Shown here: positions 1 to 56,811 of the stretch, in pieces | Layout: each line of letters opens with the position of its first letter | Position numbering within the stretch: position 1 is the first letter of the stretch | IMG/VR virus record: IMGVR_UViG_2698536317_000003 | Direction: 5' to 3' (one strand) | Length of the DNA stretch: 56,811 nt | Origin: a virus | Lineage: Duplodnaviria > Heunggongvirae > Uroviricota > Caudoviricetes | Made by a program: the position numbers and the translations under genes | The notes under the pieces: model-generated | The model's database searches: none | What the model was told of the DNA's origin: nothing | The model's input: the letters and a program-made list of their open reading frames with translations, nothing else

Positions 1-1446
1 ATGAGTATGTCATCCATACCGTCGTCCTCCCAATCCGGGAAGCTCTATGGCTGGGTCGAAAGAATTGGTAACAAGGTTCCCCATCCTTTTTTGCTCTTTA
101 TCTATTTGATAATCGTACTCATGGTGACGACGGCAATTTTGTCAGCCTTTGGCGTCAGTGCGAAAAACCCGACCGATGGTACGCCGGTGGTGGTGAAAAA
201 CCTGCTCAGTGTGGAAGGATTACACTGGTTTTTACCCAATGTGATTAAAAACTTTAGCGGTTTTGCTCCACTTGGAGCGATCCTGGCGCTGGTTTTAGGT
301 GCCGGTCTGGCGGAGCGCGTCGGCTTACTGCCAGCGCTAATGGTTAAAATGGCATCGCATGTTAATGCCCGCTACGCCAGTTATATGGTGCTGTTTATTG
401 CTTTTTTCAGCCACATTTCTTCCGATGCGGCGTTAGTGATCATGCCACCGATGGGTGCGCTGATTTTTCTGGCGGTGGGCAGGCATCCAGTTGCAGGTTT
501 ACTGGCTGCCATTGCAGGCGTAGGTTGCGGCTTTACGGCTAATTTACTGATTGTCACAACCGACGTGTTGCTGTCGGGGATCAGCACGGAAGCGGCGGCT
601 GCGTTCAATCCGCAAATGCACGTCAGTGTAATTGATAACTGGTATTTTATGGCCAGCTCCGTAGTCGTACTGACGATTGTTGGCGGCCTGATAACCGACA
701 AAATCATCGAGCCACGATTAGGTCAATGGCAGGGAAACAGCGATGAGAAACTGCAGACATTGACCGAAAGTCAGCGTTTTGGTTTACGCATAGCAGGTGT
801 CGTATCGCTACTTTTTATTGCTGCGATCGCGCTGATGGTGATCCCGGAAAACGGGATATTGCGCGATCCGATTAATCACACCGTGATGCCATCACCCTTT
901 ATTAAAGGTATCGTGCCACTGATCATTCTTTTTTTCTTTGTTGTCTCGCTGGCTTATGGCATCGCTACCCGCACAATTCGACGTCAGGCGGATTTACCGC
1001 ATTTAATGATTGAACCGATGAAAGAGATGGCGGGATTTATCGTGATGGTTTTTCCCCTCGCCCAATTTGTCGCCATGTTTAACTGGAGCAACATGGGGAA
1101 ATTCATCGCCGTGGGGCTGACCGATATACTGGAAAGTTCAGGGCTTAGCGGCATACCGGCGTTTGTCGGTCTGGCGTTGCTTTCCTCTTTCTTATGCATG
1201 TTTATTGCCAGCGGTTCCGCAATCTGGTCGATTCTGGCCCCCATTTTCGTACCAATGTTTATGCTACTTGGCTTTCACCCGGCATTTGCGCAAATCCTCT
1301 TTCGTATTGCCGACTCATCCGTATTGCCTTTAGCGCCGGTATCTCCTTTTGTCCCACTGTTTCTTGGATTCCTGCAACGCTACAAACCAGACGCGAAACT
1401 GGGTACTTACTATTCGTTAGTCTTGCCCTATCCGCTTATCTTTTGA
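1..1446 (+). CDS. abgT: AbgT-family transporter (p-aminobenzoyl-glutamate transporter-like); host gene flanking the prophage, C-terminus possibly altered
   Basis: 481-aa polytopic membrane ORF starting at window position 1; sequence recalled as AbgT-like; ORF ends about 150 bp before phage tail-fibre gene. Confidence 0.7.
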   Translation: MSMSSIPSSSQSGKLYGWVERIGNKVPHPFLLFIYLIIVLMVTTAILSAFGVSAKNPTDGTPVVVKNLLSVEGLHWFLPNVIKNFSGFAPLGAILALVLGAGLAERVGLLPALMVKMASHVNARYASYMVLFIAFFSHISSDAALVIMPPMGALIFLAVGRHPVAGLLAAIAGVGCGFTANLLIVTTDVLLSGISTEAAAAFNPQMHVSVIDNWYFMASSVVVLTIVGGLITDKIIEPRLGQWQGNSDEKLQTLTESQRFGLRIAGVVSLLFIAAIALMVIPENGILRDPINHTVMPSPFIKGIVPLIILFFFVVSLAYGIATRTIRRQADLPHLMIEPMKEMAGFIVMVFPLAQFVAMFNWSNMGKFIAVGLTDILESSGLSGIPAFVGLALLSSFLCMFIASGSAIWSILAPIFVPMFMLLGFHPAFAQILFRIADSSVLPLAPVSPFVPLFLGFLQRYKPDAKLGTYYSLVLPYPLIF

Positions 1447-1529
1447 ATGGGTGGGCTGGCGAAAAACTAATTTGTATTCAACATTTTATGTTTTGTTTTG
1501 TTTTTGATTTATCAATTTGGTCACTATTT

Positions 1530-1563
1530 GGTACACAAAAAGAAACGAGGCGTTAGCCTCGTT
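1530..1563 (-). terminator. Rho-independent terminator downstream of tail-fibre gene
   Basis: Hairpin AACGAGGC-GTTA-GCCTCGTT; on the minus strand it is followed by TTTCTTTTTGTGT. Confidence 0.6.
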
Positions 1564-1594
1564 TCGCGCGGCGATGTTCTGCGCACATCACCTC

Positions 1595-4264
1595 TTATTT
1601 TTCGCTTCCAGTCAACTTACTGACAAGCGCTTCAAGTTTTGCGATACGCTCATCCATTGCGGCAATGTTGGCGCGTAGGCTGGCGTTTTCTTCTTCCAGT
1701 TCGGTTACGCGGTTATCCGTTTCGCGTGCCACCTGGACAAGTAAACCAGTCACTGCGGCGTAGTCAACATTGAGGTAACGCGTTTCCTCGCGTAACTCGT
1801 TGCCGTCAGTGGTCGGGCCTTGTAACGCTTCACCGTAATGAGTAAACGATCCCACAGCTTCCGGCAGCGCCTCCATTACCTCCTGAGCGATAACGCCAGC
1901 GTAAGGCAGGCCGTTTTCCTTGAGGGTGTAGGTGTACCCGTTCATTTTACGGATGGCTTCAGTTGCATCACCTATAACCTGAATGTTGTCTTTTAAGTCC
2001 CTGTCTGATGATTGGGTAACTGAAGTGCATGTGATAGTGCCTTCAACCGCAAGCGAAGCAGAACCATCGGAAAGGTATTTAGCCACAAACAGCGTTTTTA
2101 ATGATGTTTGTGCGCCGTTTGTATCAACAGCTTTAACCTCATAATTCAGCGGGGATGATGAACCGCCCCATGTCATCACCTGTACGTTTGCCGAGGTTGT
2201 TGCGTAAGCAATATGCCTTATGAAACGTGTGTGCGTGCTATCAAAGATATAATGACCACTAAAATGATTGTCTGCTGTCCATACGTTTGCTGTATTAAGC
2301 GTTGCAAGTTGACACCAATCCTTGATCGTTCCATTTTCAATACTTCTTGCATAGAATGATGAGTTGCGCCCGGCGAACTGGGTAGCATAGTTACCGCTAA
2401 AGGTGACATGAAAACCACCCGCAACGCCAATACCCAAAGGACCATTGTCACTGCCTGCGATTGGCTTAAACTTCTCTACAGCATCCGTATGCTGATCGTT
2501 CCAGTTTTGCCCAGCATTTATGGCGTAACCTTTAGATGATCCTATCAGGCCATTTATGGTTAGTTTGGGCATCGTCATTGATATGTCTTCACCAACGGTA
2601 ATTCCGTTAAACAGACCTACGCGAGCACCACTACAAATATAATGGAGTCCTTCAGTTGTTGCAGAATAAAAACCACAACGCCCCATTCTGAAATCAAACA
2701 TAACCTGTAGGTTTTTATATGAACCTAAGGGGTCTGATACACCCCACGGTATGATCGTTTCTGTATCTTTACCACTATTATATACAACCTGGGCGGTTGG
2801 TACTTGTACTGTTACGCCCACAGGCAAGCGCATTTTAATAGGGAATGCCCTTGCTTCAACAAAAACAAAGAGCAGGTTATCTTTGTCTTTGCTGGAACTA
2901 CAGATAGAATGTAAAGCGATTTCTTTGTCGGTATAACGATTGTAAAAACCGTAACCTGCATCCTTTCTGTCACTCCACCCGCCAGTCCTTACATACCCGG
3001 AAAAGGTGTTACAGTTCATTGGGTAATTACCAGCGCCAGACACTGTAACAATATCGATCTGATAGCCAGTCAGGTAAGCGTTGTAATAATTGGCGTTTAT
3101 AATTATAGGGTAATACTTACCATCCTCAACGCCTTCCGGGGCTTCGATTGTTATTATCTCGCCACCGCCTATGGTTGGGATATTGATGTTTCTCCTTGTC
3201 TGTTCAGCGTTTTTAGGTTTGAAAGAGTCGGCTATAAATTCGCCGTTTATGTTGAGGCTTGCGTATTTGCTCACGCCGCCAGATCTTAAATGCATTGTTA
3301 ACTGGTCTGGCGAAGAAAGGTTTGTCTCAGGGTATAGTGCACCATAAATACGCTCCGATCCTGATGTACCAACCAAAACGCTGGAAAGAATACCTCCCGC
3401 AACCCATCCGGTAGTCACGTCAGTAGCTCTTTTTAGCGATACATTAGCAAACTGAGGACTATTTGAAGACCCAACGCCCAGGTTTGTTCTTGCTGTGTCT
3501 GCATCTCCTGCACCAGTGCCGCCAGCAGAAATTGAAAGCGGTAGATATTTACTAGCCTCTGAGTCGAAACAACCCCACGTTCCTGAATCATAGACGGTAA
3601 GGAATTTATTTGCGTTTTGAGAGCATACGCGTGTTTCTCCTGTTCTTTGAATAAGCCTGTTTACTTCATCCTTGCGTGCGTGACGTGTCCAGTTCGGTCC
3701 TGATGTTGCGACCCATGTGTAAGTATAAAGTGATCGCGTAGACCAACCGACAAAGACGCCTGCATACGAAGGCGATGTATCCTGCTGACAGATAAATCCA
3801 CTCAAAAATGATTCACCAGCCGCTACGGAAGGAAAACCCTTAGTCGTTTCCTTTATGCGCAAAAAGCCAACGTAAGAAGACGGATTGCCTGATATATCGA
3901 CGCAATCTCGCGGCTCTGGACCCAAGCCAATATTGCTGCCATCTATTGCGCTTGATATTTCATCTTCCTTTTCCTGATAAAAACGAAGCGTTTCTGCTAC
4001 ATCCTGGGCAAGTCCATCAACTGAGATCGAGTCAGAAAGCAGAATGCTAAATTTTGTCCCGGCGGCGATTGCGGGGTTAGCCGCTGGCGTTACTGACAGT
4101 TCAGTACCGCTCTTGATTTCTGTGATGGTAAAGATCTGAATGGGGTTGCTAATAGCAATAAGCGTGCAACCTACACGAATGAGAGAAAGCGGCGCGGAGA
4201 AGTTTGTGCCCGTGCCTTTAACAGTATTGCCGTTGATGGCAATTGTTCCAGTTGTGTAAATCAT
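1595..4264 (-). CDS. Phage tail fibre protein with C-terminal intramolecular-chaperone (peptidase S74-like) domain and terminal coiled coil
   Basis: 889-aa ORF; C-terminal region contains SSDRDLKDNI-type Ser/Lys motif and heptad-rich tail (ELEEENASLRANIAAMDERIAKLEALV) typical of auto-cleaving tail fibre/endosialidase chaperone domains. Confidence 0.65.
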   Translation of the reverse strand: MIYTTGTIAINGNTVKGTGTNFSAPLSLIRVGCTLIAISNPIQIFTITEIKSGTELSVTPAANPAIAAGTKFSILLSDSISVDGLAQDVAETLRFYQEKEDEISSAIDGSNIGLGPEPRDCVDISGNPSSYVGFLRIKETTKGFPSVAAGESFLSGFICQQDTSPSYAGVFVGWSTRSLYTYTWVATSGPNWTRHARKDEVNRLIQRTGETRVCSQNANKFLTVYDSGTWGCFDSEASKYLPLSISAGGTGAGDADTARTNLGVGSSNSPQFANVSLKRATDVTTGWVAGGILSSVLVGTSGSERIYGALYPETNLSSPDQLTMHLRSGGVSKYASLNINGEFIADSFKPKNAEQTRRNINIPTIGGGEIITIEAPEGVEDGKYYPIIINANYYNAYLTGYQIDIVTVSGAGNYPMNCNTFSGYVRTGGWSDRKDAGYGFYNRYTDKEIALHSICSSSKDKDNLLFVFVEARAFPIKMRLPVGVTVQVPTAQVVYNSGKDTETIIPWGVSDPLGSYKNLQVMFDFRMGRCGFYSATTEGLHYICSGARVGLFNGITVGEDISMTMPKLTINGLIGSSKGYAINAGQNWNDQHTDAVEKFKPIAGSDNGPLGIGVAGGFHVTFSGNYATQFAGRNSSFYARSIENGTIKDWCQLATLNTANVWTADNHFSGHYIFDSTHTRFIRHIAYATTSANVQVMTWGGSSSPLNYEVKAVDTNGAQTSLKTLFVAKYLSDGSASLAVEGTITCTSVTQSSDRDLKDNIQVIGDATEAIRKMNGYTYTLKENGLPYAGVIAQEVMEALPEAVGSFTHYGEALQGPTTDGNELREETRYLNVDYAAVTGLLVQVARETDNRVTELEEENASLRANIAAMDERIAKLEALVSKLTGSEK

Positions 4265-4423
4265 CGCAATGACTCCATTATGTTAATTAACGGAATAATT
4301 CTACCATTTTGTGATCTTTGTTGCATTTTCTGCTTACACAAAATGTATTTGTTGATTTATGTCAATGTTGCGTAAATGCGGTTTATGGATACTACAAACA
4401 ACGAAACAACGGAGGGTAAGACA

Positions 4424-4663
4424 ATGAAAGGCTTTAAAAATATAGCTATCGCTGCAATGGTTGCTGGTCTGGTTGGTTGTGCTGATATGCCGAAACGTGA
4501 ATGCACGGCAACTTACCAAACTGGCGGTAATGAGTATGCGGTTGCAGTCTTCGGTGTCGCGGATGTTGGCGGTCATAAAATGGTTAAGGCCGGGTATCCG
4601 TTTAACTTCCAATGGGTAAGCGTTGACAACTTCAATAAAACGGATTGCCCGGAACTAAATTAA
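4424..4663 (+). CDS. Small lipoprotein (signal peptide plus lipobox LVGC), opposite strand to tail genes; candidate Cor/Llp-like superinfection-exclusion protein
   Basis: GGAGGG RBS 8 nt before ATG at 4424; MKGFKNIAIAAMVAGLVGC signal/lipobox. Confidence 0.55.
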   Translation: MKGFKNIAIAAMVAGLVGCADMPKRECTATYQTGGNEYAVAVFGVADVGGHKMVKAGYPFNFQWVSVDNFNKTDCPELN

Positions 4664-5292
4664 TCATAGGCATCGGTTTTGATGGCGGTTATGGCGTTAC
4701 CGTGGTTTATATAGCCAGTAGGATTATATACGCCACCAGCCGTAACGCCATAGATTCTTGTTTTGCTGCCGTTATAGTATGCGGCAGCATAAATAGACGC
4801 TGAACCTTGCCCAACAACCGCGCCCAACAATTGCGGGCAAATTGCGTATGATCCTGAAAGTGTCTGATCTATATTTATACCCCCACTATTACCTGGTGAA
4901 CCGACTGTAACAATGTCCGTTAATATTCTTGATTCATTAGTTAGCACCAGTTCCCCCGAAGCGTTCCAGATAGCCATGCCCCACTTAGGGAGCGAAGGTG
5001 GGAAAATAGAAAACACATATACAGTAGCAGTATAGGTATTCTTAGTGTCCCTACCAAAAGCGCAAAGTATCTGCCCAGAGTTGGCCCTGCTAACGCTTGC
5101 TGTGACACCGCCTATACTTGTTTTTACGAATACCATTACAGGCTTGTTTGTTGGGACTGCAATGTATCTTGATGTGTTTTGCGTTGGTGGGCAAGAAATA
5201 TCTTGCCTTGTGTATAGACATATGGGCGTCGCTTCCGGTGTAACGAAAATATTCCCGTTACTTAATCTTAAATAAGCTCCGAATGTTGCCAT
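4660..5292 (-). CDS. Hypothetical tail-associated protein (MATFG paralogue, 210 aa)
   Basis: ORF between J and tail fibre; shares N-terminal MATFG motif with upstream neighbour. Confidence 0.4.
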   Translation of the reverse strand: MATFGAYLRLSNGNIFVTPEATPICLYTRQDISCPPTQNTSRYIAVPTNKPVMVFVKTSIGGVTASVSRANSGQILCAFGRDTKNTYTATVYVFSIFPPSLPKWGMAIWNASGELVLTNESRILTDIVTVGSPGNSGGINIDQTLSGSYAICPQLLGAVVGQGSASIYAAAYYNGSKTRIYGVTAGGVYNPTGYINHGNAITAIKTDAYD

Positions 5293-5603
5293 TAAGCCGC
5301 CTCCGCAAATATAACAATTTCACACTGTGATGCGGGCCATATATTGGCTCCTACTGTATTACCTGCCGATGAAATTGATACGGTTCCGCCAGAAATTGTA
5401 ATCCTTCTACGCGTCGTTGATAACGTACCATGATCAAGCGTCATGCCGTATGATAATTTGCATCCGGTAGGAACGGTAAAGCTATATGTGCCTGATACTT
5501 GTCCTGAGGATAGCGAAATATAACCAACAACTACTGAAGGTTTGATTCCGTAGTTATTTGGATTTCCGTTGGCATCCCAGGTGGCTATGCCGAAAGTAGC
5601 CAT
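5292..5603 (-). CDS. Hypothetical tail-associated protein (MATFG paralogue, 103 aa)
   Basis: ORF immediately downstream of J; N-terminus MATFGIATWDANGN. Confidence 0.4.
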   Translation of the reverse strand: MATFGIATWDANGNPNNYGIKPSVVVGYISLSSGQVSGTYSFTVPTGCKLSYGMTLDHGTLSTTRRRITISGGTVSISSAGNTVGANIWPASQCEIVIFAEAA

Positions 5604-5654
5604 AATTGCACCTCCTTAATAAAACTGAGGCCGAACAAATTCGGCCCCTTAATT

Positions 5655-8600
5655 TTACCATGATCCGGTAATTCGTCCAATTTGGACGCGCAACCTACCG
5701 TTTCCATCCCTAACGGAAATGGTTGTATTTGTTAGTTTCATCGCGCCCTCACCACTTACAGAACCGTAGTTTTCAAATGTGCCTGATTTATCCAGCTTCC
5801 AGCCTGTGCTATTGGAAACATAGTTGTTTGATTGAATGTATGAACCAATTTTTGCATTAGTGATTGACGCGTCTTTAATAAACGCCTCGCGCACATACAT
5901 TGCACCGTTAGACACATAGAAAGGCGTTGTATATGTGCCGTTTGCTGCGGTCATCAATACGAAGCGGTCAACAAGGAAGATACACTGCGATTGAACGTTA
6001 GTACCGTTTCCAGTCAGCCCAAGCGACATACCTGTTGCATACTTCATGCCGTTGTTGTCGGTTGCCAGCTTGATGGAATACGTCGCATCGACATTACCTT
6101 TGAAGTCGGTTAACGCTTTTGACGTCGTTTCTATCGCTGTTGTGTTCCCGTTAACGGTCACTGTTAGCTGATCGATTTTGCTTGATAATGCCTCGTCAGC
6201 CGTTGCCATAGACTGTGACCATTCTGTAATACTTGAGTTTACGGAATCGAAAGACGCTGAGATCTGGACGAATTTTTCAGCGCTTGATGCTTCATGCGTA
6301 GAAAGCGCCGTTGATACCTCAGACACCTTCGAGTTAATCGTACTGGTAAGCGATGAGTTAAGGCTACTTATCGCGTCAGTGCGTGCCTTCGTTTCGTCTG
6401 CAATTGCCTTGTCAATACGGGTCACGTTGCTTGTAACTTTGCCATCAAGGGTTGAAATTGACGCATTCACGCCACTGATGGCTTGTGCTCTGGCGCTGGC
6501 CTCATCAGCAATCGCCTGGTCCAGTCTGCTAACTTCGGATTCAGTGTTGCTTTCGAGGGTGTTAATGCTCGCATTCACTCCACTGATAGCTTCGGTTCTT
6601 GCGCTGGTTTCGTTGGCAATAGCCTGATCCAAACGTTTAACGCTGGCGTCGGTTTTCTTGTCGAGCGCTGAAATGCTTGCGTTAACGTCGCTCACTGCCT
6701 GGCTGCGTGCGCTGGTTTCGTCGGCGATGGCCTGATCAAGGCGGGAAACACTCGCTTCGGTTTTCTTATCAAGATCCGTGATCGATGCTTTTACCACGCT
6801 AACCGCTTCCGCTGTAGCCTTTTTCTCTTCAGCGATAACATTGTCAATACGGTCAATTTGCGCGTTGGTTTCTTTGCGTCCTTTCTTGTATTGGGCAGTA
6901 AGAGTAACACGCGTGTTGGTTTGAGCGATTGAGTTGTTAATCAGAGCAATCGAGGCGTTTTGCAGGCTTGCTTTGGTCTGGCTTATTTCGTCGCTGTTCT
7001 TGTCAACGTTGTTTTCAACCTTACCCAGTTCGGCGCTGATTCCAGATATAGCCTGCGCACGGGCGCTTGACTCGTCAGCAATAGCCTGGTCCAAGCGTTT
7101 GACGCTGGCGTTTGTGTTACTTTCGAGCGTTGTTAAATCAGCTTTGACCTCTGTTATTGCGTCGCTTCTTGCCTGAGTTTCGTCAGATATTGCCTTATCG
7201 AGTCTGCTCACGCTGGCGTCGGTTTTGCTTTCAAGATTGCTTATTGAGGCATTAACGCCGCTGATTGCCTGCGCACGGGCGCTTGATTCGTCGGCAATTG
7301 CTTGATCAAGACGGTTCACGCTGGCGTCAGTTTTCTTGTCAAGATCAGCGATCGATGCGTTCACGTTATTAATTGCTTCTGCGCGGGCGCTTGATTCGTC
7401 TGCCACTGCGCGTTCCACGCTGGAGATCTGACCCTTAAGGTTGGAATCCATCGTGTTCATTTCTGCCGTGATGGTTTTCAGCGATTCAGCCGTGGCCCGC
7501 TTCTCTTCGGCAATAACGTTGTCGATGCTGTCAATCTGCGCGTTTGTTTCTGATTGCCATTTCTTGTACTGTGCAGTGAGCGTAACCCGCGTGTTGGTCT
7601 GCGCGAGAGAGTTATTAATCAGCGCCAAAGATGCGTTTTGCAGGCTTGCTTTTGCTTGCGCCAGTTCGCTGTCGATTCTTTCGCTGGATACCTCTAGCGA
7701 GTCAATCCTTACCTCATGTTGCCCAATACCATCGGTGTTTTCACCAACCTTTTTATAAAGATCTTCCGTCTCTTTTTTCAGCGTGTCAGTGTCAGCTTTT
7801 ATTTCACCTGTTTCTGTGATTAAGCTGTCAGTGTCAGTCCTCAATTCGTCAGTGATGTTTGTCAGGTTGTCAGTTGCAGTTTTTAGGTTGTCAGTAGCGT
7901 TTTTAAGGTCATTTGTGGCGCTTTCGATAAGGTCGGCACGGTCGCCAAGATCTTTAATGTCGCCAATCATGTCCTTGAACTGTTCTGACTCCATGACATC
8001 CTTCATCACGTAGTCGCTGATTTCGTCGAAGTTTTCAGTCGGTTTTCCTGATGCCTCAACGAAGTCTGACACACCGAAAGCGTTACGCGTGCGCACATAA
8101 ACGTAATATTTATGGCCCGTGTTCATGCCGCCAAAAGTCCATTGGTAGCCTCGCCCGGTGAATTGCGCCAAAGTTGTTACTTTTGACGGGTCAGTGATCT
8201 GATTTTCACCTGAGTAGTAAAACTCATATGCTGTATCAGTTGTCAGGGTTGTTTTGCTGATCGGATACACTGTTGCCTGGAAAACGCCAGGAACCCAATT
8301 AACACCAATCGGGGCGGCTGGCGCACCAATGACCAGATCCACAATACTTTCCGCACCCTTCATGCCAGTGTCATTACGCCCGCGAATACCAAGCGTGTAG
8401 CTGCCAGCGTCGAGGCCATAAAAATCATAGCGGTAGTTCGTGGTTTCATAAGTTGCCACTACACGCCCATCGGCGTTATATACGCGAATTTCAAAGGTCA
8501 GGCGATGCGTTGTTGTCTGTGTTTCCCACGTTGCGCGACATTGAACAGTTTCAGAACCAACATTTAACACCTTCAGGTTTTCGATGTTCGGCACGCGGAA

Positions 8601-10439
8601 GTGATTAAGCGTGTCGTTGTTTACCTCAAAGATTGCGCCTTCATCGACTACAGCCTGTTTGTGAGGATCGTGCTGTGCAGCCTCAATGGTGTACACGCTG
8701 TTGTTTTCGGTTTCCGCTACGCTGGTAATTCGACACAGAACGGGTTTTGCAGATTCAGTCGATACGGCAAATACGGTTCCGTTACGAATCCATGCGGGCG
8801 CTGCCGCAAGGGTAATATTGTTTCCGTTAACTCCAGTGATCTGATGTTTTTTAAACTTGCCGTCGCTGTCCAGTAAGCTGATAGTGTCACCAGTCGCCAC
8901 CAGGTCAGAATCAACCTTGTCTACAGTTATCACCTTCCCGTTATTCGCCACGACGCGACCGCCTAAACGAGCGCCAGCGCGGTTATTGTCGAGTATCTCG
9001 ATAATATCCCCTGGCGTAAAGTGAATCGCGTCACGCGCCATTTTAAACGTGAATTTTGACGGCTCGCGTTTTGCTGTTTCTATCAGCCACTTGCCCGCGC
9101 GGTATGCTTGCCCGCGTGATGTGCACCCGAACGCCTCTAACGTGGTTTCGTTGTAACCATCACGGGCGATCAGTTCATCGTCTGCTACATACTCTTTTGA
9201 TTGCTCCCATCCGTTTTCCGGGTCAGTCCATGATACGATCACGGCGTTGTAGCATTCTGCGCGGGCGATACTTGAACGAGTAAACGCGCCATCAACGACA
9301 TTTGCATTTGTAATGGTGGCGATCGGGTCTAGTGGTGCATCAATCATCACGGTAAGGCGTTGCCCGTCCCATAACGCGATACCCCTGAACATCCCGGCGA
9401 TATTGTCCAGTAAGTCGCGGGCGCTCATTTGCTCTGTGATGTAAGCGTTAAGCGTCATGCGAGGCTCAAGGCCGCCGTAGCCATCATCAACCAACTGGTC
9501 GCAGTATTGAGAAAGCGTATATAATGCGCCGTCGTCAACGTCAATATAACCAGCGTGACGAGCAAGGCCGAAACGCTCGTTTTTAACCAGATAGCGGAAG
9601 ATCCATGCTGGGTTATTGGTGTACGCCTGTTTGAAGCCGCCAAGCCACAAACCGGAATAAGTGCGCTTTTCCGGGTCGTAGTTATCAGGAATATCAACAA
9701 TCAGCCCGCGAAGGTGATAGGTGCGGGTAGGCGTGTCAGCGTACTGATCATGGTCAATTACCGCGCCAGCTACAGCGGTGTGAGGATAAGACAAATTATC
9801 GTCGATTATTTCGCTGTAGCTACTCCATCGCGTATCATTCTGCAACAGATCGCTTGTGCTATCAGCGGTTACACGGCGAACGCGAATATCAAACGGTTTT
9901 TCATCTGGTGCATTGATAATATGCGCTTCAAGATATTCTCCGCTGATCTTACCTGGGCCTATAGTAACGTCTTTAACAAGCGTCCACGTAGAAGAAGACG
10001 AAGGCTTCACGTCAATCATCATCATAACCGATGTGTTATGTTGATTGCTTTGCTCGTCAGATTGTACAAGTGAATCGACGCCGATATTCAGGCGAACGCG
10101 GTTTACGTTAGGATCGGAAACGGTCCTGATTATTGGTGTATCGTGTTTAACCTGTGCGTTAACAATAACGGTTGATTCAATGGCGTTAAAACCGTTAATC
10201 GGTGATTGATCTATCGTACCATTGCGCCACGCTACGCTAATACCGGGGATGCTGGTATTGCCGTTCGCGTCAGTTACAGGGGTGTCATTAAGCATTACGC
10301 TGTTTAATGGCGCATTGGTATTAACAGGACCATAAATCGGACCTTCTGAAATAATGTCGAGTACACGATAAAACTGTTTGTGATATAGATTATCGTTAAT
10401 TAAAGTTGGTGTTTTTGCTTTGCCGCCGCCACTACTCAT
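5655..10439 (-). CDS. J: Host specificity / central tail fibre protein, lambda J-like, with long internal coiled-coil repeat region
   Basis: 1594-aa ORF downstream of I/K/L homologues; N-terminal region J-like; central tandem peptide repeats (RLDQAIADESSARAQAISGVNASI...). Confidence 0.85.
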   Translation of the reverse strand: MSSGGGKAKTPTLINDNLYHKQFYRVLDIISEGPIYGPVNTNAPLNSVMLNDTPVTDANGNTSIPGISVAWRNGTIDQSPINGFNAIESTVIVNAQVKHDTPIIRTVSDPNVNRVRLNIGVDSLVQSDEQSNQHNTSVMMMIDVKPSSSSTWTLVKDVTIGPGKISGEYLEAHIINAPDEKPFDIRVRRVTADSTSDLLQNDTRWSSYSEIIDDNLSYPHTAVAGAVIDHDQYADTPTRTYHLRGLIVDIPDNYDPEKRTYSGLWLGGFKQAYTNNPAWIFRYLVKNERFGLARHAGYIDVDDGALYTLSQYCDQLVDDGYGGLEPRMTLNAYITEQMSARDLLDNIAGMFRGIALWDGQRLTVMIDAPLDPIATITNANVVDGAFTRSSIARAECYNAVIVSWTDPENGWEQSKEYVADDELIARDGYNETTLEAFGCTSRGQAYRAGKWLIETAKREPSKFTFKMARDAIHFTPGDIIEILDNNRAGARLGGRVVANNGKVITVDKVDSDLVATGDTISLLDSDGKFKKHQITGVNGNNITLAAAPAWIRNGTVFAVSTESAKPVLCRITSVAETENNSVYTIEAAQHDPHKQAVVDEGAIFEVNNDTLNHFRVPNIENLKVLNVGSETVQCRATWETQTTTHRLTFEIRVYNADGRVVATYETTNYRYDFYGLDAGSYTLGIRGRNDTGMKGAESIVDLVIGAPAAPIGVNWVPGVFQATVYPISKTTLTTDTAYEFYYSGENQITDPSKVTTLAQFTGRGYQWTFGGMNTGHKYYVYVRTRNAFGVSDFVEASGKPTENFDEISDYVMKDVMESEQFKDMIGDIKDLGDRADLIESATNDLKNATDNLKTATDNLTNITDELRTDTDSLITETGEIKADTDTLKKETEDLYKKVGENTDGIGQHEVRIDSLEVSSERIDSELAQAKASLQNASLALINNSLAQTNTRVTLTAQYKKWQSETNAQIDSIDNVIAEEKRATAESLKTITAEMNTMDSNLKGQISSVERAVADESSARAEAINNVNASIADLDKKTDASVNRLDQAIADESSARAQAISGVNASISNLESKTDASVSRLDKAISDETQARSDAITEVKADLTTLESNTNASVKRLDQAIADESSARAQAISGISAELGKVENNVDKNSDEISQTKASLQNASIALINNSIAQTNTRVTLTAQYKKGRKETNAQIDRIDNVIAEEKKATAEAVSVVKASITDLDKKTEASVSRLDQAIADETSARSQAVSDVNASISALDKKTDASVKRLDQAIANETSARTEAISGVNASINTLESNTESEVSRLDQAIADEASARAQAISGVNASISTLDGKVTSNVTRIDKAIADETKARTDAISSLNSSLTSTINSKVSEVSTALSTHEASSAEKFVQISASFDSVNSSITEWSQSMATADEALSSKIDQLTVTVNGNTTAIETTSKALTDFKGNVDATYSIKLATDNNGMKYATGMSLGLTGNGTNVQSQCIFLVDRFVLMTAANGTYTTPFYVSNGAMYVREAFIKDASITNAKIGSYIQSNNYVSNSTGWKLDKSGTFENYGSVSGEGAMKLTNTTISVRDGNGRLRVQIGRITGSW
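6290..7700. repeat. Tandem in-frame coding repeats inside J-like gene (short units nested in a longer duplication)
   Basis: Repeated DNA blocks such as gcgcttgattcgtcggcaattgc...; protein blocks ASLQNAS(L/I)ALINNS(L/I)AQTNTRVTLTAQYKK occur twice. Confidence 0.7.
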
Positions 10440-10453
10440 GGTTATTTCTCCTG

Positions 10454-10984
10454 TTAACTTACAACGTCTAAGGCGTCTTTATTGTTTGTTGTGTCTATGC
10501 CTAACGATCCGACGTTTGAACCTACTTTCATTTCACCCAATAAAATTGGCACTGGTCTACCCTGGCCCACCCTGTTTTCTATGCTGGTGTATGTGTTGTT
10601 AGATATGGTGTTATCTTGTGCGCTTTCTGCTGATGTTTTTATCTTCATGTTGCGAGACATAAAGATCGAGAACGCAACGCTAACAACCGAAACACCGATC
10701 AAGATCCAGCCTACAACGCCAATCCCTGCAATACCGCCTTCCACCACTGGCGCAACAATGACGGTAGTCCCTTCATGGTATTTACTGTTAACCGCTGCGG
10801 GAGCGGTCTTTTCGTCATAATCTTTTCCGGCAATTCGCAAGCACAATGGGGTGCTTAAAAAAGCCTTCTTGAACTCCTGATTCTGTGCGGTTAATAAGCG
10901 AAGTCCTTGCGCTGGCGTATCAACGTTTAAACACACCTTGCCGTAATATCTTCGAAGATTGCCCGTAAATCTAAATTTGAGCAT
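10454..10984 (-). CDS. I: Tail assembly protein I
   Basis: Matches recalled lambda gpI motifs (RIAGKD, LLGEMKVGSNV); overlaps K as in lambda. Confidence 0.85.
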   Translation of the reverse strand: MLKFRFTGNLRRYYGKVCLNVDTPAQGLRLLTAQNQEFKKAFLSTPLCLRIAGKDYDEKTAPAAVNSKYHEGTTVIVAPVVEGGIAGIGVVGWILIGVSVVSVAFSIFMSRNMKIKTSAESAQDNTISNNTYTSIENRVGQGRPVPILLGEMKVGSNVGSLGIDTTNNKDALDVVS

Positions 10985-11658
10985 TTGTCAGATCTCCATA
11001 TTGAATGAGTTTGCCTAACATAAGCGGGCCGCATTTGCTCGCGGCGGCTTAACAGTCCGGCATTGTCATGATGCAAAACGGTGTTATCGCCCAGGTAAAT
11101 CATCGCGTGGCATGGGTCAGCGCCTTTGAACGGCTGCCTGATTATTACGTCACCTGGCTGGATGCTTTGCGCGTCAACCTGATAAAACCCGTTTAGCGGC
11201 AAGTTTTTTAAATACAGGTTTTCCCCACGCATCCACCACCCATCAAGGCGCTCGAAGTCAGGCAGATCCACGCCGCAAAGGTGATATGCGTCACGGAAAA
11301 GCGAGTAACAGTCTGTTTTCCCGTGTTCAAATTTACGGCCCAACAGGTGCGCCACAGGGCGGAATTTTCTAACCCTGCCACCGGAACACAAATACCACGG
11401 CAGGCCGGAAATAACCTGCTGTTGTCGATCCCGCGCTGACAGTACCAACGAATTGTCAGTATGGGAGTGAAAAACAGCAGTTATAACGCCTAATTCGTCA
11501 GCTTTGATATAATCGTCAGGCGATATTTTAAAGCTGTTGTGCGGCGTTTCAGACACGTTATCGCACGGGTAAAAATAATCGTTATCTATCACCAGCCCGC
11601 AAACTTCCTCGCGAGGGTGAGCGGCGGCATAACGAACCATTTTGTCTTCAAGTGCCAT
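10927..11658 (-). CDS. K: Tail assembly protein K (JAMM/NlpC-P60-like)
   Basis: 243-aa ORF with HSHTD and Cys/His motifs; position between L and I. Confidence 0.8.
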   Translation of the reverse strand: MALEDKMVRYAAAHPREEVCGLVIDNDYFYPCDNVSETPHNSFKISPDDYIKADELGVITAVFHSHTDNSLVLSARDRQQQVISGLPWYLCSGGRVRKFRPVAHLLGRKFEHGKTDCYSLFRDAYHLCGVDLPDFERLDGWWMRGENLYLKNLPLNGFYQVDAQSIQPGDVIIRQPFKGADPCHAMIYLGDNTVLHHDNAGLLSRREQMRPAYVRQTHSIWRSDKCSNLDLRAIFEDITARCV

Positions 11659-11660
11659 AA

Positions 11661-12365
11661 TCAGCCAACCTTACTTGATCCGGGGAAACATGAAATTGGT
11701 AACGAATTAGGGCGCGGGAAACGCAAACGGCAACCGCTGAGGCGGTGACTGCATTTATCTAACGTTGGATCGCTGGTCGGCGCGTCTTTATCAGTCGCTA
11801 CCGGACCGCCACTATATCCGCAACCGTCTCCGCGATATTGCCACTGGCAAACGTCAGCAAGGATGGTGCGCCCAGGGATAACAGCCTTATCTGCGTCTAC
11901 TGGCGTGGATAGTTCGTACTGTACTTGCTCCGCCGTTTCTTCACTCATTGCCTCGACAACGTAAACAGATACCGCCTCAATAGAAGGATCAGCATCTGGA
12001 TTGCCGTTAGGGAAGTTAACGGCGTCCAGGTATTTCACCTCCACCTGGTGGCGGGTTACTTTCATGCCGCGCAGGTCGTTAAAGTCGTTGTTCATTCCGG
12101 TAATAAGCCCGCCAATATTGGCTACTGCCATTTGAGGCCGCGCGTATACCCCCTCGTTTTTCATTTCGAAGCCGCTAACTTCGATCGGGTAGCTGTTGTA
12201 AGCGATACCCTTCCAGATAACATTCCCGTAATAGCCATTAGCGCCGGAATGGAAGCGGACAACATCGCCACCCAGGGGCGTGAGATCTAACTCAAACAAA
12301 TCAATGACCGCGCCGACTCCGGCATCAACGGAATCAATAATCATCTCTCTCGGAATATTGCGCAT
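11661..12365 (-). CDS. L: Minor tail protein L
   Basis: 234-aa ORF with C-terminal Cys cluster; position upstream of K. Confidence 0.8.
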   Translation of the reverse strand: MRNIPREMIIDSVDAGVGAVIDLFELDLTPLGGDVVRFHSGANGYYGNVIWKGIAYNSYPIEVSGFEMKNEGVYARPQMAVANIGGLITGMNNDFNDLRGMKVTRHQVEVKYLDAVNFPNGNPDADPSIEAVSVYVVEAMSEETAEQVQYELSTPVDADKAVIPGRTILADVCQWQYRGDGCGYSGGPVATDKDAPTSDPTLDKCSHRLSGCRLRFPRPNSLPISCFPGSSKVG

Positions 12366-12384
12366 TTTCTCACCTTGTCATTTT

Positions 12385-12400
12385 GTGATCTGTGTCACGC
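12385..12400 (+). promoter_or_regulatory. CRP-like palindrome TGTGA-N6-TCACG upstream of the L/M moron
   Basis: tgtgatctgtgtcacg read directly; TATACAAT -10-like hexamer about 35 bp downstream. Confidence 0.4.
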
Positions 12401-12494
12401 TAAATCATACCAAAATGGATTGATCGCGGTTTATACAATATGTATATTTTACTCAAACGGAAGCACAGTTAACAAAATGGCGCGGAGGTGTGAG

Positions 12495-12650
12495 ATGGCT
12501 GATAAGGTGTGGAGGTTGAAGGTATTCCTGTCAGGTGGCAGGGAAATGACTGTAGCTCTGTATAAAGACGAAGGCGAGGCACTGACTGACGCGCTATTAC
12601 TCGCTGAAGACGAACGCGTTTTGGGGTACAGAATCGAACCTGTCAAATGA
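12495..12650 (+). CDS. Small moron protein A (51 aa), paralogous to N-terminus of next ORF
   Basis: GGAGG RBS 6 nt before ATG 12495; motif VFLSGGREM...DEGEAL resembles VWLSGCKEC...SEEAAL in the next ORF. Confidence 0.45.
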   Translation: MADKVWRLKVFLSGGREMTVALYKDEGEALTDALLLAEDERVLGYRIEPVK

Positions 12651-12662
12651 GAGGTTAACGAA

Positions 12663-13010
12663 ATGCAAAAATATAGTCTTGATGTGTGGTTAAGTGGTTG
12701 CAAGGAGTGTTTCGGATTATTTGATAGCGAAGAGGCAGCTTTGGAAGAAGGAAGGATTCTTGAATGTAGTTTAGGCCATCCAGTGAAATATGCCGCTAAT
12801 CCGGTGCAGATAATTGATGAGGTGGAAAACATGAATCCGAAAGATATTAACTTTAACGTCAATGTTGAATTTGCTGATTCTATGGATCAGTCTTGCCCTG
12901 GTGAAATACACGCAAAAGGTTTCCCGGCAGACGATCCGCAAGCAAAACGCGAATACGAAAAAGCTGCGAAAGACTTCTGCATAGATAACCTGGGCGCATT
13001 CTATAAATAA
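12663..13010 (+). CDS. Moron protein B (115 aa), unknown function
   Basis: GAGG RBS; opposite strand to tail operon; followed by co-directional ORFs and a terminator. Confidence 0.55.
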   Translation: MQKYSLDVWLSGCKECFGLFDSEEAALEEGRILECSLGHPVKYAANPVQIIDEVENMNPKDINFNVNVEFADSMDQSCPGEIHAKGFPADDPQAKREYEKAAKDFCIDNLGAFYK

Positions 13011-13019
13011 GGCGGCAAC

Positions 13020-13268
13020 ATGGGGCGGCGCAATCACGGCGATTATGTGTACACGTTGAAACAAGCCGCCCGCCTCGTCGGTTATCATGAGCACGAATTT
13101 ATTGATTTGCTGATTGAGCGCGGGATACTGTACCAGGTCTGTTTAACGCTGTACCCAAAAGCGAAATACCTACAGGAAAAGTCATTCATCATCATGACGG
13201 ATGAAAACCAGGTCAATCATTCATTCGTTACTGATAAAGGTGTCAATTATCTGCGTGATAACTTATAG
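13020..13268 (+). CDS. Moron protein C (82 aa), probable HTH DNA-binding protein
   Basis: Segment YTLKQAARLVGYHEHEFIDLLIERGIL is HTH-like. Confidence 0.45.
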   Translation: MGRRNHGDYVYTLKQAARLVGYHEHEFIDLLIERGILYQVCLTLYPKAKYLQEKSFIIMTDENQVNHSFVTDKGVNYLRDNL

Positions 13269-13278
13269 GTGGCAGATT

Positions 13279-13416
13279 ATGAAAATAGAAGTTTTGGCGC
13301 TAATAATAATGGGCTTGATCGTATTTGGTGTTCACGCTGCTGGTTGGGACTGGGCGGCAATAGCAAACAACATGGCGCACGCTCACCCAATGAGTTTGAT
13401 GCACATTAACTACTGA
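13279..13416 (+). CDS. Moron micro-protein D (45 aa), predicted membrane peptide
   Basis: MKIEVLALIIMGLIVFGVHAAGW hydrophobic helix; ATG 13279. Confidence 0.35.
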   Translation: MKIEVLALIIMGLIVFGVHAAGWDWAAIANNMAHAHPMSLMHINY

Positions 13417-13421
13417 TAAGA

Positions 13422-13450
13422 AAACCCCGCGCGAAGCGGGGTTGTTATTA
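13422..13450 (+). terminator. Rho-independent terminator ending the L/M moron
   Basis: CCCCGC-GCGAA-GCGGGG hairpin followed by TTGTTATTA. Confidence 0.6.
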
Positions 13451-13645
13451 TACGCCATCAACCAAAAATAAAACCTCCTTGCCTTCCCTGGATCTGCATC
13501 CCACATAACCATCACCAACATCATGAAGATACCATGTATCGCCATTGTCAGCCTTTACAGTAAGGTCGTTGATCTCATAGTCTTCAAATAATGTAAATGC
13601 GTCAGTTTTGTCAACTACACAAGTCCCGTACATATTAACCCCCAC
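13448..13645 (-). CDS. Hypothetical small protein (65 aa) downstream of M
   Basis: ORF co-oriented with tail operon; no recognisable motif. Confidence 0.3.
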   Translation of the reverse strand: MGVNMYGTCVVDKTDAFTLFEDYEINDLTVKADNGDTWYLHDVGDGYVGCRSREGKEVLFLVDGV

Positions 13646-13998
13646 TAGCTGACAACTTGCTCAAATGTTGCGTTTAGCGTGTATACAGGCCCGTCTTTTG
13701 TCATACTCCAGCTACGACAAACAAAAAGCCTTTGCACTCCATCCATCGACGGCGTCCAGTAGAAAGCCTCGACAGCGCCGCGCGCCCTCAAAAATGCTTC
13801 AGCCTGGATCGCCACGTTTCCACCATCACCGCATCCCGCGCTACTGCCTTTAAAAACCAGGGTATAGCTATCAAGCAACGTGTTAATCCCTTTCGCCTGG
13901 CGCTGTTCATAACCATCACCAAGTTTAACGACCGACACATTTGGTTCCCTGGTCACGCTGTAGCTTCTTTGCGGCGTCCATTTGAAAACTTCTGGCAT
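13645..13998 (-). CDS. M: Minor tail protein M
   Basis: 117-aa ORF between tape measure and L, size and position as lambda gpM. Confidence 0.75.
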   Translation of the reverse strand: MPEVFKWTPQRSYSVTREPNVSVVKLGDGYEQRQAKGINTLLDSYTLVFKGSSAGCGDGGNVAIQAEAFLRARGAVEAFYWTPSMDGVQRLFVCRSWSMTKDGPVYTLNATFEQVVS

Positions 13999-14023
13999 GA
14001 TTCCCCCTATAAGTTACATATTG

Positions 14024-14055
14024 TATACATCTTTACGCGTTGCTACGCGAAAAAT
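14024..14055. promoter_or_regulatory. Conserved 31-bp element ATACATnTTTACGCGTTGCTACGCGAAAAAT, copy 1 (upstream of M / moron E)
   Basis: Near-identical copy at 26650-26680 upstream of portal; contains inverted repeat CGCGT-AGCA-ACGCG on the minus strand. Confidence 0.4.
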
Positions 14056-14167
14056 GATAAATTCGTCACAAGAATTATACCCAGTTTACGAAATGGCTTC
14101 ACACAGGACGCAACAAGATGTATATAGAAAGCAAGAAGAGAAAGCAGTACCAACAAAGGGGGCCAAT

Positions 14168-14323
14168 ATGGAACGCTATGTAGTGGTAATGCTGAACAAA
14201 GCATTCGAACAGGTGGAAGTTGCGATTGTGAAGGGTTTTGATGATGCATTCAAATACGGTCAATTCATGATGAATGCAAAAGAAGATGAATACCGTGATT
14301 TCTTCCTGAAAGTGGTCAACTGA
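14168..14323 (+). CDS. Moron protein E (51 aa), unknown
   Basis: AAGGGGG RBS before ATG 14168; opposite strand to tail genes. Confidence 0.4.
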   Translation: MERYVVVMLNKAFEQVEVAIVKGFDDAFKYGQFMMNAKEDEYRDFFLKVVN

Positions 14324-14343
14324 TTGATTGCGTGGGGTGAGTT

Positions 14344-14598
14344 ATGAAATTGGTGGCGATTGGCAAAAACCTGAAAGCACAGAAAAACGCACAGGACCGG
14401 ATCATCAAAAAGGGCAAGGCTTTATTAAATGCTTTCCTGAGAAAAGAGGCCACCCCCAAAAAATTACGCGATGGCTACGGTTATAAATTTGATATTAACC
14501 CCGACTGGCGGTTATTCAGCGAAGATTTAAAGGCGTGGTTAATTATCGACCATCTGGAATATAACAGACACTGTGGGGTTAAAGGGGCGCATAAGTAA
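14344..14598 (+). CDS. Moron protein F (84 aa), basic, unknown
   Basis: ORF co-directional with E between M and tape-measure genes. Confidence 0.45.
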   Translation: MKLVAIGKNLKAQKNAQDRIIKKGKALLNAFLRKEATPKKLRDGYGYKFDINPDWRLFSEDLKAWLIIDHLEYNRHCGVKGAHK

Positions 14599-14732
14599 GG
14601 CGGGCATGAAGGGCGATAAATTCACCCGGCGGGGAACTGGAATGTTTGACAGGTAATTTTGGATAGGGTGTATCGCGCGGAATGGTTGTTTATAAATACG
14701 AAAATAGCCCCGGCATTGTACCGGGGTTTGGT

Positions 14733-17700
14733 TTATTTGCGGCGAGGTTGCAACATTCCTCCCGGTCTGGATGATTCGCGGTGTATCAGGCCCATACAGA
14801 TCTTTTCCATATCCTGCTGTAGTTTTTTGGCGTCCTCATCACTCCATCCATTTTGTGGGTAAACACTAATCGGTGCGTTTATACTAACGTTACCGCCGCC
14901 CGCACCACCAATGTCGCGATTTGATATTATCCTGCCGTTGTCACCCGGAATCATGTACTGCTCGCCGTTTCGAGATTGGAAGATCTCTGGCTTGCCGTGC
15001 TCGCCAACCCTATAAAGATTGCCGCCATTAACCGCGCCGCCGTTATAGCGAGCACCCGCCAGGCCAAGCGCTTTTGCCCCAGCTAATCCGGTAGCCATCG
15101 CCGCTGACCCCGCCGTCGCTGCGCCGCCCATTGTTGCCACGCTTGCCAGGTATGCCGGGGTGGACCATGCAGAACTTAACGCCACCGCCTCGCCCATTGC
15201 CTTTGCTGTTGCGGCGGCACTGGCAGCCTCCCCTATTAATTGCTGCTTGACCCATTCAGCGCCCATCTGAACAAGCGTACCGATCACGGATGACAGAATT
15301 GTATTGCCAATGTTAGCAAGCGCCTGTTGCCAACTCTGAGTGCCGTTAACCAGTCCGACAAGCGCGTTTGTTGCGGAACCACTCATTGCATCAACAGTAT
15401 CACCTAACAATTGGTTGCTCATTGACTGCGCTTTATATCGTTCCCATTCAAGGGAAAGCATTTCCTGTGCGTGCGCTTTTTCTTGCTCCCTCATATATTG
15501 CTCGGTAGCGCCTAAATCGGTAAGCATTTGTTTGCGAACAGCCCATTCGTTTTGCGCCTGCTGGATTGGGTCTACCTGCCCGCGCACTTGTAGCTCTTTG
15601 TTTACCAGATTATCCCAGCTAGCCTGACGTTTGCGTTGTTCCTCGGTTCCAATTAATTCTTTCCATGCCTTATTGTATTGTTCCGCGCTTATTTTCCCGC
15701 TTTTAAGTGCGGCGTTTAGCGCCTCCTGATCCTCTTTTAATTTCCGTTGTGCTGCAGCTTCTACGTTGTATTTGTCTGCAACATTCTGGCCCCGCTTCTC
15801 AAGCTCTTTGCGCAGGCGTTCAGCCTCTTTTAGACGTTTTTTCTCCTCGCTTTCGCCAGTTTTTTTCCCATGACTGGCCTTTCTTTCAGCTTCGGCGCGT
15901 TTCTGCTCGGTGTCGTATGCTTTGGTCATTGTAGCCATGTATTTTTCATACGCTTCCCCGGTCAGGTTTGCTTTCTCAGCCTCACGCTTAAACCCATCAA
16001 TCGCCTTTTCCCTGCTGGCTGTTTTGGAGTCGAGTTTTGCCAGTTCCAGGCGGCGGTTTGCCAGATCCATTAGCTCTTGCTGATCTGCGTTAAGTGCGGC
16101 TGAAGCGTGTTGCGTTGCTGCTGCTGCGCGTTCTGCTTCTGTGGTGATTCTTCCGTATGCGTCTGCCACCAACCCTAATGAAGTGGCAAGGGTCTTCATT
16201 AGCGGATCTGTATCCTGCATAAGCAAAATATATTTGCGCTGCATTTGATTAAGGCGGTCGAGAATATCCTCACGCTGCGCCTCTTCCCTGGTCAGGCGGG
16301 CTGTGATTTCCTGATTAGCTTTCGATAGGTTGGCGTAAGCGCGTGACCCCTCCTCTGCTTTCTCCAGTGCCTGTTTATTCAGCTCTAGCGCCTGCGTGTC
16401 CTGGTCAATCTGTTTGTTGAGACTGGCAACGTCTTCCTCTAACTGACCCATTGATATTTGTAGTTTATCTGCGCCAGCCAGTTTAGCCGCCTTGCTCATT
16501 CGCTCCAGTGATTCGGTACTAACATCCACTGAATCAGCAAGGTTGCGGTTTGCCTCTGCCGTTTGATCTACGTGATCTACATATGCTGTCAACCCGTAAA
16601 CAGCAAGCATTAACGCGCCAGGGATACCACCAATCGCGCCCAGAGTAGCGCTAAATGCTGTTTTTAGTAGTCCCGCATTAGTCGCCGCCGCAGTGTGGGC
16701 CGCAGCAAGGCGCTGCTCTGCCGCAGTAAGGGCGTTTGATGCCGCCGTGTTCTGTGCTTTGGCTACAGCCAATTCTTTCAGCGTCTGAACTTCGAATTTT
16801 GTTCCGGCGTTTGCCGCAGCATAAGCCTGCGCCTCTCTCAGCCTTGCCGCCGCCGCCGCTGCTGATTGCCGTGCTGATACCACCTGAGCGTTAGCTAGCG
16901 CCAATTCACTCTGAGCGGCCTGCCGTGCCGCTGCCGTTTGTGCCCTGGTTGCCTGAGCGTTAGTTAATGCCTCTGCTGTTGCAGCTACGAATTTATTTAC
17001 CACTCTGCCACCCATCACAGTGGCAAGGCCAATAAATGCAGTAGCTATTTCGTTAAGGTTTTCTGACAGGGTTACAACTGCCGAATTAAAAGCACCAATC
17101 CCGCCCATAATTGACGAATTGCTGCCGAAAAATTTAGCTGCGTTGTTGCCTGCAACAGTGAAAGCCTCCTGCATAGTTGGGGTGAGTTTAGAAAACTCAG
17201 CATCAACCTCCGCTTTCATTTCCTTAAGGGCTTTAATGATAGCTTCACGGGTGATCTTCCCTTCTGCTGCCATCTTGCGCATTTCTGCCGACGATACGCC
17301 CAATGATTTAGCCAAACCCTCTGACAGCCTGGTAGCGTTTTCTGTAACGGAGTTAAATTCATCGCCATTCAAAACACCTTTGGCGAGGGATTGACCCAAC
17401 TGACGGATCCCGCCTTCTGCTTCAGCGGCAGAAGCGCCAGAAATGCGGAATGTTTTGTTAATGGTTTCAACCATATCACCAAGTGCTTGCGTCGATAAAC
17501 CAGCGTCGCGCGTCGAGCGCTCTAATTTACCGTAAAGATCTGCCGTAGCATCAAGATCGCTTCGTGAATTTTGCGCGATCTGAAATACACGCTGATTAAC
17601 GTCTGCCAGTGATTCACCAGCACGAACGCTATTGATTAGCCTGTTATTCACCTCCTGCCAGGCGTTTGCATACTCAATGATTTTTTTTGCTGCCATTGCA

Positions 17701-17888
17701 GCACCCAGGGCACTGGCAATCGAGGATAGCTTTGACAGTGACTTACTTGCCTGAGTGGCGGCACTATCCACGCGCTCCAAATCCTTTTCCATTTTGCCAG
17801 TTGCGCGATCTACCTCGCGCTGAACAGTCAGAAGCTGACCCGTTTTTGCATCAACCTCGTAATAAATTGTGCCTAAATTTGTTGACAT
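14733..17888 (-). CDS. H: Tail tape measure protein
   Basis: 1051-aa Ala/Gln-rich coiled-coil ORF upstream of M-L-K-I-J. Confidence 0.9.
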   Translation of the reverse strand: MSTNLGTIYYEVDAKTGQLLTVQREVDRATGKMEKDLERVDSAATQASKSLSKLSSIASALGAAMAAKKIIEYANAWQEVNNRLINSVRAGESLADVNQRVFQIAQNSRSDLDATADLYGKLERSTRDAGLSTQALGDMVETINKTFRISGASAAEAEGGIRQLGQSLAKGVLNGDEFNSVTENATRLSEGLAKSLGVSSAEMRKMAAEGKITREAIIKALKEMKAEVDAEFSKLTPTMQEAFTVAGNNAAKFFGSNSSIMGGIGAFNSAVVTLSENLNEIATAFIGLATVMGGRVVNKFVAATAEALTNAQATRAQTAAARQAAQSELALANAQVVSARQSAAAAAARLREAQAYAAANAGTKFEVQTLKELAVAKAQNTAASNALTAAEQRLAAAHTAAATNAGLLKTAFSATLGAIGGIPGALMLAVYGLTAYVDHVDQTAEANRNLADSVDVSTESLERMSKAAKLAGADKLQISMGQLEEDVASLNKQIDQDTQALELNKQALEKAEEGSRAYANLSKANQEITARLTREEAQREDILDRLNQMQRKYILLMQDTDPLMKTLATSLGLVADAYGRITTEAERAAAATQHASAALNADQQELMDLANRRLELAKLDSKTASREKAIDGFKREAEKANLTGEAYEKYMATMTKAYDTEQKRAEAERKASHGKKTGESEEKKRLKEAERLRKELEKRGQNVADKYNVEAAAQRKLKEDQEALNAALKSGKISAEQYNKAWKELIGTEEQRKRQASWDNLVNKELQVRGQVDPIQQAQNEWAVRKQMLTDLGATEQYMREQEKAHAQEMLSLEWERYKAQSMSNQLLGDTVDAMSGSATNALVGLVNGTQSWQQALANIGNTILSSVIGTLVQMGAEWVKQQLIGEAASAAATAKAMGEAVALSSAWSTPAYLASVATMGGAATAGSAAMATGLAGAKALGLAGARYNGGAVNGGNLYRVGEHGKPEIFQSRNGEQYMIPGDNGRIISNRDIGGAGGGNVSINAPISVYPQNGWSDEDAKKLQQDMEKICMGLIHRESSRPGGMLQPRRK

Positions 17889-18147
17889 GATTTAACCTCA
17901 TACAAAATATGATCTATGCCTCTATTTTATACAAAATGGATTTACCTCAGTGAACACATTTTGTATAAAGAAGCCAAAGGAAAGGGATAGAGCGAAGGGA
18001 CTTAAAAGGCCGGATTGACCGGAGGAAGCAAAAGAGGATAAGAAAATGAAAAACGTAAACTACCACCCCAACGAACATGAGCGCTATGCTGACTTTATCG
18101 AGCAAATGTTAAAAGCGCTGAAAAACAAAAACTAAGCGGGGTGAAAT

Positions 18148-18507
18148 ATGAAAAGTCTGGCAAAAATCTTAATCGTGGCGGTACTTGCAGGAGTTGCGCT
18201 TAATGCTAATGCTGAGCACTCTCCGTCCGCAAAATACATACTTCGTGAATGTGCGCATAATGCTCAGTTGTACGATATAAAGCATGGTGACGGTAATGGT
18301 GATCTGGAAATGCCATTTAACGTTGGCTGTATTCATTACGCAATGAAGCCAGTATTAGAAAAAACCGCTGAATGGAAAGATCTTAATAGCAAGTACAATG
18401 AATTAAAAGAGGCGGCAAAAAACAATAAAGCGTCACTAAATGCGTTTAAGGATGGCGAGTCTTATGGTGTAAACGTGGCCCACAGAGTTGATGCGTATTT
18501 CAACTAA
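18148..18507 (+). CDS. Secreted (signal-peptide) moron protein, 119 aa
   Basis: MKSLAKILIVAVLAGVALNANA signal peptide; opposite strand to tail operon; own terminator. Confidence 0.55.
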   Translation: MKSLAKILIVAVLAGVALNANAEHSPSAKYILRECAHNAQLYDIKHGDGNGDLEMPFNVGCIHYAMKPVLEKTAEWKDLNSKYNELKEAAKNNKASLNAFKDGESYGVNVAHRVDAYFN

Positions 18508-18522
18508 CACAGAATTTTAGAG

Positions 18523-18548
18523 GCCCGGCTAATCCCGGGCTTTTTCTT
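18523..18548 (+). terminator. Rho-independent terminator after secreted-protein moron
   Basis: GCCCGG-CTAATC-CCGGGC hairpin followed by TTTTTCTT. Confidence 0.6.
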
Positions 18549-19218
18549 GCTCGCTATTTTCCATTCTTTTTAGTATCTCCATAGCCTCCCTCATTCCATC
18601 GTCATAAGCCTTTTTATCCAGTAATACATCTGGTCGTTTTTGTTTGTTTCTTGCTTCTGGTGGCGTTTTAGCACGCACAGCGGCCCTATATCCGGTCATT
18701 GTCATATTCCACGCTTCTGATTCTGATAACCCCAGGTGAGCAACGGCAGAATAAACAAACTCCAGTATGTCGAACGTTGGTTTGTATTCACCTTCCTGTC
18801 TATCGCTTGCGACCTCTTCAGGGCCATCACCAATTAAGCCGTGGTACATGCAGTGTTGCGCCAGCGTAATAACATCATCAACCGGCATTATTCCCGGTTT
18901 TAATCTCAATTTACCCGAAGGAGTGAACCAGCATTCGCCTAACAACGGGCCTGTTTCGTCGTCTGAGCAACATTTCAGGATGTGTATAGACGTTTGCACT
19001 ATCTCACCATAACACCGCGCCATAATGCGATTGCGGAGGTCTGGATCTGTAGGTAATCGTGAAGGGTATTCGCTACCGTGGATGGTTGCGAAACATTCCA
19101 CAAGCTCCCTGTCATTGCCGATTTTAGCCATCGCAGCAAAGCAAGGATTAAACTTATAGCGCTTACCGTTCACCACAGCCGCAAATTGTCCTGTACGAAC
19201 ATGGATCATAGTATTCAC
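18529..19218 (-). CDS. Putative tail assembly chaperone
   Basis: 229-aa ORF between major tail and tape measure genes; call is positional only. Confidence 0.35.
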   Translation of the reverse strand: MNTMIHVRTGQFAAVVNGKRYKFNPCFAAMAKIGNDRELVECFATIHGSEYPSRLPTDPDLRNRIMARCYGEIVQTSIHILKCCSDDETGPLLGECWFTPSGKLRLKPGIMPVDDVITLAQHCMYHGLIGDGPEEVASDRQEGEYKPTFDILEFVYSAVAHLGLSESEAWNMTMTGYRAAVRAKTPPEARNKQKRPDVLLDKKAYDDGMREAMEILKRMENSEQEKARD

Positions 19219-19253
19219 CCTAAAAGGAAGGGGCTAAATAGCCCCTTTATTGT

Positions 19254-19730
19254 TTATGCGGCAACCGGATCGGTTACAGTTACCTGGCCCGCGCTTTCGC
19301 ACTCAATGGACCAGGTTGTCACATCATCGTGCGGCGCCTCTTCTTCGAAAGATGTGCAAAGGAATGGACCCTCAGTCACATCGGTGGGAGTGACGATTTT
19401 TAGCCACACGTATGGCTGATTTCCGGTAGCAGTGCCCGGTGACATTACATGACGCTTTAGTTCTTTCTGGTTGTGTAGAGCATCACTACGTGATACGCCG
19501 TCGCCGGAGAAAGAAACAGATTTGTAAGTGACCAGGGATTCTTTGGTATAGTCGGCGGATTTATCAGCGGTGGCGTCTGCGGTTTCCCATTCTACGGAAA
19601 GTGTTTTACCGCGCATCATGCCTAACGCCTTGTACGCTCCAGTTTCCGGTTTGGCATTAGGGCAAGCGATAGCAAAGAATACAGCAACGTCACGGCCTGT
19701 AAATGAGCCATTTTCGCAAGTCTGAGACAT
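19254..19730 (-). CDS. Major tail protein
   Basis: 158-aa ORF at canonical position upstream of chaperone/tape measure. Confidence 0.7.
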   Translation of the reverse strand: MSQTCENGSFTGRDVAVFFAIACPNAKPETGAYKALGMMRGKTLSVEWETADATADKSADYTKESLVTYKSVSFSGDGVSRSDALHNQKELKRHVMSPGTATGNQPYVWLKIVTPTDVTEGPFLCTSFEEEAPHDDVTTWSIECESAGQVTVTDPVAA

Positions 19731-19743
19731 GTTTTGTTACCTC

Positions 19744-20130
19744 TTATCTAGATATGATGGTTTGAAAAGCTACGGTAAAAATAAAGCGCCCTTCTTTTGT
19801 CTGCATTGCAGGAATAGCGCCTACTGGCTTCATGTGTGTAATTTTATCAGTTTTATACTCTGTTATCATACTTTGCCGTATTGCGTCGGCGAGGTCTTCC
19901 ACTTCACTAATATTTGCGTCATTACGCGCTGAAATAATCAGGATGCGAAAATAGTCACGGGTTATCGCCTCTTCTCCCGCCGCGCCGCCGTTTTGCTGTA
20001 TGACAATATATCTGCTGTTATTCGAATTGGATCGCTCATTCCAGAAACGGGCCTGCAAAATATAACCTTCGTCGTACCCGTGGGATTTAATCCAATCCCT
20101 TATTTCGTCGTATACTTCGCTGCGTTTCAT
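19744..20130 (-). CDS. Putative tail terminator / tail completion protein
   Basis: 128-aa ORF between head-tail joining genes and major tail gene. Confidence 0.4.
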   Translation of the reverse strand: MKRSEVYDEIRDWIKSHGYDEGYILQARFWNERSNSNNSRYIVIQQNGGAAGEEAITRDYFRILIISARNDANISEVEDLADAIRQSMITEYKTDKITHMKPVGAIPAMQTKEGRFIFTVAFQTIISR

Positions 20131-20567
20131 GTTTTGTAACCTTCTACAATCGTTTTATAAATATCGTCGGCGTTATCTGGTTCTTCGAATGCCTTGCGCA
20201 AAAATTCCGGTTCCGCGTTTGGATCCCAGTAATCACCCTTACCAGTACCGCCGCCAAATTCGACGCCTTCTCTTGTTTTGCCGAAATGTTCGCGCGGCTG
20301 GCCTTTTAATGTGCCTGGCATATTGTGTACCCATTCAGCGTAACGGGCCGTATATCCCAGCCGTAACTGCATACCCTCAGCCGTGCTACCTATGTACTGG
20401 AATTGACTGTTAATTAAAAAACCAGTATCGATCGGTGTCATGTTCGCAGCGAATCCACCAGCAACAAGCCCCACTCGCCATAATACATCGTGCGTTTTTC
20501 TGTCTGTAATTTCCTTTATTTCCTGCTTCAATCGCTCCCTGACGCGTTTAACACCCTTAATAGGCAT
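20127..20567 (-). CDS. HK97 gp10-like head-tail joining protein
   Basis: 146-aa ORF with gp10-family-like sequence, synteny. Confidence 0.55.
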   Translation of the reverse strand: MPIKGVKRVRERLKQEIKEITDRKTHDVLWRVGLVAGGFAANMTPIDTGFLINSQFQYIGSTAEGMQLRLGYTARYAEWVHNMPGTLKGQPREHFGKTREGVEFGGGTGKGDYWDPNAEPEFLRKAFEEPDNADDIYKTIVEGYKT

Positions 20568-20569
20568 GA

Positions 20570-20944
20570 TTAACCCCCTGTCACGATCTTATAATCCGGC
20601 GCGTCATTAAACATGCTCATGTCCCATTCAACGATCCCGGTTATAAAGTTGGCCCCAGCCGCCAGCGGGTCGGCAATAGCAGTAGTGTCACCAGTGGCAA
20701 GCATCCATCCTTTTTCCGGGCGCTGTACTGGCTGCATCTTGTGAAGCAGTTCGGTATATACGGTTATCGCGTTGCTAACCTCATTACCGTTTGCGTCTGT
20801 TGCGGTTCCGTCAGTGCGTTCCCATGCACAATCAATCAGGTATGGCGTTCCGTATACATCTGAGTTTGTCCAGTCGTCACGCGTTACGGGGTAAATGGTG
20901 GCTAATGCCTTGTAGCTGAATCTCGCGATCTTACTCATAGCCAT
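20570..20944 (-). CDS. Putative head-tail adaptor / head closure protein
   Basis: 124-aa ORF by synteny. Confidence 0.45.
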   Translation of the reverse strand: MAMSKIARFSYKALATIYPVTRDDWTNSDVYGTPYLIDCAWERTDGTATDANGNEVSNAITVYTELLHKMQPVQRPEKGWMLATGDTTAIADPLAAGANFITGIVEWDMSMFNDAPDYKIVTGG

Positions 20945-21116
20945 AGCTCCATTTAACGATTTTCGGATGGGTTTTCGCCACGCGCGGGCACAGAATTACC
21001 CATTCACCAGCATCATTAAGATAGGCCGCCACCTGTCGCCCGGTGTCAGTTTTCACCCACACGCGGGTAAACAGTTTCGGCAATAGCGGATCCGGTAATG
21101 TCAGGTCGTTCCACAT
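20931..21116 (-). CDS. Hypothetical small protein (61 aa)
   Basis: ORF in head-tail joining block. Confidence 0.3.
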   Translation of the reverse strand: MWNDLTLPDPLLPKLFTRVWVKTDTGRQVAAYLNDAGEWVILCPRVAKTHPKIVKWSYGYE

Positions 21117-21118
21117 TG

Positions 21119-21505
21119 TTACATCCTCCCGCTTTTACCTATCCAAAGCCCAGCGTGTGCGGTGTTTTCTGGATCTGGTGGAATCAGTTCGGCTGTACAG
21201 TGATGTTTATCAAGGGAGTAAAGCAACGAGCAGGCTGCCTTCCATTTTTTATTAAAATCGACATAGCGGTATGACTGGCCTGCACCGTTCGGACCAGTTT
21301 GCGAGGAAACGTACTTGTTAGCCTGGGTGAGTCCTAACAGGCCAATCAGGTAAAGTTGAATTAATGTTGCAGTGGAGGCCGGATAGTTGGCATCAAGGCA
21401 TTCGTTAACGCTGTTTGCCTGCTCCACCAGCAAAGATAAGATAACGTCTGGCAGGTCAATACCCTGGCTTTCAAGATATTCCCGCGCCTGTTCTGTAGTG
21501 ACCAT
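21119..21505 (-). CDS. gp6-like head-tail connector protein
   Basis: ORF directly downstream of major capsid gene; probable start MVTTEQAREYLESQGI. Confidence 0.55.
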   Translation of the reverse strand: MVTTEQAREYLESQGIDLPDVILSLLVEQANSVNECLDANYPASTATLIQLYLIGLLGLTQANKYVSSQTGPNGAGQSYRYVDFNKKWKAACSLLYSLDKHHCTAELIPPDPENTAHAGLWIGKSGRM

Positions 21506-21570
21506 TTTGTTTTCTCCACATACAAAAAAAATCCCCGGCATCGCGCCGGGGAGTTACAGGAAATAAGAAA

Positions 21571-22620
21571 TTATTTGTGACCGTAAACTACACCGGAACG
21601 GCCCAGCATGTCGCAGGTGATTTGTAAGCCTTCGGCAGACATGATTTTGAAGTTGTAGTTATCAGTAGGCATCATGCGCGGAACAGGAACTACACCAGTA
21701 GTCATACCGATCAGCGGGGTGATGACATCACGGCGGCGCTGATAAGCAATGATTTCGTTGCCTTTCAGTGCAAAGGTCTGACGGATATCACCAACAGGGG
21801 CGAACGGCATAACCGTGTTGAGTACGCTACCAACGACAGCACCGTTAACGATGTGCGGACGTGCCAGGTTAGCCATGATTTCAGGTGATACCCACATCAC
21901 ATCATATTTTGCAACGAAGTTATTGCGGGCCAGAACACCAAATTCACCAACGGTGAAGAAGTCGATCAGTGCGTCAAATTTTGCAGTGGTAAGGTCAGTG
22001 GTCAGAGTCAGTTGCTGGGTGTTTTTATGTTTTTTAATACCCATAGCTTTATGACCATCAACCACGATGTTTTCGTTACCTTCAAGGTAGAATTTAACGC
22101 GTGCTTTGTTGAATTTTTTCAGTTTCAGGCGCTGACTGTCCAGGGCAAGGTCGATGCCTACAGTATTTAAGCCCTGGGCTAAACGCCAGTTAACACCGTA
22201 ACCCGCTGCGAACATCGGGATCGGGTCGCCATCGCTGCCGTATTCGGTGTGATCATAGCCGTGCGGCGCCTGACCATCCATAGACATTACGACTTCATCG
22301 TTGATGTCGCCGGATACGCTGTACATTTTCAGTGTTTTACCGATAGGCAGTACGGTTTGTACACCCATCAGGTCATTTACGATTTCAATGCCGATTTCTT
22401 CGGTGTTCAGTTCGATGATCTGGTTATCGATTTCTTTCCAGAACTCTTTTGCAAAGCCACCAACGGCGTTACAGGCAATCATTTCAGCGGTCATGTTTGC
22501 TTTATTTGCTGCAATCATGGCGTCATGCTGATCGTTGAAGATGTTGCGTTGCGCCCACAGTTCTTTCCAATGGCCCTGCATACGGGCATTGGTGGCGAGG
22601 TTTTCTTTAGTAAAGTACAT
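21571..22620 (-). CDS. Major capsid protein
   Basis: 349-aa ORF downstream of decoration gene; size and position. Confidence 0.8.
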   Translation of the reverse strand: MYFTKENLATNARMQGHWKELWAQRNIFNDQHDAMIAANKANMTAEMIACNAVGGFAKEFWKEIDNQIIELNTEEIGIEIVNDLMGVQTVLPIGKTLKMYSVSGDINDEVVMSMDGQAPHGYDHTEYGSDGDPIPMFAAGYGVNWRLAQGLNTVGIDLALDSQRLKLKKFNKARVKFYLEGNENIVVDGHKAMGIKKHKNTQQLTLTTDLTTAKFDALIDFFTVGEFGVLARNNFVAKYDVMWVSPEIMANLARPHIVNGAVVGSVLNTVMPFAPVGDIRQTFALKGNEIIAYQRRRDVITPLIGMTTGVVPVPRMMPTDNYNFKIMSAEGLQITCDMLGRSGVVYGHK

Positions 22621-22637
22621 GTTTTTCCCCTTTTAAA

Positions 22638-23066
22638 TTAAGCTACGCGAACGCGAATGAAGTCTTCCGCTTCCAGGGTTACGTCTTCCTGGCAGTATGC
22701 GATGATTGGGTCCGCAGTACCCTCATCACTCGGCGCGGTAAACAGCTTGACGCCAGTAGCAGAAAGAGCGATAGCCGCGCCTTTGGTGTAAGTGGCAGCG
22801 GGAACACGAAGAGCAAACTCACGGCCCTGTTCTACATAATCAGCAACAGCCGTAGCATTAGCTGCAATTGCATCAGCAATGGTTTTACCTTCATGGAATG
22901 CCGGGTTAACGACAAACAGTTGAGTTGCGCCCACATCAGTTGGGGTGGCTTTAGCAAATTTACCGCTAGCCAGTTTAACCAGTTCACCCGGTTTTAATTC
23001 AGCACCAGCAAGGCGGGTTTCGGTGATGGACTTACCATCAATATTTACACGACGAAAACGAAACAT
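22638..23066 (-). CDS. Head decoration protein (gpD-like)
   Basis: 142-aa Ala-rich ORF immediately upstream of capsid gene. Confidence 0.6.
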   Translation of the reverse strand: MFRFRRVNIDGKSITETRLAGAELKPGELVKLASGKFAKATPTDVGATQLFVVNPAFHEGKTIADAIAANATAVADYVEQGREFALRVPAATYTKGAAIALSATGVKLFTAPSDEGTADPIIAYCQEDVTLEAEDFIRVRVA

Positions 23067-23082
23067 TGTGATCCCCTTTTAA

Positions 23083-24387
23083 TTAGAAATAAGTGTTAAA
23101 GTCTGGTACTTCGCCTTTTTTACCTTCGCTTGCTGCATTGGTTGCCATCGGCGCGGGTTTGCCCAGGGATTTAAACATCGCTTCTAACGCTTCACCGCTT
23201 AATGCGTTAGCAACAATTTCGCCGTGTACTTTTGCTACTGCGGCGCGTTTTTCTGCTACTTCTTTATTTGCGTTTGCTGCGATCTCTTCTTTGATCGCTT
23301 TCTGGTTGGTCTGCAATTCTTTTTGGTTGGTCTGTAATTCTTCAACGCTTGCCTGTACTGGTTTTAATGCCTCTGCTACTGCATTAGCGATATTAGCGGC
23401 TAAACCTTCGTTAATTTCTTTTACCAGTTCGGCGCGTTCTTCTTTGGTCAAAGGCATGGGATCGTCCTCCGATTTATTGGCCTTAATTTTTTCATTCAGG
23501 GAGAAAAGATTAGAAAGGTGTTCGGCGAACTGAGCGAACCATGATTTACTTTCCTCATTGGTTGCAAGCTCGCCATTATTGAGAATAATTTTATCAGCCT
23601 GTTTCTGGTAGTTGTATTTTTCCGCGTAATTTTTGTTGGTTGCAATTGTCACTTCTTTATCAGTGAAGTCCACAACATAGACATAATCGGCATCAGGAAG
23701 TAATTCACGCGCCGCTTCCGTCAGTTGTCTTTCAAGCGTGCGATAGCTGTTTTCTTTCATTGCCACAGCCATTAAAGGCTTCGCCTGGTCAGTGTTAACC
23801 ATCAGGCCAACGCCCTGCTCTGGCGATGCGGCTGGCGGTTCATGCAGTAAGATAGCGTCATGGTCGATCGACATGATTTTAACAACGCTATCAGCACCCT
23901 GGGCCTTCATCTCTTCAGTAGCTGGCATACGCTGACGATATACGGCTACGGATGACCAGATAGGATCTTTGCTTTCGCCTTTTTCCAGTGCTTCGAGTCG
24001 GCTTAGCAATTCGCGCCCCTGTTCTGAATGGCTGGCGGTTTCAACATCCACCCATTTTTCCACATAAACACGGTTGCCACGTAATTCAACATTTCTGTTC
24101 CATGCACCACAAAAGCCAATATTCAGACCTTCCGGGCTAAATGCGGAAACAAATTCACCGTCAACCGTAGGATGTCCCAGCGGTGCGAGCGTGCCTTCCA
24201 GAGATTGATAATTAGCAATGATTTCAGCTTCCGGGTAATATTCCCGATTCATAACGATATTGAAGGGCAATGTATATGACGGAACAACAATATGCTCACG
24301 CCCGTTATACGTTTCCCGGCGTATGGTGTTAGCGGTTAATTTGGTATTAACCTGAATCAATTCTTTATTCACGATTTTTACTCCCAA
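23083..24387 (-). CDS. Putative prohead protease / scaffolding protein
   Basis: 434-aa ORF between head-morphogenesis and decoration genes; C-terminal coiled coil with in-frame 7-aa duplication ELQTNQK. Confidence 0.45.
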   Translation of the reverse strand: MGVKIVNKELIQVNTKLTANTIRRETYNGREHIVVPSYTLPFNIVMNREYYPEAEIIANYQSLEGTLAPLGHPTVDGEFVSAFSPEGLNIGFCGAWNRNVELRGNRVYVEKWVDVETASHSEQGRELLSRLEALEKGESKDPIWSSVAVYRQRMPATEEMKAQGADSVVKIMSIDHDAILLHEPPAASPEQGVGLMVNTDQAKPLMAVAMKENSYRTLERQLTEAARELLPDADYVYVVDFTDKEVTIATNKNYAEKYNYQKQADKIILNNGELATNEESKSWFAQFAEHLSNLFSLNEKIKANKSEDDPMPLTKEERAELVKEINEGLAANIANAVAEALKPVQASVEELQTNQKELQTNQKAIKEEIAANANKEVAEKRAAVAKVHGEIVANALSGEALEAMFKSLGKPAPMATNAASEGKKGEVPDFNTYF

Positions 24388-25322
24388 TCTTCGCCATATT
24401 TAGCGTGCGCAACCTTATAGTTTTCTTGCGCCCGTTCTAATATTCGTTTGTTTAATATATTACCGTCTTCGTCAACTAATACGGTAATAGTGCTGCATTT
24501 GCAGTTAATTGAATTAGGGGATCTACTCCACCATTCGCGCTGCTCTTCTATGGTGTATGTTTTCCCGTGTCGCTGTGCGTGTGATAGCCTGGTAGTCGGT
24601 GACAATGCCGAAATGTGCATTTGCATAGTGCGCAAGTTAAGCTCATCCGATGCGGCTTCTGCCTCATCCATACGCGCTGTGCGTAACGCTGTGCATATTT
24701 CAGTACGGGCAATACGTTTGCACCTGTATAGCGGTAATTGCGTTTCCTGCTGCAATGTGCGCGCTATTTCTAGTGGGTTTAGGCCACGGGCCATGCCTTC
24801 GGTTAATCGGCGGGCCATATCCTTCTTGATCTGTGCGGTAAGCCCGCGCATCTCTTCAAATACACGGGTACGAACCAGGGCAAGGCGTGTGCGATATGTC
24901 TGACTGGTTAATACCGCAGACACTTCAGGGTAAGCCCTGGAATATGTGACTGACTGGTTAGCGAGGTTGGCATATTCCTGAGAAGTGCCGCGCTGATATG
25001 CCACCTTCACGTATTCCTGCCAGAACCAGAAGTTTTCCGGGTCTGTTAACTCGAATATTTCATCAATCATGTCGCTGGCGTCTTCCAGCAAATCATGTAA
25101 TTCGTCGATGTAGATCTGGAAGGTGTATTTTTTATTAACAGCCAGGGTATATTGTATTCTGTCCAGTATGGCGATATATGGATCGGCTACTTTCTTCAGG
25201 CAGGCTTTAAAACGCTTGATAGCACCAGACCTTAACTTCCCTGTCATGGTCGGGTCTTCGGTGTTAGATGGCATTATCGCGGCTGGAGGTATTCGCCTGA
25301 TTATCTTCTTCACCCTCATCAT
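24378..25322 (-). CDS. Head morphogenesis protein (SPP1 gp7 / Mu F-like)
   Basis: 314-aa ORF downstream of portal. Confidence 0.65.
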   Translation of the reverse strand: MMRVKKIIRRIPPAAIMPSNTEDPTMTGKLRSGAIKRFKACLKKVADPYIAILDRIQYTLAVNKKYTFQIYIDELHDLLEDASDMIDEIFELTDPENFWFWQEYVKVAYQRGTSQEYANLANQSVTYSRAYPEVSAVLTSQTYRTRLALVRTRVFEEMRGLTAQIKKDMARRLTEGMARGLNPLEIARTLQQETQLPLYRCKRIARTEICTALRTARMDEAEAASDELNLRTMQMHISALSPTTRLSHAQRHGKTYTIEEQREWWSRSPNSINCKCSTITVLVDEDGNILNKRILERAQENYKVAHAKYGEDWE

Positions 25323-26655
25323 CGTCCTCCTCTTCCGTTTCTACTTCACTGGCTGGGCCATCGTATCCGGCAGCCTCGCGGATCTCGTCACCGCTAAATA
25401 TTTCTTCACCAGTAGCCAGACAAGCCTGATTGATTTGTGCCATTTTGTCTGCGGCTTCCAGTAGCTCTGCTTTGGTCATGGCGTTAAGGTCGTCCCATAG
25501 CACTGATACATCTACTGGCATACTGATAAGGCGTAGATCTGCCATCTTGCGGAACAGATCTTCAATCTCGCCACCGATTTCCTCCCTGCGGGTCATGCAG
25601 CGGCTGTTGAAGTAACGCAGGTCTTCGGTTGATGCACGCTCTCCCTGTTGGTTCCCAACCAGGATGCGGGTTGGAATATCAACACCAGCGGCGGCGGTTT
25701 GCAGGTTTACATCATAGGTTGATGACGGGTCAGACACGGCAGTAACCAGCGGGCTTACTGTCGCACCCTGTAACGCCATCATTACGTCATTACCCTTATT
25801 CATTTCAGCCGTAGCCTCATTGAATCTTTCGCGTAACTCTGTAACGTCGCAATCGTATGTTGCAGCCAGGGAACGGAAGTCAATCTCTTTATCGAACGAA
25901 ATAGCAAGCTGACGCGCTGCGTTTTTCAGGAATGATTCACCACTACCGCCTTCCACTTTTTCCAGTGATACGAATGCGTTGTAGGAAGGTTCAAGGAAAG
26001 CGATGACATCATCAGAATAGTCGCCAAAGATGAATATGCGGTCAGGGTGGATCTTTCTGGCAATGGTCTTACTGTTAATGCGTTCTTTGTATTCCCACCA
26101 TGTCGGCAGGCCATAATTTTCACTGTCCGGGTCTTCTTCGAACTCCTTCGGTGTAAGAGCGCCAGCCCACACAGGGGTAAATTTGGCAATACCTACGCCT
26201 TTTGTCACTGGCTGATCCCACGGCTGGTTATCTCTGACATGAATCAACAGACCAGCATAACGACCAATGAGGCGGCGGCGATCACATTCAGCAACAGTGC
26301 GCCAAAATCTGTTGTTAAATTTCTTCTTGATTTCTCTTTCCCACGGTGTTTCCTTTTTCGCTTTCTCGTCTTCAGTTCCCTCAATCATCTTTGGCTTGGT
26401 GCGCCAGCAAGTCGTAACAATCTTTTCTACAGCACCGTGAGCGATGCCGCCGCGTCTGTACAGTTTGTATAGATCGTGGTACGTGATCTCTTCTTTGAAT
26501 CCGTATTCACTCCACGCAGCATCACGTTTGGCATCTATCCCCATAGTGAATGGGTTGGCTGCGGCATAGCGGGCGTAGGCCGCCTGGCGTTGTGACAAGG
26601 CAGCATTAACCGCCAATTCTAAATTGGATGGCATAATGTTTACTCCTGAATACAT
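25264..26655 (-). CDS. Portal protein
   Basis: 463-aa ORF after large terminase, acidic C-terminus; likely true start at internal ATG 26634 after AGGAG. Confidence 0.8.
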   Translation of the reverse strand: MYSGVNIMPSNLELAVNAALSQRQAAYARYAAANPFTMGIDAKRDAAWSEYGFKEEITYHDLYKLYRRGGIAHGAVEKIVTTCWRTKPKMIEGTEDEKAKKETPWEREIKKKFNNRFWRTVAECDRRRLIGRYAGLLIHVRDNQPWDQPVTKGVGIAKFTPVWAGALTPKEFEEDPDSENYGLPTWWEYKERINSKTIARKIHPDRIFIFGDYSDDVIAFLEPSYNAFVSLEKVEGGSGESFLKNAARQLAISFDKEIDFRSLAATYDCDVTELRERFNEATAEMNKGNDVMMALQGATVSPLVTAVSDPSSTYDVNLQTAAAGVDIPTRILVGNQQGERASTEDLRYFNSRCMTRREEIGGEIEDLFRKMADLRLISMPVDVSVLWDDLNAMTKAELLEAADKMAQINQACLATGEEIFSGDEIREAAGYDGPASEVETEEEDDDEGEEDNQANTSSRDNAI

Positions 26656-26680
26656 GTTTACGCGTTGCTACGCGAAAAAT
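26650..26680. promoter_or_regulatory. Conserved 31-bp element, copy 2 (upstream of portal start)
   Basis: tacatgtttacgcgttgctacgcgaaaaat matches 14024-14055 with one mismatch. Confidence 0.4.
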
Positions 26681-26712
26681 AGAAAAACTTGTGGGGGATT
26701 GTGGGATGGTTT

Positions 26713-28197
26713 TTAAAATCCGCGCAGGCGCTTCGGTAACATGAGGCCTATCGCCTGTGGCTGGCTTAGTTCGGTAATACCCCATACCATTGCGTCCATA
26801 CGGTCAGGGGATTTTTTAGCGGTGGCTGGCACATATTCCATCATTTGATTTTCCAGCGTGTACAGGCTGCCAGTGTGGGCCACCCTTCCCTGCGCATATA
26901 GTGCCGATATTGGCTCTGCACGGGCGAATTTACCTTTGCTTGCGTGCACCTTAACAATGCGGCCTTTGAATCCGGCATTGCGTAGCGTGGCCTCTGCCAT
27001 GTCACCGCCCTGGTTGGTTTCGATAACCATCGCGTCAGCTTCATGGATGTCATATGCTTTCATGGATGCTTGCGCCCAGTCGTTAGGCGACATGCGGCCT
27101 GAATAGTCACCATCAACAGAATACTGAGCATTCTTACCGCCACCATATGCGGAACACGCCACGATCCCCGTTTCGTCAGATTCATCAGATGACGTTGTCG
27201 CCGGGTCGATGGCTATTACCGTGCGGATCTTGTCCTGCGTTATCTGCATCCGGTGCGCTGCGGTTATCATCGCTTCAGTCCACAATGCACCCTCTTCGTC
27301 GAATTTACGCGGGCGCTGCATGTACTGGGCCTCAAATGACCGCCTGTGTGCTTTCAGTCCAGCTTCATGGGCGTCATTGTGCTTTTTAGGCCATAGCCAG
27401 CCGTCTGGCAGGTTGTGAGGAATAGGGATAGCGAACTCGTTTTCAGGATACAAATCCCGGTAGTCAACGCTGTTGTCGATCTTCACTGGCAGGTTCAGGT
27501 GATACCATTTCTCCCCGCTTCCACCACGTAGCAGGTAGCCGGACAAATCATCGTAGTGGATGCGCTGCATGATGACGATAACAGGCGTCGTTTGCACTGC
27601 CAGACGTGAAGCAAGCGTGTCGTTATAGTTAGTGTTTACCTGCTTTCTCACCACGTCAGAGTAAGCGTCGGCGGGCTTTAATGGGTCGTCGATGATTAAC
27701 GCGCCGTTAAATCCTGGTTCCATATACCCCGCACGGAACCCAGTAACCTGGCCAAGCGATGAAGTTGCATACACGCCGCCACCGTATTCAGTCCACCACA
27801 TCGATTTTGAGTTTGCATCGTTGCGGATCTTCATGGGCCACATTGCCTGATACTCAGGCGTACAGATCATGTTTCTTACAGTTGAGGAGTTGAGTAGCGC
27901 CAGGTTGTTGGAATAGGAAACGTGAAGGAATCGTGTGCGGGGATTTATTGCGAGGGACCGCGCCATCATATTGATAGTAGCGATCATGGTTTTGCCGTAC
28001 CCTGGGGGGATGTTGATGATGAGTCGGGTTATCTCACCATTGACAACGCGTTGTAGTGCGTCGCGGATAGCTAAATGATGGCCTGAGATTAACATCTTCG
28101 TTCCGTTCGCTTGCTTGTAAAAGTAGCGATTGAAAAACAGGCCATCGTTTTCACATTTGGACTGAATAACTCGTTCTTTGATTGTCAGCATAATCAC
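26713..28197 (-). CDS. Terminase large subunit
   Basis: 494-aa ORF with Walker A PPGYGKT and C-terminal nuclease-like region. Confidence 0.9.
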   Translation of the reverse strand: MIMLTIKERVIQSKCENDGLFFNRYFYKQANGTKMLISGHHLAIRDALQRVVNGEITRLIINIPPGYGKTMIATINMMARSLAINPRTRFLHVSYSNNLALLNSSTVRNMICTPEYQAMWPMKIRNDANSKSMWWTEYGGGVYATSSLGQVTGFRAGYMEPGFNGALIIDDPLKPADAYSDVVRKQVNTNYNDTLASRLAVQTTPVIVIMQRIHYDDLSGYLLRGGSGEKWYHLNLPVKIDNSVDYRDLYPENEFAIPIPHNLPDGWLWPKKHNDAHEAGLKAHRRSFEAQYMQRPRKFDEEGALWTEAMITAAHRMQITQDKIRTVIAIDPATTSSDESDETGIVACSAYGGGKNAQYSVDGDYSGRMSPNDWAQASMKAYDIHEADAMVIETNQGGDMAEATLRNAGFKGRIVKVHASKGKFARAEPISALYAQGRVAHTGSLYTLENQMMEYVPATAKKSPDRMDAMVWGITELSQPQAIGLMLPKRLRGF

Positions 28198-28679
28198 ACC
28201 TCATCTTCTACTTCCTGAACGATGCGGGCGATTTCTTCTTTCGTTACTTCCACCTGGACGGGTGCTTCTTCCTTGTTACCTACAATCTCCTGTGTAACGC
28301 GTTCACCATATTTGCGCGGTTGCAGTTTTGCCAATAGCCATTTACGGGTTTCAATCATCAGTTGATGTCTGCGGCATTGGTCTTTATCGGTGTTCTCCGC
28401 TGCGTCGGCTATATCGATAATCTCATCAGCCAACACCTCAAATCCGATCTCCTTCGCGCGCGCGTACATGGTGGAAAACTCGGGCACATCACGGAACCAT
28501 TTGAGGATTGTTGAACGGTTCGGCATGTCAGGCATCTTCGAGATTTTGTTAATACTCTGACCGTCCGCCACCAGCTCACAGATCTCTAATGCCTTTTCTT
28601 CGGTATAGCCATGCGGACGGCCCGTCTTTTTGGCTGCTGGCTTTTTATCGTCAGCCTTTGCCTTTTTCGTGCGGGCCAT
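28194..28679 (-). CDS. Terminase small subunit
   Basis: 161-aa ORF with N-terminal basic/HTH region, overlapping large terminase start. Confidence 0.7.
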   Translation of the reverse strand: MARTKKAKADDKKPAAKKTGRPHGYTEEKALEICELVADGQSINKISKMPDMPNRSTILKWFRDVPEFSTMYARAKEIGFEVLADEIIDIADAAENTDKDQCRRHQLMIETRKWLLAKLQPRKYGERVTQEIVGNKEEAPVQVEVTKEEIARIVQEVEDEV

Positions 28680-28689
28680 AATTCACCTC

Positions 28690-28773
28690 TTAAAATTTAT
28701 TCACTATATATAAACACTCAATTAATGTTGCGAAGTATATTGATACACCCAACAAGCTGGATAGATCTTTCAT
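28690..28773 (-). CDS. Micro-ORF a (27 aa), MKDLSSLLGVSIYFATLIECLYIVNKF
   Basis: AAGGAAA RBS; last member of array before small terminase. Confidence 0.35.
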   Translation of the reverse strand: MKDLSSLLGVSIYFATLIECLYIVNKF

Positions 28774-28783
28774 TTTTTCCTTA

Positions 28784-28849
28784 TTACGATAAAGCCACCA
28801 TAGTGATAACAATCGCAACAACCAGGAAAAAGAAATCAAGCCATTTCAT
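28784..28849 (-). CDS. Micro-ORF b (21 aa) single-TM peptide MKWLDFFFLVVAIVITMVALS
   Basis: AGGAG RBS 7 nt upstream. Confidence 0.4.
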   Translation of the reverse strand: MKWLDFFFLVVAIVITMVALS

Positions 28850-28866
28850 TTTTTAACTCCTGCGAT

Positions 28867-28938
28867 TCAGTTAACACTTAAAAGCACCGCAACGATGACG
28901 ATCACTATAATCATGCAAAAGAAGTCTGCCTCTCTCAT
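28867..28938 (-). CDS. Micro-ORF c (23 aa) single-TM peptide MREADFFCMIIVIVIVAVLLSVN
   Basis: ATGA start/stop overlap with ORF d. Confidence 0.4.
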   Translation of the reverse strand: MREADFFCMIIVIVIVAVLLSVN

Positions 28939-29015
28939 CTTTTTAACCCTCGATAAAAATCAACGGCAATAACCGCAATAACAGCCACCAGCAATAGCAT
29001 TTCGTATGCGTTCAT
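28935..29015 (-). CDS. Micro-ORF d (26 aa) single-TM peptide MNAYEMLLLVAVIAVIAVDFYRGLKR
   Basis: ATGA overlap with ORF e. Confidence 0.4.
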   Translation of the reverse strand: MNAYEMLLLVAVIAVIAVDFYRGLKR

Positions 29016-29110
29016 TTGATGCTACCCATAACAAGGCCGATGATGATAATTATGGCGATAATGCCCAACATCATCCCGCACATAATCGCCAGTAATTCGA
29101 ATATATCCAT
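29012..29110 (-). CDS. Micro-ORF e (32 aa) single-TM peptide MDIFELLAIMCGMMLGIIAIIIIIGLVMGSIK
   Basis: AGGTGA RBS; internal ATG of 67-aa track ORF. Confidence 0.4.
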   Translation of the reverse strand: MDIFELLAIMCGMMLGIIAIIIIIGLVMGSIK

Positions 29111-29118
29111 GCCGTCAC

Positions 29119-29193
29119 CTATACAACATTCTTCCACCAGAAATAGATAATGACGGCGACCAACGACCACCAGATGAGATCGTAAATACCCAT
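29119..29193 (-). CDS. Micro-ORF f2 (24 aa) Trp-rich single-TM peptide MGIYDLIWWSLVAVIIYFWWKNVV
   Basis: GAAGG RBS. Confidence 0.4.
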   Translation of the reverse strand: MGIYDLIWWSLVAVIIYFWWKNVV

Positions 29194-29204
29194 TGCGAAT
29201 ACCT

Positions 29205-29279
29205 TCAGCTTTCAATGAATATCATGATCGCCAGCCATACAGCGACGCAGGCAGAAAGTATAATTAGCGGGTCAATCAT
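29205..29279 (-). CDS. Micro-ORF f1 (24 aa) single-TM peptide MIDPLIILSACVAVWLAIMIFIES
   Basis: GGGGTGA RBS. Confidence 0.4.
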   Translation of the reverse strand: MIDPLIILSACVAVWLAIMIFIES

Positions 29280-29292
29280 ATTGTCACCCCAT

Positions 29293-29394
29293 TTAATACT
29301 TGCTCATTACGGTTATCAGTACGGCTATAATAAAACCCACCAGAAATGCAGAAATACCGATTAATCCGGCAATGATGTAAGCGTCCATAATCAT
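29293..29394 (-). CDS. Micro-ORF h (33 aa) single-TM peptide MIMDAYIIAGLIGISAFLVGFIIAVLITVMSKY
   Basis: Start shares one nucleotide with stop of ORF i (TAATG). Confidence 0.4.
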   Translation of the reverse strand: MIMDAYIIAGLIGISAFLVGFIIAVLITVMSKY

Positions 29395-29456
29395 TACTTC
29401 CACAACAAAAACAATATTACAGCCGCCGCCATTCCGATAAATAAATAAGCGTCCAT
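29394..29456 (-). CDS. Micro-ORF i (20 aa) single-TM peptide MDAYLFIGMAAAVILFLLWK
   Basis: GAGGGTG RBS inside the 3-prime end of the HExxH gene. Confidence 0.4.
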   Translation of the reverse strand: MDAYLFIGMAAAVILFLLWK

Positions 29457-29458
29457 AA

Positions 29459-30010
29459 TCACCCTCGTTTAAAGCTCATCACACGCGGTACAAGCGCTTC
29501 TTTTGCTTTAGGCTTACGTTTGCCTTTCTTAGTGGGTTTTTCTTCTTCCTTCGGGTGTTCTGCCTGTTCTAACTGATCAAGTGTCTTCTCCACTACTTCA
29601 GCCGCCTGCATTGCTGCAACCTCCGCTTCGTTTGATTCAGCCAAGATCGGGAAGAATGCATCAAACATGCGCCCAATCAGGTAAGCATAAGTCTCGTTTG
29701 CGGGGTGGCTGTCATCAGTGGTAGCCAGCACACCGACATCACTTAAACAGTGAAAGGTAGCGTGGGCCACTTCATGGACCAGCGTGCCTAATTCATGGTC
29801 AAATACAGCAACAACATAGAAGTTACCGCCGCCTTCACCAGTACAGGTTAACGTTAATCCACCAGCAAGCTCGAAGCCGGGATCGATTGGAATTCCTGCC
29901 TTTTCGCAAAACTCGTAGAACATGTCGCGGGTCGGGCAGAAGAAAACTGTTGTATGCTCAAAAAGCGGAATCTTGAATTGAGGCAACTTAATGCCTTTAG
30001 CCTTAGCCAT
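29459..30010 (-). CDS. HExxH-motif protein (putative zinc metallopeptidase-like), 183 aa, basic C-terminal tail
   Basis: Motif LVHEVAHATFH; located directly downstream of Rz/Rz1. Confidence 0.5.
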   Translation of the reverse strand: MAKAKGIKLPQFKIPLFEHTTVFFCPTRDMFYEFCEKAGIPIDPGFELAGGLTLTCTGEGGGNFYVVAVFDHELGTLVHEVAHATFHCLSDVGVLATTDDSHPANETYAYLIGRMFDAFFPILAESNEAEVAAMQAAEVVEKTLDQLEQAEHPKEEEKPTKKGKRKPKAKEALVPRVMSFKRG

Positions 30011-30346
30011 CAGAATATTCCTCTATCCTGAAAAATATAACCCCCGCAAAACTGGACACCGCAGGGAGTGAAAACAGCTATAAAACACTGAAAACGGCGC
30101 TGCGTGAGTACCGTTTCCAGAATTTTATAAAACTGGACCTGCTCAACATCTCTGGTAAACAGATCCGAACGCTCTTCCTACGCTTGGCAGGTGAGTAATG
30201 GCGCTTTCTTCTACCCAGGTAGCGCCTGACCTGTTAATGGGACTGTTGATCCGGTATTACGTGTTTTTGAATTTCCGCCGTCGCTCGCGGGAAGGATTGG
30301 CCCGGTTATGGCTGGCTAGCAGAAACGGCGACACGTCCACGCGCTG

Positions 30347-30817
30347 TTATTCTTTGCGTAAGCACTGCGTTTTGATGTAGCCCTGAAGCGCGGTTATCTT
30401 CGCGTCTTTCTCTTTTAGTTGTTCTCTGAGGGATAAATAAGATTGTCGAGCAGAGGCATCAAGTTCGCAGGTGGCTCCATCAATGCGGCTGGCGGTTCCG
30501 GCGGGGTCGGACACTCGCACGGGTATTGCGTTGACGCGCAACCGGATAGTACCGTTATCAATGCCAGTGCGCAGATCGGCAATGTCAGATCTGATAGCTT
30601 TAATCTCATCGTGATACCTCTTATCAAGTTTTGACAGTTCGGCGTTTCGCTCCTTCATCTGCTGAATAGTGTTACTTGCCGTTTTCAGTGCGCCTTTCGT
30701 TACCGTGACTTCTTCCTGCAACCTTGCCGCCTCACCCTGGTAATAACATGTTACGGCGGTCAGTCCGGCAATAATGCAAACAACAACGGCGATGATTAAC
30801 GTCTTCACCTTGTCCAT
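30347..30817 (-). CDS. i-spanin (Rz)
   Basis: N-terminal TM plus periplasmic coiled coil; resembles recalled lambda Rz; contains embedded Rz1. Confidence 0.8.
30415..30609 (-). CDS. o-spanin (Rz1), lipoprotein embedded in Rz in another frame
   Basis: MRLKL...VLSGCAS lipobox and proline-rich [23 protein letters not shown] resembling lambda Rz1. Confidence 0.75.
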   Translation of the reverse strand: MRLKLSDLTLPICALALITVLSGCASTQYPCECPTPPEPPAALMEPPANLMPLLDNLIYPSENN

Positions 30818-31296
30818 TTCTCACCCCATTCGCAAACGGCATATTCAACCTCGCGGCGGTTTACCAGGCCTTGCCACTTCTTACCGCCAGCGTATACCCA
30901 GCGTTTAAGCTGTGCGCACGCTTCTGATTTCTTGCCGTCATTGAGTAGCTTTAATAAGGTTGATGTTTTGAAGTTGGTTGCGCCTACGTTATAGGCGAAT
31001 GAATAAAGTGCTGCGCGGGTAAAATCTGATATTTCGACTTTAATATAGGGATCGATAGCTTTTGCGGTTTTATGCAGATCTTTGTTTAACAAAGCATCGC
31101 ATTCTGATTGCGTGTAAGTTTTACCAAGCATGATGTCTTTTCCGGTGTGACCATGACAAACAGTCCACACACCAACAACATCACGATAAGGATCGTACTC
31201 CACGCCCTCTAATGGCTTAATCATCACCGCCGCAATTGCTATCGCCCCACCAGCCGCCGCCGCAACAATCTTGTTTTTCAGCGATTGGCTAATCAT
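30805..31296 (-). CDS. SAR endolysin (phage lysozyme with N-terminal signal-anchor-release domain)
   Basis: N-terminal Gly/Ala-rich TM followed by E...D...T lysozyme catalytic motif. Confidence 0.85.
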
Positions 31297-31497
31297 TTAC
31301 TTGTTCCCCATTCGCGCGTCGTGTTCCTCTTGCGCTCGCTTGTTCTCCTGTGATTTAAAGTAATAATTAACGGCAAATGTGCCTACGGTTGATAAAATAC
31401 CCACAAAGACGGCAATGTCATTGATGGTTATCGCGCCGAAAAAAGCAGTTACGGCCCCAGTCACATACGCGCACGCCTCCCGTATTCTGTCGAACAT
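31297..31497 (-). CDS. Holin (small two-TM, pinholin-like)
   Basis: 66-aa ORF with two hydrophobic helices and charged C-terminus, immediately upstream of endolysin. Confidence 0.75.
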   Translation of the reverse strand: MFDRIREACAYVTGAVTAFFGAITINDIAVFVGILSTVGTFAVNYYFKSQENKRAQEEHDARMGNK

Positions 31498-31504
31498 AGA
31501 TTTT

Positions 31505-31540
31505 CCTCCAACAAAGCAAAAACCCGGCGCGGGGCCGGGT
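31505..31540 (-). terminator. Intrinsic terminator immediately upstream of holin RBS (tR-prime-like position)
   Basis: ACCCGGC-GCGGG-GCCGGGT hairpin followed on the minus strand by TTTTTGCTTTGTT. Confidence 0.55.
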
Positions 31541-31604
31541 AATTACAATTTCGCATTGTTAGGAAATATTTTAATCTGTTTGTTTGCGCTCTACAAATAC
31601 GGCG

Positions 31605-31832
31605 TTAACGATAAGGTCCAAGCAAACGAACAAGCCATTCTTTGTATTTGACGGCAACGTGTTTTGGTGCAAAATATCCTTGCACTTCCTTACCGCCTCG
31701 CCACTCCCTTCTAAATTCGCACTCGTTTTGATACTCCTTTCCGCTTTTACTATCCAGCCAGCAAGCAGGTGAGTAACCTTTTTCACTTCCGAACCGATGC
31801 CATATTGATGACAGTAAAACCCTTTCTTCCAT
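31605..31832 (-). CDS. Hypothetical protein (75 aa, Trp-rich, basic)
   Basis: ATG-initiated ORF upstream of holin terminator; overlaps alternative-frame ORF 31571-31786. Confidence 0.3.
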   Translation of the reverse strand: MEERVLLSSIWHRFGSEKGYSPACWLDSKSGKEYQNECEFRREWRGGKEVQGYFAPKHVAVKYKEWLVRLLGPYR

Positions 31833-32204
31833 ATTGCCCCCCCAACAAATACGGCTTTACGCTGTTCTGTATATCAGTCCGTTATCAAGCAATGTTTGCA
31901 TGTGTTCGCGATCCATGTCGCTTAATTCCCAATAAGGAACATCTTCATTCCTTATCATCACCTCTTCGCCTCTTACCAAATAGGCGATGTCAAATACCTT
32001 ATGCAAATAGATGCCATCTTCGATCTCGTTCATAGGTCGCTAGCCTTTACCAGTTCACCAGCATCAAGAAATATTTTAATTGTTTCTCGCGTCGTCTTAA
32101 TGATTGGCGCTACCCACTCGCCACCGCCAACGCGGATACGAATATCATCGCCTTCTACGCGGTAAAACAGCCTGTCGACTACTGTTGCTGCGTACACGCC
32201 ATCT

Positions 32205-32405
32205 TCAATCATTTTTGCGCTCCTTAATGGCTCGCATGATGTTAATACGCATAGCGTCACTGAATGCGTATATCGTAATGAAAGGCCAGAAGACTAGCTC
32301 GAACCAAATAATGCCGTCACTATCAACAGCTTTCTGAAAAGCGCCCATTAAAATGACACCAGCCAGGTAAATTATAACTACCGCAACAATAATGCATTCA
32401 ATCAT
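32205..32405 (-). CDS. Small membrane protein (MIECIIVAVVIIYLAGVILMGAF...), full-length copy
   Basis: Starts inside 227-bp duplication copy 1 and extends into unique sequence. Confidence 0.4.
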   Translation of the reverse strand: MIECIIVAVVIIYLAGVILMGAFQKAVDSDGIIWFELVFWPFITIYAFSDAMRINIMRAIKERKND

Positions 32406-32529
32406 CTTCACCCCCAAGATCATGATAAATATCGTTAGGGTCTTCACCATGTTCCTCGCAAAAACGCTCAAATAGCGCCCAATTTTCAGAAAGAAACATG
32501 ATTAATAAATTTTTATACCACTCTTCCAT
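32398..32529 (-). CDS. Acidic small protein MEEWYKN...GGEDD (43 aa), copy 1
   Basis: GAGGA RBS; identical copy at 32625-32756. Confidence 0.4.
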   Translation of the reverse strand: MEEWYKNLLIMFLSENWALFERFCEEHGEDPNDIYHDLGGEDD

Positions 32530-32539
32530 TTAATCATCC

Positions 32540-32632
32540 TCAGTCACTATCAACAGCTTTCTGAAAAGCGCCCATTAAAATGACACCAGCCAGGTAAATT
32601 ATAACTACCGCAACAATAATGCATTCAATCAT
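32540..32632 (-). CDS. Truncated small membrane peptide (30 aa) created by the duplication junction
   Basis: Same N-terminus as 32205-32405 ORF, stop created at repeat junction. Confidence 0.3.
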   Translation of the reverse strand: MIECIIVAVVIIYLAGVILMGAFQKAVDSD

Positions 32633-32756
32633 CTTCACCCCCAAGATCATGATAAATATCGTTAGGGTCTTCACCATGTTCCTCGCAAAAACGCTCAAAT
32701 AGCGCCCAATTTTCAGAAAGAAACATGATTAATAAATTTTTATACCACTCTTCCAT
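32625..32756 (-). CDS. Acidic small protein MEEWYKN...GGEDD (43 aa), copy 2
   Basis: Identical to copy 1; start abuts stop of upstream ORF. Confidence 0.4.
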   Translation of the reverse strand: MEEWYKNLLIMFLSENWALFERFCEEHGEDPNDIYHDLGGEDD

Positions 32757-33011
32757 TTAATCATCCTCATCGTCTTCATGTTCAGCCAGGAACTCATCAA
32801 CCACGCGGCAAGTCACTGGCGGGATGTATTCGAAATCATCAGAATCAAGATCAAGCGTCCGGCTGTCGCCGTCATCGTCCAGCGTATTCATCCCTAACTC
32901 ACCGAAAGGGCCATACCCAATATGGCCCAGGTATTCGCATCCAGTAGTAAAGCCAGGGTATTCGCCTTTGCACCAGATCTTGTATAGCTTACTTGATGCG
33001 CTCAATTTCAA
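32757..33011 (-). CDS. Hypothetical protein (84 aa, acidic C-terminus)
   Basis: ORF in small-gene block. Confidence 0.35.
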   Translation of the reverse strand: MKLSASSKLYKIWCKGEYPGFTTGCEYLGHIGYGPFGELGMNTLDDDGDSRTLDLDSDDFEYIPPVTCRVVDEFLAEHEDDEDD

Positions 33012-33312
33012 TTCCCCCTTCTACCCCTTCAGTCATTTTGTATTCCGCAAACAGTTCAGCGCCAAGTAATTCGACATCAGTATCACCAATACCAGGGAAC
33101 GCCAGATAAGCAAAAATAAGGCTTTTAATTCTATTCAGGTCTTCAAGATGGTCTGCATTAAAAGGCGGTTCAGTTACATGGAAGCATTTAACGTGCGCGT
33201 CGTCTTCAGTGGCTACACGGAAACATGCGCCAGGTTGTCCGGCGAATTGCCCTAATGTTTCCTTGCTCGGTAAAGTGCCACGAAAAACTTTAACGCTAAT
33301 AAATTTAGACAT
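32989..33312 (-). CDS. Hypothetical protein (107 aa)
   Basis: ORF in small-gene block. Confidence 0.35.
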   Translation of the reverse strand: MSKFISVKVFRGTLPSKETLGQFAGQPGACFRVATEDDAHVKCFHVTEPPFNADHLEDLNRIKSLIFAYLAFPGIGDTDVELLGAELFAEYKMTEGVEGGIEIERIK

Positions 33313-33315
33313 TTA

Positions 33316-33573
33316 TTATTCTCCTTCATAAAGAATTGCCACCAGTTCGGCATCTGTTAGCGTGTTGTGATCTTTATAAGTACCGTAGCGGGCAACGAAA
33401 GCTATTTCGCCAGCTATTTTCCGCCACATAGGGATAGACTCATTAAAATAGGTATTCTCCATTGCCTCCCTGTACGCCAGTTCATAAAAACGCCCGCTAT
33501 TTACATCTTCAATAACGCGGCTGTATGTGCCATCAACGCTACTAACGCCGCGCCACAGCCTGAACACAACCAT
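33316..33573 (-). CDS. Hypothetical protein (85 aa)
   Basis: ORF in small-gene block. Confidence 0.35.
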   Translation of the reverse strand: MVVFRLWRGVSSVDGTYSRVIEDVNSGRFYELAYREAMENTYFNESIPMWRKIAGEIAFVARYGTYKDHNTLTDAELVAILYEGE

Positions 33574-33575
33574 AA

Positions 33576-33875
33576 TTAAAACTCCGCACCAGGTAAGCTA
33601 CGCGCTTTATTTACAACATCTTGTTTTAACAATAATAGTGAGTGATAATGCATGTTAAACATTCTGCAAAGTGGTGTTTCACTATTTTCTGACTTAATTT
33701 TGAATAACTGGTTTGCAGTAAAAATCATGTCGTCGTCTGTTATGTATAACCAGTCGCCGCGCTTACCAACAACAATATGAGATTTTCCCCAGCTATCTTT
33801 AAATTCATAATTGCAGAAAACATCACCTTTAGGCACTTCAACAAAACAGCACGCTATGAATTTATCGCTTTTCAT
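33576..33875 (-). CDS. Hypothetical protein (99 aa)
   Basis: ORF in small-gene block. Confidence 0.35.
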   Translation of the reverse strand: MKSDKFIACCFVEVPKGDVFCNYEFKDSWGKSHIVVGKRGDWLYITDDDMIFTANQLFKIKSENSETPLCRMFNMHYHSLLLLKQDVVNKARSLPGAEF

Positions 33876-33917
33876 GATTCAACCCTTCTGGTTTGATGGG
33901 CCATCCGACCCCGTGCT

Positions 33918-34127
33918 TTATCCTTCTTTGCCTCCCTTGAACCCCAAACACTCCGCGTATTCGTCAATGCTTAATGCTTCTTCACCTGGTGCCAGTAGTT
34001 CGAAGTATCTGGCATATAACTCAAACACCCAGGCAGGATATTTTGCGTTTGCGTTCATCTTCTTGCCCCCCCATCCGTCTTTCTGTGGCTTATATATAAC
34101 AAAATGGCACTGCCGAAACAATGCCAT
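33918..34127 (-). CDS. Hypothetical protein (69 aa)
   Basis: Start ATG lies inside a CCATTTTGTATAC motif. Confidence 0.3.
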   Translation of the reverse strand: MALFRQCHFVIYKPQKDGWGGKKMNANAKYPAWVFELYARYFELLAPGEEALSIDEYAECLGFKGGKEG

Positions 34128-34174
34128 TTTGTATACATTGTGATACGAGTCACATTTTGCGCAATTAACTTTTA

Positions 34175-34441
34175 TCAGAAAGCCCCTTTATAATCGACCG
34201 TGTATTTTGCCACCAATTTCCATTCACAATAATTTTCCATGTCGCGCGGTTGCCAGCCTTTCATCCCGACAGCACTCCGCGCAGCGTGACGGCGACAATT
34301 GTCGTTAAGATCTACAACACACCACGGCTGAAGGATAAACATGTATTGCGCCTCGTTAACAAGGATCGCCATCTGCTTTCCTGTTGCCTTATCTTTCGCC
34401 CGGAAATAACTTACCCCGATTTTCATTTTTAATAACCTCAA
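34175..34441 (-). CDS. Hypothetical protein (88 aa)
   Basis: ORF in small-gene block. Confidence 0.35.
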   Translation of the reverse strand: MRLLKMKIGVSYFRAKDKATGKQMAILVNEAQYMFILQPWCVVDLNDNCRRHAARSAVGMKGWQPRDMENYCEWKLVAKYTVDYKGAF

Positions 34442-34637
34442 TCAACATTTCTTCTTCCAGGTTAGCCGGACGTTTACGAAATATCCCGGCAAAAACCAGA
34501 TCGTCGAGTAGGTCTTTACGCTTAAATAACCACTCCTTCATTATTACCCCGTCGTCGCTGCGATATACGACGCCGTTTTTCAGAAAATAAAAAGTACGGG
34601 TGTTTGTCTGGAGGTATAGATCTTCGTAAACGTCCAT
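34389..34637 (-). CDS. Hypothetical protein (82 aa)
   Basis: ORF in small-gene block. Confidence 0.3.
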   Translation of the reverse strand: MDVYEDLYLQTNTRTFYFLKNGVVYRSDDGVIMKEWLFKRKDLLDDLVFAGIFRKRPANLEEEMLIEVIKNENRGKLFPGER

Positions 34638-34641
34638 GATG

Positions 34642-34869
34642 TTAACCCTCGACTACTTCCAGCCCGCGACCCTTGTCGCCTACGAACTCTGCCAGGCTGA
34701 ATGTATACGACCACGCCGGATTTATGTGATGGTCATCAGCGCCAGCGGCAATTAGGTCAGCACCGTTAATCATGCAAGTGACACCATCGCTATGAACGAC
34801 GTTAACCACCTTACCAACAACCTGTTTCAGTGACGGATAACCGTGATCATGCAAGAATTTGACTTTCAT
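34642..34869 (-). CDS. Hypothetical protein (75 aa)
   Basis: ORF in small-gene block. Confidence 0.35.
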   Translation of the reverse strand: MKVKFLHDHGYPSLKQVVGKVVNVVHSDGVTCMINGADLIAAGADDHHINPAWSYTFSLAEFVGDKGRGLEVVEG

Positions 34870-34871
34870 CT

Positions 34872-35150
34872 TTACCTCTTATAAGTAACAGCATCAGAGA
34901 TCAATAACACCGCCAACATCTCACCGTTATGTAACGGATCTGGAATACCAAAAAATATATCGCTTTTACTGTCAGGCACTACTACGCACATATTGCCTTG
35001 TTTATCTTCATGTACAAACCACGGCTTTTCGTGTGGCTCAAACATTCCAAAAAGCAATTTAAGATCTATCTCTTCACCCTTCGTGAATAACGATACATCC
35101 GTTGTAGCGATAACTAACGCTTTCTGATCTGCTGTTTTCTTTGTTCTCAT
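34872..35150 (-). CDS. Hypothetical protein (92 aa)
   Basis: ORF in small-gene block. Confidence 0.35.
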   Translation of the reverse strand: MRTKKTADQKALVIATTDVSLFTKGEEIDLKLLFGMFEPHEKPWFVHEDKQGNMCVVVPDSKSDIFFGIPDPLHNGEMLAVLLISDAVTYKR

Positions 35151-35425
35151 TACTCTGTACCCCAGCGGTCTATGCTGATTAAAAAGTCACGGATAGCGCG
35201 GCGTTCGTCGCGCGTTGGCTTGCGCTTCCGGTAAATCTTGAAATCAAACCATTCTTTTTCTTGTTCGAAATCCAGGTCGTAAGCAAGTGCCTCAATGTAT
35301 CCGCACTCGTGATACTGGTACGCCACGCCAGCACGAACAAAAAAGCGGGTTTTATCCCGCTTGTGTTCATAGATACGCATATTCACCCCGTTAAGCAGTT
35401 GTGTAGCTGTCCACCAGCTTTTCAT
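35150..35425 (-). CDS. Hypothetical protein (91 aa)
   Basis: ORF in small-gene block. Confidence 0.35.
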   Translation of the reverse strand: MKSWWTATQLLNGVNMRIYEHKRDKTRFFVRAGVAYQYHECGYIEALAYDLDFEQEKEWFDFKIYRKRKPTRDERRAIRDFLISIDRWGTE

Positions 35426-35621
35426 CTTTCATTCTGGCAAGCTGGGCGATGTTCATCGTGTAGCCGCCATCGGAGAAAAGCCACTCTGCCGTCTTGCGAC
35501 GAAAAGAAATATCATCATAGTTGCGCGTCCATGTAGTGATCGCTACGCGTTTCCCATCAGTGGCGAACATAGATAACGCGTTATCAACTACGTCGATAGC
35601 CTGCCAGATTTTTAGATCCAT
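35391..35621 (-). CDS. Hypothetical protein (76 aa)
   Basis: ORF in small-gene block. Confidence 0.3.
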   Translation of the reverse strand: MDLKIWQAIDVVDNALSMFATDGKRVAITTWTRNYDDISFRRKTAEWLFSDGGYTMNIAQLARMKDEKLVDSYTTA

Positions 35622-35977
35622 GATTTATCCCCGTAAATTTTGAATAATTCCCGCGCTTCCTGATCTTCGAATAGCTTTATATGCAGATCATGCAGGCGGC
35701 GCATAGTGCGGAAGCGCGGTCTGAATTCCTGGTTTCTTTTAATGTACTTACCACCAATTGAATAAATATGACCGTATGCATACCATCTATTACCCACCCA
35801 AATTAGATATTCTTCACCCTCATAATTAAATCTGATTGTAAGCTCGTCAACCTCCATTATTAATCCTTTGTCGAGGATGTCGTTTAGCATATCATCCCAT
35901 TCTTTGAGAAACGGTCGTTGATACATACCGAAAATTGTATTTGCAGCGTGGCAAAGGTAATCAATGATTATCTGCAT
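35612..35977 (-). CDS. Hypothetical protein (121 aa)
   Basis: ORF in small-gene block. Confidence 0.35.
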   Translation of the reverse strand: MQIIIDYLCHAANTIFGMYQRPFLKEWDDMLNDILDKGLIMEVDELTIRFNYEGEEYLIWVGNRWYAYGHIYSIGGKYIKRNQEFRPRFRTMRRLHDLHIKLFEDQEARELFKIYGDKSWI

Positions 35978-35981
35978 ATTA

Positions 35982-36197
35982 TCACCACATCATATAGTAA
36001 ACGTTATCGTAAGCTAATTGATCCGCGTCTTCTTGCGTCATGTGCCGCGCTTCCAGAAAGAAATCTTCGTTATGCCATTCACTAACAAGCATTCGCGCCC
36101 ATTTGCGGCGCTGGCGCTTATTGCGTCGCAGATCATCAAAAGCCTTTAATGCTTTGTCGTATGCCCTTACAAGGCGTTTGCGGTTACTTTTCATCAT
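35982..36197 (-). CDS. Hypothetical protein (71 aa)
   Basis: ORF in small-gene block. Confidence 0.35.
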   Translation of the reverse strand: MMKSNRKRLVRAYDKALKAFDDLRRNKRQRRKWARMLVSEWHNEDFFLEARHMTQEDADQLAYDNVYYMMW

Positions 36198-36462
36198 TGT
36201 GATCCTTTAAACAGTCGTTATAGCCTTCAATGTATCCGGTTAATCCAGTGTTACTAACCGACCAGTCAGCCGAACGGCGCTTGATGGCCTTGTCCATAGT
36301 CATAGCATCAACCGGATCTGTTAAGTCTATATATTTCCGCAATTCCGTAACTATTACCGCCCTTAATTGTTGTGCATTTGAGTACGTCCTTGCTTTGTCA
36401 GTTATTCCGTTTACAAGCTCTCTAAATTCATGATCCTTTAATTTAGGCTTCATTATCGTCAC
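36184..36462 (-). CDS. Hypothetical protein (92 aa)
   Basis: ORF in small-gene block. Confidence 0.35.
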   Translation of the reverse strand: MTIMKPKLKDHEFRELVNGITDKARTYSNAQQLRAVIVTELRKYIDLTDPVDAMTMDKAIKRRSADWSVSNTGLTGYIEGYNDCLKDHNDEK

Positions 36463-36646
36463 CCCGCTTGTAAATTTTGACAGGCTTAATAGGTATGGCA
36501 GGTAATTCTCCCTCGTTTAATGCGCTTGCCATGCCCAATATTAAACGCGCTTCTGCACCAGTTACTTTTTTACACCATGCACCGCCCGTTTTATCTTCGA
36601 ACAAGATAACAGCAAACTGATCGTTTATTTCCAGCTTATCCATCAT
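36443..36646 (-). CDS. Hypothetical protein (67 aa)
   Basis: Overlaps stop of upstream Q-like gene. Confidence 0.35.
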   Translation of the reverse strand: MMDKLEINDQFAVILFEDKTGGAWCKKVTGAEARLILGMASALNEGELPAIPIKPVKIYKRGDDNEA

Positions 36647-37365
36647 TCACCCCGTGTAACTCGTTTAATTTCGTTATCAGCACGCGCCTCTTCTTTGAAC
36701 AATTCGGCAATGGCGTCTTCATAGAAAGCACGGTATTTCTTCCACCACGTTGATCGGCTTACCGGGAAAACAAGCTGATTAACCGCCTGCCGTACAAGAT
36801 CTACAGGGAAACGCGAGTACCCGCGCCCGCCGCAATGCTGGCACGTTTTGAACACTGGCATTTCCGCCGCTTCACTGGCTGCTTTATCCGGTACTTCGCC
36901 ACGGCCCTTGCATTGTTTACAATGATTGCGAACTGTCCCATGCCCCTTGCATTTTTTGCAAAGGTGTTTTTCTCCGTATTCGTCAAACGTAAATTTATAT
37001 CCGCCGCACTCCATACAAGTTTTTTCCGTCGCGGCGCTTTGGCAATAATCCCGAAACGCGAAAACGGCAACAAGAATAATGAGATCATTGCGTTTGGCCT
37101 CGTCCAGTTCCATAACGTATTCATAATCTTTTGCCATAGCCCTTAAACGCTCTGTAAGCAAAACTACGGCCTTATGTTTTTCGGCTTGTGATAGCTCCAT
37201 CTTTCCCAAAAAAGCGCTATAGCCAAGCTCTACGCGCGATTGCGCCATACCCGCAGCGGTTAGCGCATCCGTCGTATTAAGAGCTTCCGGGGACGTGCCC
37301 CGGCTTTCGTCAGATAATCGCGGTGATTTAGGAAAGTGGAATTTTAGAATGGATTCTAAATTCAT
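36643..37365 (-). CDS. Putative antitermination protein Q-like with four DnaJ-type CxxCxGxG zinc-finger repeats
   Basis: 240-aa ORF downstream of rusA; repeats CMECGGY, CKKCKGHG, CKQCKGRG, CQHCGGRG; assignment tentative. Confidence 0.4.
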   Translation of the reverse strand: MNLESILKFHFPKSPRLSDESRGTSPEALNTTDALTAAGMAQSRVELGYSAFLGKMELSQAEKHKAVVLLTERLRAMAKDYEYVMELDEAKRNDLIILVAVFAFRDYCQSAATEKTCMECGGYKFTFDEYGEKHLCKKCKGHGTVRNHCKQCKGRGEVPDKAASEAAEMPVFKTCQHCGGRGYSRFPVDLVRQAVNQLVFPVSRSTWWKKYRAFYEDAIAELFKEEARADNEIKRVTRGE

Positions 37366-37547
37366 TATTTGCCCTCATAACGTGCCGCCAGCCGTTTACG
37401 ATCAGAAATGGATTGCACCAGCTTTCTTTCGAACTCTTTCAGCGCAAGTAATTCGCGCATGTGGAAAGCCTGGATTTGTCGGACCGTCTCTAAATCACGC
37501 TCGTCGCGCTGAATATCTATTTGCAGATCTTTAACTTCGTTTTTCAT
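37365..37547 (-). CDS. Hypothetical coiled-coil protein (60 aa)
   Basis: ORF between rusA and Q-like gene. Confidence 0.3.
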   Translation of the reverse strand: MKNEVKDLQIDIQRDERDLETVRQIQAFHMRELLALKEFERKLVQSISDRKRLAARYEGK

Positions 37548-37951
37548 TGCTCACCCCACATATTAGTCGCGTATTCGTCAATATCCGGTAGTAGGTCGCC
37601 GCGTTCGCGGATCTTAATAAACAAGCGTCCGCCTTTTACCTTCCGGCAGCGAACAATTTTTATTGAGTCGATTTGCCCGTCATCCTTCCAGAATCCGGCA
37701 TAAGTAAGGCTGTCAAAAAGGCATTTAGGGATATTGTCCAGATCTCTGATCCGGTTATCCGGCGGCGCGGCGTAAATGGCAATTGCCAGTCGGCAAGGTA
37801 GGTTAATATTTAAATTTAATAGCTCGATGATGTCTCTTACCTGCTCCCTGTATTCTTTTCCAACCTTGCTGATATAGTGAAAACCTCGTGAATGTCGGTA
37901 ATAGCGGTTATTCGATGGCGGGTAAGGCAGGCTAAATGTATACTCGTTCAT
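37544..37951 (-). CDS. rusA: Holliday-junction resolvase RusA
   Basis: N-terminus MNEYTFSLPYPPSNNRYYRH and LDNIPK motif match recalled RusA. Confidence 0.85.
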   Translation of the reverse strand: MNEYTFSLPYPPSNNRYYRHSRGFHYISKVGKEYREQVRDIIELLNLNINLPCRLAIAIYAAPPDNRIRDLDNIPKCLFDSLTYAGFWKDDGQIDSIKIVRCRKVKGGRLFIKIRERGDLLPDIDEYATNMWGEQ

Positions 37952-37964
37952 GCCGCCTTTCTCC

Positions 37965-38441
37965 TTATTTTCCGTGATTTGGATGAAAACCATATTTAAT
38001 TTCAGCTTCTTGTCTCGCTTTGATTGCGTCCTCCATTCTGTCGAATCTGCCTAAAGTAATACATTTATAATTTACCCAAATTTGCGAATACCATTTCTTG
38101 CGCTCTTTATCCCAATAAACACCAATATAACCACTGGTATTGTTTTTGTTTTTTGGTCTATTCTTCGCGTTCTCCTTGCCTAACACCAATCTAAAATTAT
38201 TAAGCCTGTTATTGCTAGGGTCATGATCCAAATGATCTATCTCGTACCCTTCCGGGATTGGGCCGTTGTGCATTTCCCATATAATACGGTGCGCTTTATA
38301 CCATCTACCAAAAAGCCTAACGCGTATGCGACCAGTATCATTTGGACACCCAGCAATACTCCCGGCTTTCATTCTACCGCGTGACTTTTTCCATATCAGG
38401 TTAATACCATCGTAACAAAACCATTCGTGCCAGTTCATCAT
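37965..38441 (-). CDS. HNH homing-type endonuclease
   Basis: Motif HRIIWEMHNGPIPEGYEIDHLDHDPSNNRLNN plus AP2-like C-terminus; AT-richer than neighbours. Confidence 0.7.
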   Translation of the reverse strand: MMNWHEWFCYDGINLIWKKSRGRMKAGSIAGCPNDTGRIRVRLFGRWYKAHRIIWEMHNGPIPEGYEIDHLDHDPSNNRLNNFRLVLGKENAKNRPKNKNNTSGYIGVYWDKERKKWYSQIWVNYKCITLGRFDRMEDAIKARQEAEIKYGFHPNHGK

Positions 38442-38456
38442 GCAATACACTCCCAA

Positions 38457-39071
38457 TCATGCGCATTGCGCTCTCTCCTTCCTTAATGTGTCTAATTTAC
38501 GCTGATATATATTTATTATTTCTTTGCATTCTTCGATTGTCCATTTGTGAGTCTCGTTATTATTTTCTAATGCCTCCACCCTTTCTAATCCTATTTTTTT
38601 TATTAAATTTATTCTGTATAACTCAACATTGCCGTCCAATACCTGATTGCAATGTCGGCATTGTAGGTTTACGTTATCCTCGTTAAAGCGAAGGTGTCCG
38701 GCTGCCGCTACTGTGCGCCAGTGTCCAGCATCAGCGCCGCATTGTTCGTAATAATAAGTCCCGCACGATATACACGGCTGACCCGCGTCACGTTCGCGGA
38801 TATAGGCATTAAATACAGCTTGTGCCTGCTTTAACCAATAACTACGCGGATTTAACTGCTTCCGCTTCCGGTTGCGCTCTTCCCGCTGGCTATCACGGCG
38901 TCTCTTCCGCTCCATAGCCTTCATAGCCTTCTCACGGTCGCGGCATAGCTGATCAAACTTCAGCTCTTCCAGACATTCATCGCTGCACCATGTTTGATTG
39001 TGATATTTAGGCTCAAAAAAAACGCCGCAGCATTTGCAACGGCGTCTTATGGGTTTTTTAGGGTTCTGCAT
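38457..39071 (-). CDS. ninG: Recombination protein NinG
   Basis: Cys-rich motifs and C-terminal HKWTIEECK resemble recalled lambda NinG. Confidence 0.8.
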   Translation of the reverse strand: MQNPKKPIRRRCKCCGVFFEPKYHNQTWCSDECLEELKFDQLCRDREKAMKAMERKRRRDSQREERNRKRKQLNPRSYWLKQAQAVFNAYIRERDAGQPCISCGTYYYEQCGADAGHWRTVAAAGHLRFNEDNVNLQCRHCNQVLDGNVELYRINLIKKIGLERVEALENNNETHKWTIEECKEIINIYQRKLDTLRKERAQCA

Positions 39072-39085
39072 AAAAACCACCCCGA

Positions 39086-39262
39086 TTATTTTTGATTCTC
39101 TGTTTCGTTCAGCCTTTCGGCGTGTCCGGCCCTTAGCCAATGTTCTAAGCATTCGTTGCACTCGTTACAGCCTCCTTTCTTCGTGCTGCATACATTGCAC
39201 ATTGCACGCATGACGCTCTCTCGTTCATAGTCGTCATGCCATTGGTAATTATCAAAAGGCAT
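39086..39262 (-). CDS. NinF-like zinc-ribbon protein
   Basis: 58-aa ORF with CNVCS...CNECNEC Cys cluster. Confidence 0.4.
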   Translation of the reverse strand: MPFDNYQWHDDYERESVMRAMCNVCSTKKGGCNECNECLEHWLRAGHAERLNETENQK

Positions 39263-39383
39263 AATGCTCTCTCCTTTTAAGGTGATTTCTACGCATTTCA
39301 GCGCTGCCGGATTTTTAAAGAGCATTTTGCTTGCTTGAAGTATACAAAATGGATACGTGTAAACAAGACGAATAGCGCCATTA

Positions 39384-39399
39384 TGTGATCCACATCACG
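39384..39399. promoter_or_regulatory. CRP-like palindrome TGTGA-N6-TCACG nested in a 29-bp palindrome
   Basis: ccattatgtgatccacatcacgcaatgg read directly (39378-39406). Confidence 0.4.
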
Positions 39400-39421
39400 C
39401 AATGGCGCCATTTTGTAAATT

Positions 39422-40210
39422 TCAGTCCGGCAAAACGCGGTTGAGCGTAGTACGATTGATGGCCCTGTCGTTAGCCAGGAACACAGCACGGGCAAAGCCG
39501 CGCGGCGTTAGTGAGCGGATCATCTTAGTGCGTTTCGACTTTCCTCCCAACTTCGCGTGCTGCTTACTGTCTTCCCATTCGTCCGGCATTGGCACAGGCC
39601 GGAACAGCGGCTGTTTAAATCCGTTGCCGCACCAAATACAAGTTTTCTTCGTGTATGCGTCGCGGGCCGCTATGTATTCAGGGAAGGCAGGATGTTTGTC
39701 ATCTTCCGGCAGGTAGCCACCGTAAGCGCACGGGTTGAAAATAAAATCAGGTTTACGCCATAGCGTTGACAGTGCGCCCACCGGATTTTCCACCATCCAC
39801 GGCACGTTATACATATTCGCCAGTTTTTCTACCAATTTTGCGTTATACGCCGCCTTTACCTGGAAAGCAGGATCTTTTTTTCGCTTATCAGCGAACCAGC
39901 GAGCACCAGACACAGCGAGATCGTCGCACGGCGGAAAGCCCAATATAATGTCAGGTGCTGGATAAGAAGATAATTCAGGTGAGAACATTGCCAGGAAATG
40001 GCTGTCAATCCATACGTTAACGTATTCAATATTCGGATGAATGATTTTAACGCCTTCATAATCGCCGTGGTTTGCGCCGTCATAGTTGAAGCAATAGCAC
40101 TTATACCCAGCTTCCGCCCAGTCTTTAACGGCGTACCCGCTGCCGTCGTACAGCGACCACACAACCCAACTTCTAAGCCAATTATTTAACCAGTGTTTAG
40201 CCTTGCTCAT
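39422..40210 (-). CDS. Divergent DNA cytosine-C5 methyltransferase-like protein
   Basis: Motif I-like LYDGSGY, motif IV-like GFPPCDDLAVSG, motif VI-like ENPVG. Confidence 0.45.
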   Translation of the reverse strand: MSKAKHWLNNWLRSWVVWSLYDGSGYAVKDWAEAGYKCYCFNYDGANHGDYEGVKIIHPNIEYVNVWIDSHFLAMFSPELSSYPAPDIILGFPPCDDLAVSGARWFADKRKKDPAFQVKAAYNAKLVEKLANMYNVPWMVENPVGALSTLWRKPDFIFNPCAYGGYLPEDDKHPAFPEYIAARDAYTKKTCIWCGNGFKQPLFRPVPMPDEWEDSKQHAKLGGKSKRTKMIRSLTPRGFARAVFLANDRAINRTTLNRVLPD

Positions 40211-40710
40211 TTTCTGCCCTCAAACGTGAAATAGCGGCGCATGATGATAGTGATCACCGTTACCGCTGCCATTTTTGAGATGAATTGCATCGCTGATATT
40301 TCCGGCATAAACGCCATAAACGATAGCGTCGGGAAAATTAACGCATCCCCGATGGCTGAAGCTATATTTGCAGGCCAGCGTTTCGAATCAAAATCACCAG
40401 GCAAAACCCGGTAAACGCCGCCAGAAATAAGCGCACCGGAAACAACAGCAACGAATGACGCGATCGCCACCATTCCGGCGTCGTAATTTATCAGCACAGT
40501 GATTGCGCCAGCGGCGGCGCATGTTGTAGCCGACCATTTCAGGCCGCCGTCATATAACAGAAAGTCGCGGATCATCATATTTACACACACTGCGGCTACC
40601 GTAGTGACCGGAATCACCCACGGGCCGCAATGGTTAACAATAAGGTTGATGATCACGAAAACGGCGACATAAACGCAGGCCAGTAACCTGTCAATTGCCA
40701 CCTTTTCCAT
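40207..40710 (-). CDS. Polytopic inner-membrane protein, unknown function
   Basis: Four or more hydrophobic helices; between the two methyltransferase genes. Confidence 0.5.
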   Translation of the reverse strand: MEKVAIDRLLACVYVAVFVIINLIVNHCGPWVIPVTTVAAVCVNMMIRDFLLYDGGLKWSATTCAAAGAITVLINYDAGMVAIASFVAVVSGALISGGVYRVLPGDFDSKRWPANIASAIGDALIFPTLSFMAFMPEISAMQFISKMAAVTVITIIMRRYFTFEGRK

Positions 40711-40714
40711 TTTG

Positions 40715-41176
40715 CTATCCCTCTTCTGACTGATACCCAAAATTCAAATCAAGCAAATCAGTAGCGCAACGACATTGAGGGTTAATCTCTGAAGGAGATA
40801 AGCCATTACAGGATATTATAACTCCATCATTTACCATCCCATCATTAATATTGGCGGCAGTGAACTGATTTTTCTTTTGCTCATTCTCCCGATCATTTAA
40901 TATTTGCTCCGCTTTTAGTGCGCTGTAGCTGATTAAGTCAACCAAAGTATCAGTAGGGTCAGAACCATTAGCCAAAATTGCCTCTAAACGCGCCTCCTTA
41001 AGACAAATCAACAGATCCCATACATCAAGTGGGGTTAAATTTGCGCCCTTCTTAGCGTTGTAAATGGTGGCTATTTTTGGCGCTGATTTTTCTTCTTTTC
41101 TGTCGTAGCCGTTTTGTTTACCTCTTTGCTCTATTGTTTCTGCTGCAAGTCGTAATAAATCTGCTGCACTAGTCAT
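40715..41176 (-). CDS. Hypothetical protein (about 153 aa)
   Basis: ORF between Dam-like gene and membrane protein gene. Confidence 0.35.
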   Translation of the reverse strand: MTSAADLLRLAAETIEQRGKQNGYDRKEEKSAPKIATIYNAKKGANLTPLDVWDLLICLKEARLEAILANGSDPTDTLVDLISYSALKAEQILNDRENEQKKNQFTAANINDGMVNDGVIISCNGLSPSEINPQCRCATDLLDLNFGYQSEEG

Positions 41177-41717
41177 TTTCTGCACCTCTTGCATATAGCT
41201 CTTTACGTGTTATCTGCGTGAAAATACATTCATGTCTGCACCGTGGATGCCAGATCAAAAACAAGCTCCCTTTGTTGTTTCCGCTCACTGGCTTACCAGT
41301 CGCAGCATTTATAAAAGCCAGCCGCCCGCGCGTTATTAATCTGCATTCGTTTGCCGTCTCAACGCCGTTCATAAACCAGCTAACAGAAATGTCAGCGGGC
41401 AATAACATTACGCAACCGATGTGGTTTCGGCTGTGTTCAAGCGCCGCTTTATCAACGAATGGCCCCGGGTTCGAATATGGTGGATTCATCCAGACATACT
41501 CACCAGGCATTGCCACCGCTCCCCACGGATAATGCAGCGTGTCCATTTCTTCGGTTATATATCGCGGGATTAATGCGTTTGCCTTGTTTGCCGCCACGTC
41601 AGCGACAAATTCAAACTCACGATCCATTCCTCTAAAAACTGGTTTAGGTGTCTGCCACAGGTCTTTAATTTCCTTCGGCGTACTGCTGCCTCCAAAATCA
41701 TTTTTCATTATGACCAC
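41169..41717 (-). CDS. Phage DNA N6-adenine methyltransferase (Dam-like)
   Basis: Catalytic NPPY motif in VWMNPPYSNP; size typical of phage Dam family. Confidence 0.8.
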   Translation of the reverse strand: MVIMKNDFGGSSTPKEIKDLWQTPKPVFRGMDREFEFVADVAANKANALIPRYITEEMDTLHYPWGAVAMPGEYVWMNPPYSNPGPFVDKAALEHSRNHIGCVMLLPADISVSWFMNGVETANECRLITRGRLAFINAATGKPVSGNNKGSLFLIWHPRCRHECIFTQITRKELYARGAEND

Positions 41718-41720
41718 CCA

Positions 41721-41972
41721 CTAGAAATAGTCCTGTTCCGTTCCCCAACGGTTGTTCAAATATCCCACCAACCAGATAAAACGCTCAATACTGATTAGTG
41801 GGGCGACCTTGCGATAATGCTTTTCTAATATCAGCCGCGTAGCTTTATCGCTGTAGCCGTTTCTTTCTACCTCCGCTTTGCAGGCAGAAAGCGCTGCGCG
41901 GGCGGCAGCTTTTACGGCATTAAATTGCAGTTCTGACATATTGAACAAAGCCATAGGATCACCATTCATCAC
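41721..41972 (-). CDS. Hypothetical protein (83 aa)
   Basis: ORF in early-left small-gene block. Confidence 0.35.
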   Translation of the reverse strand: MMNGDPMALFNMSELQFNAVKAAARAALSACKAEVERNGYSDKATRLILEKHYRKVAPLISIERFIWLVGYLNNRWGTEQDYF

Positions 41973-42195
41973 CCCAATCAGGCGCTACAGTCCAGCAAAA
42001 ACCAATGAATGCGCTAACAGCCAATAAAGCGCGGGCTGCAAAAAGAATATTCCCAATGTCGTTAAATTCAGGCAGCGACCACGTAATAAACATATCCCCC
42101 AGCATGATAACACCGATAACAGTCAGGGCCGCCAGGAAAACAAAAAGCGTAGCCAAAAGCCACACCCCCAACCAGTTAAAAAAGCTCTTAACCAT
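41959..42195 (-). CDS. Small two-TM membrane protein (78 aa)
   Basis: Two hydrophobic helices. Confidence 0.4.
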   Translation of the reverse strand: MVKSFFNWLGVWLLATLFVFLAALTVIGVIMLGDMFITWSLPEFNDIGNILFAARALLAVSAFIGFCWTVAPDWGDEW

Positions 42196-42196
42196 T

Positions 42197-42400
42197 TTAA
42201 ACCTCGTCTATTACACCGCCTTGCACGCGTTCCTTAATATCCCACACGTGAGGCAAGCATATTTCTTGATAATAGTGATCCGGCCTGCTGCCGAAATACC
42301 ATTTACCATCCATATAAAAATAAACGCCAGAAAAATCTCCCGGCGCTGCTTTTGTTGCTGCTTCTGGAATTTTCCATTCTTTATAGCGTTTATACTTCAT
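42197..42400 (-). CDS. Hypothetical protein (67 aa)
   Basis: ORF in early-left block. Confidence 0.3.
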   Translation of the reverse strand: MKYKRYKEWKIPEAATKAAPGDFSGVYFYMDGKWYFGSRPDHYYQEICLPHVWDIKERVQGGVIDEV

Positions 42401-42581
42401 ACATTTTTACCGTCTGTTTTAGATCTTTTAATGTGCAAGGCATCAAGCGAAAATGCTGAACGCCTTTAATGATGCAGATTAGGTAAATGTCACCGATTGA
42501 GTTGTAGTAATAACATCCGCAATAACCGACACCAGCTAATTTGGCGTTGTCCGGTAACTTATATTCTCCAACGCACTTCAT
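42390..42581 (-). CDS. Hypothetical Cys-rich protein (63 aa)
   Basis: ORF in early-left block. Confidence 0.3.
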   Translation of the reverse strand: MKCVGEYKLPDNAKLAGVGYCGCYYYNSIGDIYLICIIKGVQHFRLMPCTLKDLKQTVKMYEV

Positions 42582-42679
42582 AAATCACCTCATATGGTAT
42601 TCAATAAACCACCTGATAAACAGGCATAAGGCAATAAAACCCCAGCAACAGCACATATAAAACAATGTGTCGTCCATAA

Positions 42680-42898
42680 TTAAGCCTCAATAACACCGTA
42701 ATCAAACGTGCCTAAATACCGTTCGATGCTTACAACCTCAATACCATCAATGCACCGTTTCCACACAGACACCCGGCTTTCATTTTCCCGGAAGTGCATA
42801 TTAGAAAGCACTTCATCGGCTGGATAGCCTTTCCCGGCGACGTAGGCATCGTGACCTACTCCACCCTCAACACAATAAAGCATTAATTCGCGGGCCAT
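42680..42898 (-). CDS. Hypothetical protein (72 aa)
   Basis: Preceded by CRP-like site at 42980-42995. Confidence 0.35.
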   Translation of the reverse strand: MARELMLYCVEGGVGHDAYVAGKGYPADEVLSNMHFRENESRVSVWKRCIDGIEVVSIERYLGTFDYGVIEA

Positions 42899-42998
42899 CT
42901 TGTTTTTCCTCCGCGCCGTAAACCTTTTGATTTCAGTTCACAAAACGGATTTACGATCACAACACAAAATGTATTTCTATGTGATCGCCATCACTATG

Positions 42999-43619
42999 TT
43001 AATGAAGTACGCGTTTTTCAGGTTCTGGCATTAGCTGTGCGTCTTTCCGCGCGTCATTAAGCACAGCTATAGCTACCTGTACACCTAAATCATTTGCGCG
43101 CATATTATTGCCAACCATTTCGCTGTAAAATAATGGCATGATCGCCTTTACTTCTTCCTCTGTGTGACCTTCATCAATACACTTCTGTAACGCTTTAGCC
43201 TCGAATACTTTTTTCATTACGCCGCGCACAGAATACAGCGCAACGCTACCCATATGATTTTCATCTAACGGGAAAATAACAGCACTTCCGAACGCCAGCG
43301 GGTCAATCTCTTCCGGTACTGGTACTCGCCCAAATTCTTCTTCCATTCGTTTTACGAAAGTGAGGCAGAAGACATAACGAGCTACGGCAGTTTTTTCTTC
43401 AGCGTTTAAAGACACATAATCGCGGATCGACGCGTCCATCACAATATCAACAATCTGTAACGCCAGATTCAAATCAGCGTCATACGCACCAGCTTCCATA
43501 TCTTTTAATACTTCGTGATAATCCTTCGTTTCCACTTCATGAAAACTTGCATCTTCAGCATAACGAGTGATTAACATGCCATCGCTGCCGAGTGAATAAG
43601 CTGTTTTGATGTCGTTCAT
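42999..43619 (-). CDS. Hypothetical protein (206 aa)
   Basis: ORF in early-left block. Confidence 0.45.
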   Translation of the reverse strand: MNDIKTAYSLGSDGMLITRYAEDASFHEVETKDYHEVLKDMEAGAYDADLNLALQIVDIVMDASIRDYVSLNAEEKTAVARYVFCLTFVKRMEEEFGRVPVPEEIDPLAFGSAVIFPLDENHMGSVALYSVRGVMKKVFEAKALQKCIDEGHTEEEVKAIMPLFYSEMVGNNMRANDLGVQVAIAVLNDARKDAQLMPEPEKRVLH

Positions 43620-43631
43620 GATATTTATCCT

Positions 43632-43964
43632 TTATAGTGGGTGATGCCATTTCATTTCAGTTTCTGGATTGAACGGGTTTCCTTCACTTGAAAGGAATAA
43701 ATCACGCTCCCGTTTTAGCTCTTCCTGGCTTATTTCTATTTCATCAATCTGACCGAACGATCCAGGCATCATCCGTTTTAAATCAGATAGCGGGCGCATA
43801 AGGCCGCAACCACGTAACAACATGTCTAACGCGAACTGTCTCCGCCCTGCCGCATCATTAAAGCGCCGAGAATAAGGAACAACCACGATCCTGCGCTCGA
43901 ACTCAATAAATAGCGATAGCTTGTTAGTAGCTGAATCATAGCCTTTATGGAATTTAATTTTCAT
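43632..43964 (-). CDS. Hypothetical protein (110 aa)
   Basis: ORF in early-left block. Confidence 0.35.
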   Translation of the reverse strand: MKIKFHKGYDSATNKLSLFIEFERRIVVVPYSRRFNDAAGRRQFALDMLLRGCGLMRPLSDLKRMMPGSFGQIDEIEISQEELKRERDLFLSSEGNPFNPETEMKWHHPL

Positions 43965-44145
43965 TTAACACCTCGACGTATTGCTCAAGATGCCATTTAC
44001 CAACCTCGTCATCTTCCTCATCAAATAATGTTACCTGACCACCTGGCCCAAAAGAAAAGGCAGCTATAATAAATTTATACCCATACCACGTGCGGATCTT
44101 TTCGCCGCCTTTTAAATCTTTAACTTTCACTAATTTTATAGCCAT
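43954..44145 (-). CDS. Hypothetical protein (63 aa)
   Basis: ORF in early-left block. Confidence 0.3.
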   Translation of the reverse strand: MAIKLVKVKDLKGGEKIRTWYGYKFIIAAFSFGPGGQVTLFDEEDDEVGKWHLEQYVEVLNEN

Positions 44146-44411
44146 ACACCGAACATCCCATTCAGTCCGGCGAACAATTTCCGCCAGTGGTTTTCAGCAT
44201 AAGCCCGGAACGGCTTAACGCGAACATTGCGGGCCTTCAGTTCAATATCATCAAAGTAGCGCGGTTCGATGATTGTTCCGTCCAGGTATTTAACCACTAG
44301 CGGGCGCTCTAGATCGTCATACATCTTATTCAGTACAACCAGGCCAGGGTCATCACGATATTCAGGCAACACAACAAGATCACCAGCCTTTGCATCCCAT
44401 GTTTTCATCAC
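44136..44411 (-). CDS. Hypothetical protein (91 aa)
   Basis: ORF in early-left block. Confidence 0.35.
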   Translation of the reverse strand: MMKTWDAKAGDLVVLPEYRDDPGLVVLNKMYDDLERPLVVKYLDGTIIEPRYFDDIELKARNVRVKPFRAYAENHWRKLFAGLNGMFGVWL

Positions 44412-44645
44412 AGCAATCCTCTGAAAATAAAGCTAACCAGCGCAGCAAATGCGCCACAAGAAACAACCACAAACAGGAAGCAAATAATGCAAAACGCGAC
44501 AGTCACAATATCCTTACCGACTTTCATGATTGGCCTCACATGTTAGTAATGAGTTTAATGATCGCTACCGTGATATAAAGAGATACGCTGAGATACAGCA
44601 CGGCGATAGATAAAGCCGCAAGCAATGCGGCAATTTTTGCAAAGC

Positions 44646-44885
44646 TCATTTGCCACCCTCCGCAATTAACTTATCAAGCCATTTGTTATTAGCCAGCCGT
44701 TCTTTGTCACTACCAAAACTGTTTCTGCTTAGAAGCTCCTCTTTTGTTAATTGCGGCCACTTATCCGTCCACCCAGCCGACGTATCGAACTCATACAGAC
44801 CGCCGTCAAAAGTAACAAAGTCATCAGCCGTGTCAGGCACTTCTTTATCAACTTCTTTTTCTTCGATCATGATTTGATACCTCAT
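44646..44885 (-). CDS. Hypothetical acidic protein (79 aa)
   Basis: ORF in early-left block. Confidence 0.35.
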   Translation of the reverse strand: MRYQIMIEEKEVDKEVPDTADDFVTFDGGLYEFDTSAGWTDKWPQLTKEELLSRNSFGSDKERLANNKWLDKLIAEGGK

Positions 44886-45163
44886 TAATCGTTAATGACC
44901 TGGCCCATACGCCCGCGATATTTGCGCATACGTGGATCGACATATTCAGGCCAGTGCATATCCGGTTTTCTTTGCAGTGGGTAAAAACTTGCCTGCCAGT
45001 TGTCGAACCATATTTGTTTTGCGTACAGGTCACTAAATCTTTTTGCCATCCGTTCCGCTGCCGTGCCGCATAAAAAAAGCCCGCGATCGATTTGATCACG
45101 GGCTTCTTTTAATACTTGCTCTTTTGTTCGTGGTTGCGGTGGCGGTTTTAGATAATCACTCAT
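44885..45163 (-). CDS. Hypothetical protein (about 92 aa; start MSDYLKPP)
   Basis: ORF downstream of ssb. Confidence 0.35.
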   Translation of the reverse strand: MSDYLKPPPQPRTKEQVLKEARDQIDRGLFLCGTAAERMAKRFSDLYAKQIWFDNWQASFYPLQRKPDMHWPEYVDPRMRKYRGRMGQVIND

Positions 45164-45179
45164 CGCTAACACATTGATT

Positions 45180-45599
45180 CTAAAAAGGAATATCGTCGTC
45201 AAAGTCCATCGAAGGCGGATTATTCCCGTTATTATTCTGCTGCTGCGGCGGCGCTTTCTGCTGCTGTCCTTGCTGCTGGCCTTGTTGGTTAACATTCATG
45301 AATTCAAATTCGTTAACCGCCACTTCTACCGCAGTCCCCTTCGTGCCGTCGTTCCGGTCATATTGCCGAACATCCAGGCGACCGCTTACCACTATTTTTC
45401 CACCCTTACGGATATGTGGCGCTAATTTTTCCGCACGCTCGCCAAATATCAGGCAAGTGATCCACATTACCCGCTTATTATCACCGTAGCCATTCGTTAC
45501 AGCTAACGGAAAACTACCAATCGCTTTTCCGTTTTGCGTGTAGCGAACTTCCATATCATTCCCGATATTACCGCCCAGTGTGATTGAATTTAAGCTCAT
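45180..45599 (-). CDS. ssb: Single-stranded DNA-binding protein
   Basis: OB-fold-like N-terminus, Gln/Gly-rich linker, C-terminal DDDIPF tail. Confidence 0.9.
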   Translation of the reverse strand: MSLNSITLGGNIGNDMEVRYTQNGKAIGSFPLAVTNGYGDNKRVMWITCLIFGERAEKLAPHIRKGGKIVVSGRLDVRQYDRNDGTKGTAVEVAVNEFEFMNVNQQGQQQGQQQKAPPQQQNNNGNNPPSMDFDDDIPF

Positions 45600-46252
45600 T
45601 AACCGATCTCCCCGTTAAGCTCTTTTAAGCGAATGTCATAAACGTCTTTCGCTTTCTGTTGCTGTTCTGAATCTTTAGGCAGTAGTTTCCAGCACTTCCC
45701 GAAGATCTCGCGTAACTTGTTAGCGTCCTGCGCTTTCGCTGCCGCATCACAGAAACGCGCTAACACCTCATCAGGATTTGGCGGCGCTTTCTGCTGCTGT
45801 GGTTTCTGATTAGGTTGTTGTTTTGGTGGGGTTTTCTGCTGGCGAGGCTGCTGCCCTGTCTGCTTAGCGTATGCGTCAGTATCAGGATCTCGCGCATCGT
45901 CAATACAGAACAATCCGTTCAAAGCATATTTACGCGCGTAACTTGATGTTGCTCCTGTTAACTGGCTTGCGTCCATTCCCTTCTTGCTTTCTTCCTCCCT
46001 GGCGTAAGCCGTTACCGCTATCTCATTCTCACCGTCGCTTAGTGTCGCAGTGGCTTTCACATAATAGCGATTGCCGATCAGGATAATTTCATCACTTACA
46101 GTCAGCGTAATACTTTGAAGCAGTGGTTTGACCGCTTCTAAAATATCCTCCGCCGACCTGTAATTGTATCCGCCGAAATTATTACGCTGATTTTTCGGCG
46201 CGTTCAGCGTTTGCTGAATCGTCCACAGTTTTTTATGTAACTCTGTTTTCAC
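45599..46252 (-). CDS. Erf-family single-strand annealing recombinase
   Basis: GYNYRSAEDILEAV-type N-terminal region; adjacent to ssb. Confidence 0.75.
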   Translation of the reverse strand: MKTELHKKLWTIQQTLNAPKNQRNNFGGYNYRSAEDILEAVKPLLQSITLTVSDEIILIGNRYYVKATATLSDGENEIAVTAYAREEESKKGMDASQLTGATSSYARKYALNGLFCIDDARDPDTDAYAKQTGQQPRQQKTPPKQQPNQKPQQQKAPPNPDEVLARFCDAAAKAQDANKLREIFGKCWKLLPKDSEQQQKAKDVYDIRLKELNGEIG

Positions 46253-46401
46253 TCTTTAATCTCCTTCGCTGTTAACACTATGTATAAGGCTTTATTCGCG
46301 GCGCTCCACATTTCGGCATCGTGAAGCATTTCCGCTACCGCAAGTTTGAATTGAAGCGCCTCGATAACCATAATGTAACCTCCGAATGTTTACATTTTGT
46401 A

Positions 46402-46692
46402 TTAATGGTAACGGACTTTATCCAGGGGTTTCCCCCCTAAATGGCGTGGTTGCGTTGCGTGGTAGTAGCTGCCGCTTTCATTTTCCGTATACCATTTTAC
46501 TGATCCTTTGCGACGTTCTTTAATGCTATTTGGTTTGCACCTTTCCTCGTTTGCAAATCGAATAGCTTTATCCACATTGTCTGTTTTATTAATTGCAGGT
46601 GATGATTTTCTTTCGTTTTCTCTTTTTATCCTTCTGCGTTCCCTGGCGTTCATTTTGCTATCACATTTTCCATACATAATTGTAACGCTCAT
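46402..46692 (-). CDS. Arginine-rich N-like putative antitermination protein
   Basis: First gene of leftward operon; N-terminal ARM-like NARERRRIKRENERK; GGAG RBS; downstream of nut-like site. Confidence 0.4.
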   Translation of the reverse strand: MSVTIMYGKCDSKMNARERRRIKRENERKSSPAINKTDNVDKAIRFANEERCKPNSIKERRKGSVKWYTENESGSYYHATQPRHLGGKPLDKVRYH

Positions 46693-46748
46693 AATCTGAT
46701 CTCCGTATATCCTTGATGAAACTTAATAAAAAATCATCTTCGTTAATT

Positions 46749-46786
46749 GCCGCACTTCCAGCGGCTGACCAGATTTTTAATGAGCG
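46749..46786 (-). promoter_or_regulatory. nutL-like site (boxA CGCTCATTAAAAAT plus boxB-like hairpin)
   Basis: Minus-strand reading CGCTCATTAAAAATCTGGTCA-GCCGC-TGGAAGT-GCGGC. Confidence 0.4.
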
Positions 46787-47041
46787 GCTTAACATCTTTC
46801 AACTAATCCCGCAATCATCGCCGTTCCCGGCGTGACCTTGCTCACTCCAAGCAAGCTGACTCGTCGCCTTGCGTGCGGTTTCGTGGGGGATGTAACGCTT
46901 TAAACACCCCATGCGCCTTGTTATCAGTGCCGCTTTCGGTCCCCCCATTGGGGAGTTACTCCACGGTTGACAAGGTGTTAAGCCTGATTTTTAAAGTGCC
47001 AGGAAGCCGCTTTTGTTACCTGCGCCCTTCCTTTGACTCGC

Positions 47042-47070
47042 AATATACGCCCCGTAAAACACCGAGTCAA
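47042..47070 (-). promoter_or_regulatory. Sigma70-like leftward early promoter (pL-like)
   Basis: Minus strand TTGACT-17 nt-TATATT; flanked by 9-bp inverted repeat TTGACTCG/CGAGTCAA and a CCATTTTGTATAC motif. Confidence 0.5.
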
Positions 47071-47160
47071 TCCATTTTGTATACTTTTTTAAAACATTTT
47101 ATATGTTATTGATATTTAAACAATAAATAACGTTTTCTGTTTACGTTTTGGTGCTTTCAT

Positions 47161-47188
47161 GGCAAAGAAAAGCCGCCATCCGGCGGCT
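47161..47188 (-). terminator. Rho-independent terminator downstream of repressor gene
   Basis: AGCCGCC-GGAT-GGCGGCT hairpin followed by TTTCTTTGCC on minus strand. Confidence 0.55.
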
Positions 47189-47193
47189 AATGT

Positions 47194-47841
47194 TTATGGC
47201 AGGTTTACGATCTTCGCATCAACTACCACGCCTATGATTTTTGATTCTGGATTCATAGGGATTGGCGGATACAGCGGATTGAGCGAACGTAAAAGCCTTT
47301 GACCTCCATCAATAATCAACTGTTTAAACGTCGGTATCTGCCCTTCCTCAAGCTGGGCTATAACCAGTTTGCCGTCAATAGCTGGCGCGTGCGGGTCCAC
47401 GAGTATCATCGTCCCCGCCGGGATGCTCAACCCCTGCGGCGCGTTCATTGATTCACCTTTGGCAACCAGCCAGTAACTATCATCTGAACAAATAACGCTA
47501 GTCGTAACGTGTGGTAATGCTGATCGCCTTGTGTCATCCATATTGTTTACTGTATCCTTCCAGTCAATAACCGGGTAACTACCTAAATCACGCGGCGGTG
47601 CGGCCTGAAGTGTATTAGAAACAGAATCATCAATGACCATACCATCATGTGTAACAGTGAACTGCCGACGACCAAGCGCCCGCATAATCCGCGCAATATC
47701 TTCAAGATTTGGCTCGCGGCGACCGTTCAGCCAGTGTGACAGGCCGCCTTTAGTTATCCCCATGAGATCTGCGAGTGAATCCTGACTCATGCCCTGCGCC
47801 CGCATGAGCTGCTTTGCTAAGTCATACCATTTTGTTTTCAT
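47194..47841 (-). CDS. CI-like repressor (HTH_XRE N-terminus, LexA/S24 peptidase-like C-terminus)
   Basis: N-terminal HTH (SQDSLADLMGITKGGLSHWLNG) and C-terminal GESM...K autocleavage-type domain. Confidence 0.85.
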   Translation of the reverse strand: MKTKWYDLAKQLMRAQGMSQDSLADLMGITKGGLSHWLNGRREPNLEDIARIMRALGRRQFTVTHDGMVIDDSVSNTLQAAPPRDLGSYPVIDWKDTVNNMDDTRRSALPHVTTSVICSDDSYWLVAKGESMNAPQGLSIPAGTMILVDPHAPAIDGKLVIAQLEEGQIPTFKQLIIDGGQRLLRSLNPLYPPIPMNPESKIIGVVVDAKIVNLP

Positions 47842-48146
47842 GTCGCTACCCTATAACCTCAAAAAGTTTGATGCAAGTCACAAAACGTGTATTTTAAGCC
47901 TTGATCTTAAAATTCCATTTTGTAAACTTGCAGACAAGGTAAGGCCATACTTGCAAAGACGCAAGGAAAAAGATAACGGAAGGCACAAAAAGGCACATAC
48001 CTTAAGCTCTTTAAAAATCCGGTGTCGCTGCGAAGCGAAAAACAAATATCACGCAACGGCGGGATCTGTTGAGCGGTCAGTCACTGCTATCTAATGCTAA
48101 TGGGATGCCCGCCCGCGCGTTCATTTTAACCATAGGAGAAAATACA
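47842..48146. promoter_or_regulatory. Divergent immunity control region (OR-like) with nutR-like element
   Basis: CTTGCA-type palindromes, CCATTTTGTAAAC motif (47915-47927), boxA-like GCTCTTTAAAAAT with GNRA hairpin TCGCT-GCGA-AGCGA (48001-48029). Confidence 0.4.
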
Positions 48147-48401
48147 ATGAGCATGAACATGATTAGCGAAGTATGGAAAGTAAAACTTAACAGCCCGATT
48201 CAAAAACTGGTCTTAATGGCTCTGGCTGAAAAGGCAGATAACCGCCGTCACGTCATGGTATCACGACAAGAAATTGCAAAAATGTGTGAACTTCCTGTTC
48301 ATACGGTACATGATGCCTTCGCCGCGTTAATGCATAAAGGGTTTGTTTGTCGTCTTGATGCGTTCAGTGATGTCTATGTAGTGATGTTACCGGAGGAATG
48401 A
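48147..48401 (+). CDS. First rightward early gene; small HTH regulator (Cro/CII-position)
   Basis: AGGAG RBS; 84 aa; stop 3 nt before replication gene start. Confidence 0.4.
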   Translation: MSMNMISEVWKVKLNSPIQKLVLMALAEKADNRRHVMVSRQEIAKMCELPVHTVHDAFAALMHKGFVCRLDAFSDVYVVMLPEE

Positions 48402-48404
48402 TCT

Positions 48405-49451
48405 ATGAAGTGGTTTAAGCATGATAGCGATGCGAACCGCGATGAAAAACTTCAAAACGTCTTGCTTGATTATGGCCTGGAAGGGTACGGGCTTTATTGG
48501 TATTGCCTCGAACTAATAACTTATGACGTAGATCAGCACAATCTAACTTTTGACCTACGACATGACGCGAGAATCATTGCGCGAAACGTCGGATCGACTG
48601 AAAAACGTATAGAAGAAATGATGAAATACTTCATCGAAATTGGTTTGTTTGAATGTTCTCAAGGCCACATAACTTGTTTAAAGTTATTGAAAAGGCTGGA
48701 CCAATCAATGACTTCTAAAAGCGCATACAGGGCAGCCATAAACACAGCGAAGGAGCAATTAAAATTAGAAAAGTTAATCAATCCAACACAAAAAGGTCAT
48801 GATAGGGTCATGACCGGGTCAGGAAAGGGTCATGAATTAGAATTAGAAGTAGAAGAAGAAAGAGAAGAAGAAAAGAAAAATATAAAAAGAAAAGAAGTCA
48901 ATCAGGACGGTGATTTCCAGGTAAGCGAGGCGGCTTATCGTTGCTTAGCCTTCTACAACGACAAGGCTGGATGCAAATGTCGTGATGCTAAGCCATTCAT
49001 CGAACTACTGACAGAAACAAAAACACGTAAAGCGTATACGGAGGATGAGATCACATTAGTGATTGAGTGGGCTTTAACGCAATGGCGTAGCCGTGGCGGA
49101 ACACCTAAACCTATCAACATTTGCCGGGTAACTAAATTTGACGGGTATCTTGCTGATGCTGAACAATGGCGCAATCTGTCAGTTACTGTAAACGCTGCCG
49201 ATGTGGTAAATGAGTTTAACATCACGTTTGATGGCCTGTTGCCACCTGCTGAACTGGATCGGGATCTTGAACGTAAAATATATGCGTTCACTGACTACCT
49301 GAAAGACAAAAGCATTAACGGATTTATCGCCTACTTTGAAGCATTCAAGAGCAAGGCTTCAGACTTTTACTTCGGCGATGGCTTCACAGCGACACTTGAT
49401 TTCCTGCTTAAACCAAAAACGCTACGCGATACACGCGCAGGCGCTCTTTGA
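48405..49451 (+). CDS. Phage replisome organiser / replication initiation protein (DUF4373-like N-terminus)
   Basis: N-terminal MKWFKHDSDANRDEKL...GLEGYGLYWYCLE signature; acidic linker. Confidence 0.6.
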   Translation: MKWFKHDSDANRDEKLQNVLLDYGLEGYGLYWYCLELITYDVDQHNLTFDLRHDARIIARNVGSTEKRIEEMMKYFIEIGLFECSQGHITCLKLLKRLDQSMTSKSAYRAAINTAKEQLKLEKLINPTQKGHDRVMTGSGKGHELELEVEEEREEEKKNIKRKEVNQDGDFQVSEAAYRCLAFYNDKAGCKCRDAKPFIELLTETKTRKAYTEDEITLVIEWALTQWRSRGGTPKPINICRVTKFDGYLADAEQWRNLSVTVNAADVVNEFNITFDGLLPPAELDRDLERKIYAFTDYLKDKSINGFIAYFEAFKSKASDFYFGDGFTATLDFLLKPKTLRDTRAGAL

Positions 49452-49818
49452 CCAACCACGATCCACAAAAACCCAAAATAACCCGCAAAACAAGCTCGCC
49501 AGCGAGATAAATCGCATGTGGTGCTACACTTGCTTACCTTTTTGCGATTAGCTCGTTATAGAGCGTTACAGAGAGGATTTCAAAAATGGACGGTAAACAC
49601 GTTTTTGCCCTGGTCTTTGCCATCGCTGCGGCAATCGCTGTTAACGTCGCTTTGTTCGGCGGTTTGTTCCTTCTAGTCAATCCATAACCTACCCACCATT
49701 CTGTAAATCAAAAATTAGCCACCTGAGAGCGTCTATAACGCAATAAGACACTGCAACCTGTGCAAACGGGTTACGCGGTGGAATTTTGCGTTGTAGAGCG
49801 TTTTACGGAGAAAATACA

Positions 49819-50559
49819 ATGTCTGATTTAATGGTTTTTGATGTCGATAGCGAAGTATTAATGATTTCATCGCGTGAAATAGCAGAAGCAACAGGCAAGG
49901 ATCATTCTTCTGTGGTTGTGCGTGATATTAAAAACATGCTGATCGATTTAGGGTTTACTGAGCATGATTTTTATCCTGCAAAAATGCAGGATTATGAATT
50001 TATAGGGTTTTTGTTTAAGTACAAGCACTACAACGGTCGCAACGTCATTGATGAGGTTTTGCTAAATAAAGAGCTAACAATGTGCTTGATCACTGGCTAT
50101 GACGTTAAGCAACGCATGAAGGTAATTAAACGCGTTAAAGAGTTGGAGGAGGCGCAACACAAACTAGCTTTGCCGGATTTCACTGATCCGGTTGCGGCAG
50201 CCCGCGCATGGGCGGATGAGGTAGAGCAAAAATTATTAGTTAAGCAAGAAAATGAACGGCTTACACTGGTTAACAAACAGCTTGCGCCAAAAGCTGCTGT
50301 ATGTGACGCGATAGTCAAAAACGATATGCACCGCACGGCTTCAGAGGTAGCTAAACCGCTGGGAATGTCAGCCGTAAAATTAAACAGAAAACTTTCGGCG
50401 GTTGGTGTTTATGATCTTCGCTGTCGCCGCCGTGTATTCAGTCAGTGGTTTATTGATGAGGGCTACGGTGAAATGAGGGTAACTCACGATGGATATGAGC
50501 AGGCTGTATTCACTGCTAAAGGACAAGTATGGATTACTGAGCTTTTAACTTGTAACTAA
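49819..50559 (+). CDS. Antirepressor (Rha-like N-terminus, KilAC-like C-terminus)
   Basis: About 246-aa ORF with recalled Rha/KilAC-type sequence features. Confidence 0.6.
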   Translation: MSDLMVFDVDSEVLMISSREIAEATGKDHSSVVVRDIKNMLIDLGFTEHDFYPAKMQDYEFIGFLFKYKHYNGRNVIDEVLLNKELTMCLITGYDVKQRMKVIKRVKELEEAQHKLALPDFTDPVAAARAWADEVEQKLLVKQENERLTLVNKQLAPKAAVCDAIVKNDMHRTASEVAKPLGMSAVKLNRKLSAVGVYDLRCRRRVFSQWFIDEGYGEMRVTHDGYEQAVFTAKGQVWITELLTCN

Positions 50560-50593
50560 GTATACAATTTGTTATTCGTGAGGAAATGACACT

Positions 50594-51712
50594 ATGTCAC
50601 AAAGAAAAATCAGCGATGAGCAATTGATCGCTGAATATAACAACGGTTTAACGTACAAGCAGATCGCTGAAAAATATGGCATGTCAAAACGCAACGTCGA
50701 GCGGCTAGGCGCAAAACTGGCGAAACGCGGTTTAATATCCACGCGTCGCGCACCGGGTTTTGGCGTCAATGCTGAGTCATTGCTCGTCGATAAGGATGGC
50801 AATGTGATCATGCGCTGGATTAAAACAGCCCGTGACCGCGACGAAATGGAACAGTTAATGGAAGCGGCCCGCGACGCTTTCACGGATGAAATACCACGCG
50901 CGGAGGCTGTGCCAGTGCCTGAAATTGATTTTCAAAAAAGCCTAGCCCTTTATCCGGTGTTTGATCTGCATATCGGGGCGCTTGCTCATAAAGCTGAATG
51001 CGGCGAGAGCTACGACACTGGGATCGCTGAGCGCGTGTTGAATGACTTCTTTGACTACGCTGTTGGCGCTGCTCCGATGTCTGAAAAAGCCGTACTGCTC
51101 CTCGGTGGCGATCTGCTTCATTCTGACGGTATGGTCCCGGTGACGCCAATAAGTGGGCACATTCTTGATCAAGATAGTCGCTACGCAAAACTTGTTTATG
51201 TGGCGATCCGGTCTGTCCGGCGGGCGGTAGGTAAAATGTTGTTAAATCATAAGGATGTTGAAATCCAGGTGTTATCAGGCAATCACGATCAGTCTGGTAT
51301 GATTTGGCTACGTGCGGCGCTGGCGGCTTTTTACGAAGATGAACCGCGCGTGACGGTTGATGTGTCACCTGCTATCGTCCACCACACGCAGTACGGTAAA
51401 ACATTTCTTGCTTACCACCACGGGCACACTATCAAAAAGCCAGAGAATTTATTGGCTGCTTGCATCTCTGACTGGCGGGATGATTTCGGGAAGTCAGTTG
51501 CTGTTTACGCCCACTGCGGGCACTGGCATCATCAACGGCTGATTGAATCATCGTTGGGCGTTGTTGAGTATCACGGCACGTTAGCCGGTAAAGACGCTTA
51601 CTCAACTAATGGCGGCTGGCGGTCACGTCGTATGGCGGCGGTGATTATTTACAGCCAGGATCATGGGGAGATCGGGCGCTTTGTTTATTACCCTGAATAC
51701 TCCATTTTGTAA
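50594..51712 (+). CDS. HTH-domain protein fused to calcineurin-like metallophosphoesterase domain
   Basis: N-terminal HTH (LTYKQIAEKYGMSKRNVERL); phosphoesterase motifs DLHIG, GGDLLHSDG, GNHDQ, GHWHH. Confidence 0.55.
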   Translation: MSQRKISDEQLIAEYNNGLTYKQIAEKYGMSKRNVERLGAKLAKRGLISTRRAPGFGVNAESLLVDKDGNVIMRWIKTARDRDEMEQLMEAARDAFTDEIPRAEAVPVPEIDFQKSLALYPVFDLHIGALAHKAECGESYDTGIAERVLNDFFDYAVGAAPMSEKAVLLLGGDLLHSDGMVPVTPISGHILDQDSRYAKLVYVAIRSVRRAVGKMLLNHKDVEIQVLSGNHDQSGMIWLRAALAAFYEDEPRVTVDVSPAIVHHTQYGKTFLAYHHGHTIKKPENLLAACISDWRDDFGKSVAVYAHCGHWHHQRLIESSLGVVEYHGTLAGKDAYSTNGGWRSRRMAAVIIYSQDHGEIGRFVYYPEYSIL

Positions 51713-51730
51713 ACCGGAGGTAATGACATA

Positions 51731-53146
51731 ATGGTAACTGAGCAAATGAACTCACTACGGCAGGAACGTGAAGCGTCAGTTATCGGCGGGCTGCTGTTAG
51801 GCGGCCTAACTCCTAACGCACAAGATGTTCTCGCCACTCTTGATCCTGAAGTGTTCACGATTCCGCTGTATAAACGTGCGTTTGAAGTTATCCGGGCGCA
51901 AGCCAGAAACAGAAATCTTATCGACGCGTTATTGGTTGGCGATGAGATTGGCAATGAAAACTTTGTACCGCTAATGCAAACGGCGCGATCGTGCCCGTCT
52001 GCTGCCAACCTGAAGGGATACGCACAGCTACTACGTGAAGAGCACCAGCGGCGGCAGATGTTGGAACTCATCGACGATATGCGCTACAAACTGGAAACGG
52101 GGACGCTTGAGGTCGTCAAAGAGACGATGAAAGACTTTGATTCCCGGTATTCAAAATTGAAGGTAACGAAAGACAAGATCATTCCGGTGTTGTTGCGCGA
52201 TGCGGTACAGGAATACACGGAGGTGTTAAGCAAACGCATGGAATGCGGTGTCAATTCTGACAACATCAAAACAGGGATAGAACCACTCGACGAAATGTTA
52301 GGCGGCATTAACGCTACTGATCTGGTGCTTCTCGCCGGGCGCCCTGGGTCTGGTAAATCTGCGTTGGCGCTGGCAATTGCCCGCGCTGCTGCTGAACGCC
52401 CTTACCCTGGCAGCAAGGATCAGCGGGTTGGCGTTTTGTTCTTCACGCTTGAAATGTCACTCGATCAGATGACTGAACGCGCTATAGCTGGCGCTGGTAA
52501 TTTATCAACCGACTGTCTGCGTAATCCGGTAAAACTTGATGATGAGGGGTGGGCGCATGTTGGTCAGGGTATGAGCGCACTTGCTAATCTTGACGTGTGG
52601 ATCGTTGACGCATCGCAGTTAACGGTTGAGGAAATACGCGCCACAACGGAACGGATGAAACAGGAGCATCCCAACCTGGGTATGGTAATGATTGACTACA
52701 TCGGGTTGATGAAGCTGGCTAAGGCTGAACGTCATGATCTCGCCGTAGGGCAATTATCATGGTCGTTGAAGATGATGGCGAAAGAATTGCGCGTACCGGT
52801 GTTGGCGCTGGCGCAATTATCCCGCCGCGTTGAGGAACGACCGAACAAGCGTCCTAACAATTCTGATCTGCGCGATTCCGGTAATCTTGAGCAGGACGCT
52901 GACAGGATAATCATGGTATACCGCGATGGCTACTACGATGAGCAGTCTGTAGCCCGCGAATATATGGAAATCATTGTATCTAAAAACCGTCACGGCAAAT
53001 CTGGCACTGTTTACCAGCGGTTTGATGACAACGGCAATATCTTACCATGCGACCAGGCCCGCGCGGCTGCGGCGTGTATTCAGTCTATGAATCATCGTAC
53101 AAGCAGATTTAACCAACGAAACAACCAGAATAACGCATCCTTTTAA
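51731..53146 (+). CDS. Replicative DNA helicase (DnaB-like)
   Basis: Walker A GRPGSGKS, SDLRDSG and RecA-fold motifs; 471 aa. Confidence 0.9.
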   Translation: MVTEQMNSLRQEREASVIGGLLLGGLTPNAQDVLATLDPEVFTIPLYKRAFEVIRAQARNRNLIDALLVGDEIGNENFVPLMQTARSCPSAANLKGYAQLLREEHQRRQMLELIDDMRYKLETGTLEVVKETMKDFDSRYSKLKVTKDKIIPVLLRDAVQEYTEVLSKRMECGVNSDNIKTGIEPLDEMLGGINATDLVLLAGRPGSGKSALALAIARAAAERPYPGSKDQRVGVLFFTLEMSLDQMTERAIAGAGNLSTDCLRNPVKLDDEGWAHVGQGMSALANLDVWIVDASQLTVEEIRATTERMKQEHPNLGMVMIDYIGLMKLAKAERHDLAVGQLSWSLKMMAKELRVPVLALAQLSRRVEERPNKRPNNSDLRDSGNLEQDADRIIMVYRDGYYDEQSVAREYMEIIVSKNRHGKSGTVYQRFDDNGNILPCDQARAAAACIQSMNHRTSRFNQRNNQNNASF

Positions 53147-53222
53147 TCAATATGAGCAAACGGCTTACCAGAAAGTTTACCGCTTTCTGGTGGCTGTTAT
53201 CGCGTTTAAAGCGAGGCTGAAA

Positions 53223-53750
53223 ATGAAAACTTCATACCAACAACAAATAATTGATTTTTTAAATGACGCTGTTATTTCAGGTGAGGGAACGATAGTTAAA
53301 TCTATTCCTGGGCCGGAAGGTGAAATAATTTGCGCTTTGGATGCTTTAGTTTCTGATGGCGTTATTATCAAAGTAGATCTAAATAGTAAAAGATTATCAT
53401 ATTGCTTGAAGTCAGTAAGAGAAATGGCGATAAGGGATATAATCCCTTTGTTTTCAAATAGTAGCGGGTATTTTTCAGCGGAAGATGTTAAAAATGAATT
53501 GAATATTAATATAAACAAAGGAAAGGTCGGGAGAATATTGCGGATGTTAGGAAGTGAGAACCTATTAACTGTTAATAAGTTTGACGGTAAATATTTTTTC
53601 AGAAACGCGCGTTTTTATGGTTATTCAAATGTTATCGCATTTAATTTTAGTAACTTATTAAACGAATACCGTAAAAATAACGGCCTGCTACCGGATAAAC
53701 CAATATTTGAGATCGAAAAACTTAACGGCGAAACGGGGTTGGAATTATGA
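53223..53750 (+). CDS. AT-rich hypothetical protein (about 175 aa), possible winged-helix; candidate moron
   Basis: Visibly AT-rich relative to flanks; ORF begins MKTSYQQQIIDFLN. Confidence 0.5.
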   Translation: MKTSYQQQIIDFLNDAVISGEGTIVKSIPGPEGEIICALDALVSDGVIIKVDLNSKRLSYCLKSVREMAIRDIIPLFSNSSGYFSAEDVKNELNININKGKVGRILRMLGSENLLTVNKFDGKYFFRNARFYGYSNVIAFNFSNLLNEYRKNNGLLPDKPIFEIEKLNGETGLEL

Positions 53751-53953
53751 GACGGGTAATTTTTTATTCAGTTGAAACGTTTGTCGACGATACGCGCGTT
53801 TATTATCCGTGGGAAGTATACGACGCAAAGGTGTATACACCGCCACTGATGCGGAAATATAAACACGTAAAATTTAACCGGGTTTTCGTGCCAATGCGCG
53901 ATGCATTACGGGCGCTGCGTGGGGAATTAAGAAACACAATGCGGATTGTGTAA
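53747..53953 (+). CDS. Hypothetical protein (68 aa)
   Basis: ORF overlapping stop of previous gene. Confidence 0.35.
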   Translation: MRRVIFYSVETFVDDTRVYYPWEVYDAKVYTPPLMRKYKHVKFNRVFVPMRDALRALRGELRNTMRIV

Positions 53954-53962
53954 GGGGGAATC

Positions 53963-54190
53963 ATGAACAAGGATTTAGAATTGACCGTGGAGGATTTAAG
54001 CACGATCGCGGAATACAAGCGCGGCGGTGATCCTGATAAACCTGTTACGGTTGATATGAAATATTTAAAAGGCGCTTTTATGACTTCTTCAAGATTGATA
54101 AGTCTTAAAGCAATTATAAAGGCGCGCTGGGAAAGTTGGCAGGAATACAAAGCGAAAAATAAGGTGAAAAGAAATAATGCGGCAAATTAG
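53963..54190 (+). CDS. Hypothetical protein (75 aa)
   Basis: GGGGGAATC RBS; upstream of ninB. Confidence 0.4.
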   Translation: MNKDLELTVEDLSTIAEYKRGGDPDKPVTVDMKYLKGAFMTSSRLISLKAIIKARWESWQEYKAKNKVKRNNAAN

Positions 54191-54605
54191 ATTTGAGATA
54201 GTCAACGACGCCGTGAAAGAAAACGCTATCAGGCAGATAAGAGAGATCCAGCCTGATAGCAAAAGCCCGCTGATAATTACCATCCAGGAGAAAACCCGCT
54301 CGCTAAGCCAAAACGCGTTGCTTTGGGCGCTGTTAACCGACATTAGCGATCAGGTTAATTGGTACGGTAAGAAGCTGTCGCCGGAAGACTGGAAAGCGGT
54401 ATTTACTGCCGGGCTTAAGAAATATGGCGTCGTCCCTAACCTGGATAAATCCGGCTTTGTTGTATTGGGGACATCAACCAGCCGGATGAGTAAATCAGAA
54501 TTCAGTGAACTAATCGAGCTGATCTACTCGTTCGGCGCTGAACATGATGTTCAATGGTCTGGCGATACGAAATTAAACGAGGAATTCATAAAACGCTGGG
54601 GGTAA
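54177..54605 (+). CDS. ninB: Recombination protein NinB
   Basis: Strong similarity to recalled lambda NinB (ITIQEKTRSLSQNALLWALLTDIS...VVPNLDKSGFVVLGTSTSRMSKSEF). Confidence 0.85.
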   Translation: MRQIRFEIVNDAVKENAIRQIREIQPDSKSPLIITIQEKTRSLSQNALLWALLTDISDQVNWYGKKLSPEDWKAVFTAGLKKYGVVPNLDKSGFVVLGTSTSRMSKSEFSELIELIYSFGAEHDVQWSGDTKLNEEFIKRWG

Positions 54606-54607
54606 TA

Positions 54608-54784
54608 ATGGCGCGTTATTACATGGCTAAACCTACAGGAATTTTGTATAAGGTTGATGGCGAATATGTTTATTACTTCCACAACCAGGCGCGGGAGTGG
54701 CGATTGTGTCACGCGCACTTCAAGCACGAAATAGAAAATCACCCTGAATACTTTATCAAAGTTGACAATGTAACGGTGGCGTAA
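54608..54784 (+). CDS. Hypothetical protein (58 aa)
   Basis: ATG 54608 immediately after ninB stop. Confidence 0.4.
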   Translation: MARYYMAKPTGILYKVDGEYVYYFHNQAREWRLCHAHFKHEIENHPEYFIKVDNVTVA

Positions 54785-54785
54785 T

Positions 54786-55436
54786 ATGGCAAATAAAACA
54801 CCTCGTGCAATAGGCACAATGTTCCACCGCTTCCGTGGTGATATTCAGCCTTTTGAAGTAACCACGTTTTCAAGTTATTACGATTTTGGGACGGAGTATT
54901 ACGCCGGATCTAAGGTAGGCGGTGAATCTTATACGCTGATGGCTAATACGTGGCGCTTTGTGCGTTACTCTGAAAAGGATGGTGACGGTATGAATAAAGA
55001 AAGTGAAATCATTGATGAATTAATCGAAGATGAGCGCCATGATTGCGATGCGCCGGAAGTTACGGAATGGAAACCAGGAGAAAAGCCGCCGTGCGGCGTG
55101 TGGCTTGATTGTATTGGATTAGCAAGTGATAGAGTGATTGATGTCGTTAAGTTTTTCTACCTGGGCGATAAGTGGTCTATTGCTCACAGTAAGTTAGAAA
55201 CGGGTATAGAAACACCGATTGCATGGAAACAATACTCATACCGCATTCACATTGACCCGAAAGAAAAAGCAATGACACGAATTGCGTTTGCGCTGGCTGT
55301 TGAGGTTATTGGTGGAGATGCGGCAAAAGAGATTAACTTTAACCGCGACAACGAATTTTCGCGCGATTGGCGCAATATGGCAAAAGCCATTATTAATGGC
55401 GATATTCCTTTTACTAATTACAATGGTGATGAGTAA
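54786..55436 (+). CDS. Hypothetical protein (216 aa)
   Basis: ORF tightly coupled to flanking genes. Confidence 0.5.
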   Translation: MANKTPRAIGTMFHRFRGDIQPFEVTTFSSYYDFGTEYYAGSKVGGESYTLMANTWRFVRYSEKDGDGMNKESEIIDELIEDERHDCDAPEVTEWKPGEKPPCGVWLDCIGLASDRVIDVVKFFYLGDKWSIAHSKLETGIETPIAWKQYSYRIHIDPKEKAMTRIAFALAVEVIGGDAAKEINFNRDNEFSRDWRNMAKAIINGDIPFTNYNGDE

Positions 55437-55654
55437 TGGATAAGATCGGGACAATACTTATTAACCGTGAGCAAGTGCAAAAAATGTTAGGCGGGCTTAG
55501 CAAGTCCGCCTTTTTTAAGCTCGTTAAAAAATGGAAAGAAGCGGGAACTCCTTTCCCTGAACCTGTAAAGGGGATGCCAGCATTAAAGCGCGGGGGATCT
55601 CTTTACCGTTATCAGGACGTTATTTCATTTTGTAAATCGATGGGCTTCATGTAG
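55436..55654 (+). CDS. Excisionase-like / small DNA-binding protein
   Basis: 72-aa ORF adjacent to and converging on the integrase gene. Confidence 0.45.
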   Translation: MDKIGTILINREQVQKMLGGLSKSAFFKLVKKWKEAGTPFPEPVKGMPALKRGGSLYRYQDVISFCKSMGFM

Positions 55655-56811
55655 TAATCAGCCAGTTTATTCATCGCCTCGATTTGTTCCCTCACGTAAT
55701 CATATTGATCATAGATAGCCATCATCCCCGCCAGTTTATGACCCAAAACCTTTTCGGCTACGTGCGGCGCAACGCCAAGCGCTGAAAGGTTTGTCCTTAC
55801 AGTGCGGCGTAGATCGTGACACGACCACGGCTCGCCGCCCATCCTTAGCATCAAATCCCTTGCGGCTGTTTTCGGCACGCTCCTGTCTACCGCTTCATCC
55901 CTTCCAGAAAGCACGGGAACGAAGATAAAATTAAAGCCGTGCAAATCCATAGCCTCACGCAATAAATCAACGCTAACGGCAGATAAACCGCGTTTAAACT
56001 CATTTCTGTTCTTACTCAATGCACCCGGCACGGTCCACACACAATTATCAAGATCAAAATGCTCGCGTTTTGCGTTTGTTAGCTCGCTTGTTCTGCATCC
56101 GGTGAATATAATCAGCTTCATCAATATCTGATTTAGCCGCGCCATTTTTGAGCTATCTATAATGCTGATCAGATGGTGAATCTCTTGTATTGATAAAACG
56201 CGCTTCCTTTGCGCCGGGTTTTTGCCAACGTCTTTCACGCGTAGCAATGATATGTCGTCACGCTCCACGCGGCGGCGGCGCATGGCATATTTTATAACCG
56301 CCTTCATCCTGTTTAAGACTATCCCGGCCTGAACGGGCGCGCCACCATTAGCTACCTTTCTAAAAATTCCCTCCCACATTATGGCGTCCATATCATCAAC
56401 AATATAGCTACCGCATGGTTTGACAATATGCTTGCTTAACATCGCTTCGACTTGCTTATGGTTGACCATGTTTCTTGCCTGCGGTGATTCCATATATTCC
56501 CTGACAATATCTTCAACGGTCGCCCGTGTCGTAACGCGGGAAAGGTGCATTCTTTTTACGATCGATGGATCTCGCCCTGAGTTTAATATTTCCTTATGTT
56601 CCGCCACCGCCGCGCGGGCTTCTTTGAGCGTTATTTCTCCGTAAGTGCCAATCTTCATCCGTCGCGGCTTGCCGTTGAATCGGTAGCGATACTGGAAAGA
56701 TATAACGCCGTGCGGGCTTATCCTGGCAGACAATCCGCCCGCGTCCGGGACTTCTTCCGGGCCGTCATATGGCTTGCCGTGGATGTTTCGTAATTTGGTA
56801 TCTGTAAGCAT
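55612..56811 (-). CDS. Tyrosine integrase, P4-type
   Basis: 399-aa ORF with arm-binding N-terminus (MLTDTKLRN...ISFQYRYRFNGK) and C-terminal catalytic domain; 5-prime end at window edge. Confidence 0.9.
   Translation of the reverse strand: MLTDTKLRNIHGKPYDGPEEVPDAGGLSARISPHGVISFQYRYRFNGKPRRMKIGTYGEITLKEARAAVAEHKEILNSGRDPSIVKRMHLSRVTTRATVEDIVREYMESPQARNMVNHKQVEAMLSKHIVKPCGSYIVDDMDAIMWEGIFRKVANGGAPVQAGIVLNRMKAVIKYAMRRRRVERDDISLLRVKDVGKNPAQRKRVLSIQEIHHLISIIDSSKMARLNQILMKLIIFTGCRTSELTNAKREHFDLDNCVWTVPGALSKNRNEFKRGLSAVSVDLLREAMDLHGFNFIFVPVLSGRDEAVDRSVPKTAARDLMLRMGGEPWSCHDLRRTVRTNLSALGVAPHVAEKVLGHKLAGMMAIYDQYDYVREQIEAMNKLADYYMKPIDLQNEITS

Follow-up and report, generated by a model that had tools for sequence, protein, structure and literature searches.

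A repeated candidate promoter cassette with CRP-type sites in a mEpimmI-type prophage of Escherichia coli

INTRODUCTION

Temperate phages are known to carry dispersed repressor sites (e.g., the C1 operators of P1 and the stoperators of mycobacteriophage L5). Promoters that depend on an activator are usually weak by consensus, and at the lac promoter 17 nt separate the core of the CRP site from the -35 hexamer. A search of the literature on CRP control of temperate phages returned only the case of phage T1, several promoters of which are directly regulated by cAMP-CRP (Laganenka et al. 2019, PMC6737242).

The mEpimmI group comprises non-lambdoid, Nus-dependent phages (PMC11893012), which reportedly equal lambdoid phages in frequency among the temperate coliphages of human feces (PMC11893012). 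In mEp021, a third nut site, nutR2, has been described downstream of a methyltransferase gene (PMC11893012). The accessible portion of PMC11893012 contains no mention of CRP or of CRP dependence and leaves the repressor operator sequences open. Within that portion and the related phage literature, we found no description of mEpimmI promoters or operators.

Here, we describe CRP-type palindromes in one prophage of this group, the predicted promoters that they accompany, and the regulators that may read them.

RESULTS

Identity and gene layout of the prophage

The window (i.e., the whole stretch of 56,811 nt analyzed here; IMG/VR record IMGVR_UViG_2698536317_000003) matches E. coli abgT at positions 1-1446 (the first ~1.4 kb). 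The prophage sits beside abgT, whose presence at the start of the window identifies the host as E. coli. The rest of the window is prophage DNA with 87 to 90% identity to mEp021 and its relatives (i.e., mEp010, mEp013, mEp044, mEp515, mEp554, and MagusPhagus), and on sequence similarity we assign it to an E. coli prophage of the mEp021 group (mEpimmI), in an orientation that is the reverse of the mEp021 record.

The CI-like repressor gene (47194-47841, minus strand) encodes a protein with HTH_3 and Peptidase_S24 domains in Pfam that resembles lambda CI (3bdn, E = 1e-19), and an N-like antiterminator gene is present at 46402-46692 (minus strand). A long leftward run of genes covers recombination, nin-type, Q-like (36643-37365), lysis, head, and tail functions, and the replication genes run rightward from 48147. 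The promoter scan predicted a strong leftward early promoter at 47070-47042 on the minus strand (TTGACT-17-TATATT; 10/12). The window is closed by a minus-strand ORF of 399 aa (55612-56811), which encodes a putative integrase.

Number and scores of the CRP-type sites

Sequence match, enrichment, conservation pattern, and register with the predicted promoter elements are direct results of the sequence analysis, as is the failure to find a CRP homolog encoded by the phage. A preliminary description had pointed out three palindromes of the TGTGA-N6-TCAC type, and all three are present: TGTGATCTGTGTCAC at 12384-12398 (site 1, for which the earlier coordinates, 12385-12400, were one base off), TGTGATCCACATCAC at 39384-39398 (site 2), and TGTGATCGCCATCAC at 42980-42994 (site 3). 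Two further sites, absent from that description, were identified at 34139-34154 (site 4) and at 47864-47885 (the early-promoter site). The sites conform to a two-fold symmetric TGTGA-N6-TCACA core. Four of them are exact for TGTGA-N6-TCAC and account for five matches in the window, versus 0.41 +/- 0.73 expected from dinucleotide shuffles; at least five matches were reached in 0 of 100 shuffles. The core of site 4 is fully symmetric and is the sole such core among the exact matches, and in the early-promoter site (core at 47867) TTTGA replaces TGTGA in one half.

We scored the window with a symmetrized 22-bp CRP weight matrix derived from 18 classical CRP sites, which gives approximate scores and ranges from 3.4 to 16.7 bits on its own training sites. 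The 22-mers starting at 39381 (site 2; 18.3 bits), 12381 (site 1; 17.8 bits), 47864 (17.6 bits), and 34136 (site 4; 17.2 bits) all exceed the highest of the 18 training scores, and lower values were obtained at 4307 (12.9 bits) and 42977 (site 3; 11.0 bits). Four sites thus reach at least 14 bits, versus 0.38 expected and a shuffle maximum of 2. Formal scoring of this kind had been proposed in the preliminary description as a check on its three sites; sites 1 and 2 score high, whereas site 3 is borderline.

Strong CRP-type sites are a property of the mEpimmI phage group: 156 sites of at least 15 bits occur in 1.51 Mb of mEpimmI loci, versus none in 0.55 Mb of other phages having tail protein L (~73% identity). 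Moderate sites of ~12 to 13 bits occur in prophages whose repressor is only 38% identical (L049-L051; near 10005, 11480, and 12567; CRP-type site CTTTGTGAGTAAGTTAACAAAT, 12.7 bits), the best L049/L050 site lying just past a terminator-like hairpin that apparently comes after the repressor gene. These sequences hint at a theme reaching beyond the mEpimmI group.

Conservation of half-sites and the pooled logo

Homologous loci were drawn from IMG/VR and each region was aligned, which yielded 22 to 36 distinct homologous sequences per site. At site 1, 35 of 36 distinct homologs have TGTGA as the left half and every one has TCACG as the right half, around 12 different central hexamers. At site 2, both TGTGA and TCAC(G/A) are found in 36/36 homologs, with 15 central hexamers. 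Column entropies for the half-sites, the central four positions, and the rest of the alignment are 0.02, 0.87, and 0.23 at site 1 and 0.10, 1.07, and 0.29 at site 2. Both sites thus combine selected half-sites with a free center, the pattern that a dimeric protein contacting two half-sites but not the spacer between them is expected to leave. The effect is weak at site 3, which is much less constrained (0.35, 0.54, and 0.37); only half of its 34 homologs reach 10 bits, and the half-sites are mutated in ~10 of them (TGTAA, TGCGA, and TTACT). Site 3 is the weakest and least conserved of the sites described earlier. At site 4 and at the 17905 and 4307 sites described below, most homologs have only one good half.

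The optimal CRP half-site is AAATGTGATCT, and the logo pooled from seven cassettes and their homologs, WWnTGTGATct...rTCACAWWW, agrees with it, including the secondary preferences at positions 9 to 11. The A/T-rich flanks and the T-C-T after TGTGA, which are secondary preferences of CRP, also appear in this logo. Position 9 of the promoter-distal half is a T with 98% conservation, whereas its mirror position in the other half is free. This asymmetry is not predicted by a symmetric dimer alone and may reflect common descent of the cassettes.

Other known readers of such sequences were considered and rejected. The LexA consensus does not fit (by eye). For FNR (TTGAT-N4-ATCAA), only the left half of the 47867 core reads TTGAT, the others having GTGA. 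As for Dam methylation, GATC is unremarkable in number (271 versus 218 expected), and GATC within the sites is not strictly kept.

The palindromes might instead be read by a dimeric regulator encoded by the phage itself, either the CI-like repressor or an 84-aa winged-helix protein (48147-48401), and the confinement of the sites to the mEpimmI group and a position-9 T stricter than expected for CRP are in keeping with such a regulator. The 84-aa protein, encoded by the first gene after the early promoter, gives faint, below-cutoff hits to HTH_Crp_2, MarR_2, and TrmB (E ~5e-3; 17 bits versus a cutoff of 27), which were all that Pfam scans of ten candidate proteins gave toward a CRP-like protein, and it has an RQEI motif in common with the helix-turn-helix of CRP (by eye). 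However, in our own alignment it has VHTVHD where CRP has the base-contacting RETVGR, and an unrelated protein would match the full 11-bp CRP half-site optimum only by coincidence. No CRP/FNR-family protein was found in the window by six-frame tblastn (E. coli CRP query; best E = 8.4). Moreover, the leftward early promoter, which is repressor controlled, has no palindrome (best score of 0.3 in the upstream 95 nt), the palindrome at the rightward promoter lies at ~-60, which is not a repressing position, and the 11-mer TCCATTTTGTA is a better operator candidate. The preliminary description had allowed that the sites could equally belong to a phage-encoded regulator of similar specificity; with no CRP/FNR protein in the window and a different motif, TCCATTTTGTA, shared by the early promoters, we regard this as rather unlikely.

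Register of the predicted promoters

Read toward the downstream genes, each assigned cassette presents the core, then a TTGnnn-type hexamer, and then a TAnnnT-type hexamer. The distances from core to predicted -35, with hexamers mostly assigned by eye, are 17, 17, 17, 17, 18, 19-20, and 27 nt. The promoter cassette is repeated, with at least five to seven copies in this mEpimmI-type prophage, and its hexamers are conserved among the aligned homologs. With the usual -10-to-start distance assumed, the computed centers are -59.5 to -60.5, apart from site 1 (-62.5 to -63.5) and the copy at 14052 (-70.5); the value near -60 is uncertain by 1 to 2 bases, given by-eye hexamers and predicted start sites. 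The predicted centers would correspond to class I positions, which lie near -61.5 or one or more helical turns farther upstream. Most cassette promoters score below the 9/12 threshold of the promoter scan, and that of site 1 just reaches 9/12, i.e., the core promoters are weak. Across the phage family, of 225 distinct contexts in which a site reaches at least 12 bits, 104 have the 22-mer starting exactly 50 or 51 nt ahead of a CCATTTTGT spacer motif.

Sites facing morons and tail genes

Site 1 (TTTTGTGATCTGTGTCACGCTA; 12381-12402, core 12384-12399, plus strand) occupies the gap between two divergent units, tail gene L (start at 12365, minus strand) and a plus-strand moron composed of small ORFs from ~12496, including an ANT/KilAC-domain protein (13020-13268; ANT domain, Pfam E = 2.3e-6). 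The predicted promoter (TTGATC-17-TATATT; 12420-12448, plus strand) has hexamers that are conserved in the alignment, and its -35 lies 20 nt from the core (19 nt in many homologs). A candidate opposing promoter on the minus strand (12475-12446) would place site 1 within a 5' leader, which counts against a role for CRP there.

Two degenerate copies also face opposite-strand genes. The copy at 14052-14073 (AAATGATAAATTCGTCACAAGA, plus strand) scores 6.6 bits in the window but 11.6 bits at the same place in mEp021 and 15.1 bits in MagusPhagus, and it lies 27 nt upstream of TTCACA (14098-14103) -17- TATATA (14121-14126). The copy at 17905-17926 (AAATATGATCTATGCCTCTATT, plus strand; 6.2 bits in the window) lies 17 nt upstream of TTTACC (17941-17946) -17- TATAAA (17964-17969) and faces the opposite-strand ORF 18148-18507; its left half is TGTGA in 29/30 homologs, and its right half is always poor. 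Only site 1 and these two weaker cassettes face opposite-strand morons. A half-good site at 4307-4328 (TTTTGTGATCTTTGTTGCATTT, plus strand), in the gap between a tail-fiber gene and a lipoprotein region, reaches up to 17.5 bits in MagusPhagus and has TGTGA as its left half in 25/28 homologs; we could assign no promoter to it.

The early-promoter site and possible repression by CRP

The site at 47864-47885 (AAGTTTGATGCAAGTCACAAAA, plus strand; core TTTGATGCAAGTCACA at 47867-47882) is located in the interval that separates the repressor gene from the rightward early promoter, and its half-sites are invariant in 22 distinct homologs. It is located 18 nt upstream of TTGATC (47901-47906) -16- TAAACT (47923-47928), and this promoter is followed by a boxA (48006-48022) and then by the replication genes.

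By eye, a leftward promoter for the repressor gene has only one plausible -35, and the same site, centered at ~-33, overlaps it. CRP might accordingly bind the palindromes and mainly repress, act as a roadblock, or have mixed effects rather than serve as a class I activator, e.g., by shutting the repressor-maintenance promoter here or by blocking leftward transcription into gene L at site 1, where the candidate minus-strand promoter lies upstream of the site. Repression has a precedent in the pir, dam, and recE promoters of T1, which are repressed by cAMP-CRP (PMC6737242). Repression, however, needs no fixed register, whereas at least five cassettes share the same register to the -35, which equals that of lac, and their promoters are weak, as expected if an activator is needed. 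We consider a mainly repressive role unlikely.

The repressor gene may have a near-leaderless transcript (47842-47900, minus strand): TTGCAT-17-TAGGGT ends 6 nt before the ATG (by eye), an arrangement that we liken to that of lambda cI and in which the CRP-type site would cover the -35.

Sites 3 and 4

Site 3 (CTATGTGATCGCCATCACTATG on the plus strand; 42977-42998, read on the minus strand) lies 17 nt upstream of TTGTGA (42962-42957) -17- TGAACT (42940-42935). Site 4 (34136-34157, minus strand) has the symmetric core TGTGATACGAGTCACA at 34139-34154, and TTGTTT (34121-34116) -17- TATATA (34098-34093) follows 17 nt downstream. Among 23 distinct homologs of site 4, the promoter-distal GTGA is invariant and the promoter-proximal half is variable. 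Homology among these sequences starts exactly at the palindrome, and the flanking genes on both sides differ among phages. The site 4 cassette (34091-34157; loci L132-L163) is a mosaic junction, and its sequence context suggests that the cassette may serve as a unit of module exchange.

Site 2, the t4 hairpin, and nutR2

Site 2 (TTATGTGATCCACATCACGCAA on the plus strand; 39381-39402, core 39384-39399, read on the minus strand) was described earlier as nested in a 29-bp palindrome; this palindrome is real and extends to 39375-39409. On the transcribed strand, 39375-39409 folds into an RNA hairpin of -24.8 kcal/mol (z = -6.2). On the minus strand, this is the same sequence element as TERM_4, annotated in the mEp021 record MH706966, and, judging from the accessible text of PMC11893012, TERM_4 is probably the predicted terminator t4 of that paper. 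The hairpin is strong and the U-tail (UAUUCGUCUUGUUU) is weak, and a terminator scan does not call the element. The predicted site 2 promoter (39339-39366, minus strand; by eye) has TTGTTT at 39366-39361, a 16-nt spacer, and TATACT at 39344-39339; it begins 17 nt past the core, falls below the threshold of the generic promoter scan, and has hexamers conserved in 36 homologs. Downstream of it is nutR2 (39291-39324, minus strand), with boxA TGCTCTTTAAAAATCCGG at 39324-39307 and boxB GCGCTGAAATGCGT at 39304-39291. The local order is therefore a hairpin with the CRP consensus at its apex, the predicted promoter, nutR2, and then ninF, ninG, and the Q-like gene.

More broadly, boxA-like sequences (GCTCTTTAAAAATCCGG, and GCACTTTAAAAATCAGG on the minus strand) occur at 48006-48022 (+), 39307-39324 (-), and ~46970-46990 (-), i.e., after both early promoters and after the site 2 promoter. 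They are probably the nutL, nutR2, and nutR1 sites reported for mEp021.

The location of site 2 raises the alternative that the palindromes are conserved for nucleic-acid structure, as RNA hairpins or terminators or as DNA junctions for module recombination. The hairpin that has site 2 at its apex carries a terminator annotation in mEp021, the one position that varies in its outer stem would keep a U-G wobble pair on the transcribed strand in most homologs (by eye), and site 4 lies exactly at a mosaic junction. Nevertheless, the other sites form no stable hairpin (z = -0.3, +0.7, -0.1, -1.8, and -0.1), the stem bases never covary but are simply unchanged, and structure fails to explain either the fixed distance to the promoter hexamers or the A/T-rich flanks. 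A search of the palindrome regions against Rfam returned no match. As an account of the palindromes in general, conservation for structure is thus highly improbable, and an RNA-structure reading of the whole site family was rejected, since only site 2 folds stably.

A second motif and candidate operators

The 9-mer CCATTTTGT / ACAAAATGG has 15 exact occurrences in the window (4304, 11637, 12472, 14848, 17931, 21502, 25440, 34099, 34124, 39344, 39408, 47072, 47827, 47915, and 51702), versus 0.99 expected; the highest count among 300 shuffles was 6. Its copies directly adjoin either the -10, as CCATTTTG(T), or the -35, as ACAAAATGG at ~-46 to -37. Two inverted pairs, one at site 4 and one at 17931/17956, flank the -35, the two copies of each pair being separated by 16 nt. 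Recognition by a phage regulator of its own is the more likely explanation of CCATTTTGT.

The palindromes were rejected as operators of the CI-like repressor: such an operator should overlap both early promoters, and the palindromes do not, being absent at the leftward promoter and ~60 nt upstream at the rightward one. Except for a single stray 7-mer match in inverted orientation, no word of at least 7 bases other than the 11-mer TCCATTTTGTA (47071-47081 and 47914-47924) is shared by the two early promoters, and TCCATTTTGTA is therefore a candidate operator, to be read by the CI-like repressor or by a different phage regulator. Another possible operator set is formed by short CTTGC-N6-GCAAG palindromes just downstream of the early-promoter -10; in the region 47928-47970, ACTTGC occurs at 47929 and 47952, and the inverted GCAAGT lies inside the spacer of the 47867 site. 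The leftward early promoter has its -35 to -10 region enclosed in an 8-bp inverted repeat, TTGACTCG ... CGAGTCAA (47033-47072).

DISCUSSION

Class I activation of the repeated promoter cassette by host cAMP-CRP is our best reading of these sequences and, on the evidence of the palindromes and their register, a probable one. The CRP-like character claimed in the preliminary description is borne out by the scores, the conserved half-sites with a free spacer, the flanks, and the promoter placement, whereas its extension to CRP control of the genes stays a prediction. The earlier framing of the sites as lying upstream of accessory or cargo gene blocks proved too narrow. Site 1 does stand before a moron, but the cassettes also serve core early promoters and hence not only cargo genes: the 47864 site accompanies the predicted promoter before the replication genes, and site 2 accompanies that before ninF-ninG-Q, between the predicted t4 and nutR2. 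Several observations count against the CRP reading, among them the decay of site 3, the copies with one good half, the TTTGA at the early-promoter site, and the position of site 2 at the top of a strong hairpin, which alone could explain its conservation.

In the mechanism that we propose, the binding of CRP, the start sites of transcription, and whether regulation is positive or negative are inferred. A cAMP-CRP dimer bound at ~-60 (~-63 at site 1 and ~-70 at one cassette) would interact with the alpha subunit of RNA polymerase through the latter's C-terminal domain, and this domain, seated on the A-rich DNA that immediately precedes the weak -35, would recruit the polymerase. At high cAMP, stronger firing would be expected from the rightward early promoter and the opposite-strand moron promoters, from the promoter that would restart transcription past the predicted t4 and load nutR2, and from two further leftward promoters.

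A more tentative extension, which we put forward as a possibility, is that the mEpimmI family employs dual control on one portable cassette, with CRP at ~-60 as the accelerator and a phage factor acting on CCATTTTGT / ACAAAATGG as the brake. Under dual control, the repeats that bracket the -35 and -10 would bind the phage factor, and the cassette would also be the unit at which genome modules exchange. The early lytic promoter, the promoter that reloads nutR2, and the morons would then all read the carbon status of the host.

Phage gene expression is probably tied to the nutritional state of the host, and if the early and internal promoters need cAMP-CRP, the outcome of infection, induction, and moron expression in the gut would follow the host sugar supply. 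The coordinates given here also supply a map of candidate promoters for the mEpimmI phage family.

The described systems closest to this locus resemble it in different respects. The P1 C1 operators and the L5 stoperators share with it a short motif present at many promoters, a likeness that would fit CCATTTTGT better than the palindromes. The lac promoter and other class I CRP promoters share the 22-bp site, the TGTGA-N6-TCACA core, the 17-nt gap to a -35 (predicted in the phage), which puts the center at ~-61, and a weak core promoter; the phage differs from lac in that its cassette is repeated at least 5 times in one genome, is accompanied by a phage-specific 9-mer next to the -35 and -10, and has predicted centers of -59.5 to -63.5, with -70.5 for one cassette. 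In mEp021, TERM_4 and nutR2 represent the same palindrome element followed by boxA and boxB, as described (MH706966 and the accessible text of PMC11893012), and neither that text nor the GenBank annotation mentions the CRP consensus at the hairpin apex or a promoter between the hairpin and nutR2. Phage T1 offers the likeness of host CRP acting on several coliphage promoters, with development coupled to sugar uptake (PMC6737242). The effect in T1 is repression of pir, dam, and recE, in a paper that never uses the phrase "binding site" (PMC6737242), whereas the geometry of the mEpimmI cassettes predicts activation, and the two phages are unrelated. In this prophage, class I CRP-type promoters are predicted to occur as a repeated cassette, in a group of gut coliphages that is common but little studied.

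Follow-up and report, generated by a model that had tools for sequence, protein, structure and literature searches.

Background

Stabilising or processing hairpins are known from the 5' stem-loop of the E. coli ompA message, from papBA processing and from the processed late mRNAs of phages f1 and T7. Phage translational operators, such as the coat-protein hairpin of MS2, the RegA and gp32 sites of T4 and the Com site of Mu, form a second group of small hairpins in phage messages. The element described here, a short repeat that we call the box, would share with the first group a short GC hairpin with A/U-rich single-stranded flanks, a position just upstream of a ribosome-binding site and inside a long polycistronic message, and repetition within the same phage. 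The ompA, papBA, f1 and T7 hairpins, however, are defined by their structure and tolerate sequence change, whereas the stem sequence of the box is invariant; moreover, the T7 sites are long RNase III duplexes, compared with 5 bp in the box. With the translational operators the box would share a hairpin by a translation start, bindable by a protein that tunes the production of a low-copy structural protein. Unlike the box, the MS2, T4 and Mu operators lie over or directly beside the start codon or the Shine-Dalgarno sequence and are read largely through loop and bulge bases, whereas the core hairpins of the box end 14 and 28 nt upstream of the respective Shine-Dalgarno sequences and have a partly variable loop.

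The box was found in a virus genome record of 56,811 nucleotides (IMG/VR IMGVR_UViG_2698536317_000003, Caudoviricetes), the whole of which we refer to as the window. The area around the box is 88–91% identical to the Escherichia phages mEp515, mEp013, mEp010, mEp021, mEp554, mEp044 and MagusPhagus, and this similarity places the window among the temperate coliphages of the mEpimmI (mEp021) group. This group was defined only recently and is as common as the lambdoid phages in human-gut isolates; the only parts of its regulation studied so far are the repressor and the N-like early antitermination system. The mEpimmI phages are Nus-dependent, non-lambdoid temperate coliphages, and the mEp021 group has three nut sites, nutL, nutR1 and nutR2 (PMC11893012). 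The same description mentions no promoter, hairpin or operator at the sites of the box, and a search of the literature for the core sequences of the box gave no match. The box is therefore new as an individual element, while it belongs to a familiar class, that of the short cis-regulatory dyads and hairpins in phage late leaders.

Results and discussion

Two copies of a 34-nt repeat

The preliminary description of this DNA had pointed to a 31-bp element that occurs twice in front of late genes. The element is real, but it extends two to three bases further than was claimed: the repeat finder (family D19) delimits 34 nt, with copies at 14022–14055 and 26647–26680 that are identical at 32 of 34 positions (94%). 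Read on the gene (minus) strand, the box is ATTTTT-CGCGT-AGCA-ACGCG-TAAA(G/C)ATGTAT(A/T)CA, copy 1 (M-type, 14022..14055) being ATTTTTCGCGTAGCAACGCGTAAAGATGTATACA and copy 2 (portal-type, 26647..26680) being ATTTTTCGCGTAGCAACGCGTAAACATGTATTCA. The two share an exact 24-mer, TTTACGCGTTGCTACGCGAAAAAT on the plus strand, at 14032–14055 and 26657–26680; no third match to it was found in the window with up to 3 mismatches allowed, and 100 dinucleotide-preserving shuffles yielded 0 matches. The inverted repeat CGCGT-AGCA-ACGCG, as originally noted, is present in both copies and forms the core stem-loop at 14036..14049 and 26661..26674 on the minus strand. In the general form CGCGT-N4-ACGCG it lies within imperfect 9-bp arms, TTTTCGCGT / ACGCGTAAA, and in copy 1 the dyad is extended by the T-run at 14054..14050 and by TAAA at 14035..14032.

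A weight matrix made from 17 distinct instances of the box in relatives gives the two copies 56.7 and 53.4 bits, and no other site in the window exceeds the 3.9 bits of the opposite strand of copy 1. Neither the weight-matrix scan nor counts of half-sites nor searches for CGCG-N4-8-CGCG hairpins revealed weaker copies in the window. Since everything else scores below 4 bits, the window contains exactly two sites of the box, without a degenerate family around them.

Position relative to genes and transcripts

Both copies precede the starts of minus-strand late genes, as had been claimed. The gene 3' of copy 1 (13645..13998, minus strand) encodes a minor tail protein similar to lambda M (PF05939, E = 1e-29; phrog_14); its ATG (13998..13996) lies 25 nt from the end of the box, and its Shine-Dalgarno sequence, GGGGG, is at 14007..14003. 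The gene 3' of copy 2 (25264..26634, minus strand) encodes the portal protein (PF06381 Phage_portal_3, E = 1e-19; portal in the mEp021 annotation), with its start at 26634..26632 and the Shine-Dalgarno sequence AGGAG at 26647..26643, the first base of which is also the final base of copy 2, a one-base overlap. Both boxes are 15–25 nt from the ribosome-binding regions of the downstream genes. The preceding gene, that for the large terminase subunit TerL (26713..28197, minus strand; phrog_38), has its stop codon (26715..26713) 32 nt upstream of copy 2. As copy 2 falls inside the 78-nt gap between TerL and portal, it is intercistronic in the late operon.

An in-frame ATG within copy 2 (26655) has no Shine-Dalgarno sequence, is GTG in one relative (L197) and does no more than make the mechanical portal ORF longer. 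The mEp021 record places the portal start at this ATG, while the start supported by a Shine-Dalgarno sequence is 21 nt downstream; in mEp021 itself the downstream ATG is ATA. The portal homologue (window 25264–26655) bears the name "anti-CBASS protein Acb1 family protein" in RefSeq E. coli prophages; Pfam assigns the same homologue to Phage_portal_3 (PF06381), and it is a neighbour of TerL. Coding roles for the box itself were rejected: a minus-strand ORF of 68 aa that ends at the TAG of the loop crosses the divergent promoter region and has its frame broken by indels in relatives, and a 7-codon ORF from the box ATG is gone in most relatives (GATA for GATG).

The minus strand holds nearly all genes of the window, among them those for a CI-like repressor, the N-like protein Gp17, Q, the lysis proteins, TerS and TerL, and the order after TerL is portal, head, tail, tape-measure protein (TMP), M, L, K, I, J. 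Q is of the phage-82 type (PF03589). A candidate late promoter resembling lambda PR' (TTGTAG-17-TAAAAT, 31596..31517, minus strand) lies just upstream of the holin gene, with a strong terminator (ACCCGGCCCCGCGCCGGGTTTTT) about 25 nt further on; the candidate is situated 5 kb downstream of the Q gene and does not adjoin it. This candidate Q-dependent promoter with its short terminated transcript, together with the Q gene, suggests that there is one long antiterminated late transcript, which would include copy 2.

The tail operon is unusual in that three reverse-oriented (plus-strand) accessory modules with terminators cut into it. The module before TMP (18148–18507) consists of a 119-aa gene; the one between TMP and M (14168–14598) contains a 51-aa ORF and a ParE-like toxin (PF24732), probably a toxin-antitoxin pair; and the one between L and the small ORF that follows M (gp70 in mEp021) is a cluster with a KilAC/ANT-like protein (12375–13416). 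Bidirectional terminators flank the modules at 14706–14728 and 13423–13443. The late gene after each module has in front of it a minus-strand CCATTTTG motif and a -10-like hexamer. For the M leader, the putative promoter (14074..14096, minus strand) is made up of CCATTTCGTAAAC at 14096..14084 and TATAAT at 14079..14074. The TATAAT is invariant in 26/26 distinct relatives, with varying bases on its flanks, and is probably part of a promoter; the promoter scan found no -35 to go with it. Copy 1 begins about 20 nt downstream of this TATAAT and would occupy about +13 to +45 of a transcript from the putative promoter. No conserved promoter was seen upstream of the portal copy among the relatives, nor any promoter or terminator between TerL and portal, and the restarts before TMP and L have another motif and no box. 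Because the TMP and L restarts lack the box and the portal copy lacks a conserved promoter, the box is a module separate from the putative restart promoters, and what the two copies have in common is most likely a sense-strand leader sequence that adjoins a ribosome-binding site.

In one relative (IMGVR_UViG_2695420423_000006) a freestanding gene for a 157-aa protein resembling HNH-type homing endonucleases (4035–4508) is inserted between the box leader and M; the portal protein of this contig is 100% identical to that of the window. An insertion 3' of the leader suggests that the leader may serve as an expression signal for whichever gene follows it.

Conservation and distribution

Relatives were gathered through the portal or the M protein and not through the box. 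The search with the M protein gave 31 loci with M at least 84% identical, comprising 26 distinct upstream sequences, all of which have the box; M homologues at or below 72% identity come from other phage groups, with unrelated DNA upstream. The search with the portal protein gave 51 loci (45 distinct), and the box is present in all of those whose sequence extends upstream of the portal start. Occurrence in related phages, on which the preliminary description had staked its proposal, is thus found throughout the relatives, and in all of them both copies have the same orientation with respect to the downstream gene. Diversity in the portal copy is 0.013, and 0.004 between the box and the ATG, against 0.27 at third codon positions of the portal gene. 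In the M copy it is 0.079 over the whole box and 0.047 over the 22-bp dyad, with almost all of the variation in the centre; the comparison values at the M locus are 0.33 at third positions and 0.23–0.34 in neighbouring non-coding DNA. The box is a real, lineage-specific cis element under strong purifying selection in front of two late genes.

The spacer between the TerL stop codon and the box is visibly scrambled among relatives, and the non-coding DNA next to the box has diverged, by drift or by replacement, as far as its border. Two unrelated TerL 3' ends meet the common sequence about 30 nt upstream of it. The proposal that the element marks module boundaries fares poorly, as the mosaic breakpoints lie upstream of the box, by about 30 nt for the TerL alleles or else by more than 100 nt, and none lies inside it; since purifying selection is strong, a pure boundary or linker role is disfavoured.

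The box is restricted to this phage group. A sensitive BLAST search of 50,697 phage records found it in the seven mEpimmI phages and in none outside mEpimmI, and it is absent from Cronobacter phage ES2 and Klebsiella phage RAH1 despite 65–70% identity of their TerL/portal DNA. Neither the box nor a portal relative was detected among the GTDB species representatives (portal search), while 34 of 5,426 complete E. coli genomes carry the portal copy. When metagenomes were scanned with the upstream promoter as the anchor, only box variants that were already known came back. In phage ES2 (at 1280–1400), TerL and portal are separated by 388 nt, in which a tRNA-like 3' end (GGTTCGAGTCC...), a small ORF and a terminator take the place of the box.

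Constraint within the box and predicted folding

Near-invariant positions of the box are the T-run, both CGCG arms, the T-A-G that opens the centre, the TAAA after the stem and, further towards the 3' end, T, T-A-T and C-A. The arms TTTTCGCG/CGCGTAAA do not vary; the 3' half of the centre does (CAA, AAG, AAT, AAA, AGG, CTA, CGA and one deletion), as do the two bases that follow TAAA. Conservation is asymmetric, since TAG, the 5' half of the centre, and 14 nt of 3' flank are kept and the mirror positions are not; such asymmetry fits a directional element, RNA or promoter, better than a symmetric operator.

Changes in the core CGCG pairs are rare and one-sided, namely C to U on either arm (C-G to U-G, G-C to G-U), and they keep the pairing on the sense-strand RNA, whereas the opposite strand would have A-C mismatches. 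The closing pair is U-A or U-G (U-G in 18/36 distinct sequences), and the pairing is lost as U-U in 5/36. In the core helix, 0 pairs are changed on both sides, 3 pairs show a one-sided wobble and 98% of the cells are paired. There is no compensatory covariation in the box stem, and the pairing is no better than in column shuffles, at a low sequence diversity. When the stem is extended to about 12 pairs, 93% are paired, and about one sequence in three lacks pairing at the outer positions 8/36 and 11/33. A hairpin is thus compatible with the alignment and unproven by it; invariant arms, a variable 3' half of the centre and no compensatory covariation imply that a sequence-specific factor would read the box.

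The centres occur as haplotypes. TAGCAA in the portal copy goes with TAGAAG in the M copy in 24 of the 30 genomes that have both copies; the two centres differ in 28/30 and are the same in 2/30, and the window shows the rare case of TAGCAA at both sites. As TAGCAA and TAGAAG each occur at both sites, they are interchangeable and likely to undergo occasional gene conversion.

The 41-nt RNA of copy 1 has a predicted fold of -12.0 kcal/mol (z = -3.6) and the portal copy one of -6.2 kcal/mol; for larger leaders the fold energies are no better than those of shuffles (z = -0.7 and -0.3). In the predicted folds the hairpin stands alone and leaves the Shine-Dalgarno sequence free. The RNA hairpin suggested in the preliminary description gains from the sense-strand wobbles and from the fit of the leader position, but not from covariation.

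Possible functions

Copy 2 lies between TerL and portal and copy 1 downstream of TATAAT, so both copies are most likely transcribed as leader, and we infer that the box is transcribed and would act as RNA. Our preferred reading, put forward tentatively and at somewhat less than even odds, is an RNA stem-loop in the leaders of late mRNAs, where it serves as an operator or stabiliser. As a cis-acting element, the box would belong to the untranslated leaders of portal and of the tail-tip protein M and be read on the sense strand as a stem-loop whose 4–5 bp CGCG stem is preceded by a U-run and followed by UAAAnnUnUAUnCA. Either a sequence-specific factor would bind this stem-loop, or the stem-loop would be a site of processing and 5' protection, in which case it would combine an RNase E entry site with a 5'-protective hairpin. 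In both versions it would set the stability or the translation of the downstream message independently of the upstream RNA. An invariant stem with a partly variable loop is, however, the opposite of what is expected of a purely structural hairpin or of a typical target of a loop-recognising RNA-binding protein; the pattern is closer to that of half-sites for a DNA-binding protein that acts as a dimer, which counts against the RNA reading, and we found no candidate RNA-binding factor for the box.

A more specific proposal, which we consider rather doubtful, is that a dedicated factor recognises the box and thereby co-regulates no more than two low-copy morphogenesis genes, portal and tail-tip M, within the Q-antiterminated late region, the box being either a translational or RNA-stability operator or a new class of -35-less, dyad-dependent internal late promoter. 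Such a factor could be phage-encoded, for example by a small ORF downstream of Q, or could be a structural protein that feeds back on its own message. If this were true, it would constitute a second layer of late control, one without a known counterpart in lambda-like or other Nus-dependent coliphages; if the box is only a leader hairpin, it is a small addition to phage annotation. It has no bearing on a long-standing general problem and would not surprise a specialist. It does offer a handle on the restart and balance of late genes across an interrupted tail operon, in a group with a genetically tractable member, mEp021.

Invariant arms on either side of a 6-bp centre with a variable 3' half are also the classic pattern of a dimeric operator. 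A dimeric protein of the phage or the host may thus bind the DNA half-sites TTTTCGCG / CGCGTAAA, as a repressor, as a roadblock or at the activator site of an internal late promoter that lacks a -35; this is the main rival of the RNA reading and, in our view, only somewhat less probable. In the promoter version, AAA(G/C)AT would be the -10-like hexamer, the CA that ends the repeat would be the start, and the palindrome would be centred near -20.5. On the 3' side of the palindrome the invariant A-A-A-n-n-T and the conserved C-A 6–7 nt on do mimic -11A / -7T and -1/+1, and the similarity between the copies ends exactly at CA. Repeated motifs before phage late genes are most often promoters, and three reverse-oriented modules with terminators make internal restarts necessary in the tail operon. 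Such a promoter would resemble in its working the Lpa-dependent late promoters of phage P1, which also have a repeated motif directly upstream of late structural genes and a palindrome in place of the -35, about 20 bp before the putative start and followed by a weak -10-like hexamer. A promoter of the P1 type would have a dyad near -22, a -10 hexamer and a gene for a cognate activator (Lpa); the geometry of the box would fit if AAAnnT, itself a weak hexamer, is taken as the -10. The best -10-like hexamers inside the box (AAAGAT/AAACAT) are poor, with A and not T at -12 and no -35, and, unlike P1, this phage has a Q antiterminator, no recognised gene for an Lpa-like or other activator, and only two copies of the motif, its other late restarts being without it. 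A scan of both strands at both loci (13900–14300 and 26500–26900) for sigma-70 promoters with a -35 and a -10 at 16–18 bp spacing, at least 9/12 matches and A2 and T6 in the -10 found 0 sites; of the internal promoter suggested in the preliminary description, the consensus sigma-70 form thus falls away, and a promoter here would be activator-dependent, with AAAnnT as its -10-like hexamer. A start at CA would, however, leave the portal mRNA with a 13-nt leader that begins with the Shine-Dalgarno sequence, the M copy already has the invariant TATAAT 20 nt upstream, and the restarts of TMP and L use a different motif. No activator candidate emerged among the 30 ORFs scanned, in which the only recognised transcription regulators are Q, the N-like protein and the CI-like repressor. 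The asymmetric conservation of the TAG and the 3' flank, and core stem changes that are wobble-compatible on the sense strand, also speak against a DNA palindrome.

The Nus-dependence of the group and its three nut sites (PMC11893012) raise the question whether the box could be an additional boxB-like hairpin for the N-like Gp17 or another arginine-rich peptide, with a late nut-type role in the read-through of terminators after the capsid, tape-measure and M-gp70 genes; we consider this improbable. The window has its own nut-like sites, each with boxA and boxB: one like nutR1 (46786..46749, minus strand; loop UGGAAGU, GCCGC-UGGAAGU-GCGGC), one like nutR2 (39324..39291, minus strand; loop UGAAAU, GCGC-UGAAAU-GCGU) and one like nutL (48006–48038, plus strand; loop UGCGAA, UCGC-UGCGAA-GCGA). 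They match the published description of mEp021, with the boxA GCTC(T/A)TTAAAAATC and loops that start with UG. Their 4–5 bp GC stems and U-initiated, purine-rich loops have the format of CGCG-UAGAAG-CGCG, one M-type variant (L094) even reads UGGAAG, and CUCAUU, the core of the nutR1 boxA, precedes most M-type copies; the M copy is also downstream of a probable promoter, and both copies have terminators downstream. What distinguishes the box from the nut sites is the missing boxA: no GCTCTTTAA-like sequence was found 5–10 nt upstream of the hairpin, neither copy being preceded by the boxA of this phage (GCTCTTTAAAAATC) with its 5–6 nt spacer to boxB, but by TATCATTTTT / TTCTATTTTT, with a partial CTCATT in some relatives. 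The loop, too, does not conform, as it begins with A and not with the G required for a GNRA-like fold (AGCA / AGAA, or as hexaloops UAGCAA / UAGAAG, with GGAA in the rare variants L094 and L236), and the portal-type UAGCAA is even less similar. With the features of both boxA and boxB missing, a nut site of the lambda type was rejected. The box further lies in the late morphogenesis region, whose operon already has the Q antiterminator, whereas nut sites belong to early operons. The authors who searched the genomes for the three mEp021 nut sequences reported three nut sites, none of them at the positions of the box (PMC11893012).

It is likewise improbable that the box is a duplicated relic or a recombination linker, that is, a piece of leader that was copied, kept similar by gene conversion and at most useful as a patch of homology for module exchange. 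Weak homology between the copies may run about 14 nt further upstream (ACGAAnTT..CTnAT), as it would after a duplication, the box is lineage-specific, and the presence of both haplotypes at both sites, with the same centre in both copies in 2/30 genomes, points to occasional conversion. Yet different centres in 28/30 genomes mean that conversion is rare, at both loci the arms and flanks show a diversity 4- to 20-fold below that of synonymous sites, the adjacent non-coding DNA has changed up to the very edge of the box, and no mosaic breakpoint falls within it. The GC-rich hairpin and its intergenic position could suggest an intrinsic terminator or RNase III site, but this is very improbable: the T-run precedes the stem and none follows it on either strand (the plus strand has AAAAAT after the stem), and a terminator scan found no site in 13900–14300 or 26500–26900. 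The stem comprises 5 bp in the portal copy; in the M copy of the window it reaches about 15 bp at most, interrupted by bulges, and the outer pairs are not conserved, whereas RNase III substrates need far more, roughly 20 bp of mostly continuous duplex.

Several known elements were rejected as identities of the box. Rfam families gave 0 matches at gathering thresholds over the whole window on both strands. The RfaH ops consensus on the non-template strand, GGCGGTAGnnTG, shares only GTAGC with the box when compared by eye (5/12 positions), and the M-type majority has GTAGA. The consensuses of CRP, TyrR, CpxR, PurR, LexA and of sigma-54, -28, -32 and -E showed no match by eye. A tyrosine-recombinase core should have two inverted arms around a 6–8 bp overlap that is identical in the partner sites, yet the centres differ in 28/30 genomes, and recombination between the direct copies would cost the phage its essential head-tail module of 12.6 kb. 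As an antitoxin operator the box would depend on the 51-aa partner of the ParE-like toxin, which has no recognisable DNA-binding domain, and the portal copy is not near any toxin module. The NagC/Mlc operator has invariant TT/AA at +/-5,6 from the dyad centre (PMC4288165), where the box has CG/CG.

Other repeated sequences in the window

A dispersed motif, CCATTTTGTA(T/A)AC, occurs 26 times on both strands against 4.4 expected, with sites at 4304, 12405–12480, 14016–14096, 17927–17968, 34094–34137, 39340–39421, 47072, 47915 and 51702. It often forms inverted pairs in divergent intergenic regions, with a -10-like hexamer right after it (TATACT, TAAACT, TATAAA, TATGAT); copies of it precede TMP, M and L, and others are found in the immunity region and a short way upstream of nutR2. 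Some hits are mere start-codon contexts (AAAATGG), while the motif as a whole may represent a family of promoters or operators; to our knowledge, the operators of the mEpimmI repressor have not been defined in the literature. A few bases after two of the putative restart promoters there is a CRP-like dyad, at 12385–12420 before L (TGGTATGAT-TTAG-CGTGA-N6-TCACA) and at 14056–14079 before M (TATAAT-TCT-TGTGA-N6-T(A/C)TCA), both on the minus strand; the two dyads may be a shared operator that overlaps the transcription starts.

Tandem repeats occur at two further places. Among the small ORFs that separate Q from the lysis genes there is a perfect tandem duplication of 227 nt (32316–32542 and 32543–32769), and the J-like host-specificity gene (1594 aa) has tandem repeats of 108 nt, or 36 codons, at window positions 6370–7420, in six to seven copies of 63–82% identity.

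Follow-up and report, generated by a model that had tools for sequence, protein, structure and literature searches.

An in-frame one-heptad duplication in the predicted helical C-terminal domain of a head-assembly gene of mEp021-like Escherichia coli prophages

In an E. coli prophage of the mEp021-like (mEpimmI) type, a gene for head assembly carries an in-frame tandem duplication of 21 bp, or seven codons, which adds exactly one heptad to the predicted helical C-terminal domain of its product. The window, by which we mean the whole stretch of 56,811 nucleotides analyzed here (IMG/VR record IMGVR_UViG_2698536317_000003), is such a prophage. Comparison with its relatives indicates that the duplication is an established, harmless-looking length variant common to many E. 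coli prophages. We regard this overall reading, including what it implies about a nested scaffold gene, the origin of the repeat, and near-neutrality, as likely to be correct. The two units both encode ELQTNQK and are placed as follows:

23320–23340, minus strand: upstream unit (5' in the coding direction), GAATTACAGACCAACCAAAAA, residues 345–351 of the 429-aa protein
23299–23319, minus strand: downstream unit, GAATTGCAGACCAACCAGAAA, residues 352–358 of the 429-aa protein

Read on the plus strand, the units are TTTCTGGTTGGTCTGCAATTC (23299–23319) and TTTTTGGTTGGTCTGTAATTC (23320–23340). They lie in tandem, are identical at 19 of 21 positions, and leave the open reading frame intact; both differences between them (TTA/TTG and CAA/CAG) are synonymous. 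TRF reported an array at 23298–23342 with a period of 21, 2.1 copies, 91% matches, and a score of 76. The repeat is beyond chance, since the 21-nt unit matches with three or fewer mismatches at these two sites alone in the window, compared with 0.01 expected, and none of 60 triplet-shuffled windows yielded a tandem array of period ≥12 and score ≥70. The original prediction of an in-frame 21-bp duplication at 23299–23340, giving ELQTNQK-ELQTNQK, was thus exact in its coordinates and translation, and single-copy relatives do exist; its consensus string, at 20 letters, was one T short of the 21-nt unit. In the gene alignment, 1305 nt in the window correspond to 1284 nt, with a single unit, in the mEp phages and most prophages, and by this comparison the 21 bp are a true insertion relative to relatives. 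An identical two-copy allele is found in the prophage of an independent complete genome, E. coli NZ_CM136176.1, where the gene is 99.5% identical. Proteins identical or nearly identical to that of the window (P0001–P0014) come from NCBI, ENA, and Logan assemblies, and two-copy protein clusters occur on dozens of contigs from the same three sources. Because independent assemblies carry two copies, the objection that reads might support only one is effectively answered, and the suggested comparison with related prophages revealed a copy number that differs among them.

The repeat had been assigned to the coiled-coil region of a scaffold/protease-like gene, and both parts of this assignment fit the domain layout, in which a predicted protease domain is followed by a long helical domain and the gene occupies the scaffold slot of the head module. 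An AlphaFold2 monomer model was built from a 46-sequence alignment (mean pLDDT 79), and the gene can be divided as follows:

23083–24372, minus strand: full-length gene, 429 aa plus stop, with a prohead protease domain, a middle domain, and a helical scaffold-like tail; phrog_760, E 4e-133
23803–24330, minus strand: N-terminal domain, residues ~15–190, predicted T4 gp21/herpesvirus assemblin prohead-protease fold, confident alpha/beta in the AlphaFold2 model
23578–23754, minus strand: small middle alpha/beta domain, residues ~207–265, AlphaFold2 pLDDT 85–90
23224–23445, minus strand: single 74-residue alpha-helix, residues 310–383, with both repeat units inside it, AlphaFold2 pLDDT ~90, heptad a/d pattern

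The gene starts at the GTG at 24372, directly after the stop of an upstream Mu-F-like gene, and GGGAG lies 8 nt ahead of this codon at 24385–24381. The PGAP and mEp021 annotations also use this start, while the program-made list of open reading frames stretches the gene to a TTG at 24387. Its identity to the genes of mEp044, mEp010, mEp554, mEp013, mEp021, mEp515, and MagusPhagus is 88–92%. The head module runs from terminase through portal (PF06381), Mu-F-like minor head protein (PF04233), the phrog_760 gene, decoration protein (phrog_766), and major capsid protein (DUF6260/phrog_771) to DUF7370, so that the protease/scaffold-like gene follows the portal and minor head genes and precedes that for the major capsid protein. 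The order from portal to capsid is the same in homologous loci at 55–60% identity from Citrobacter, Cedecea, and metagenomes. In every phage or genome record examined, the gene is called a hypothetical protein (e.g., mEp021_54, mEp044_81, and WP_244606306.1), and phrog_760 has no assigned function.

Some annotations in and around this gene call for separate comment. In the mEp044 record, the neighboring Mu-F-like gene is mislabelled as a head decoration protein. The portal gene (PF06381 Phage_portal_3, phrog_146; window 25264–26655, minus strand; L004 22182–23552) bears the PGAP name “anti-CBASS protein Acb1 family protein” in NZ_CM136176.1, which seems to reflect how a portal-related family model was named, and not the presence of an anti-defense gene. 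The mEp044 record also places a Rho-independent terminator (ARNold, T9) on the opposite strand at L001 3279–3323, equivalent to about 23382–23426 of the window and some 40 nt from the repeat; lying inside coding sequence, this terminator is probably a false call.

The evidence for a protease consists of a predicted fold together with conserved residues. In the AlphaFold2 model, the N-terminal domain appears to have the fold characteristic of gp21 and assemblin, although its sequence identity to gp21/assemblin structures is 9–13%. His67, Ser141, and Asp170-His171-Asp172 are invariant across the 46 sequences, down to ~30% identity, and their order (His, Ser, His) agrees with that of the assemblin triad. 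The N-terminal domain is consequently proposed to be a prohead protease of the T4 gp21/assemblin fold (MEROPS clan SH). Sequence searches were silent on this point. Pfam returned no family for the N-terminal domain at E ≤ 10, including S77, S78, S80, S21, and DUF2213, and no family for the 46 members at E ≤ 0.01; default and permissive Pfam searches with the whole protein and both halves gave weak coiled-coil noise alone, and PDB sequence searches with protein and profile queries gave no match. The name DUF2213 appears just as the UniRef name of two clusters, and a literature search for it retrieved incidental mentions alone. The domains are joined by low-confidence or disordered linkers at residues 192–206 and 267–305 in the model. 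A 17-residue insertion in the middle domain (YVYCAYDGGILVDGVYHE-like) was seen in a sub-lineage comprising L010 and L011 (E. coli STEC308 and RM9245), L054, and L056, so length variation in the protein extends beyond the helix.

The helical tail is most likely also translated on its own, from an internal start, as a 124-aa scaffolding protein. An in-frame ATG (Met306) lies at 23457–23455, where the helical tail begins, and the elements of the putative nested gene are these:

23466–23470, minus strand: internal Shine–Dalgarno-like GGAGG, 8 nt upstream of the internal ATG, the sole GGAGG in the gene
23083–23457, minus strand: proposed nested in-frame gene, 124-aa product MPLTKEERAEL...NTYF, with a conserved Met and an upstream GGAG(G)/GAGG

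The predicted nested product would be 124 aa long in the window, against 117 aa where the allele has a single unit. Nine lineages spanning 35–100% identity keep the homologous Met with a GGAGG, GGAG, or GAGG ahead of it, and in each of them this ATG is the sole internal in-frame ATG preceded by a Shine–Dalgarno-like site; in several, the sole GGAGG in the gene precedes it. The amino acids encoded across this stretch vary (SEDDP, TEGD, QEGD, PEDLN, KEETD, and ENPDA). A Met and a ribosome-binding-like site that persist while the residues encoded across them change are the signature of an internal start. The conserved Met and the acidic linker could instead mark a maturation cleavage site. The mEp021 record provides further, indirect support. 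In GenBank, gp55–58 and gp60 of mEp021 are labelled virion structural proteins, and the homologue gp54 is labelled hypothetical, as might be the case for a scaffold that mature virions lack. The labels of this record follow virion mass spectrometry, which the mEp021 paper describes for 16 proteins (PMC11893012); gp54 is not listed explicitly in the text or supplements of that paper.

The repeat lies inside the heptad-patterned part of the helix, in agreement with the coiled-coil location first proposed. In the numbering of the nested product, the upstream unit is residues 40–46 and the downstream unit residues 47–53. The best heptad register is unchanged over residues 15–50 of this product, with a/d pairs V/L, Q/L, Q/I, and I/N; in each unit the d position is taken by Leu and the a position by Gln. 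The pattern is a modest one that includes polar Gln in the a row, but the model suggests that this is a coiled-coil-type helix, being long, uninterrupted, and hydrophobic at a and d in a consistent register. The one variable residue (K or E) falls at a solvent-exposed b position. Adding seven residues would keep the a/d stripes upstream and downstream in phase and make the helix some 1 nm longer (7 x 0.15 nm). The duplication would be tolerated because the register is preserved and the helix is just longer, and for assembly the change is probably neutral or close to it.

Changes of helix length in the wider family follow the same rule. We measured the number of residues between conserved KP and KR anchors in the 60 representatives that have the KR anchor:

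17 residues between anchors: 3 sequences
24 residues between anchors: 11 sequences
31 residues between anchors: 33 sequences
38 residues between anchors: 4 sequences
21 residues between anchors: 2 sequences
28 residues between anchors: 4 sequences
35 residues between anchors: 2 sequences
25 residues between anchors: 1 sequence

Two series with steps of seven can be recognized, 17/24/31/38 (51 of the 60 sequences) and 21/28/35. One protein, P0121, has an independent insertion of seven residues at about the same place (TDSVQAV-TKSVDGL). Taken together, these lengths and the P0121 insertion indicate that heptad-quantized indels are the normal mode of length change in this helix, and the duplication in the window is the latest example.

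Copy number is polymorphic among E. coli prophages, as had been anticipated, with one, two, or three units. The unit is single in 42, double in 16, and triple in one of the 59 DNA alleles drawn from genomes, phages, and IMG/VR contigs; among 90 full-length close protein clusters (79–100% identical), 46–47 have one unit, 43 have two, and one (P0078) has three. The two-copy allele therefore makes up about a quarter to a half of alleles, depending on the set. It exists in two forms, ELQTNQK-ELQTNQK, as in the window, and ELQTNQE-ELQTNQK. All seven isolated phages matched in the phage collection (mEp021, 044, 010, 013, 554, 515, and MagusPhagus) have a single unit, so that no plaque-forming phage with two copies was found among these matches. 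Homologues at 35–60% identity from Citrobacter, Cedecea, and metagenomes contain one LQTNQ-like unit, and because these distant relatives have one copy, the comparison identifies the single-unit state as ancestral. The two-copy allele is inferred to be viable because it has spread and is under purifying selection. Contigs and genomes are ~52–57 kb for one- and two-copy phages alike, and hence there is no sign of an altered capsid size.

The distribution of synonymous codons points to one old founding duplication that was later spread by recombination. The sixth codon is CAA in 18 of 18 upstream units of multi-copy alleles, while 17 of 17 last units, like 39 of the 42 single-copy alleles, have CAG-AAA; CAA also occurs in three single-copy alleles (L022, L037, and L043). 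The downstream unit of the window thus corresponds to the unit of single-copy alleles, and a single origin is favored on parsimony because every upstream unit carries the derived CAA. On a tree built without the repeat, copy number was strongly structured (six Fitch changes, compared with ~30 for shuffled states) but was not monophyletic, and at least three different C-terminal tails follow the two-copy allele. This lack of monophyly and the differing tails suggest that homologous recombination between prophages moved the allele. The three-copy allele has two identical upstream units, a sign of recent further expansion. In outline, a single duplication would have arisen, probably through a slipped-strand or microhomology-mediated replication error, with which the AAG...AAG microhomology flanking the 21-nt unit in single-copy alleles is compatible. 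A synonymous CAG>CAA change in the upstream copy would have followed, and then a K>E change in the upstream copy of one sub-lineage; homologous recombination would have carried the allele between related prophages, and one lineage would have grown on to three copies. The slipped-strand event of the original prediction can be kept in this form, but not a recent date for it, given the two synonymous differences and the occurrence of the allele on different backgrounds in many prophages.

Two other repeats in the window deserve mention. At 32316–32769 there is a perfect (100% identical) tandem duplication of 227 bp, which doubles a 43-aa open reading frame (MEEWYKNLL...) and the 5' part of a small membrane-like open reading frame on the minus strand. 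In the nearest E. coli genomes, whose flanks are 100% and 99.1% identical, this sequence is single-copy (~674 bp versus 901 bp), which makes the 227-bp duplication private to the window; it either arose very recently or was introduced during assembly. An imperfect 21-bp tandem array at 7848–7909 (2–2.5 copies, 79–90% matches) lies inside a minus-strand open reading frame of 1594 aa (5655–10439), the size of a tail fiber, and may represent a second in-frame repeat within a structural protein.

Short tandem duplications often arise as artefacts and also as recent mutations, and the private-looking 227-bp repeat shows that the window may contain one or the other. That the ELQTNQK repeat is likewise a private, very recent slip in this strain, or an error of assembly or sequencing, is nevertheless extremely improbable: its units have diverged at two synonymous sites, the same allele is present in NZ_CM136176.1 and in clusters on dozens of contigs, and a further 16 DNA alleles carry at least two units. 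It is hardly more credible that the repeat serves at the DNA or RNA level, as an iteron, a packaging signal, or a regulatory hairpin. A direct repeat of 21 bp, about two turns of DNA, might suggest such an element, but the unit is found nowhere else in the window, even with three mismatches, RNA folding is not significant (z = -1.66) with the stem outside the repeat, and relatives with one unit are viable phages. Moreover, the variation between units and between alleles is synonymous or confined to the exposed b position, the signature of selection at the level of the protein. Phase variation was considered and excluded by the multiple-of-three unit, the low copy number, and the differences between copies.

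Whether the two-copy state arose once or several times is a closer question. The site could be a mutational hotspot at which, for example, the K-form and the E-form arose separately. Such a history would account for the five to eight changes that the two-copy state needs on trees built from the remainder of the protein; shifting the duplicated segment by 1 nt would yield the K-form or the E-form directly, the two identical units of the three-copy allele show that slippage is ongoing, and P0121 gained its seven residues independently nearby. However, each event would need the same synonymous change to produce CAA in 18 of 18 upstream units, and the mosaic C-terminal tails show that recombination in the gene is frequent. 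Multiple independent origins are thus possible, but less parsimonious than a single origin given the common CAA, and we judge them unlikely. Turning to function, the extra heptad might be adaptive, with the length of the scaffold helix serving as a ruler, or as a means of tuning, fitted to a capsid, portal, or decoration partner, and with the two-copy allele spreading because of the advantage it gives. The two-copy allele is common and old enough to have diverged, and family helix lengths change only in heptad or half-heptad quanta, as if both length and register were constrained. Yet one- and two-copy phages and contigs do not differ in size, every isolated viable phage is single-copy, and preservation of the register alone predicts heptad quantization, all of which leaves an adaptive role quite improbable. 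The specific proposal that the scaffold helix is a heptad-quantized ruler, its length classes (17, 24, 31, 38) fitted to capsid or portal partners, and that two- and three-unit mEpimmI alleles are selected and alter the kinetics or geometry of procapsid assembly, is speculative, and we consider it very unlikely. We therefore retain the reading of a single old duplication, spread by recombination and nearly neutral in its effect.

By itself, the duplication is of minor importance, but mEp021-like prophages could conveniently be typed by this natural difference in length. A gene recorded as hypothetical can now be annotated as a predicted prohead protease of the gp21/assemblin fold with a predicted scaffold, probably with a nested scaffold gene. 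The natural alleles of one, two, and three heptads, together with the seven-residue steps across the family, also form a ready allelic series for relating scaffold length to procapsid assembly.

Nested arrangements of protease and scaffold are known from lambda C/Nu3, Mu I/Z, and herpesvirus UL26/UL26.5. Like the lambda and Mu genes, the gene described here is flanked by portal/minor head genes on one side and the major capsid gene on the other; its N-terminal protease and C-terminal helical scaffold, both predicted, are fused in frame; and a family-conserved internal ribosome-binding site and ATG are found where the scaffold part begins, with initiation there suggested by the DNA. As in Mu, a Mu-F-like gene is immediately upstream. 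Unlike lambda C (S49/ClpP-type) and Mu I, the window protein has no detectable similarity to the Pfam families that cover them, and its predicted protease fold is gp21/assemblin-like, which sets it apart from lambda C. It is just 9–13% identical to T4 gp21 (PDB 5JBL) and herpesvirus assemblin, and the T4 scaffold gp22 is encoded by a separate gene, in contrast to the fused tail seen here.

In-frame heptad indels and tandem repeats are a general and well-known mode of length evolution in coiled coils. The duplication conforms to it, with seven codons, a preserved a/d register, one to three copies, and family steps of seven. It differs from hypervariable contingency loci in its low copy number, its stability, its diverged copies, and the lack of frameshift switching. 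The closest comparison is with the mEpimmI coliphages themselves (mEp021, mEp010, mEp013, mEp044, mEp515, and mEp554; PMC11893012), whose head module has the same gene order at 88–92% DNA identity; these six isolates and MagusPhagus have a single unit, whereas the window has two.

Follow-up and report, generated by a model that had tools for sequence, protein, structure and literature searches.

The window analysed here, a 56,811-nt stretch of DNA from a Caudoviricetes virus (IMG/VR record IMGVR_UViG_2698536317_000003), carries on its minus strand a lysis cassette, a gene for an HExxH protein and terS, the gene for the small terminase subunit (Table 1). The segment between the HExxH protein gene and terS (28690–29456; 767 bp) is blank in the NCBI pipeline annotation, with no genes called, and contains nine ATG-started minus-strand ORFs of 20–33 codons each, which together cover 92% of it. 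In 2000 dinucleotide-preserving shuffles of this stretch, hydrophobic ATG-started ORFs number 1.1 on average (maximum 5), compared with the nine observed, and their coverage averages 12% (maximum 57%); the background rate of such ORFs in the rest of the window is about 0.25–0.45 per kb per strand. The GC content of the array is 38.9% compared with 46.4% for the whole window, which ranks it 13th of 1121 sliding windows, and 57% of its second codon positions are T. A preliminary description of this DNA had reported an AT-rich array of nine minus-strand ORFs, some with overlapping start and stop codons, between the lysis cassette and the small terminase gene. The ORFs are indeed present at that place and strand in a number far beyond the shuffle expectation, and the base composition and the TAATG and ATGA overlaps are as described. 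Its placement next to terS also stands, but direct adjacency to the lysis genes does not, because 336 nt of spacer and one gene of 183 codons lie between the array and Rz.

Table 1. Micro-genes of the array and flanking genes, in the order of the minus strand.
Feature	Position	Strand	Length	Peptide	Family	Loci	Omega	Remarks
Lysis cassette	30347..31497	-						Upstream context
Holin	31297-31497	-	66 aa					Two TMDs, PF16080
Endolysin	30805-31296	-						SAR-like N-terminus
Rz	30347-30817	-						With embedded Rz1-like lipoprotein ORF
HExxH protein gene	29459..30010	-	183 aa					Probable zincin-like metallopeptidase (phrog_1365); upstream array boundary, coupled to micro-gene 1
Micro-gene 1	29394..29456	-	20 aa	MDAYLFIGMAAAVILFLLWK	A3	6		Peptide identical in all 6 loci; ATG 2 nt past the stop of the HExxH protein gene
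Micro-gene 2	29293..29394	-	33 aa	MIMDAYIIAGLIGISAFLVGFIIAVLITVMSKY	B	39	0.19	TAATG overlap with gene 1; start kept in relatives is the second ATG (29388), giving 31 aa
Micro-gene 3	29205..29279	-	24 aa	MIDPLIILSACVAVWLAIMIFIES	E	41	0.28	
Micro-gene 4	29119..29193	-	24 aa	MGIYDLIWWSLVAVIIYFWWKNVV	F	28	0.28	Pseudogenised copies in loci L006 and L026
Micro-gene 5	29012..29110	-	32 aa	MDIFELLAIMCGMMLGIIAIIIIIGLVMGSIK	H	21	0.13	Two GxxxG motifs
Micro-gene 6	28935..29015	-	26 aa	MNAYEMLLLVAVIAVIAVDFYRGLKR	I	42	0.21	ATGA overlap with gene 5
Micro-gene 7	28867..28938	-	23 aa	MREADFFCMIIVIVIVAVLLSVN	J	15	0.15	ATGA overlap with gene 6; paralogous to N and K
Micro-gene 8	28784..28849	-	21 aa	MKWLDFFFLVVAIVITMVALS	K	40	0.10	
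Micro-gene 9	28690..28773	-	27 aa	MKDLSSLLGVSIYFATLIECLYIVNKF	P2		0.23	Allelic with P (omega 0.06); P or P2 is the final array gene in nearly all loci; stop just 5' of the terS SD and 10 nt from the terS ATG
terS	28194..28679	-						Small terminase subunit, PF20901, Sf6-type; downstream boundary, coupled to micro-gene 9

Each of the nine starts is preceded by a purine-rich Shine-Dalgarno (SD)-like motif. The duplex energy with the anti-SD sequence averages -5.95 kcal/mol over 356 starts compared with -2.83 kcal/mol at other ATGs (p = 1e-62), and 337 of 354 junctions fall within -14 to +18 nt, the commonest spacings being -4 (the ATGA overlap), +8 and -8. The junction geometry and the anti-SD energies agree with the earlier proposal that the micro-genes are translationally coupled and that each has its own SD. 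Ribosomes would move in vivo from micro-gene to micro-gene across these junctions of -14 to +18 nt, so that synthesis of the peptides and of the terminase would coincide late in infection. Late expression is suggested by the map position of the array.

A consensus scan found no enrichment of promoter-like sites, and the sole same-strand site inside the array is weak and unconserved, although a scan of this kind is weak negative evidence on expression. The aligned spacer upstream of the HExxH protein gene contains a weak conserved terminator-like hairpin and no clear promoter. These results bear on the possibility that the peptides are morons, expressed in the lysogen and protecting it either by blocking the entry of superinfecting DNA at the inner membrane or by altering host physiology. 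In related P22-like phages, the region after the lysis genes and before the terminase genes is accessory and variable. The array has a higher AT content than the genome, a frequent property of morons, and many temperate phages encode exclusion proteins located in the membrane. However, junctions of 18 nt or less leave no room for promoters and terminators, and the micro-genes are coupled to the upstream late gene as well as to terS. In addition, the known exclusion function of this phage group belongs to an Lpp lipoprotein encoded elsewhere in the genome (PMC11893012). Expression of the array as lysogenic morons is unlikely.

Across relatives, the pooled in-frame pN/pS ratio (omega) is 0.215, with values of 0.06–0.28 for individual families, compared with 0.97 and 1.48 in the two off-frames, and variable sites at codon positions 1, 2 and 3 number 127, 79 and 244, respectively. 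Only about a dozen of some 370 micro-gene copies are pseudogenised. The ORFs are retained, their amino-acid sequences are under purifying selection and ribosome-binding sites are kept across relatives, as is general for protein-coding sequences. As judged from these substitution patterns, the ORFs of the array are real genes under purifying selection on the peptide sequence. The flanking terS and HExxH protein genes have an omega of 0.08 with a dS similar to that of the array, and by the same measure the omega of about 0.2 reflects a looser constraint on the micro-genes than on their neighbours. Antisense coding was considered and rejected: the one antisense frame that is often open, as T-rich second codon positions on the other strand would lead one to expect, is interrupted by stop codons in several families and cannot run on across genes lying in different frames.

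The preliminary description had named, among the outcomes that would count against coding micro-genes, conservation of the nucleotides without the ORFs and a non-coding packaging element. It is the ORFs that are conserved. A pac/cos site or a structured leader of the terminase mRNA, in which the ORFs would be incidental, would fit the position immediately 5' of terS. The region does not behave in this way, since its length varies from 322 to 1158 bp among relatives by whole-gene steps, its substitutions are periodic with the codon, and a search of positions 28000–31000 against Rfam at E<=1 gave zero matches. The small terminase is moreover of the Sf6/P22 type, a class in which pac lies within or near terS itself. 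The substitution pattern and the length variation led to the rejection of this reading, which is extremely improbable.

The micro-genes follow a common plan. The unit consists of an SD, an ATG, two to six polar residues that include a conserved Asp or Glu, a stretch of 13–27 hydrophobic residues without charge, and a short tail that is neutral or basic. In nearly all families the conserved acidic residue lies near position 5, ahead of the hydrophobic helix. An acidic residue is found within the first seven positions in 19 of 21 families, and inside nearly every family it is invariant or exchanged only between D and E. The mean charge is -1.14 for the N-terminal flank and +0.52 for the C-terminal flank. 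The GRAVY values of the nine peptides are 1.05–2.17 and their best 15-residue Kyte-Doolittle windows reach 1.9–3.6, in agreement with the earlier statement that a short polar or acidic N-terminus is followed by one strongly hydrophobic helix. Some of the cores are short, that of family I having 13 uncharged residues, and several families contain GxxxG or small-xxx-small motifs, which are typical of helix–helix packing. A lipoprotein reading of ORF3, whose LSAC resembles a lipobox, was rejected on its acidic n-region, its h-region of five residues and natural variants that replace the -1 and -2 residues.

This common plan predicts that the products are single-pass inner-membrane peptides. With fewer than 50 aa, one predicted transmembrane (TM) helix and no other domain, they fall into the class of small membrane proteins, which is functional and does not imply homology. 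The coat protein of phage Pf3 has an acidic N-terminal tail, one TM helix and a basic C-terminal tail, and it adopts an N-out/C-in orientation in a Sec-independent manner that depends on YidC and the proton motive force. The array peptides share this plan, but the Pf3 coat protein has 44 aa, is a structural protein of a filamentous virion and has no sequence relationship to them. Each peptide may enter the inner membrane as a single helix after its translation, and the N-terminus is probably outside, most peptides being N-out/C-in with the acidic N-terminal tail driven across the membrane as in the Pf3 coat protein. Family E has acidic flanks at both ends of its helix, and one relative carries a fusion of families B and E that would place two helices in opposite orientations; therefore, a uniform N-out topology is not assured.

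Searches of all peptides against Pfam, PHROGs, NCBIfam and PADLOC gave a best E of 0.03 and nothing above a curated cut-off, in keeping with the earlier view that the array belongs to no known family. Eight of the nine exact peptides are absent from a set of 15 billion proteins. HMM searches for similar arrays had been proposed, and a family H profile run against 1.84 billion representative proteins matched only four, all from the same array family. No description of tandem arrays of small TM proteins in phages was found in the literature. The prophage group is reported by its describers to be prevalent in the human gut, and the array is not mentioned in the paper that describes it.

The size and hydrophobicity of the peptides had suggested type I toxins, and killer peptides of a prophage toxin–antitoxin or addiction module would indeed equal IbsC and similar toxins in these properties. 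The type I toxins Ibs, Ldr, TisB, Hok, ShoB and DinQ are likewise single-helix hydrophobic peptides of 19–50 aa, some of them in multiple copies, and the ibs and ldr genes are multicopy in E. coli. In contrast to the array, however, each such toxin is transcribed from a promoter of its own into a translationally repressed mRNA and is paired with an antisense RNA antitoxin; none of these features was found here. There is no match to Hok/Gef, Ldr, Ibs, TisB, Fst or any other toxin model in Pfam/NCBIfam at E<=1, nor to an antitoxin sRNA in Rfam, and the consensus scan detected no plus-strand promoter-like site within the array, which is weak negative evidence. Strong SDs and polycistronic coupling also distinguish the micro-genes from silenced monocistrons. 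The resemblance to type I toxins is therefore not upheld; the reading is largely refuted on architecture and very improbable.

Several other systems share single features with the array. The staphylococcal psm-alpha operon and operons for leaderless bacteriocins such as aureocin A70 consist of tandem genes of 20–45 codons with their own SDs. They resemble the array in carrying tandem micro-genes, each with an SD, in one operon, but their products are amphipathic, secreted and cytolytic, come from Gram-positive bacteria, are encoded by at most four genes and are not phage late gene products. PSM-alpha3 and delta-toxin have hydrophobic moments of 0.44–0.60 and hydrophobicities of 0.12–0.20, compared with 0.02–0.28 and 0.32–0.74 (Eisenberg scale) for the array peptides, which resemble IbsC, YohP and the Pf3 coat protein and not the PSMs; an amphipathic PSM- or bacteriocin-like reading was rejected on the hydrophobic moment. 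YohP-type small proteins of E. coli (YohP, 27 aa) are like the array peptides in having fewer than 50 aa, one hydrophobic helix and no catalytic domain and in belonging to the same Eisenberg class. SRP mediates the post-translational insertion of YohP (PMC7549839), and this single-TM protein partly dissipates the membrane potential (bioRxiv 10.1101/2025.05.06.652344). Unlike the array, YohP-type proteins are chromosomal, monocistronic and stress-induced, do not occur in coupled arrays and have no sequence similarity to the peptides. Holins, antiholins and regulators of pinholin/SAR systems, as in phages 21 and N4 (PMC12642591), are also small inner-membrane proteins of phages and act through depolarisation. 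However, known holin-type proteins have about 60 aa or more, usually two or three TMDs and a place inside the lysis cassette, whereas the micro-genes of 20–33 codons lie beyond a spacer and a gene, and none of the holin models in Pfam or PHROG matched the array peptides. The Microbacterium Cluster EC phage Quhwah has 17 ORFs between terL and portal (PMC7302621), which resemble the array as small genes of unknown function expanded in a compact late or packaging operon, but they are not described as single-TM micro-genes of fewer than 35 codons, and they lie at another junction, in phages of a group unrelated to this one.

The slot between the HExxH protein gene and terS contains 3–13 hydrophobic micro-ORFs in 44 distinct relatives, which form about 21 peptide families of 20–47 residues arranged in a conserved order. 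Whole genes are gained or lost one at a time, chimeras and fusions are tolerated, and no relative has fewer than three genes. The peptide of micro-gene 3 stays identical even when the HExxH protein next to it has diverged to 63% identity. Families J, K and N are clearly related to one another, as are family I to D and ORF1 to A1, and F/F2, L/L2 and P/P2 are allelic pairs. The starts of ORF1 and ORF2 are spanned by a common 29-nt DNA repeat, and micro-gene 1 looks chimeric, with this repeat of the ORF2 start at its 5' end and a 3' end resembling that of ORF4. Tandem amplification of a single paralogous family, as proposed earlier, is thus upheld in part, certain members being clearly related and others sharing the common plan alone. 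The array is restricted to this lineage. In distant homologues from Kluyvera, Mixta and Citrobacter the HExxH protein gene abuts terS directly, and P22-like phages and other genera with HExxH homologues also lack the array. Where the HExxH protein gene of a distant relative does not abut terS, other genes of normal size follow it. The ancestral state may have been a tight, translationally coupled junction of the HExxH protein gene and terS, at which the array would have grown as the unit was duplicated, recombined and diverged; its turnover proceeds by loss and gain of whole genes.

The direct coupling of this junction in distant relatives also raises the question of whether continuous translation from the HExxH protein gene to terS is what matters, through coupling or protection from Rho, the peptides being harmless by-products that are hydrophobic because the DNA is T-rich. 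Such a translational relay would agree with the coupling geometry kept at every junction of the array up to its last stop codon, about 10 nt before the terS ATG. However, missense changes are selected against (omega of about 0.2 in frame and about 1–1.5 off frame), the N-terminal acidic residue is invariant within families, and untranslated gaps of 53–97 nt left by pseudogenes are tolerated in relatives. Moreover, a relay would not need 700–1100 nt and deletion would be simpler, yet every relative keeps at least three genes. Avoidance of polarity towards terS could favour open frames but would not explain the missense constraint, and an array that serves merely as translated filler is improbable.

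The turnover of the families could instead reflect an arms race, in which each peptide acts as a TM-helix ligand or decoy that disables a different host inner-membrane protein, such as an abortive-infection or other defence effector or a transporter. Cassette-wise variation in content between near-identical phages, as in known counter-defence loci, many divergent families on one plan with helix-packing motifs, and the individual dispensability of the genes are all consistent with such an arsenal for anti-defence or host takeover. On the other hand, the omega values are uniformly low and give no indication of diversifying selection, the gene order is strictly collinear, no match was found in PADLOC or elsewhere, and a late operon is an unusual place for anti-defence genes, which generally act early. 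An arms race of this kind is rather unlikely, although somewhat less so than lysogenic morons.

The observations as a whole, including the proposed mechanism, are best explained, with a probability of about 0.6, by a genuine tandem array of protein-coding micro-genes in the late (lysis–packaging–head) transcription unit of an E. coli prophage of the mEp021/mEpimmI group. The favoured function is that of late-expressed accessory membrane micro-proteins, possibly tuning the state of the membrane. The peptides may act singly, not as one obligate complex; they would be accessory and dispensable, either changing the state of the cytoplasmic membrane or binding TM segments of host or phage membrane proteins. 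The gene content suggests that lysis by this phage relies on a pinholin together with a SAR endolysin, and SAR endolysins are released upon depolarisation (PMC12642591). Because this lysis system would fire on depolarisation, the preferred specific role is a tuning of the membrane potential, through which the micro-proteins would affect when, or how robustly, the cell lyses.

Small membrane proteins with a single helix are recognised as a class but still little understood, and many are believed to go unnoticed in phage genomes. The array is an unusually clean case, with about 21 constrained families packed 3–13 to a coupled array and nearly absent from protein databases. It shows that gene callers with length cut-offs may overlook, in each phage genome, about 1 kb of coding sequence that is under constraint. 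There is also a tentative possibility, less probable than not by a wide measure, that the junction is a nursery of micro-genes, where a module of SD, ATG, acidic tail and TM helix is duplicated, recombined and lost to give up to 13 independent single-helix effectors, each with a different inner-membrane target, for example a defence effector of the host, a transporter or the pinholin of the phage itself. If so, the array would correspond to anti-defence gene islands, but be directed at the membrane and missed by standard annotation. The array offers a natural system for the birth, duplication and death of micro-genes at one defined junction.

The nine back-to-back hydrophobic micro-ORFs of the preliminary description were accurately located. 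All start with ATG, and they have 20, 33, 24, 24, 32, 26, 23, 21 and 27 codons (ORF1 to ORF9; ORF2 has 31 from the start conserved among relatives). Consecutive ORFs switch reading frame with intervening gaps of at most 13 nt, three junctions overlap (TAATG once, ATGA twice), and a purine-rich Shine-Dalgarno (SD)-like motif lies 5' of every start. The GRAVY values of the peptides are 1.05-2.17, the GC content of the stretch is 38.9% compared with 46.4% for the window, and T occupies 57% of second codon positions on the coding strand. Shuffling the stretch 2000 times with dinucleotides preserved gave 1.1 hydrophobic ORFs on average (maximum 5), with a coverage of 12% on average (maximum 57%), as against the observed 9 and 92%. 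In the rest of the window, comparable ORFs are dispersed, with about 0.25-0.45 per kb on each strand.

Features of the array, its surroundings and other parts of the window
Feature	Position	Strand	Remarks
Portal gene	25264-26655	-	PF06381 per Pfam and mEp021 annotation
Small terminase gene (terS)	28194-28679	-	PF20901, Sf6-type; downstream border of array
Micro-gene array	28690-29456	-	ORF1 to ORF9
183-aa HExxH protein gene	29459-30010	-	phrog_1365; upstream border of array
Rz/Rz1	30347-30817	-	lysis cassette; Rz1-like lipoprotein ORF with LSGC lipobox embedded in Rz
Endolysin (lysozyme)	30805-31296	-	lysis cassette; SAR-like N-terminus
Holin	31297-31497	-	lysis cassette; 66 aa, two TMDs
Tandem duplication	32316-32769	+	227-nt unit, perfect
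Hydrophobic ORF	32540-32677	-	45 aa
Small hydrophobic ORFs	44330-44649	-	37, 39 and 21 aa, back-to-back; early region

The array had been placed between the lysis cassette and the small terminase gene. The terminase border holds, but the lysis cassette is not adjacent, since a 336-nt spacer and the 183-aa gene intervene. Beyond terS come the large terminase gene and the portal gene; a 100%-identical RefSeq record names the latter "anti-CBASS protein Acb1 family protein", which is probably wrong. The HExxH and NETY motifs of the 183-aa protein are invariant and its basic C-terminal tail is conserved, and it is probably a zincin-like metallopeptidase, with weak support from structure. Its homologues occupy the same post-lysis, pre-terminase slot in P22-like phages and adjoin sieA in P22 and HK620 (hkcC). 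HNH endonuclease genes are variously inserted between lysis and terminase genes (relatives' loci L054, 2752-3273, and L066, 1094-1666; mEp013 record), and the region seems to be a hot spot for insertions. Elsewhere, the run of three small hydrophobic ORFs is 76-89% conserved across 7 of 7 related phage records, and the matching mEp021 stretch is annotated as a putative toxin-antitoxin subunit and an anti-RecBCD gene. The tandem duplication doubles a 27-aa plus-strand ORF and overlaps the 45-aa ORF.

Relatives were 48 IMG/VR records fetched via terS and further contigs fetched via the 183-aa protein. The distance between these two genes is 322-1158 bp, and the slot is always filled by 3-13 hydrophobic micro-ORFs, with coverage typically 71-94%. 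These form about 21 peptide families whose order is fixed and whose genes are individually present or absent. The pooled in-frame pN/pS (Nei-Gojobori) is 0.215 (0.06-0.28 per family) against 0.97 and 1.48 in the two shifted control frames, indicating that the ORFs and not merely the nucleotides are conserved; variable sites at codon positions 1, 2 and 3 number 127, 79 and 244. Omega is 0.08 for both terS and the 183-aa gene at comparable dS. We conclude that purifying selection acts on the amino-acid sequence of the peptides, and that the array genes are less constrained than their essential neighbours and occasionally die singly. Some peptides are unchanged even where the neighbouring 183-aa protein is down to 63% identity. 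The anti-SD duplex energy averages -5.95 kcal/mol at 356 starts compared with -2.83 at other ATGs of the same DNA (Mann-Whitney p = 1e-62), and junction spacing is -14 to +18 nt in 337 of 354 cases, most frequently -4, +8 and -8. The 17 longer gaps are mostly recognisable dead copies (start lost or internal stop), and a few are a conserved hairpin spacer. This non-coding spacer of about 68 nt (about -10 to -18 kcal/mol), whose hairpin reads GGAC-GCGCAT-TTT-ATGCGC-TTCC, lies between micro-genes K and P in L001 (mEp021), L006, L007, L037, L038, L051 and L035, and the window lacks it. No consistent alternative coding was found in the antisense frames of the array. The sequence comparisons thus show the array ORFs to be almost certainly protein-coding genes. 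The last of five alternatives, a non-coding element (packaging or leader), is effectively excluded by the length range, the codon-periodic substitutions and the lack of any Rfam match across the region.

The families share the described plan of a short polar N-terminus and one hydrophobic helix. Asp or Glu occurs among the first seven residues in 19 of 21 families, at position 5 in 12 of those, and in nearly every family it either does not vary or varies by D/E exchange alone. It is followed by an uncharged stretch of 13-30 residues (best 15-residue Kyte-Doolittle window per family, 1.9-3.6) and a short, neutral or basic tail; on average the N-terminal flank carries a charge of -1.14 and the C-terminal flank one of +0.52. 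Within-family replacements are mostly I/V/L/F/M/A/T swaps. On Eisenberg scales the nine peptides combine high hydrophobicity with a low helical moment, resembling IbsC, YohP and Pf3 coat and differing from the amphipathic PSMs. The products are therefore very probably membrane peptides. Pf3 coat protein inserts N-out/C-in, and by this likeness and the positive-inside rule most array peptides should do the same. A uniform topology should not be assumed, since family E has both ends acidic and a B-E fusion exists in one relative.

The proposal of one paralogous family amplified in tandem stands for some families only: J, K and N are mutually related, as are I with D and ORF1 (A3) with A1, and the other families have just the plan in common, a likeness that shuffling cannot tell from homology. 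Allelic pairs at single positions (F/F2, L/L2, P/P2), a 29-nt repeat common to the starts of ORF1 and ORF2, a 27-nt repeat common to the 3' ends of ORF1 and ORF4, and chimeras and fusions in other genomes are also present. A module that was duplicated and recombined repeatedly describes the array better. The 183-aa protein has homologues (35-42% identity) in P22-like phages (ST64T Orf129, epsilon34 gp70) and in Pantoea, Citrobacter, Kluyvera, Mixta, Serratia and Salmonella prophages. These lack the array beside them, and the gene stops 2-3 nt before terS in Kluyvera, in Mixta and in one Citrobacter prophage. Both array ends have the same SD-stop-ATG form as that direct junction. Since homologues lack the array and some directly abut terS, a junction that was coupled ancestrally appears to have been expanded into the array in the mEpimmI lineage specifically. 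The window represents an E. coli prophage from the mEp021/mEpimmI group of Nus-dependent, non-lambdoid siphoviruses (PMC11893012). Over the 2.2 kb around the array, identity is 100% to NZ_CM136176.1 (array itself, 99.9%) and 85-89% to six mEp phages and MagusPhagus. Among 5,426 complete E. coli genomes, 35 contain the array, once each, and so do 7 phage records; these collections have no other occurrence of it.

These comparisons establish the gene status, coupling geometry, peptide plan, turnover and lineage restriction of the array. Since it lies on the same strand between lysis and packaging genes, with no space for its own promoters, it would be transcribed as part of the late operon; exclusion factors expressed by the lysogen are the second-ranked alternative. 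Translation may proceed through ribosome hand-over, so that the peptides would be made along with terminase; a translational relay with the peptides as by-products ranks third. The peptides would insert into the inner membrane and, because gene content varies freely, may act singly. We give this overall explanation a probability of about 0.6. The leading alternative is that they are TM-helix ligands of host membrane proteins, defence effectors included. The favoured role, altering the membrane state late in infection, is suggested by the SAR-like endolysin, the two-TMD holin, depolarisation-fired lysis and a potential-lowering single-helix protein. The endolysin N-terminus is weakly hydrophobic, Ala/Gly-rich and flanked by lysines, matching the SAR description, and the lysis cassette (30805-31497) looks like a pinholin/SAR-endolysin system, in which depolarisation triggers lysis (PMC12642591). 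A 27-aa single-helix E. coli protein has been reported to reduce membrane potential. The link of the array peptides to lysis itself is a hypothesis of rather low probability.

As had been noted, no known family can be assigned: Pfam, PHROGs, NCBIfam and PADLOC give no peptide matches, the exact sequences of 8 of the 9 peptides are absent from a 15-billion-protein collection, and a profile search of 1.84 billion representative proteins matched only the same arrays. Type I toxins, fourth among the alternatives, are effectively excluded by the lack of a family match, the strong SDs and the coupled junctions. Tandem micro-gene operons are known for psm-alpha and multi-peptide leaderless bacteriocins, but those peptides are amphipathic and secreted. 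Actinophage packaging modules also contain runs of small genes, not described as micro-TM arrays (PMC7302621). In the part of the literature covered, we found no description of a phage late-operon array in which up to 13 genes of 20-47 codons, each for a single helix, are coupled. The group's descriptive paper does not mention the array (PMC11893012), the NCBI pipeline leaves the stretch without annotation, the mEp021 authors left a gap there, and PHANOTATE-style annotations include a few pieces of it as "hypothetical protein", whose extents are frequently wrong. The array is thus real, conserved and essentially unannotated. Its peptides, without kin by sequence, belong functionally with the bacterial small membrane proteins, for which a tandem, coupled organisation with fast turnover is unusual.

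Follow-up and report, generated by a model that had tools for sequence, protein, structure and literature searches.

Between the lysis genes and the terminase genes of the phage genome analyzed here lies a gene for a small protein with an HExxH motif, and the question is whether this protein is a zinc metallopeptidase and, if so, what it might cleave. The window, a stretch of 56,811 nucleotides (Caudoviricetes; IMG/VR record IMGVR_UViG_2698536317_000003), is a prophage or phage of the mEpimmI group, recently described coliphages (PMC11893012) related to mEp021. Region 28700-30400 shares 86-89% nucleotide identity with the phages mEp021, mEp010, mEp013, mEp044, mEp515, mEp554 and MagusPhagus. 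A first-pass annotation had proposed a zinc metallopeptidase encoded immediately downstream of Rz/Rz1, in a slot typical of lysis accessory or moron genes, that might process the peptides encoded by the micro-ORFs following it.

The gene, its signals and its conservation

The region is read on the minus strand, in the order holin (31297-31497), endolysin (30805-31296), Rz with the embedded Rz1 (30347-30817), a conserved and structured spacer of 336 nt (30011-30346), the HExxH ORF (29459..30010), an array of single-transmembrane (TM) micro-ORFs (about 28690-29462), the small terminase subunit, TerS (28194-28679), the large terminase subunit, TerL (26713-28197), and portal (25264-26655). The HExxH ORF, a homologue of mEp021 gp49, is complete from its ATG start to its stop codon and, according to the ORF listing, encodes the 183 aa given in the first-pass annotation, with the sequence LVHEVAHATFH at residues 77-87 and the HExxH motif itself at residues 79-83. 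The lysine-rich C-terminal tail is likewise present, with 12 Lys or Arg among the last 30 residues (KEEEKPTKKGKRKPKAKEALVPRVMSFKRG).

A Shine-Dalgarno sequence, AGAGGA (30019..30024, minus strand, found by sequence inspection), lies 8 nt 5' of the ATG and is kept in mEp021 and mEp013. The gene is indeed downstream of Rz/Rz1 but does not follow it immediately, the 336-nt spacer being located in between. Just 5' of the gene, the spacer contains two conserved RNA hairpins (30031..30135, minus strand; RNAfold, -36.9 kcal/mol, z=-4.8 versus 200 shuffles). The second of these (30041-30067) is followed by a U-tract (30031-30040), an arrangement resembling an intrinsic terminator; the annotations of mEp021 and mEp013 place terminators at the corresponding site, and the hairpin sequence is nearly invariant among the four phages compared. 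An Rfam search of positions 28600-30500 yielded zero matches. A sigma-70 promoter scan of the spacer detected no minus-strand promoter 5' of the HExxH gene and, therefore, independent expression of the moron type is unsupported.

At the opposite end of the gene, the stop codon (TGA, 29459-29461) falls, as previously noted, within the ribosome-binding site of the first micro-ORF, with GAGGG-TGA as the Shine-Dalgarno sequence. The stop is separated by 2 nt from the ATG of the micro-ORF (29454-29456), and an alternative GTG start would overlap it as GTGA. This first micro-ORF (29394..29456, minus strand; MDAYLFIGMAAAVILFLLWK) is translationally coupled to the HExxH stop and is part of the context of the gene rather than a demonstrated partner.

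Across 33 distinct IMG/VR alleles, dN/dS is 0.07 for the whole ORF, with 0.06 in the N-domain (residues 1-128), 0.11 in the linker and 0.10 in the tail, at dS values of 0.43-0.58 (about 0.5). The HExxH ORF is, accordingly, a real gene under strong purifying selection, and because the value for the tail was obtained at a dS of 0.43, the conservation of the tail, too, is at the level of the protein. All 7 sequenced phages of the mEpimmI group carry the gene, as do 31 of the 5,426 complete E. coli genomes, where the annotation is always 'hypothetical protein'; hypothetical proteins of mEp021, mEp010 and MagusPhagus are 81-86% identical to the protein encoded in the window. The close relatives are prophage genes of Enterobacterales, including Pantoea, Kluyvera, Citrobacter, Serratia, Mixta, Salmonella and others, and almost no family members were found in the plasmid records searched.

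Family membership, putative active site and predicted fold

By profile comparison, the HExxH protein is a member of the phrog_1365 family (PHROGs, function annotated as unknown), which it matches with E=1.7e-27, residues 1-131 being aligned with positions 3-124 of the 127-position profile; the same HMM detects ST64T Orf-129 (6e-45) and HkcC (1.4e-39). In tblastn searches of phage genomes, the relatives with about 41% identity were ST64T Orf-129, epsilon34 gp70 and a protein of PS3, and those with about 31% identity were HK620 HkcC and an ORF that one P22 record (P22-pbi) leaves without annotation. Over residues 1-125, the homologues in this family (P22/HK620 HkcC, ST64T Orf-129, epsilon34 gp70 and mEp021 gp49) show 31-86% identity and share with the HExxH protein the invariant residues of the HExxH...NE..Y pattern as well as accessory positions in late operons. 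The classical members consist of the domain alone (120-130 aa), whereas the mEpimmI proteins add a 55-aa C-terminal extension and, unlike the classical members, are encoded ahead of the micro-ORF array.

The family is large: an exhaustive HMM search of 1.84 billion representatives identified 1,042 clusters (50% identity) at E<=1e-3, of which 221 at E<=1e-10, and the majority of the 1,042 are stand-alone proteins of 115-130 aa that span the catalytic domain alone. Several P22-like genomes carry both paralogues together (as in the UAB_Phi20 table). In the literature, hkcC is an 'ant moron' gene of P22 with unknown function (PMC2629481, PMC4837284), and the literature on hkcC, phrog_1365, MPTase-PolyVal and phage metalloprotease anti-defence yielded no functional study. 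Pfam and NCBIfam scans assigned the HExxH protein to no family, with no Pfam match at E<=1, and searches of five family members with the PADLOC defence HMMs produced 0 families at E<=1. One relative, P0115, which is 63% identical overall to the HExxH protein, carries the automated nr label 'PolyVal Metallopeptidase superfamily domain'.

The HExxH motif is present in 144 of the 150 top family matches, and of the six without it, five are fragments, either truncated or frameshifted. Among 136 aligned family representatives, whose identity to the query is 21-45%, H79 and H83 occur in every sequence (136/136 each) and E80 in 135/136 (codons 79-83, H-E-V-A-H, 29762..29776, minus strand); the HEVAH columns are also invariant in a 126-sequence alignment. 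A glutamate, E106 (29693..29695, minus strand), is shared by 136/136 representatives, 23 residues past H83, within an N-E-x-[FY]-C-Y motif (N-E-T-Y in the window), where N105 is conserved in 95 of the 136 and Y110, one helical turn past E106, in 132. Along with Y110, residues G51, F70 and G93 are nearly invariant across the family alignments. Judging by this conservation, the H79/E80/H83/E106 pattern is a gluzincin signature, with Glu as the third ligand: H79 and H83 are putative zinc ligands, E80 is the putative general base, and E106 completes the putative zinc site.

The AlphaFold2 model built from the 126-sequence alignment (pLDDT 94.1, pTM 0.88) contains predicted strands at residues 11-13, 21-25, 51-58 and 63-69 and predicted helices at 28-38, 44-48, 74-91 and 104-126, with HExxH inside helix 74-91 and E106 at the start of the next helix, 104-126. 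As modeled, the topology is that of a minimal zincin core, consisting of a sheet, a backing helix, the HExxH helix and the Glu helix, in an order that fits the zincin core definition of Iyer et al. (PMC5512222). From the model and the family alignment, the predicted minimal zincin (gluzincin-like) catalytic domain can be delimited as residues 1-128 (29627..30010, minus strand). Foldseek comparison of the model with the PDB and a phmmer search of the PDB sequences both gave zero matches. A profile search of the PDB sequences returned zincins only, all of them marginal (the top match being myroilysin, E=0.0065, profile positions 4-111), and 33 of the 126 relatives show weak, sub-threshold matches to the SprT-like Pfam family (best E=1e-4). 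Comparison with solved structures is, overall, weakly supportive of the zincin reading.

We conclude that the family consists of distinct, unclassified minimal gluzincin-type zincins, without a close solved relative. The zinc-metallopeptidase reading of the first-pass annotation thus gains support on both counts that bear on it, the conservation of HExxH among homologues, joined by the invariant E106, and the minimal zincin topology of a model with a pLDDT of 94. Judging by the conserved residues, the protein very probably is catalytic, and we infer that H79, H83 and E106 bind zinc and that the protein possesses peptidase activity. It also resembles the minigluzincins, which are roughly 100 aa in size.

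Several known families were compared with the HExxH protein. Within the gluzincins (MEROPS clan MA(E)), an M3 oligopeptidase A (PDB 4ka8) is the closest protein of solved structure. The zincin-like MPTase domains found in polyvalent proteins of phages and plasmids, among them the C-terminal domain of ArdC, show the same minimal core in a mobile-element setting (PMC5512222), with the difference that MPTase-PolyVal sits in polyvalent proteins whereas the HExxH protein is a solo domain. Membership in the MPTase-PolyVal/ArdC family (PF18818) was rejected, the hhalign comparison with R388 ArdC reaching a probability of 10% over 32 columns; MPTase-PolyVal also does not appear among the 25 best-represented Pfam families out of the 43 that relatives weakly match. 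The SprT-like/Spartan/Wss1 proteases (PF10263) likewise have a small HExxH domain, and theirs is the Pfam family that the relatives weakly match most often; in addition, the basic tail of the HExxH protein recalls the DNA-binding regions of these proteases. In SprT-like proteins, however, the third ligand is His, whereas in the HExxH protein it would be Glu, and there is no zinc ribbon. Membership in this family was rejected given that there was no match at E<=1, that hhalign against E. coli SprT (YggI) gave 4%, and that there is no conserved third His. The identity of a metzincin (astacin/myroilysin) was rejected as well, with Phe at position +3 in 101 of the 136 representatives, Ile/Leu at +5/+6 and no third His. 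Finally, the repressor-cleaving ImmA/IrrE proteins of prophages and ICEs (Peptidase_M78) are also small cytoplasmic HExxH+E proteases of temperate elements, but 1 of 16 relatives matches (E=0.099) and there is no adjacent HTH repressor gene, so that this identity, too, was rejected. The HExxH gene belongs to a late operon, with Rz, the micro-ORFs and TerS as its neighbours, and is not found at the immunity region as ImmA/IrrE is.

Genomic context and the C-terminal extension

The order Rz, HExxH gene, micro-ORF array, TerS is the same in 47/47 mEpimmI-type IMG/VR loci. Among the 71 IMG/VR loci of other types, in which terminase and portal types are highly diverse, a packaging gene follows downstream on the same strand in 62 (median, 1.15 kb), and a lysis gene is located upstream in 48. 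Orf-129-type loci have the HExxH gene in the same lysis-to-terminase slot, often flanked by homologues of DUF2560 (orf-118) and orf-134, and some of these genes abut TerS, with a 6-nt gap. In one distant locus, the order is TerS, HExxH gene, TerL and a portal-like gene; in a distant phage, ParB_N (twice), ATPase, thioredoxin and Tad2-like genes are followed by the HExxH gene, which the Tad2-like gene directly adjoins, and, farther along, by TerL and portal. In P22/HK620, the HkcC-type gene belongs to the ant moron, where gene 16/sieA and mnt flank it. Across the family, the packaging module is the most constant neighbour, and the gene behaves as an accessory late gene. The lysis-accessory or moron slot named in the first-pass annotation is therefore a fair description of the position, but the terminase module is a more constant neighbour than the lysis cassette. 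Mass spectrometry detected 16 virion proteins of mEp021, and the homologue in that phage is not one of them.

The C-terminal extension comprises an acidic helical linker, residues 129-158 (29537..29626, minus strand), which prolongs the Glu helix and has an allele-dependent length, and a conserved polybasic tail, residues 159-183 (29462..29536, minus strand; ..KKGKRKPKAKEALVPRVMSFKRG), with a net charge of about +9. In the full-length model, a single helix spans residues 103-151, and residues 155-183 are disordered, with pLDDT below 50. Linker indels of 4-14 aa distinguish the alleles (e.g. EQAEKATDAAEQAV), and the tail KKGKRKPKAKEALVPRVMSFKRG is nearly invariant in 31 of the 32 distinct mEpimmI proteins. 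This tail is also kept in P0115, and a second tail type (..KRKAKTKEPPKVGKYIIAGQSRYAMG) is found where an HNH endonuclease gene is inserted at the 3' end, for example, in mEp013. The distant members P0132, P0170, P0217 and P0255 have, independently, a similar helical linker and basic tail. Among the window ORFs with 50 aa or more, the HExxH ORF is the only one with such a basic tail ending in [FYW]xxG, and a search of the other window proteins for a shared or scaffold-like C-terminal tail, as a test of capsid targeting, found none. In a hydrophobic-moment test, the tail scored no better than shuffled sequences as a MinD-like membrane helix, a test by which MinD's own tail was likewise not separated from shuffles.

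A catalytic domain followed by a variable stalk and a short conserved terminal peptide suggests an address tag, and the basic tail particular to the mEpimmI lineage probably serves to target the protein to DNA, to an anionic membrane or to a partner protein. Because no signal peptide or TM segment was detected in the HExxH protein, it is most readily placed in the cytoplasm.

Possible roles of the predicted protease

The reading that we favour, and consider reasonably probable, is that of a soluble, cytoplasmic, single-domain zinc metallopeptidase, produced late and acting in trans in an accessory capacity, with a role directed at the host or at a competitor. In such an enzyme, H79 and H83 on the active-site helix and E106 on the next helix would hold one Zn2+, E80 would activate the zinc-bound water as the general base, and the substrate peptide would dock in an extended form along the beta-strand preceding the HExxH helix, with Y110 probably aiding the stabilisation of the transition state. 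The gene order suggests late expression, in which case the gene would be transcribed with the late genes via read-through of the terminator-like hairpins at 30031-30135; the location of these hairpins just upstream of the gene counts against late expression. The enzyme would cleave a protein substrate in trans, in an accessory, non-structural role, and, by analogy, its target would most likely be a host or competing-phage protein cleaved late in infection; position and analogy are what point to a host or competitor. In the mEpimmI lineage, the catalytic domain would have gained the acidic helical stalk together with the conserved polybasic C-terminal targeting peptide.

The first-pass annotation had tentatively linked the protease to the micro-ORF array, for example as a processing enzyme. 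In the mEpimmI group, the gene and the array do occur together in all 47 loci, 2 nt separate the HExxH stop from the start of the first micro-ORF, and the polybasic tail could sit at the inner membrane face, all compatible with a protease that matures, degrades or otherwise works with the downstream single-TM micro-peptides. We nevertheless regard this reading as very improbable: the co-occurrence is confined to a single lineage and is inseparable from shared descent, and within the 47 loci, the array ranges from 3 to 12 single-TM micro-ORFs in a gap of 319-1155 nt whereas the protease is constant. A TM micro-ORF occupies the slot in 0/8 of the Orf-129-type loci in which TerS was located, the distant family contexts contain no micro-ORFs, and in mEp013, the HNH endonuclease gene lies between the protease gene and the array. 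The micro-peptides themselves are bare TM helices of 20-35 aa, barely longer than the helix, with neither a leader/core layout nor a cleavage motif, and the HExxH protein has neither a signal peptide nor a TM segment. The long form P0004, from one E. coli assembly, joins the HExxH ORF to micro-ORF 1 through a rare +1 G insertion, but this is a singleton change at a homopolymer G-run, and the other long form, P0005, simply reads through out of frame; both were taken as mutation or error and rejected as Rosetta-stone evidence. A dedicated RiPP-like maturation protease was rejected on the same grounds, namely, the lack of family-wide co-occurrence, the 0 micro-ORFs in Orf-129-type loci and the bare TM peptides. 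The processing role is, thus, unsupported, and the HExxH family is not tied to the micro-peptide array. A further candidate role would be that of a lysis accessory enzyme that acts on holin, spanin or envelope proteins and tunes or completes lysis, given that in mEpimmI phages the gene follows holin, endolysin and Rz/Rz1 and that a lysis gene precedes it in 48 of the 71 other loci. Such a role is improbable, however, because distant members keep their terminase neighbours without nearby lysis genes, HkcC is encoded outside any lysis cassette, the protein has neither signal peptide nor TM segment, and a conserved terminator-like spacer separates Rz from the HExxH gene.

The recurrent adjacency to terminase genes could alternatively mean a role in packaging or morphogenesis. 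The corresponding protease would act during DNA packaging and process a terminase, portal or head protein, or free the concatemer of attached or cross-linked proteins, with the tail tethering it to DNA. The adjacency recurs in unrelated head modules, with a packaging gene downstream in 62 of 71 loci, sometimes with as little as 6-9 nt before TerS and in one locus with the HExxH gene between TerS and TerL; polybasic tails recur in distant members, weak SprT-like matches were found in 33 of the 126 relatives, and no dedicated prohead protease was recognised among the scanned head genes. On the other side of the balance, the HkcC paralogue is remote from the terminase genes, in the ant moron, the majority of the family has no basic tail, the protein was undetected among the mEp021 virion proteins, hhalign gives E. 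coli SprT a probability of 4%, and the junction preceding the terminase genes is an accessory-gene hotspot in general. Head assembly in P22-like phages, moreover, involves no proteolysis, and the immI region can be dispensed with. We therefore view a packaging role as unlikely, albeit one to be taken seriously; its special case, a prohead protease, was rejected given that P22-like phages need none and that the gene is absent from the head module. That the protein is not an enzyme at all, with HExxH being fortuitous or the domain a catalytically dead scaffold, would agree with the lack of a curated family match and with the empty Foldseek search. This is hardly credible, given that both motif His residues, the motif Glu and the distal Glu are invariant across more than 130 representatives (21-45% identity) and that dN/dS in the N-domain is 0.06.

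A bolder version of a targeted late protease, to which we attach a small probability, would take one of two forms, a DNA-tethered protease that strips the concatemer or, in mEpimmI phages, a membrane-recruited partner of the array. The DNA-tethered form would clear concatemeric DNA of bound or cross-linked proteins in advance of the terminase, following an SprT/Wss1-like logic, and, if true, would account for both the lasting terminase adjacency and the basic tails. In the membrane form, the protease would be held at the inner membrane face, working with the variable micro-peptide array. Either form, if true, would represent a new functional class of phage late genes.

Returning to the favoured reading, that of an accessory metallopeptidase directed at the host or a competitor, it should be emphasized that phage-encoded zincin-like metallopeptidases were already known and that the phrog_1365/HkcC family existed as a functionally blank entry. 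What is mildly new is the assignment of a gluzincin active site, the size of the family, the terminase-proximal pattern and the mEpimmI-specific tail. For the window, the outcome is mostly a correct annotation and the removal of the proposed link to the micro-peptide array. For the family, a roughly 120-aa minimal scaffold that has no solved structure, the putative active site H79/E80/H83/E106 is now defined for the HkcC/Orf-129 proteins, and a functionally unassigned gene of textbook phages (P22 hkcC, ST64T orf-129), represented by about 1,000 clusters, becomes readable as a predicted minimal zinc protease. Small trans-acting phage proteases are candidate effectors of host takeover or counter-defence.

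Micro-ORF array and the 3' end of the HExxH gene

On the minus strand, an array of 7–9 micro-ORFs (window 28690–29462), each encoding a single-TM peptide of 20–35 aa, separates the HExxH gene from TerS. In the equivalent slot of 47 related phages (the mEpimmI-type loci L006–L052), we found 3 to 12 micro-ORFs; the Orf-129-type phages, in which the HExxH family member resembles ST64T Orf-129, have no such array. Several peptide families are recognisable, namely, MDAYxIAGLIG.., MIDPLIILSACVAVWLAIMIFIES, MNAYEMLLLVAV.., MKWLDFFFL.. and, in last position, MKELFDWLEVLTYCASFVACVYIINKY, and “TGATTATG” recurs as the stop/start junction.

The adjoining 3' end of the HExxH gene is altered in several relatives. 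The mEp013-type phages carry an inserted HNH endonuclease gene at this position (3000–3506 of the mEp013 locus, L189), and the C-terminal linker and tail of the HExxH proteins (P0112, P0113 and P0117) are replaced by a different, still basic tail (..KYIIAGQSRYAMG). In the family protein P0004, from E. coli assembly GCA_044910115.1 (L190, 2030–2050), a +1 G insertion changes CGAGGGTGA to CGGGGGGTGA, with the loss of the stop codon and in-frame fusion of the HExxH protein to TM micro-ORF 1, yielding a 209-aa product; this insertion is probably either a mutation or a homopolymer error. One allele, in L007 (2846–3280; IMGVR_UViG_3300007790_000022), stops early, at about residue 144 (…VVEQAL), and therefore lacks the basic tail.

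The Rz–HExxH spacer

The spacer that separates the HExxH gene from Rz (window 30011–30346), which we considered on both strands, is highly conserved by column as well as pairwise identity, with a mean column identity of 93% among four phages and, for 30231–30350, pairwise identities of 0.93–0.96 among 38 alleles. Two strong hairpins are predicted on the minus strand within 30025–30135 (z = -4.8), the second of which is accompanied by a terminator-like U-tract; a search of the spacer against Rfam gave zero matches. A 60-aa ORF (30198–30380) is located on the strand opposite to the HExxH gene; the mEp013 annotation lists the corresponding ORF as mEp013_65.

Other features of the window

A stretch of 227 nt occurs twice in direct succession (32316–32542 and 32543–32769, 100% identical copies), a perfect tandem duplication that, on the minus strand, doubles an acidic ORF of 43 aa and part of a TM ORF of 88 aa. 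In the head module, a 434-aa protein (23083–24387, minus strand), whose gene has those of the MuF-like head morphogenesis protein and the decoration protein on either side, has phrog_760, a family of unknown function, as its sole match. Of the head genes that were scanned in the window, none was recognised as encoding a dedicated prohead protease.

Distant relatives and co-resident paralogues

In a distant phage contig (L087), a gene with a Tad2-like (anti-Thoeris) Pfam domain (5729–6004) lies directly upstream of an HExxH family member and is itself preceded by two ParB_N genes, an ABC-type ATPase and a thioredoxin; the ParB_N/ATPase block was found again in L086, L088 and L094.

In the P22-like records ST-32, ST-35, ST160, UAB_Phi20 and SE1, the HExxH protein of the window matches two places per genome: ahead of the terminase genes there is a copy of the Orf-129 type, and the ant moron contains one of the HkcC type. 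Thus, paralogues of this family co-reside in a single phage. The record P22-pbi (AF527608) leaves its hkcC ORF wholly unannotated.
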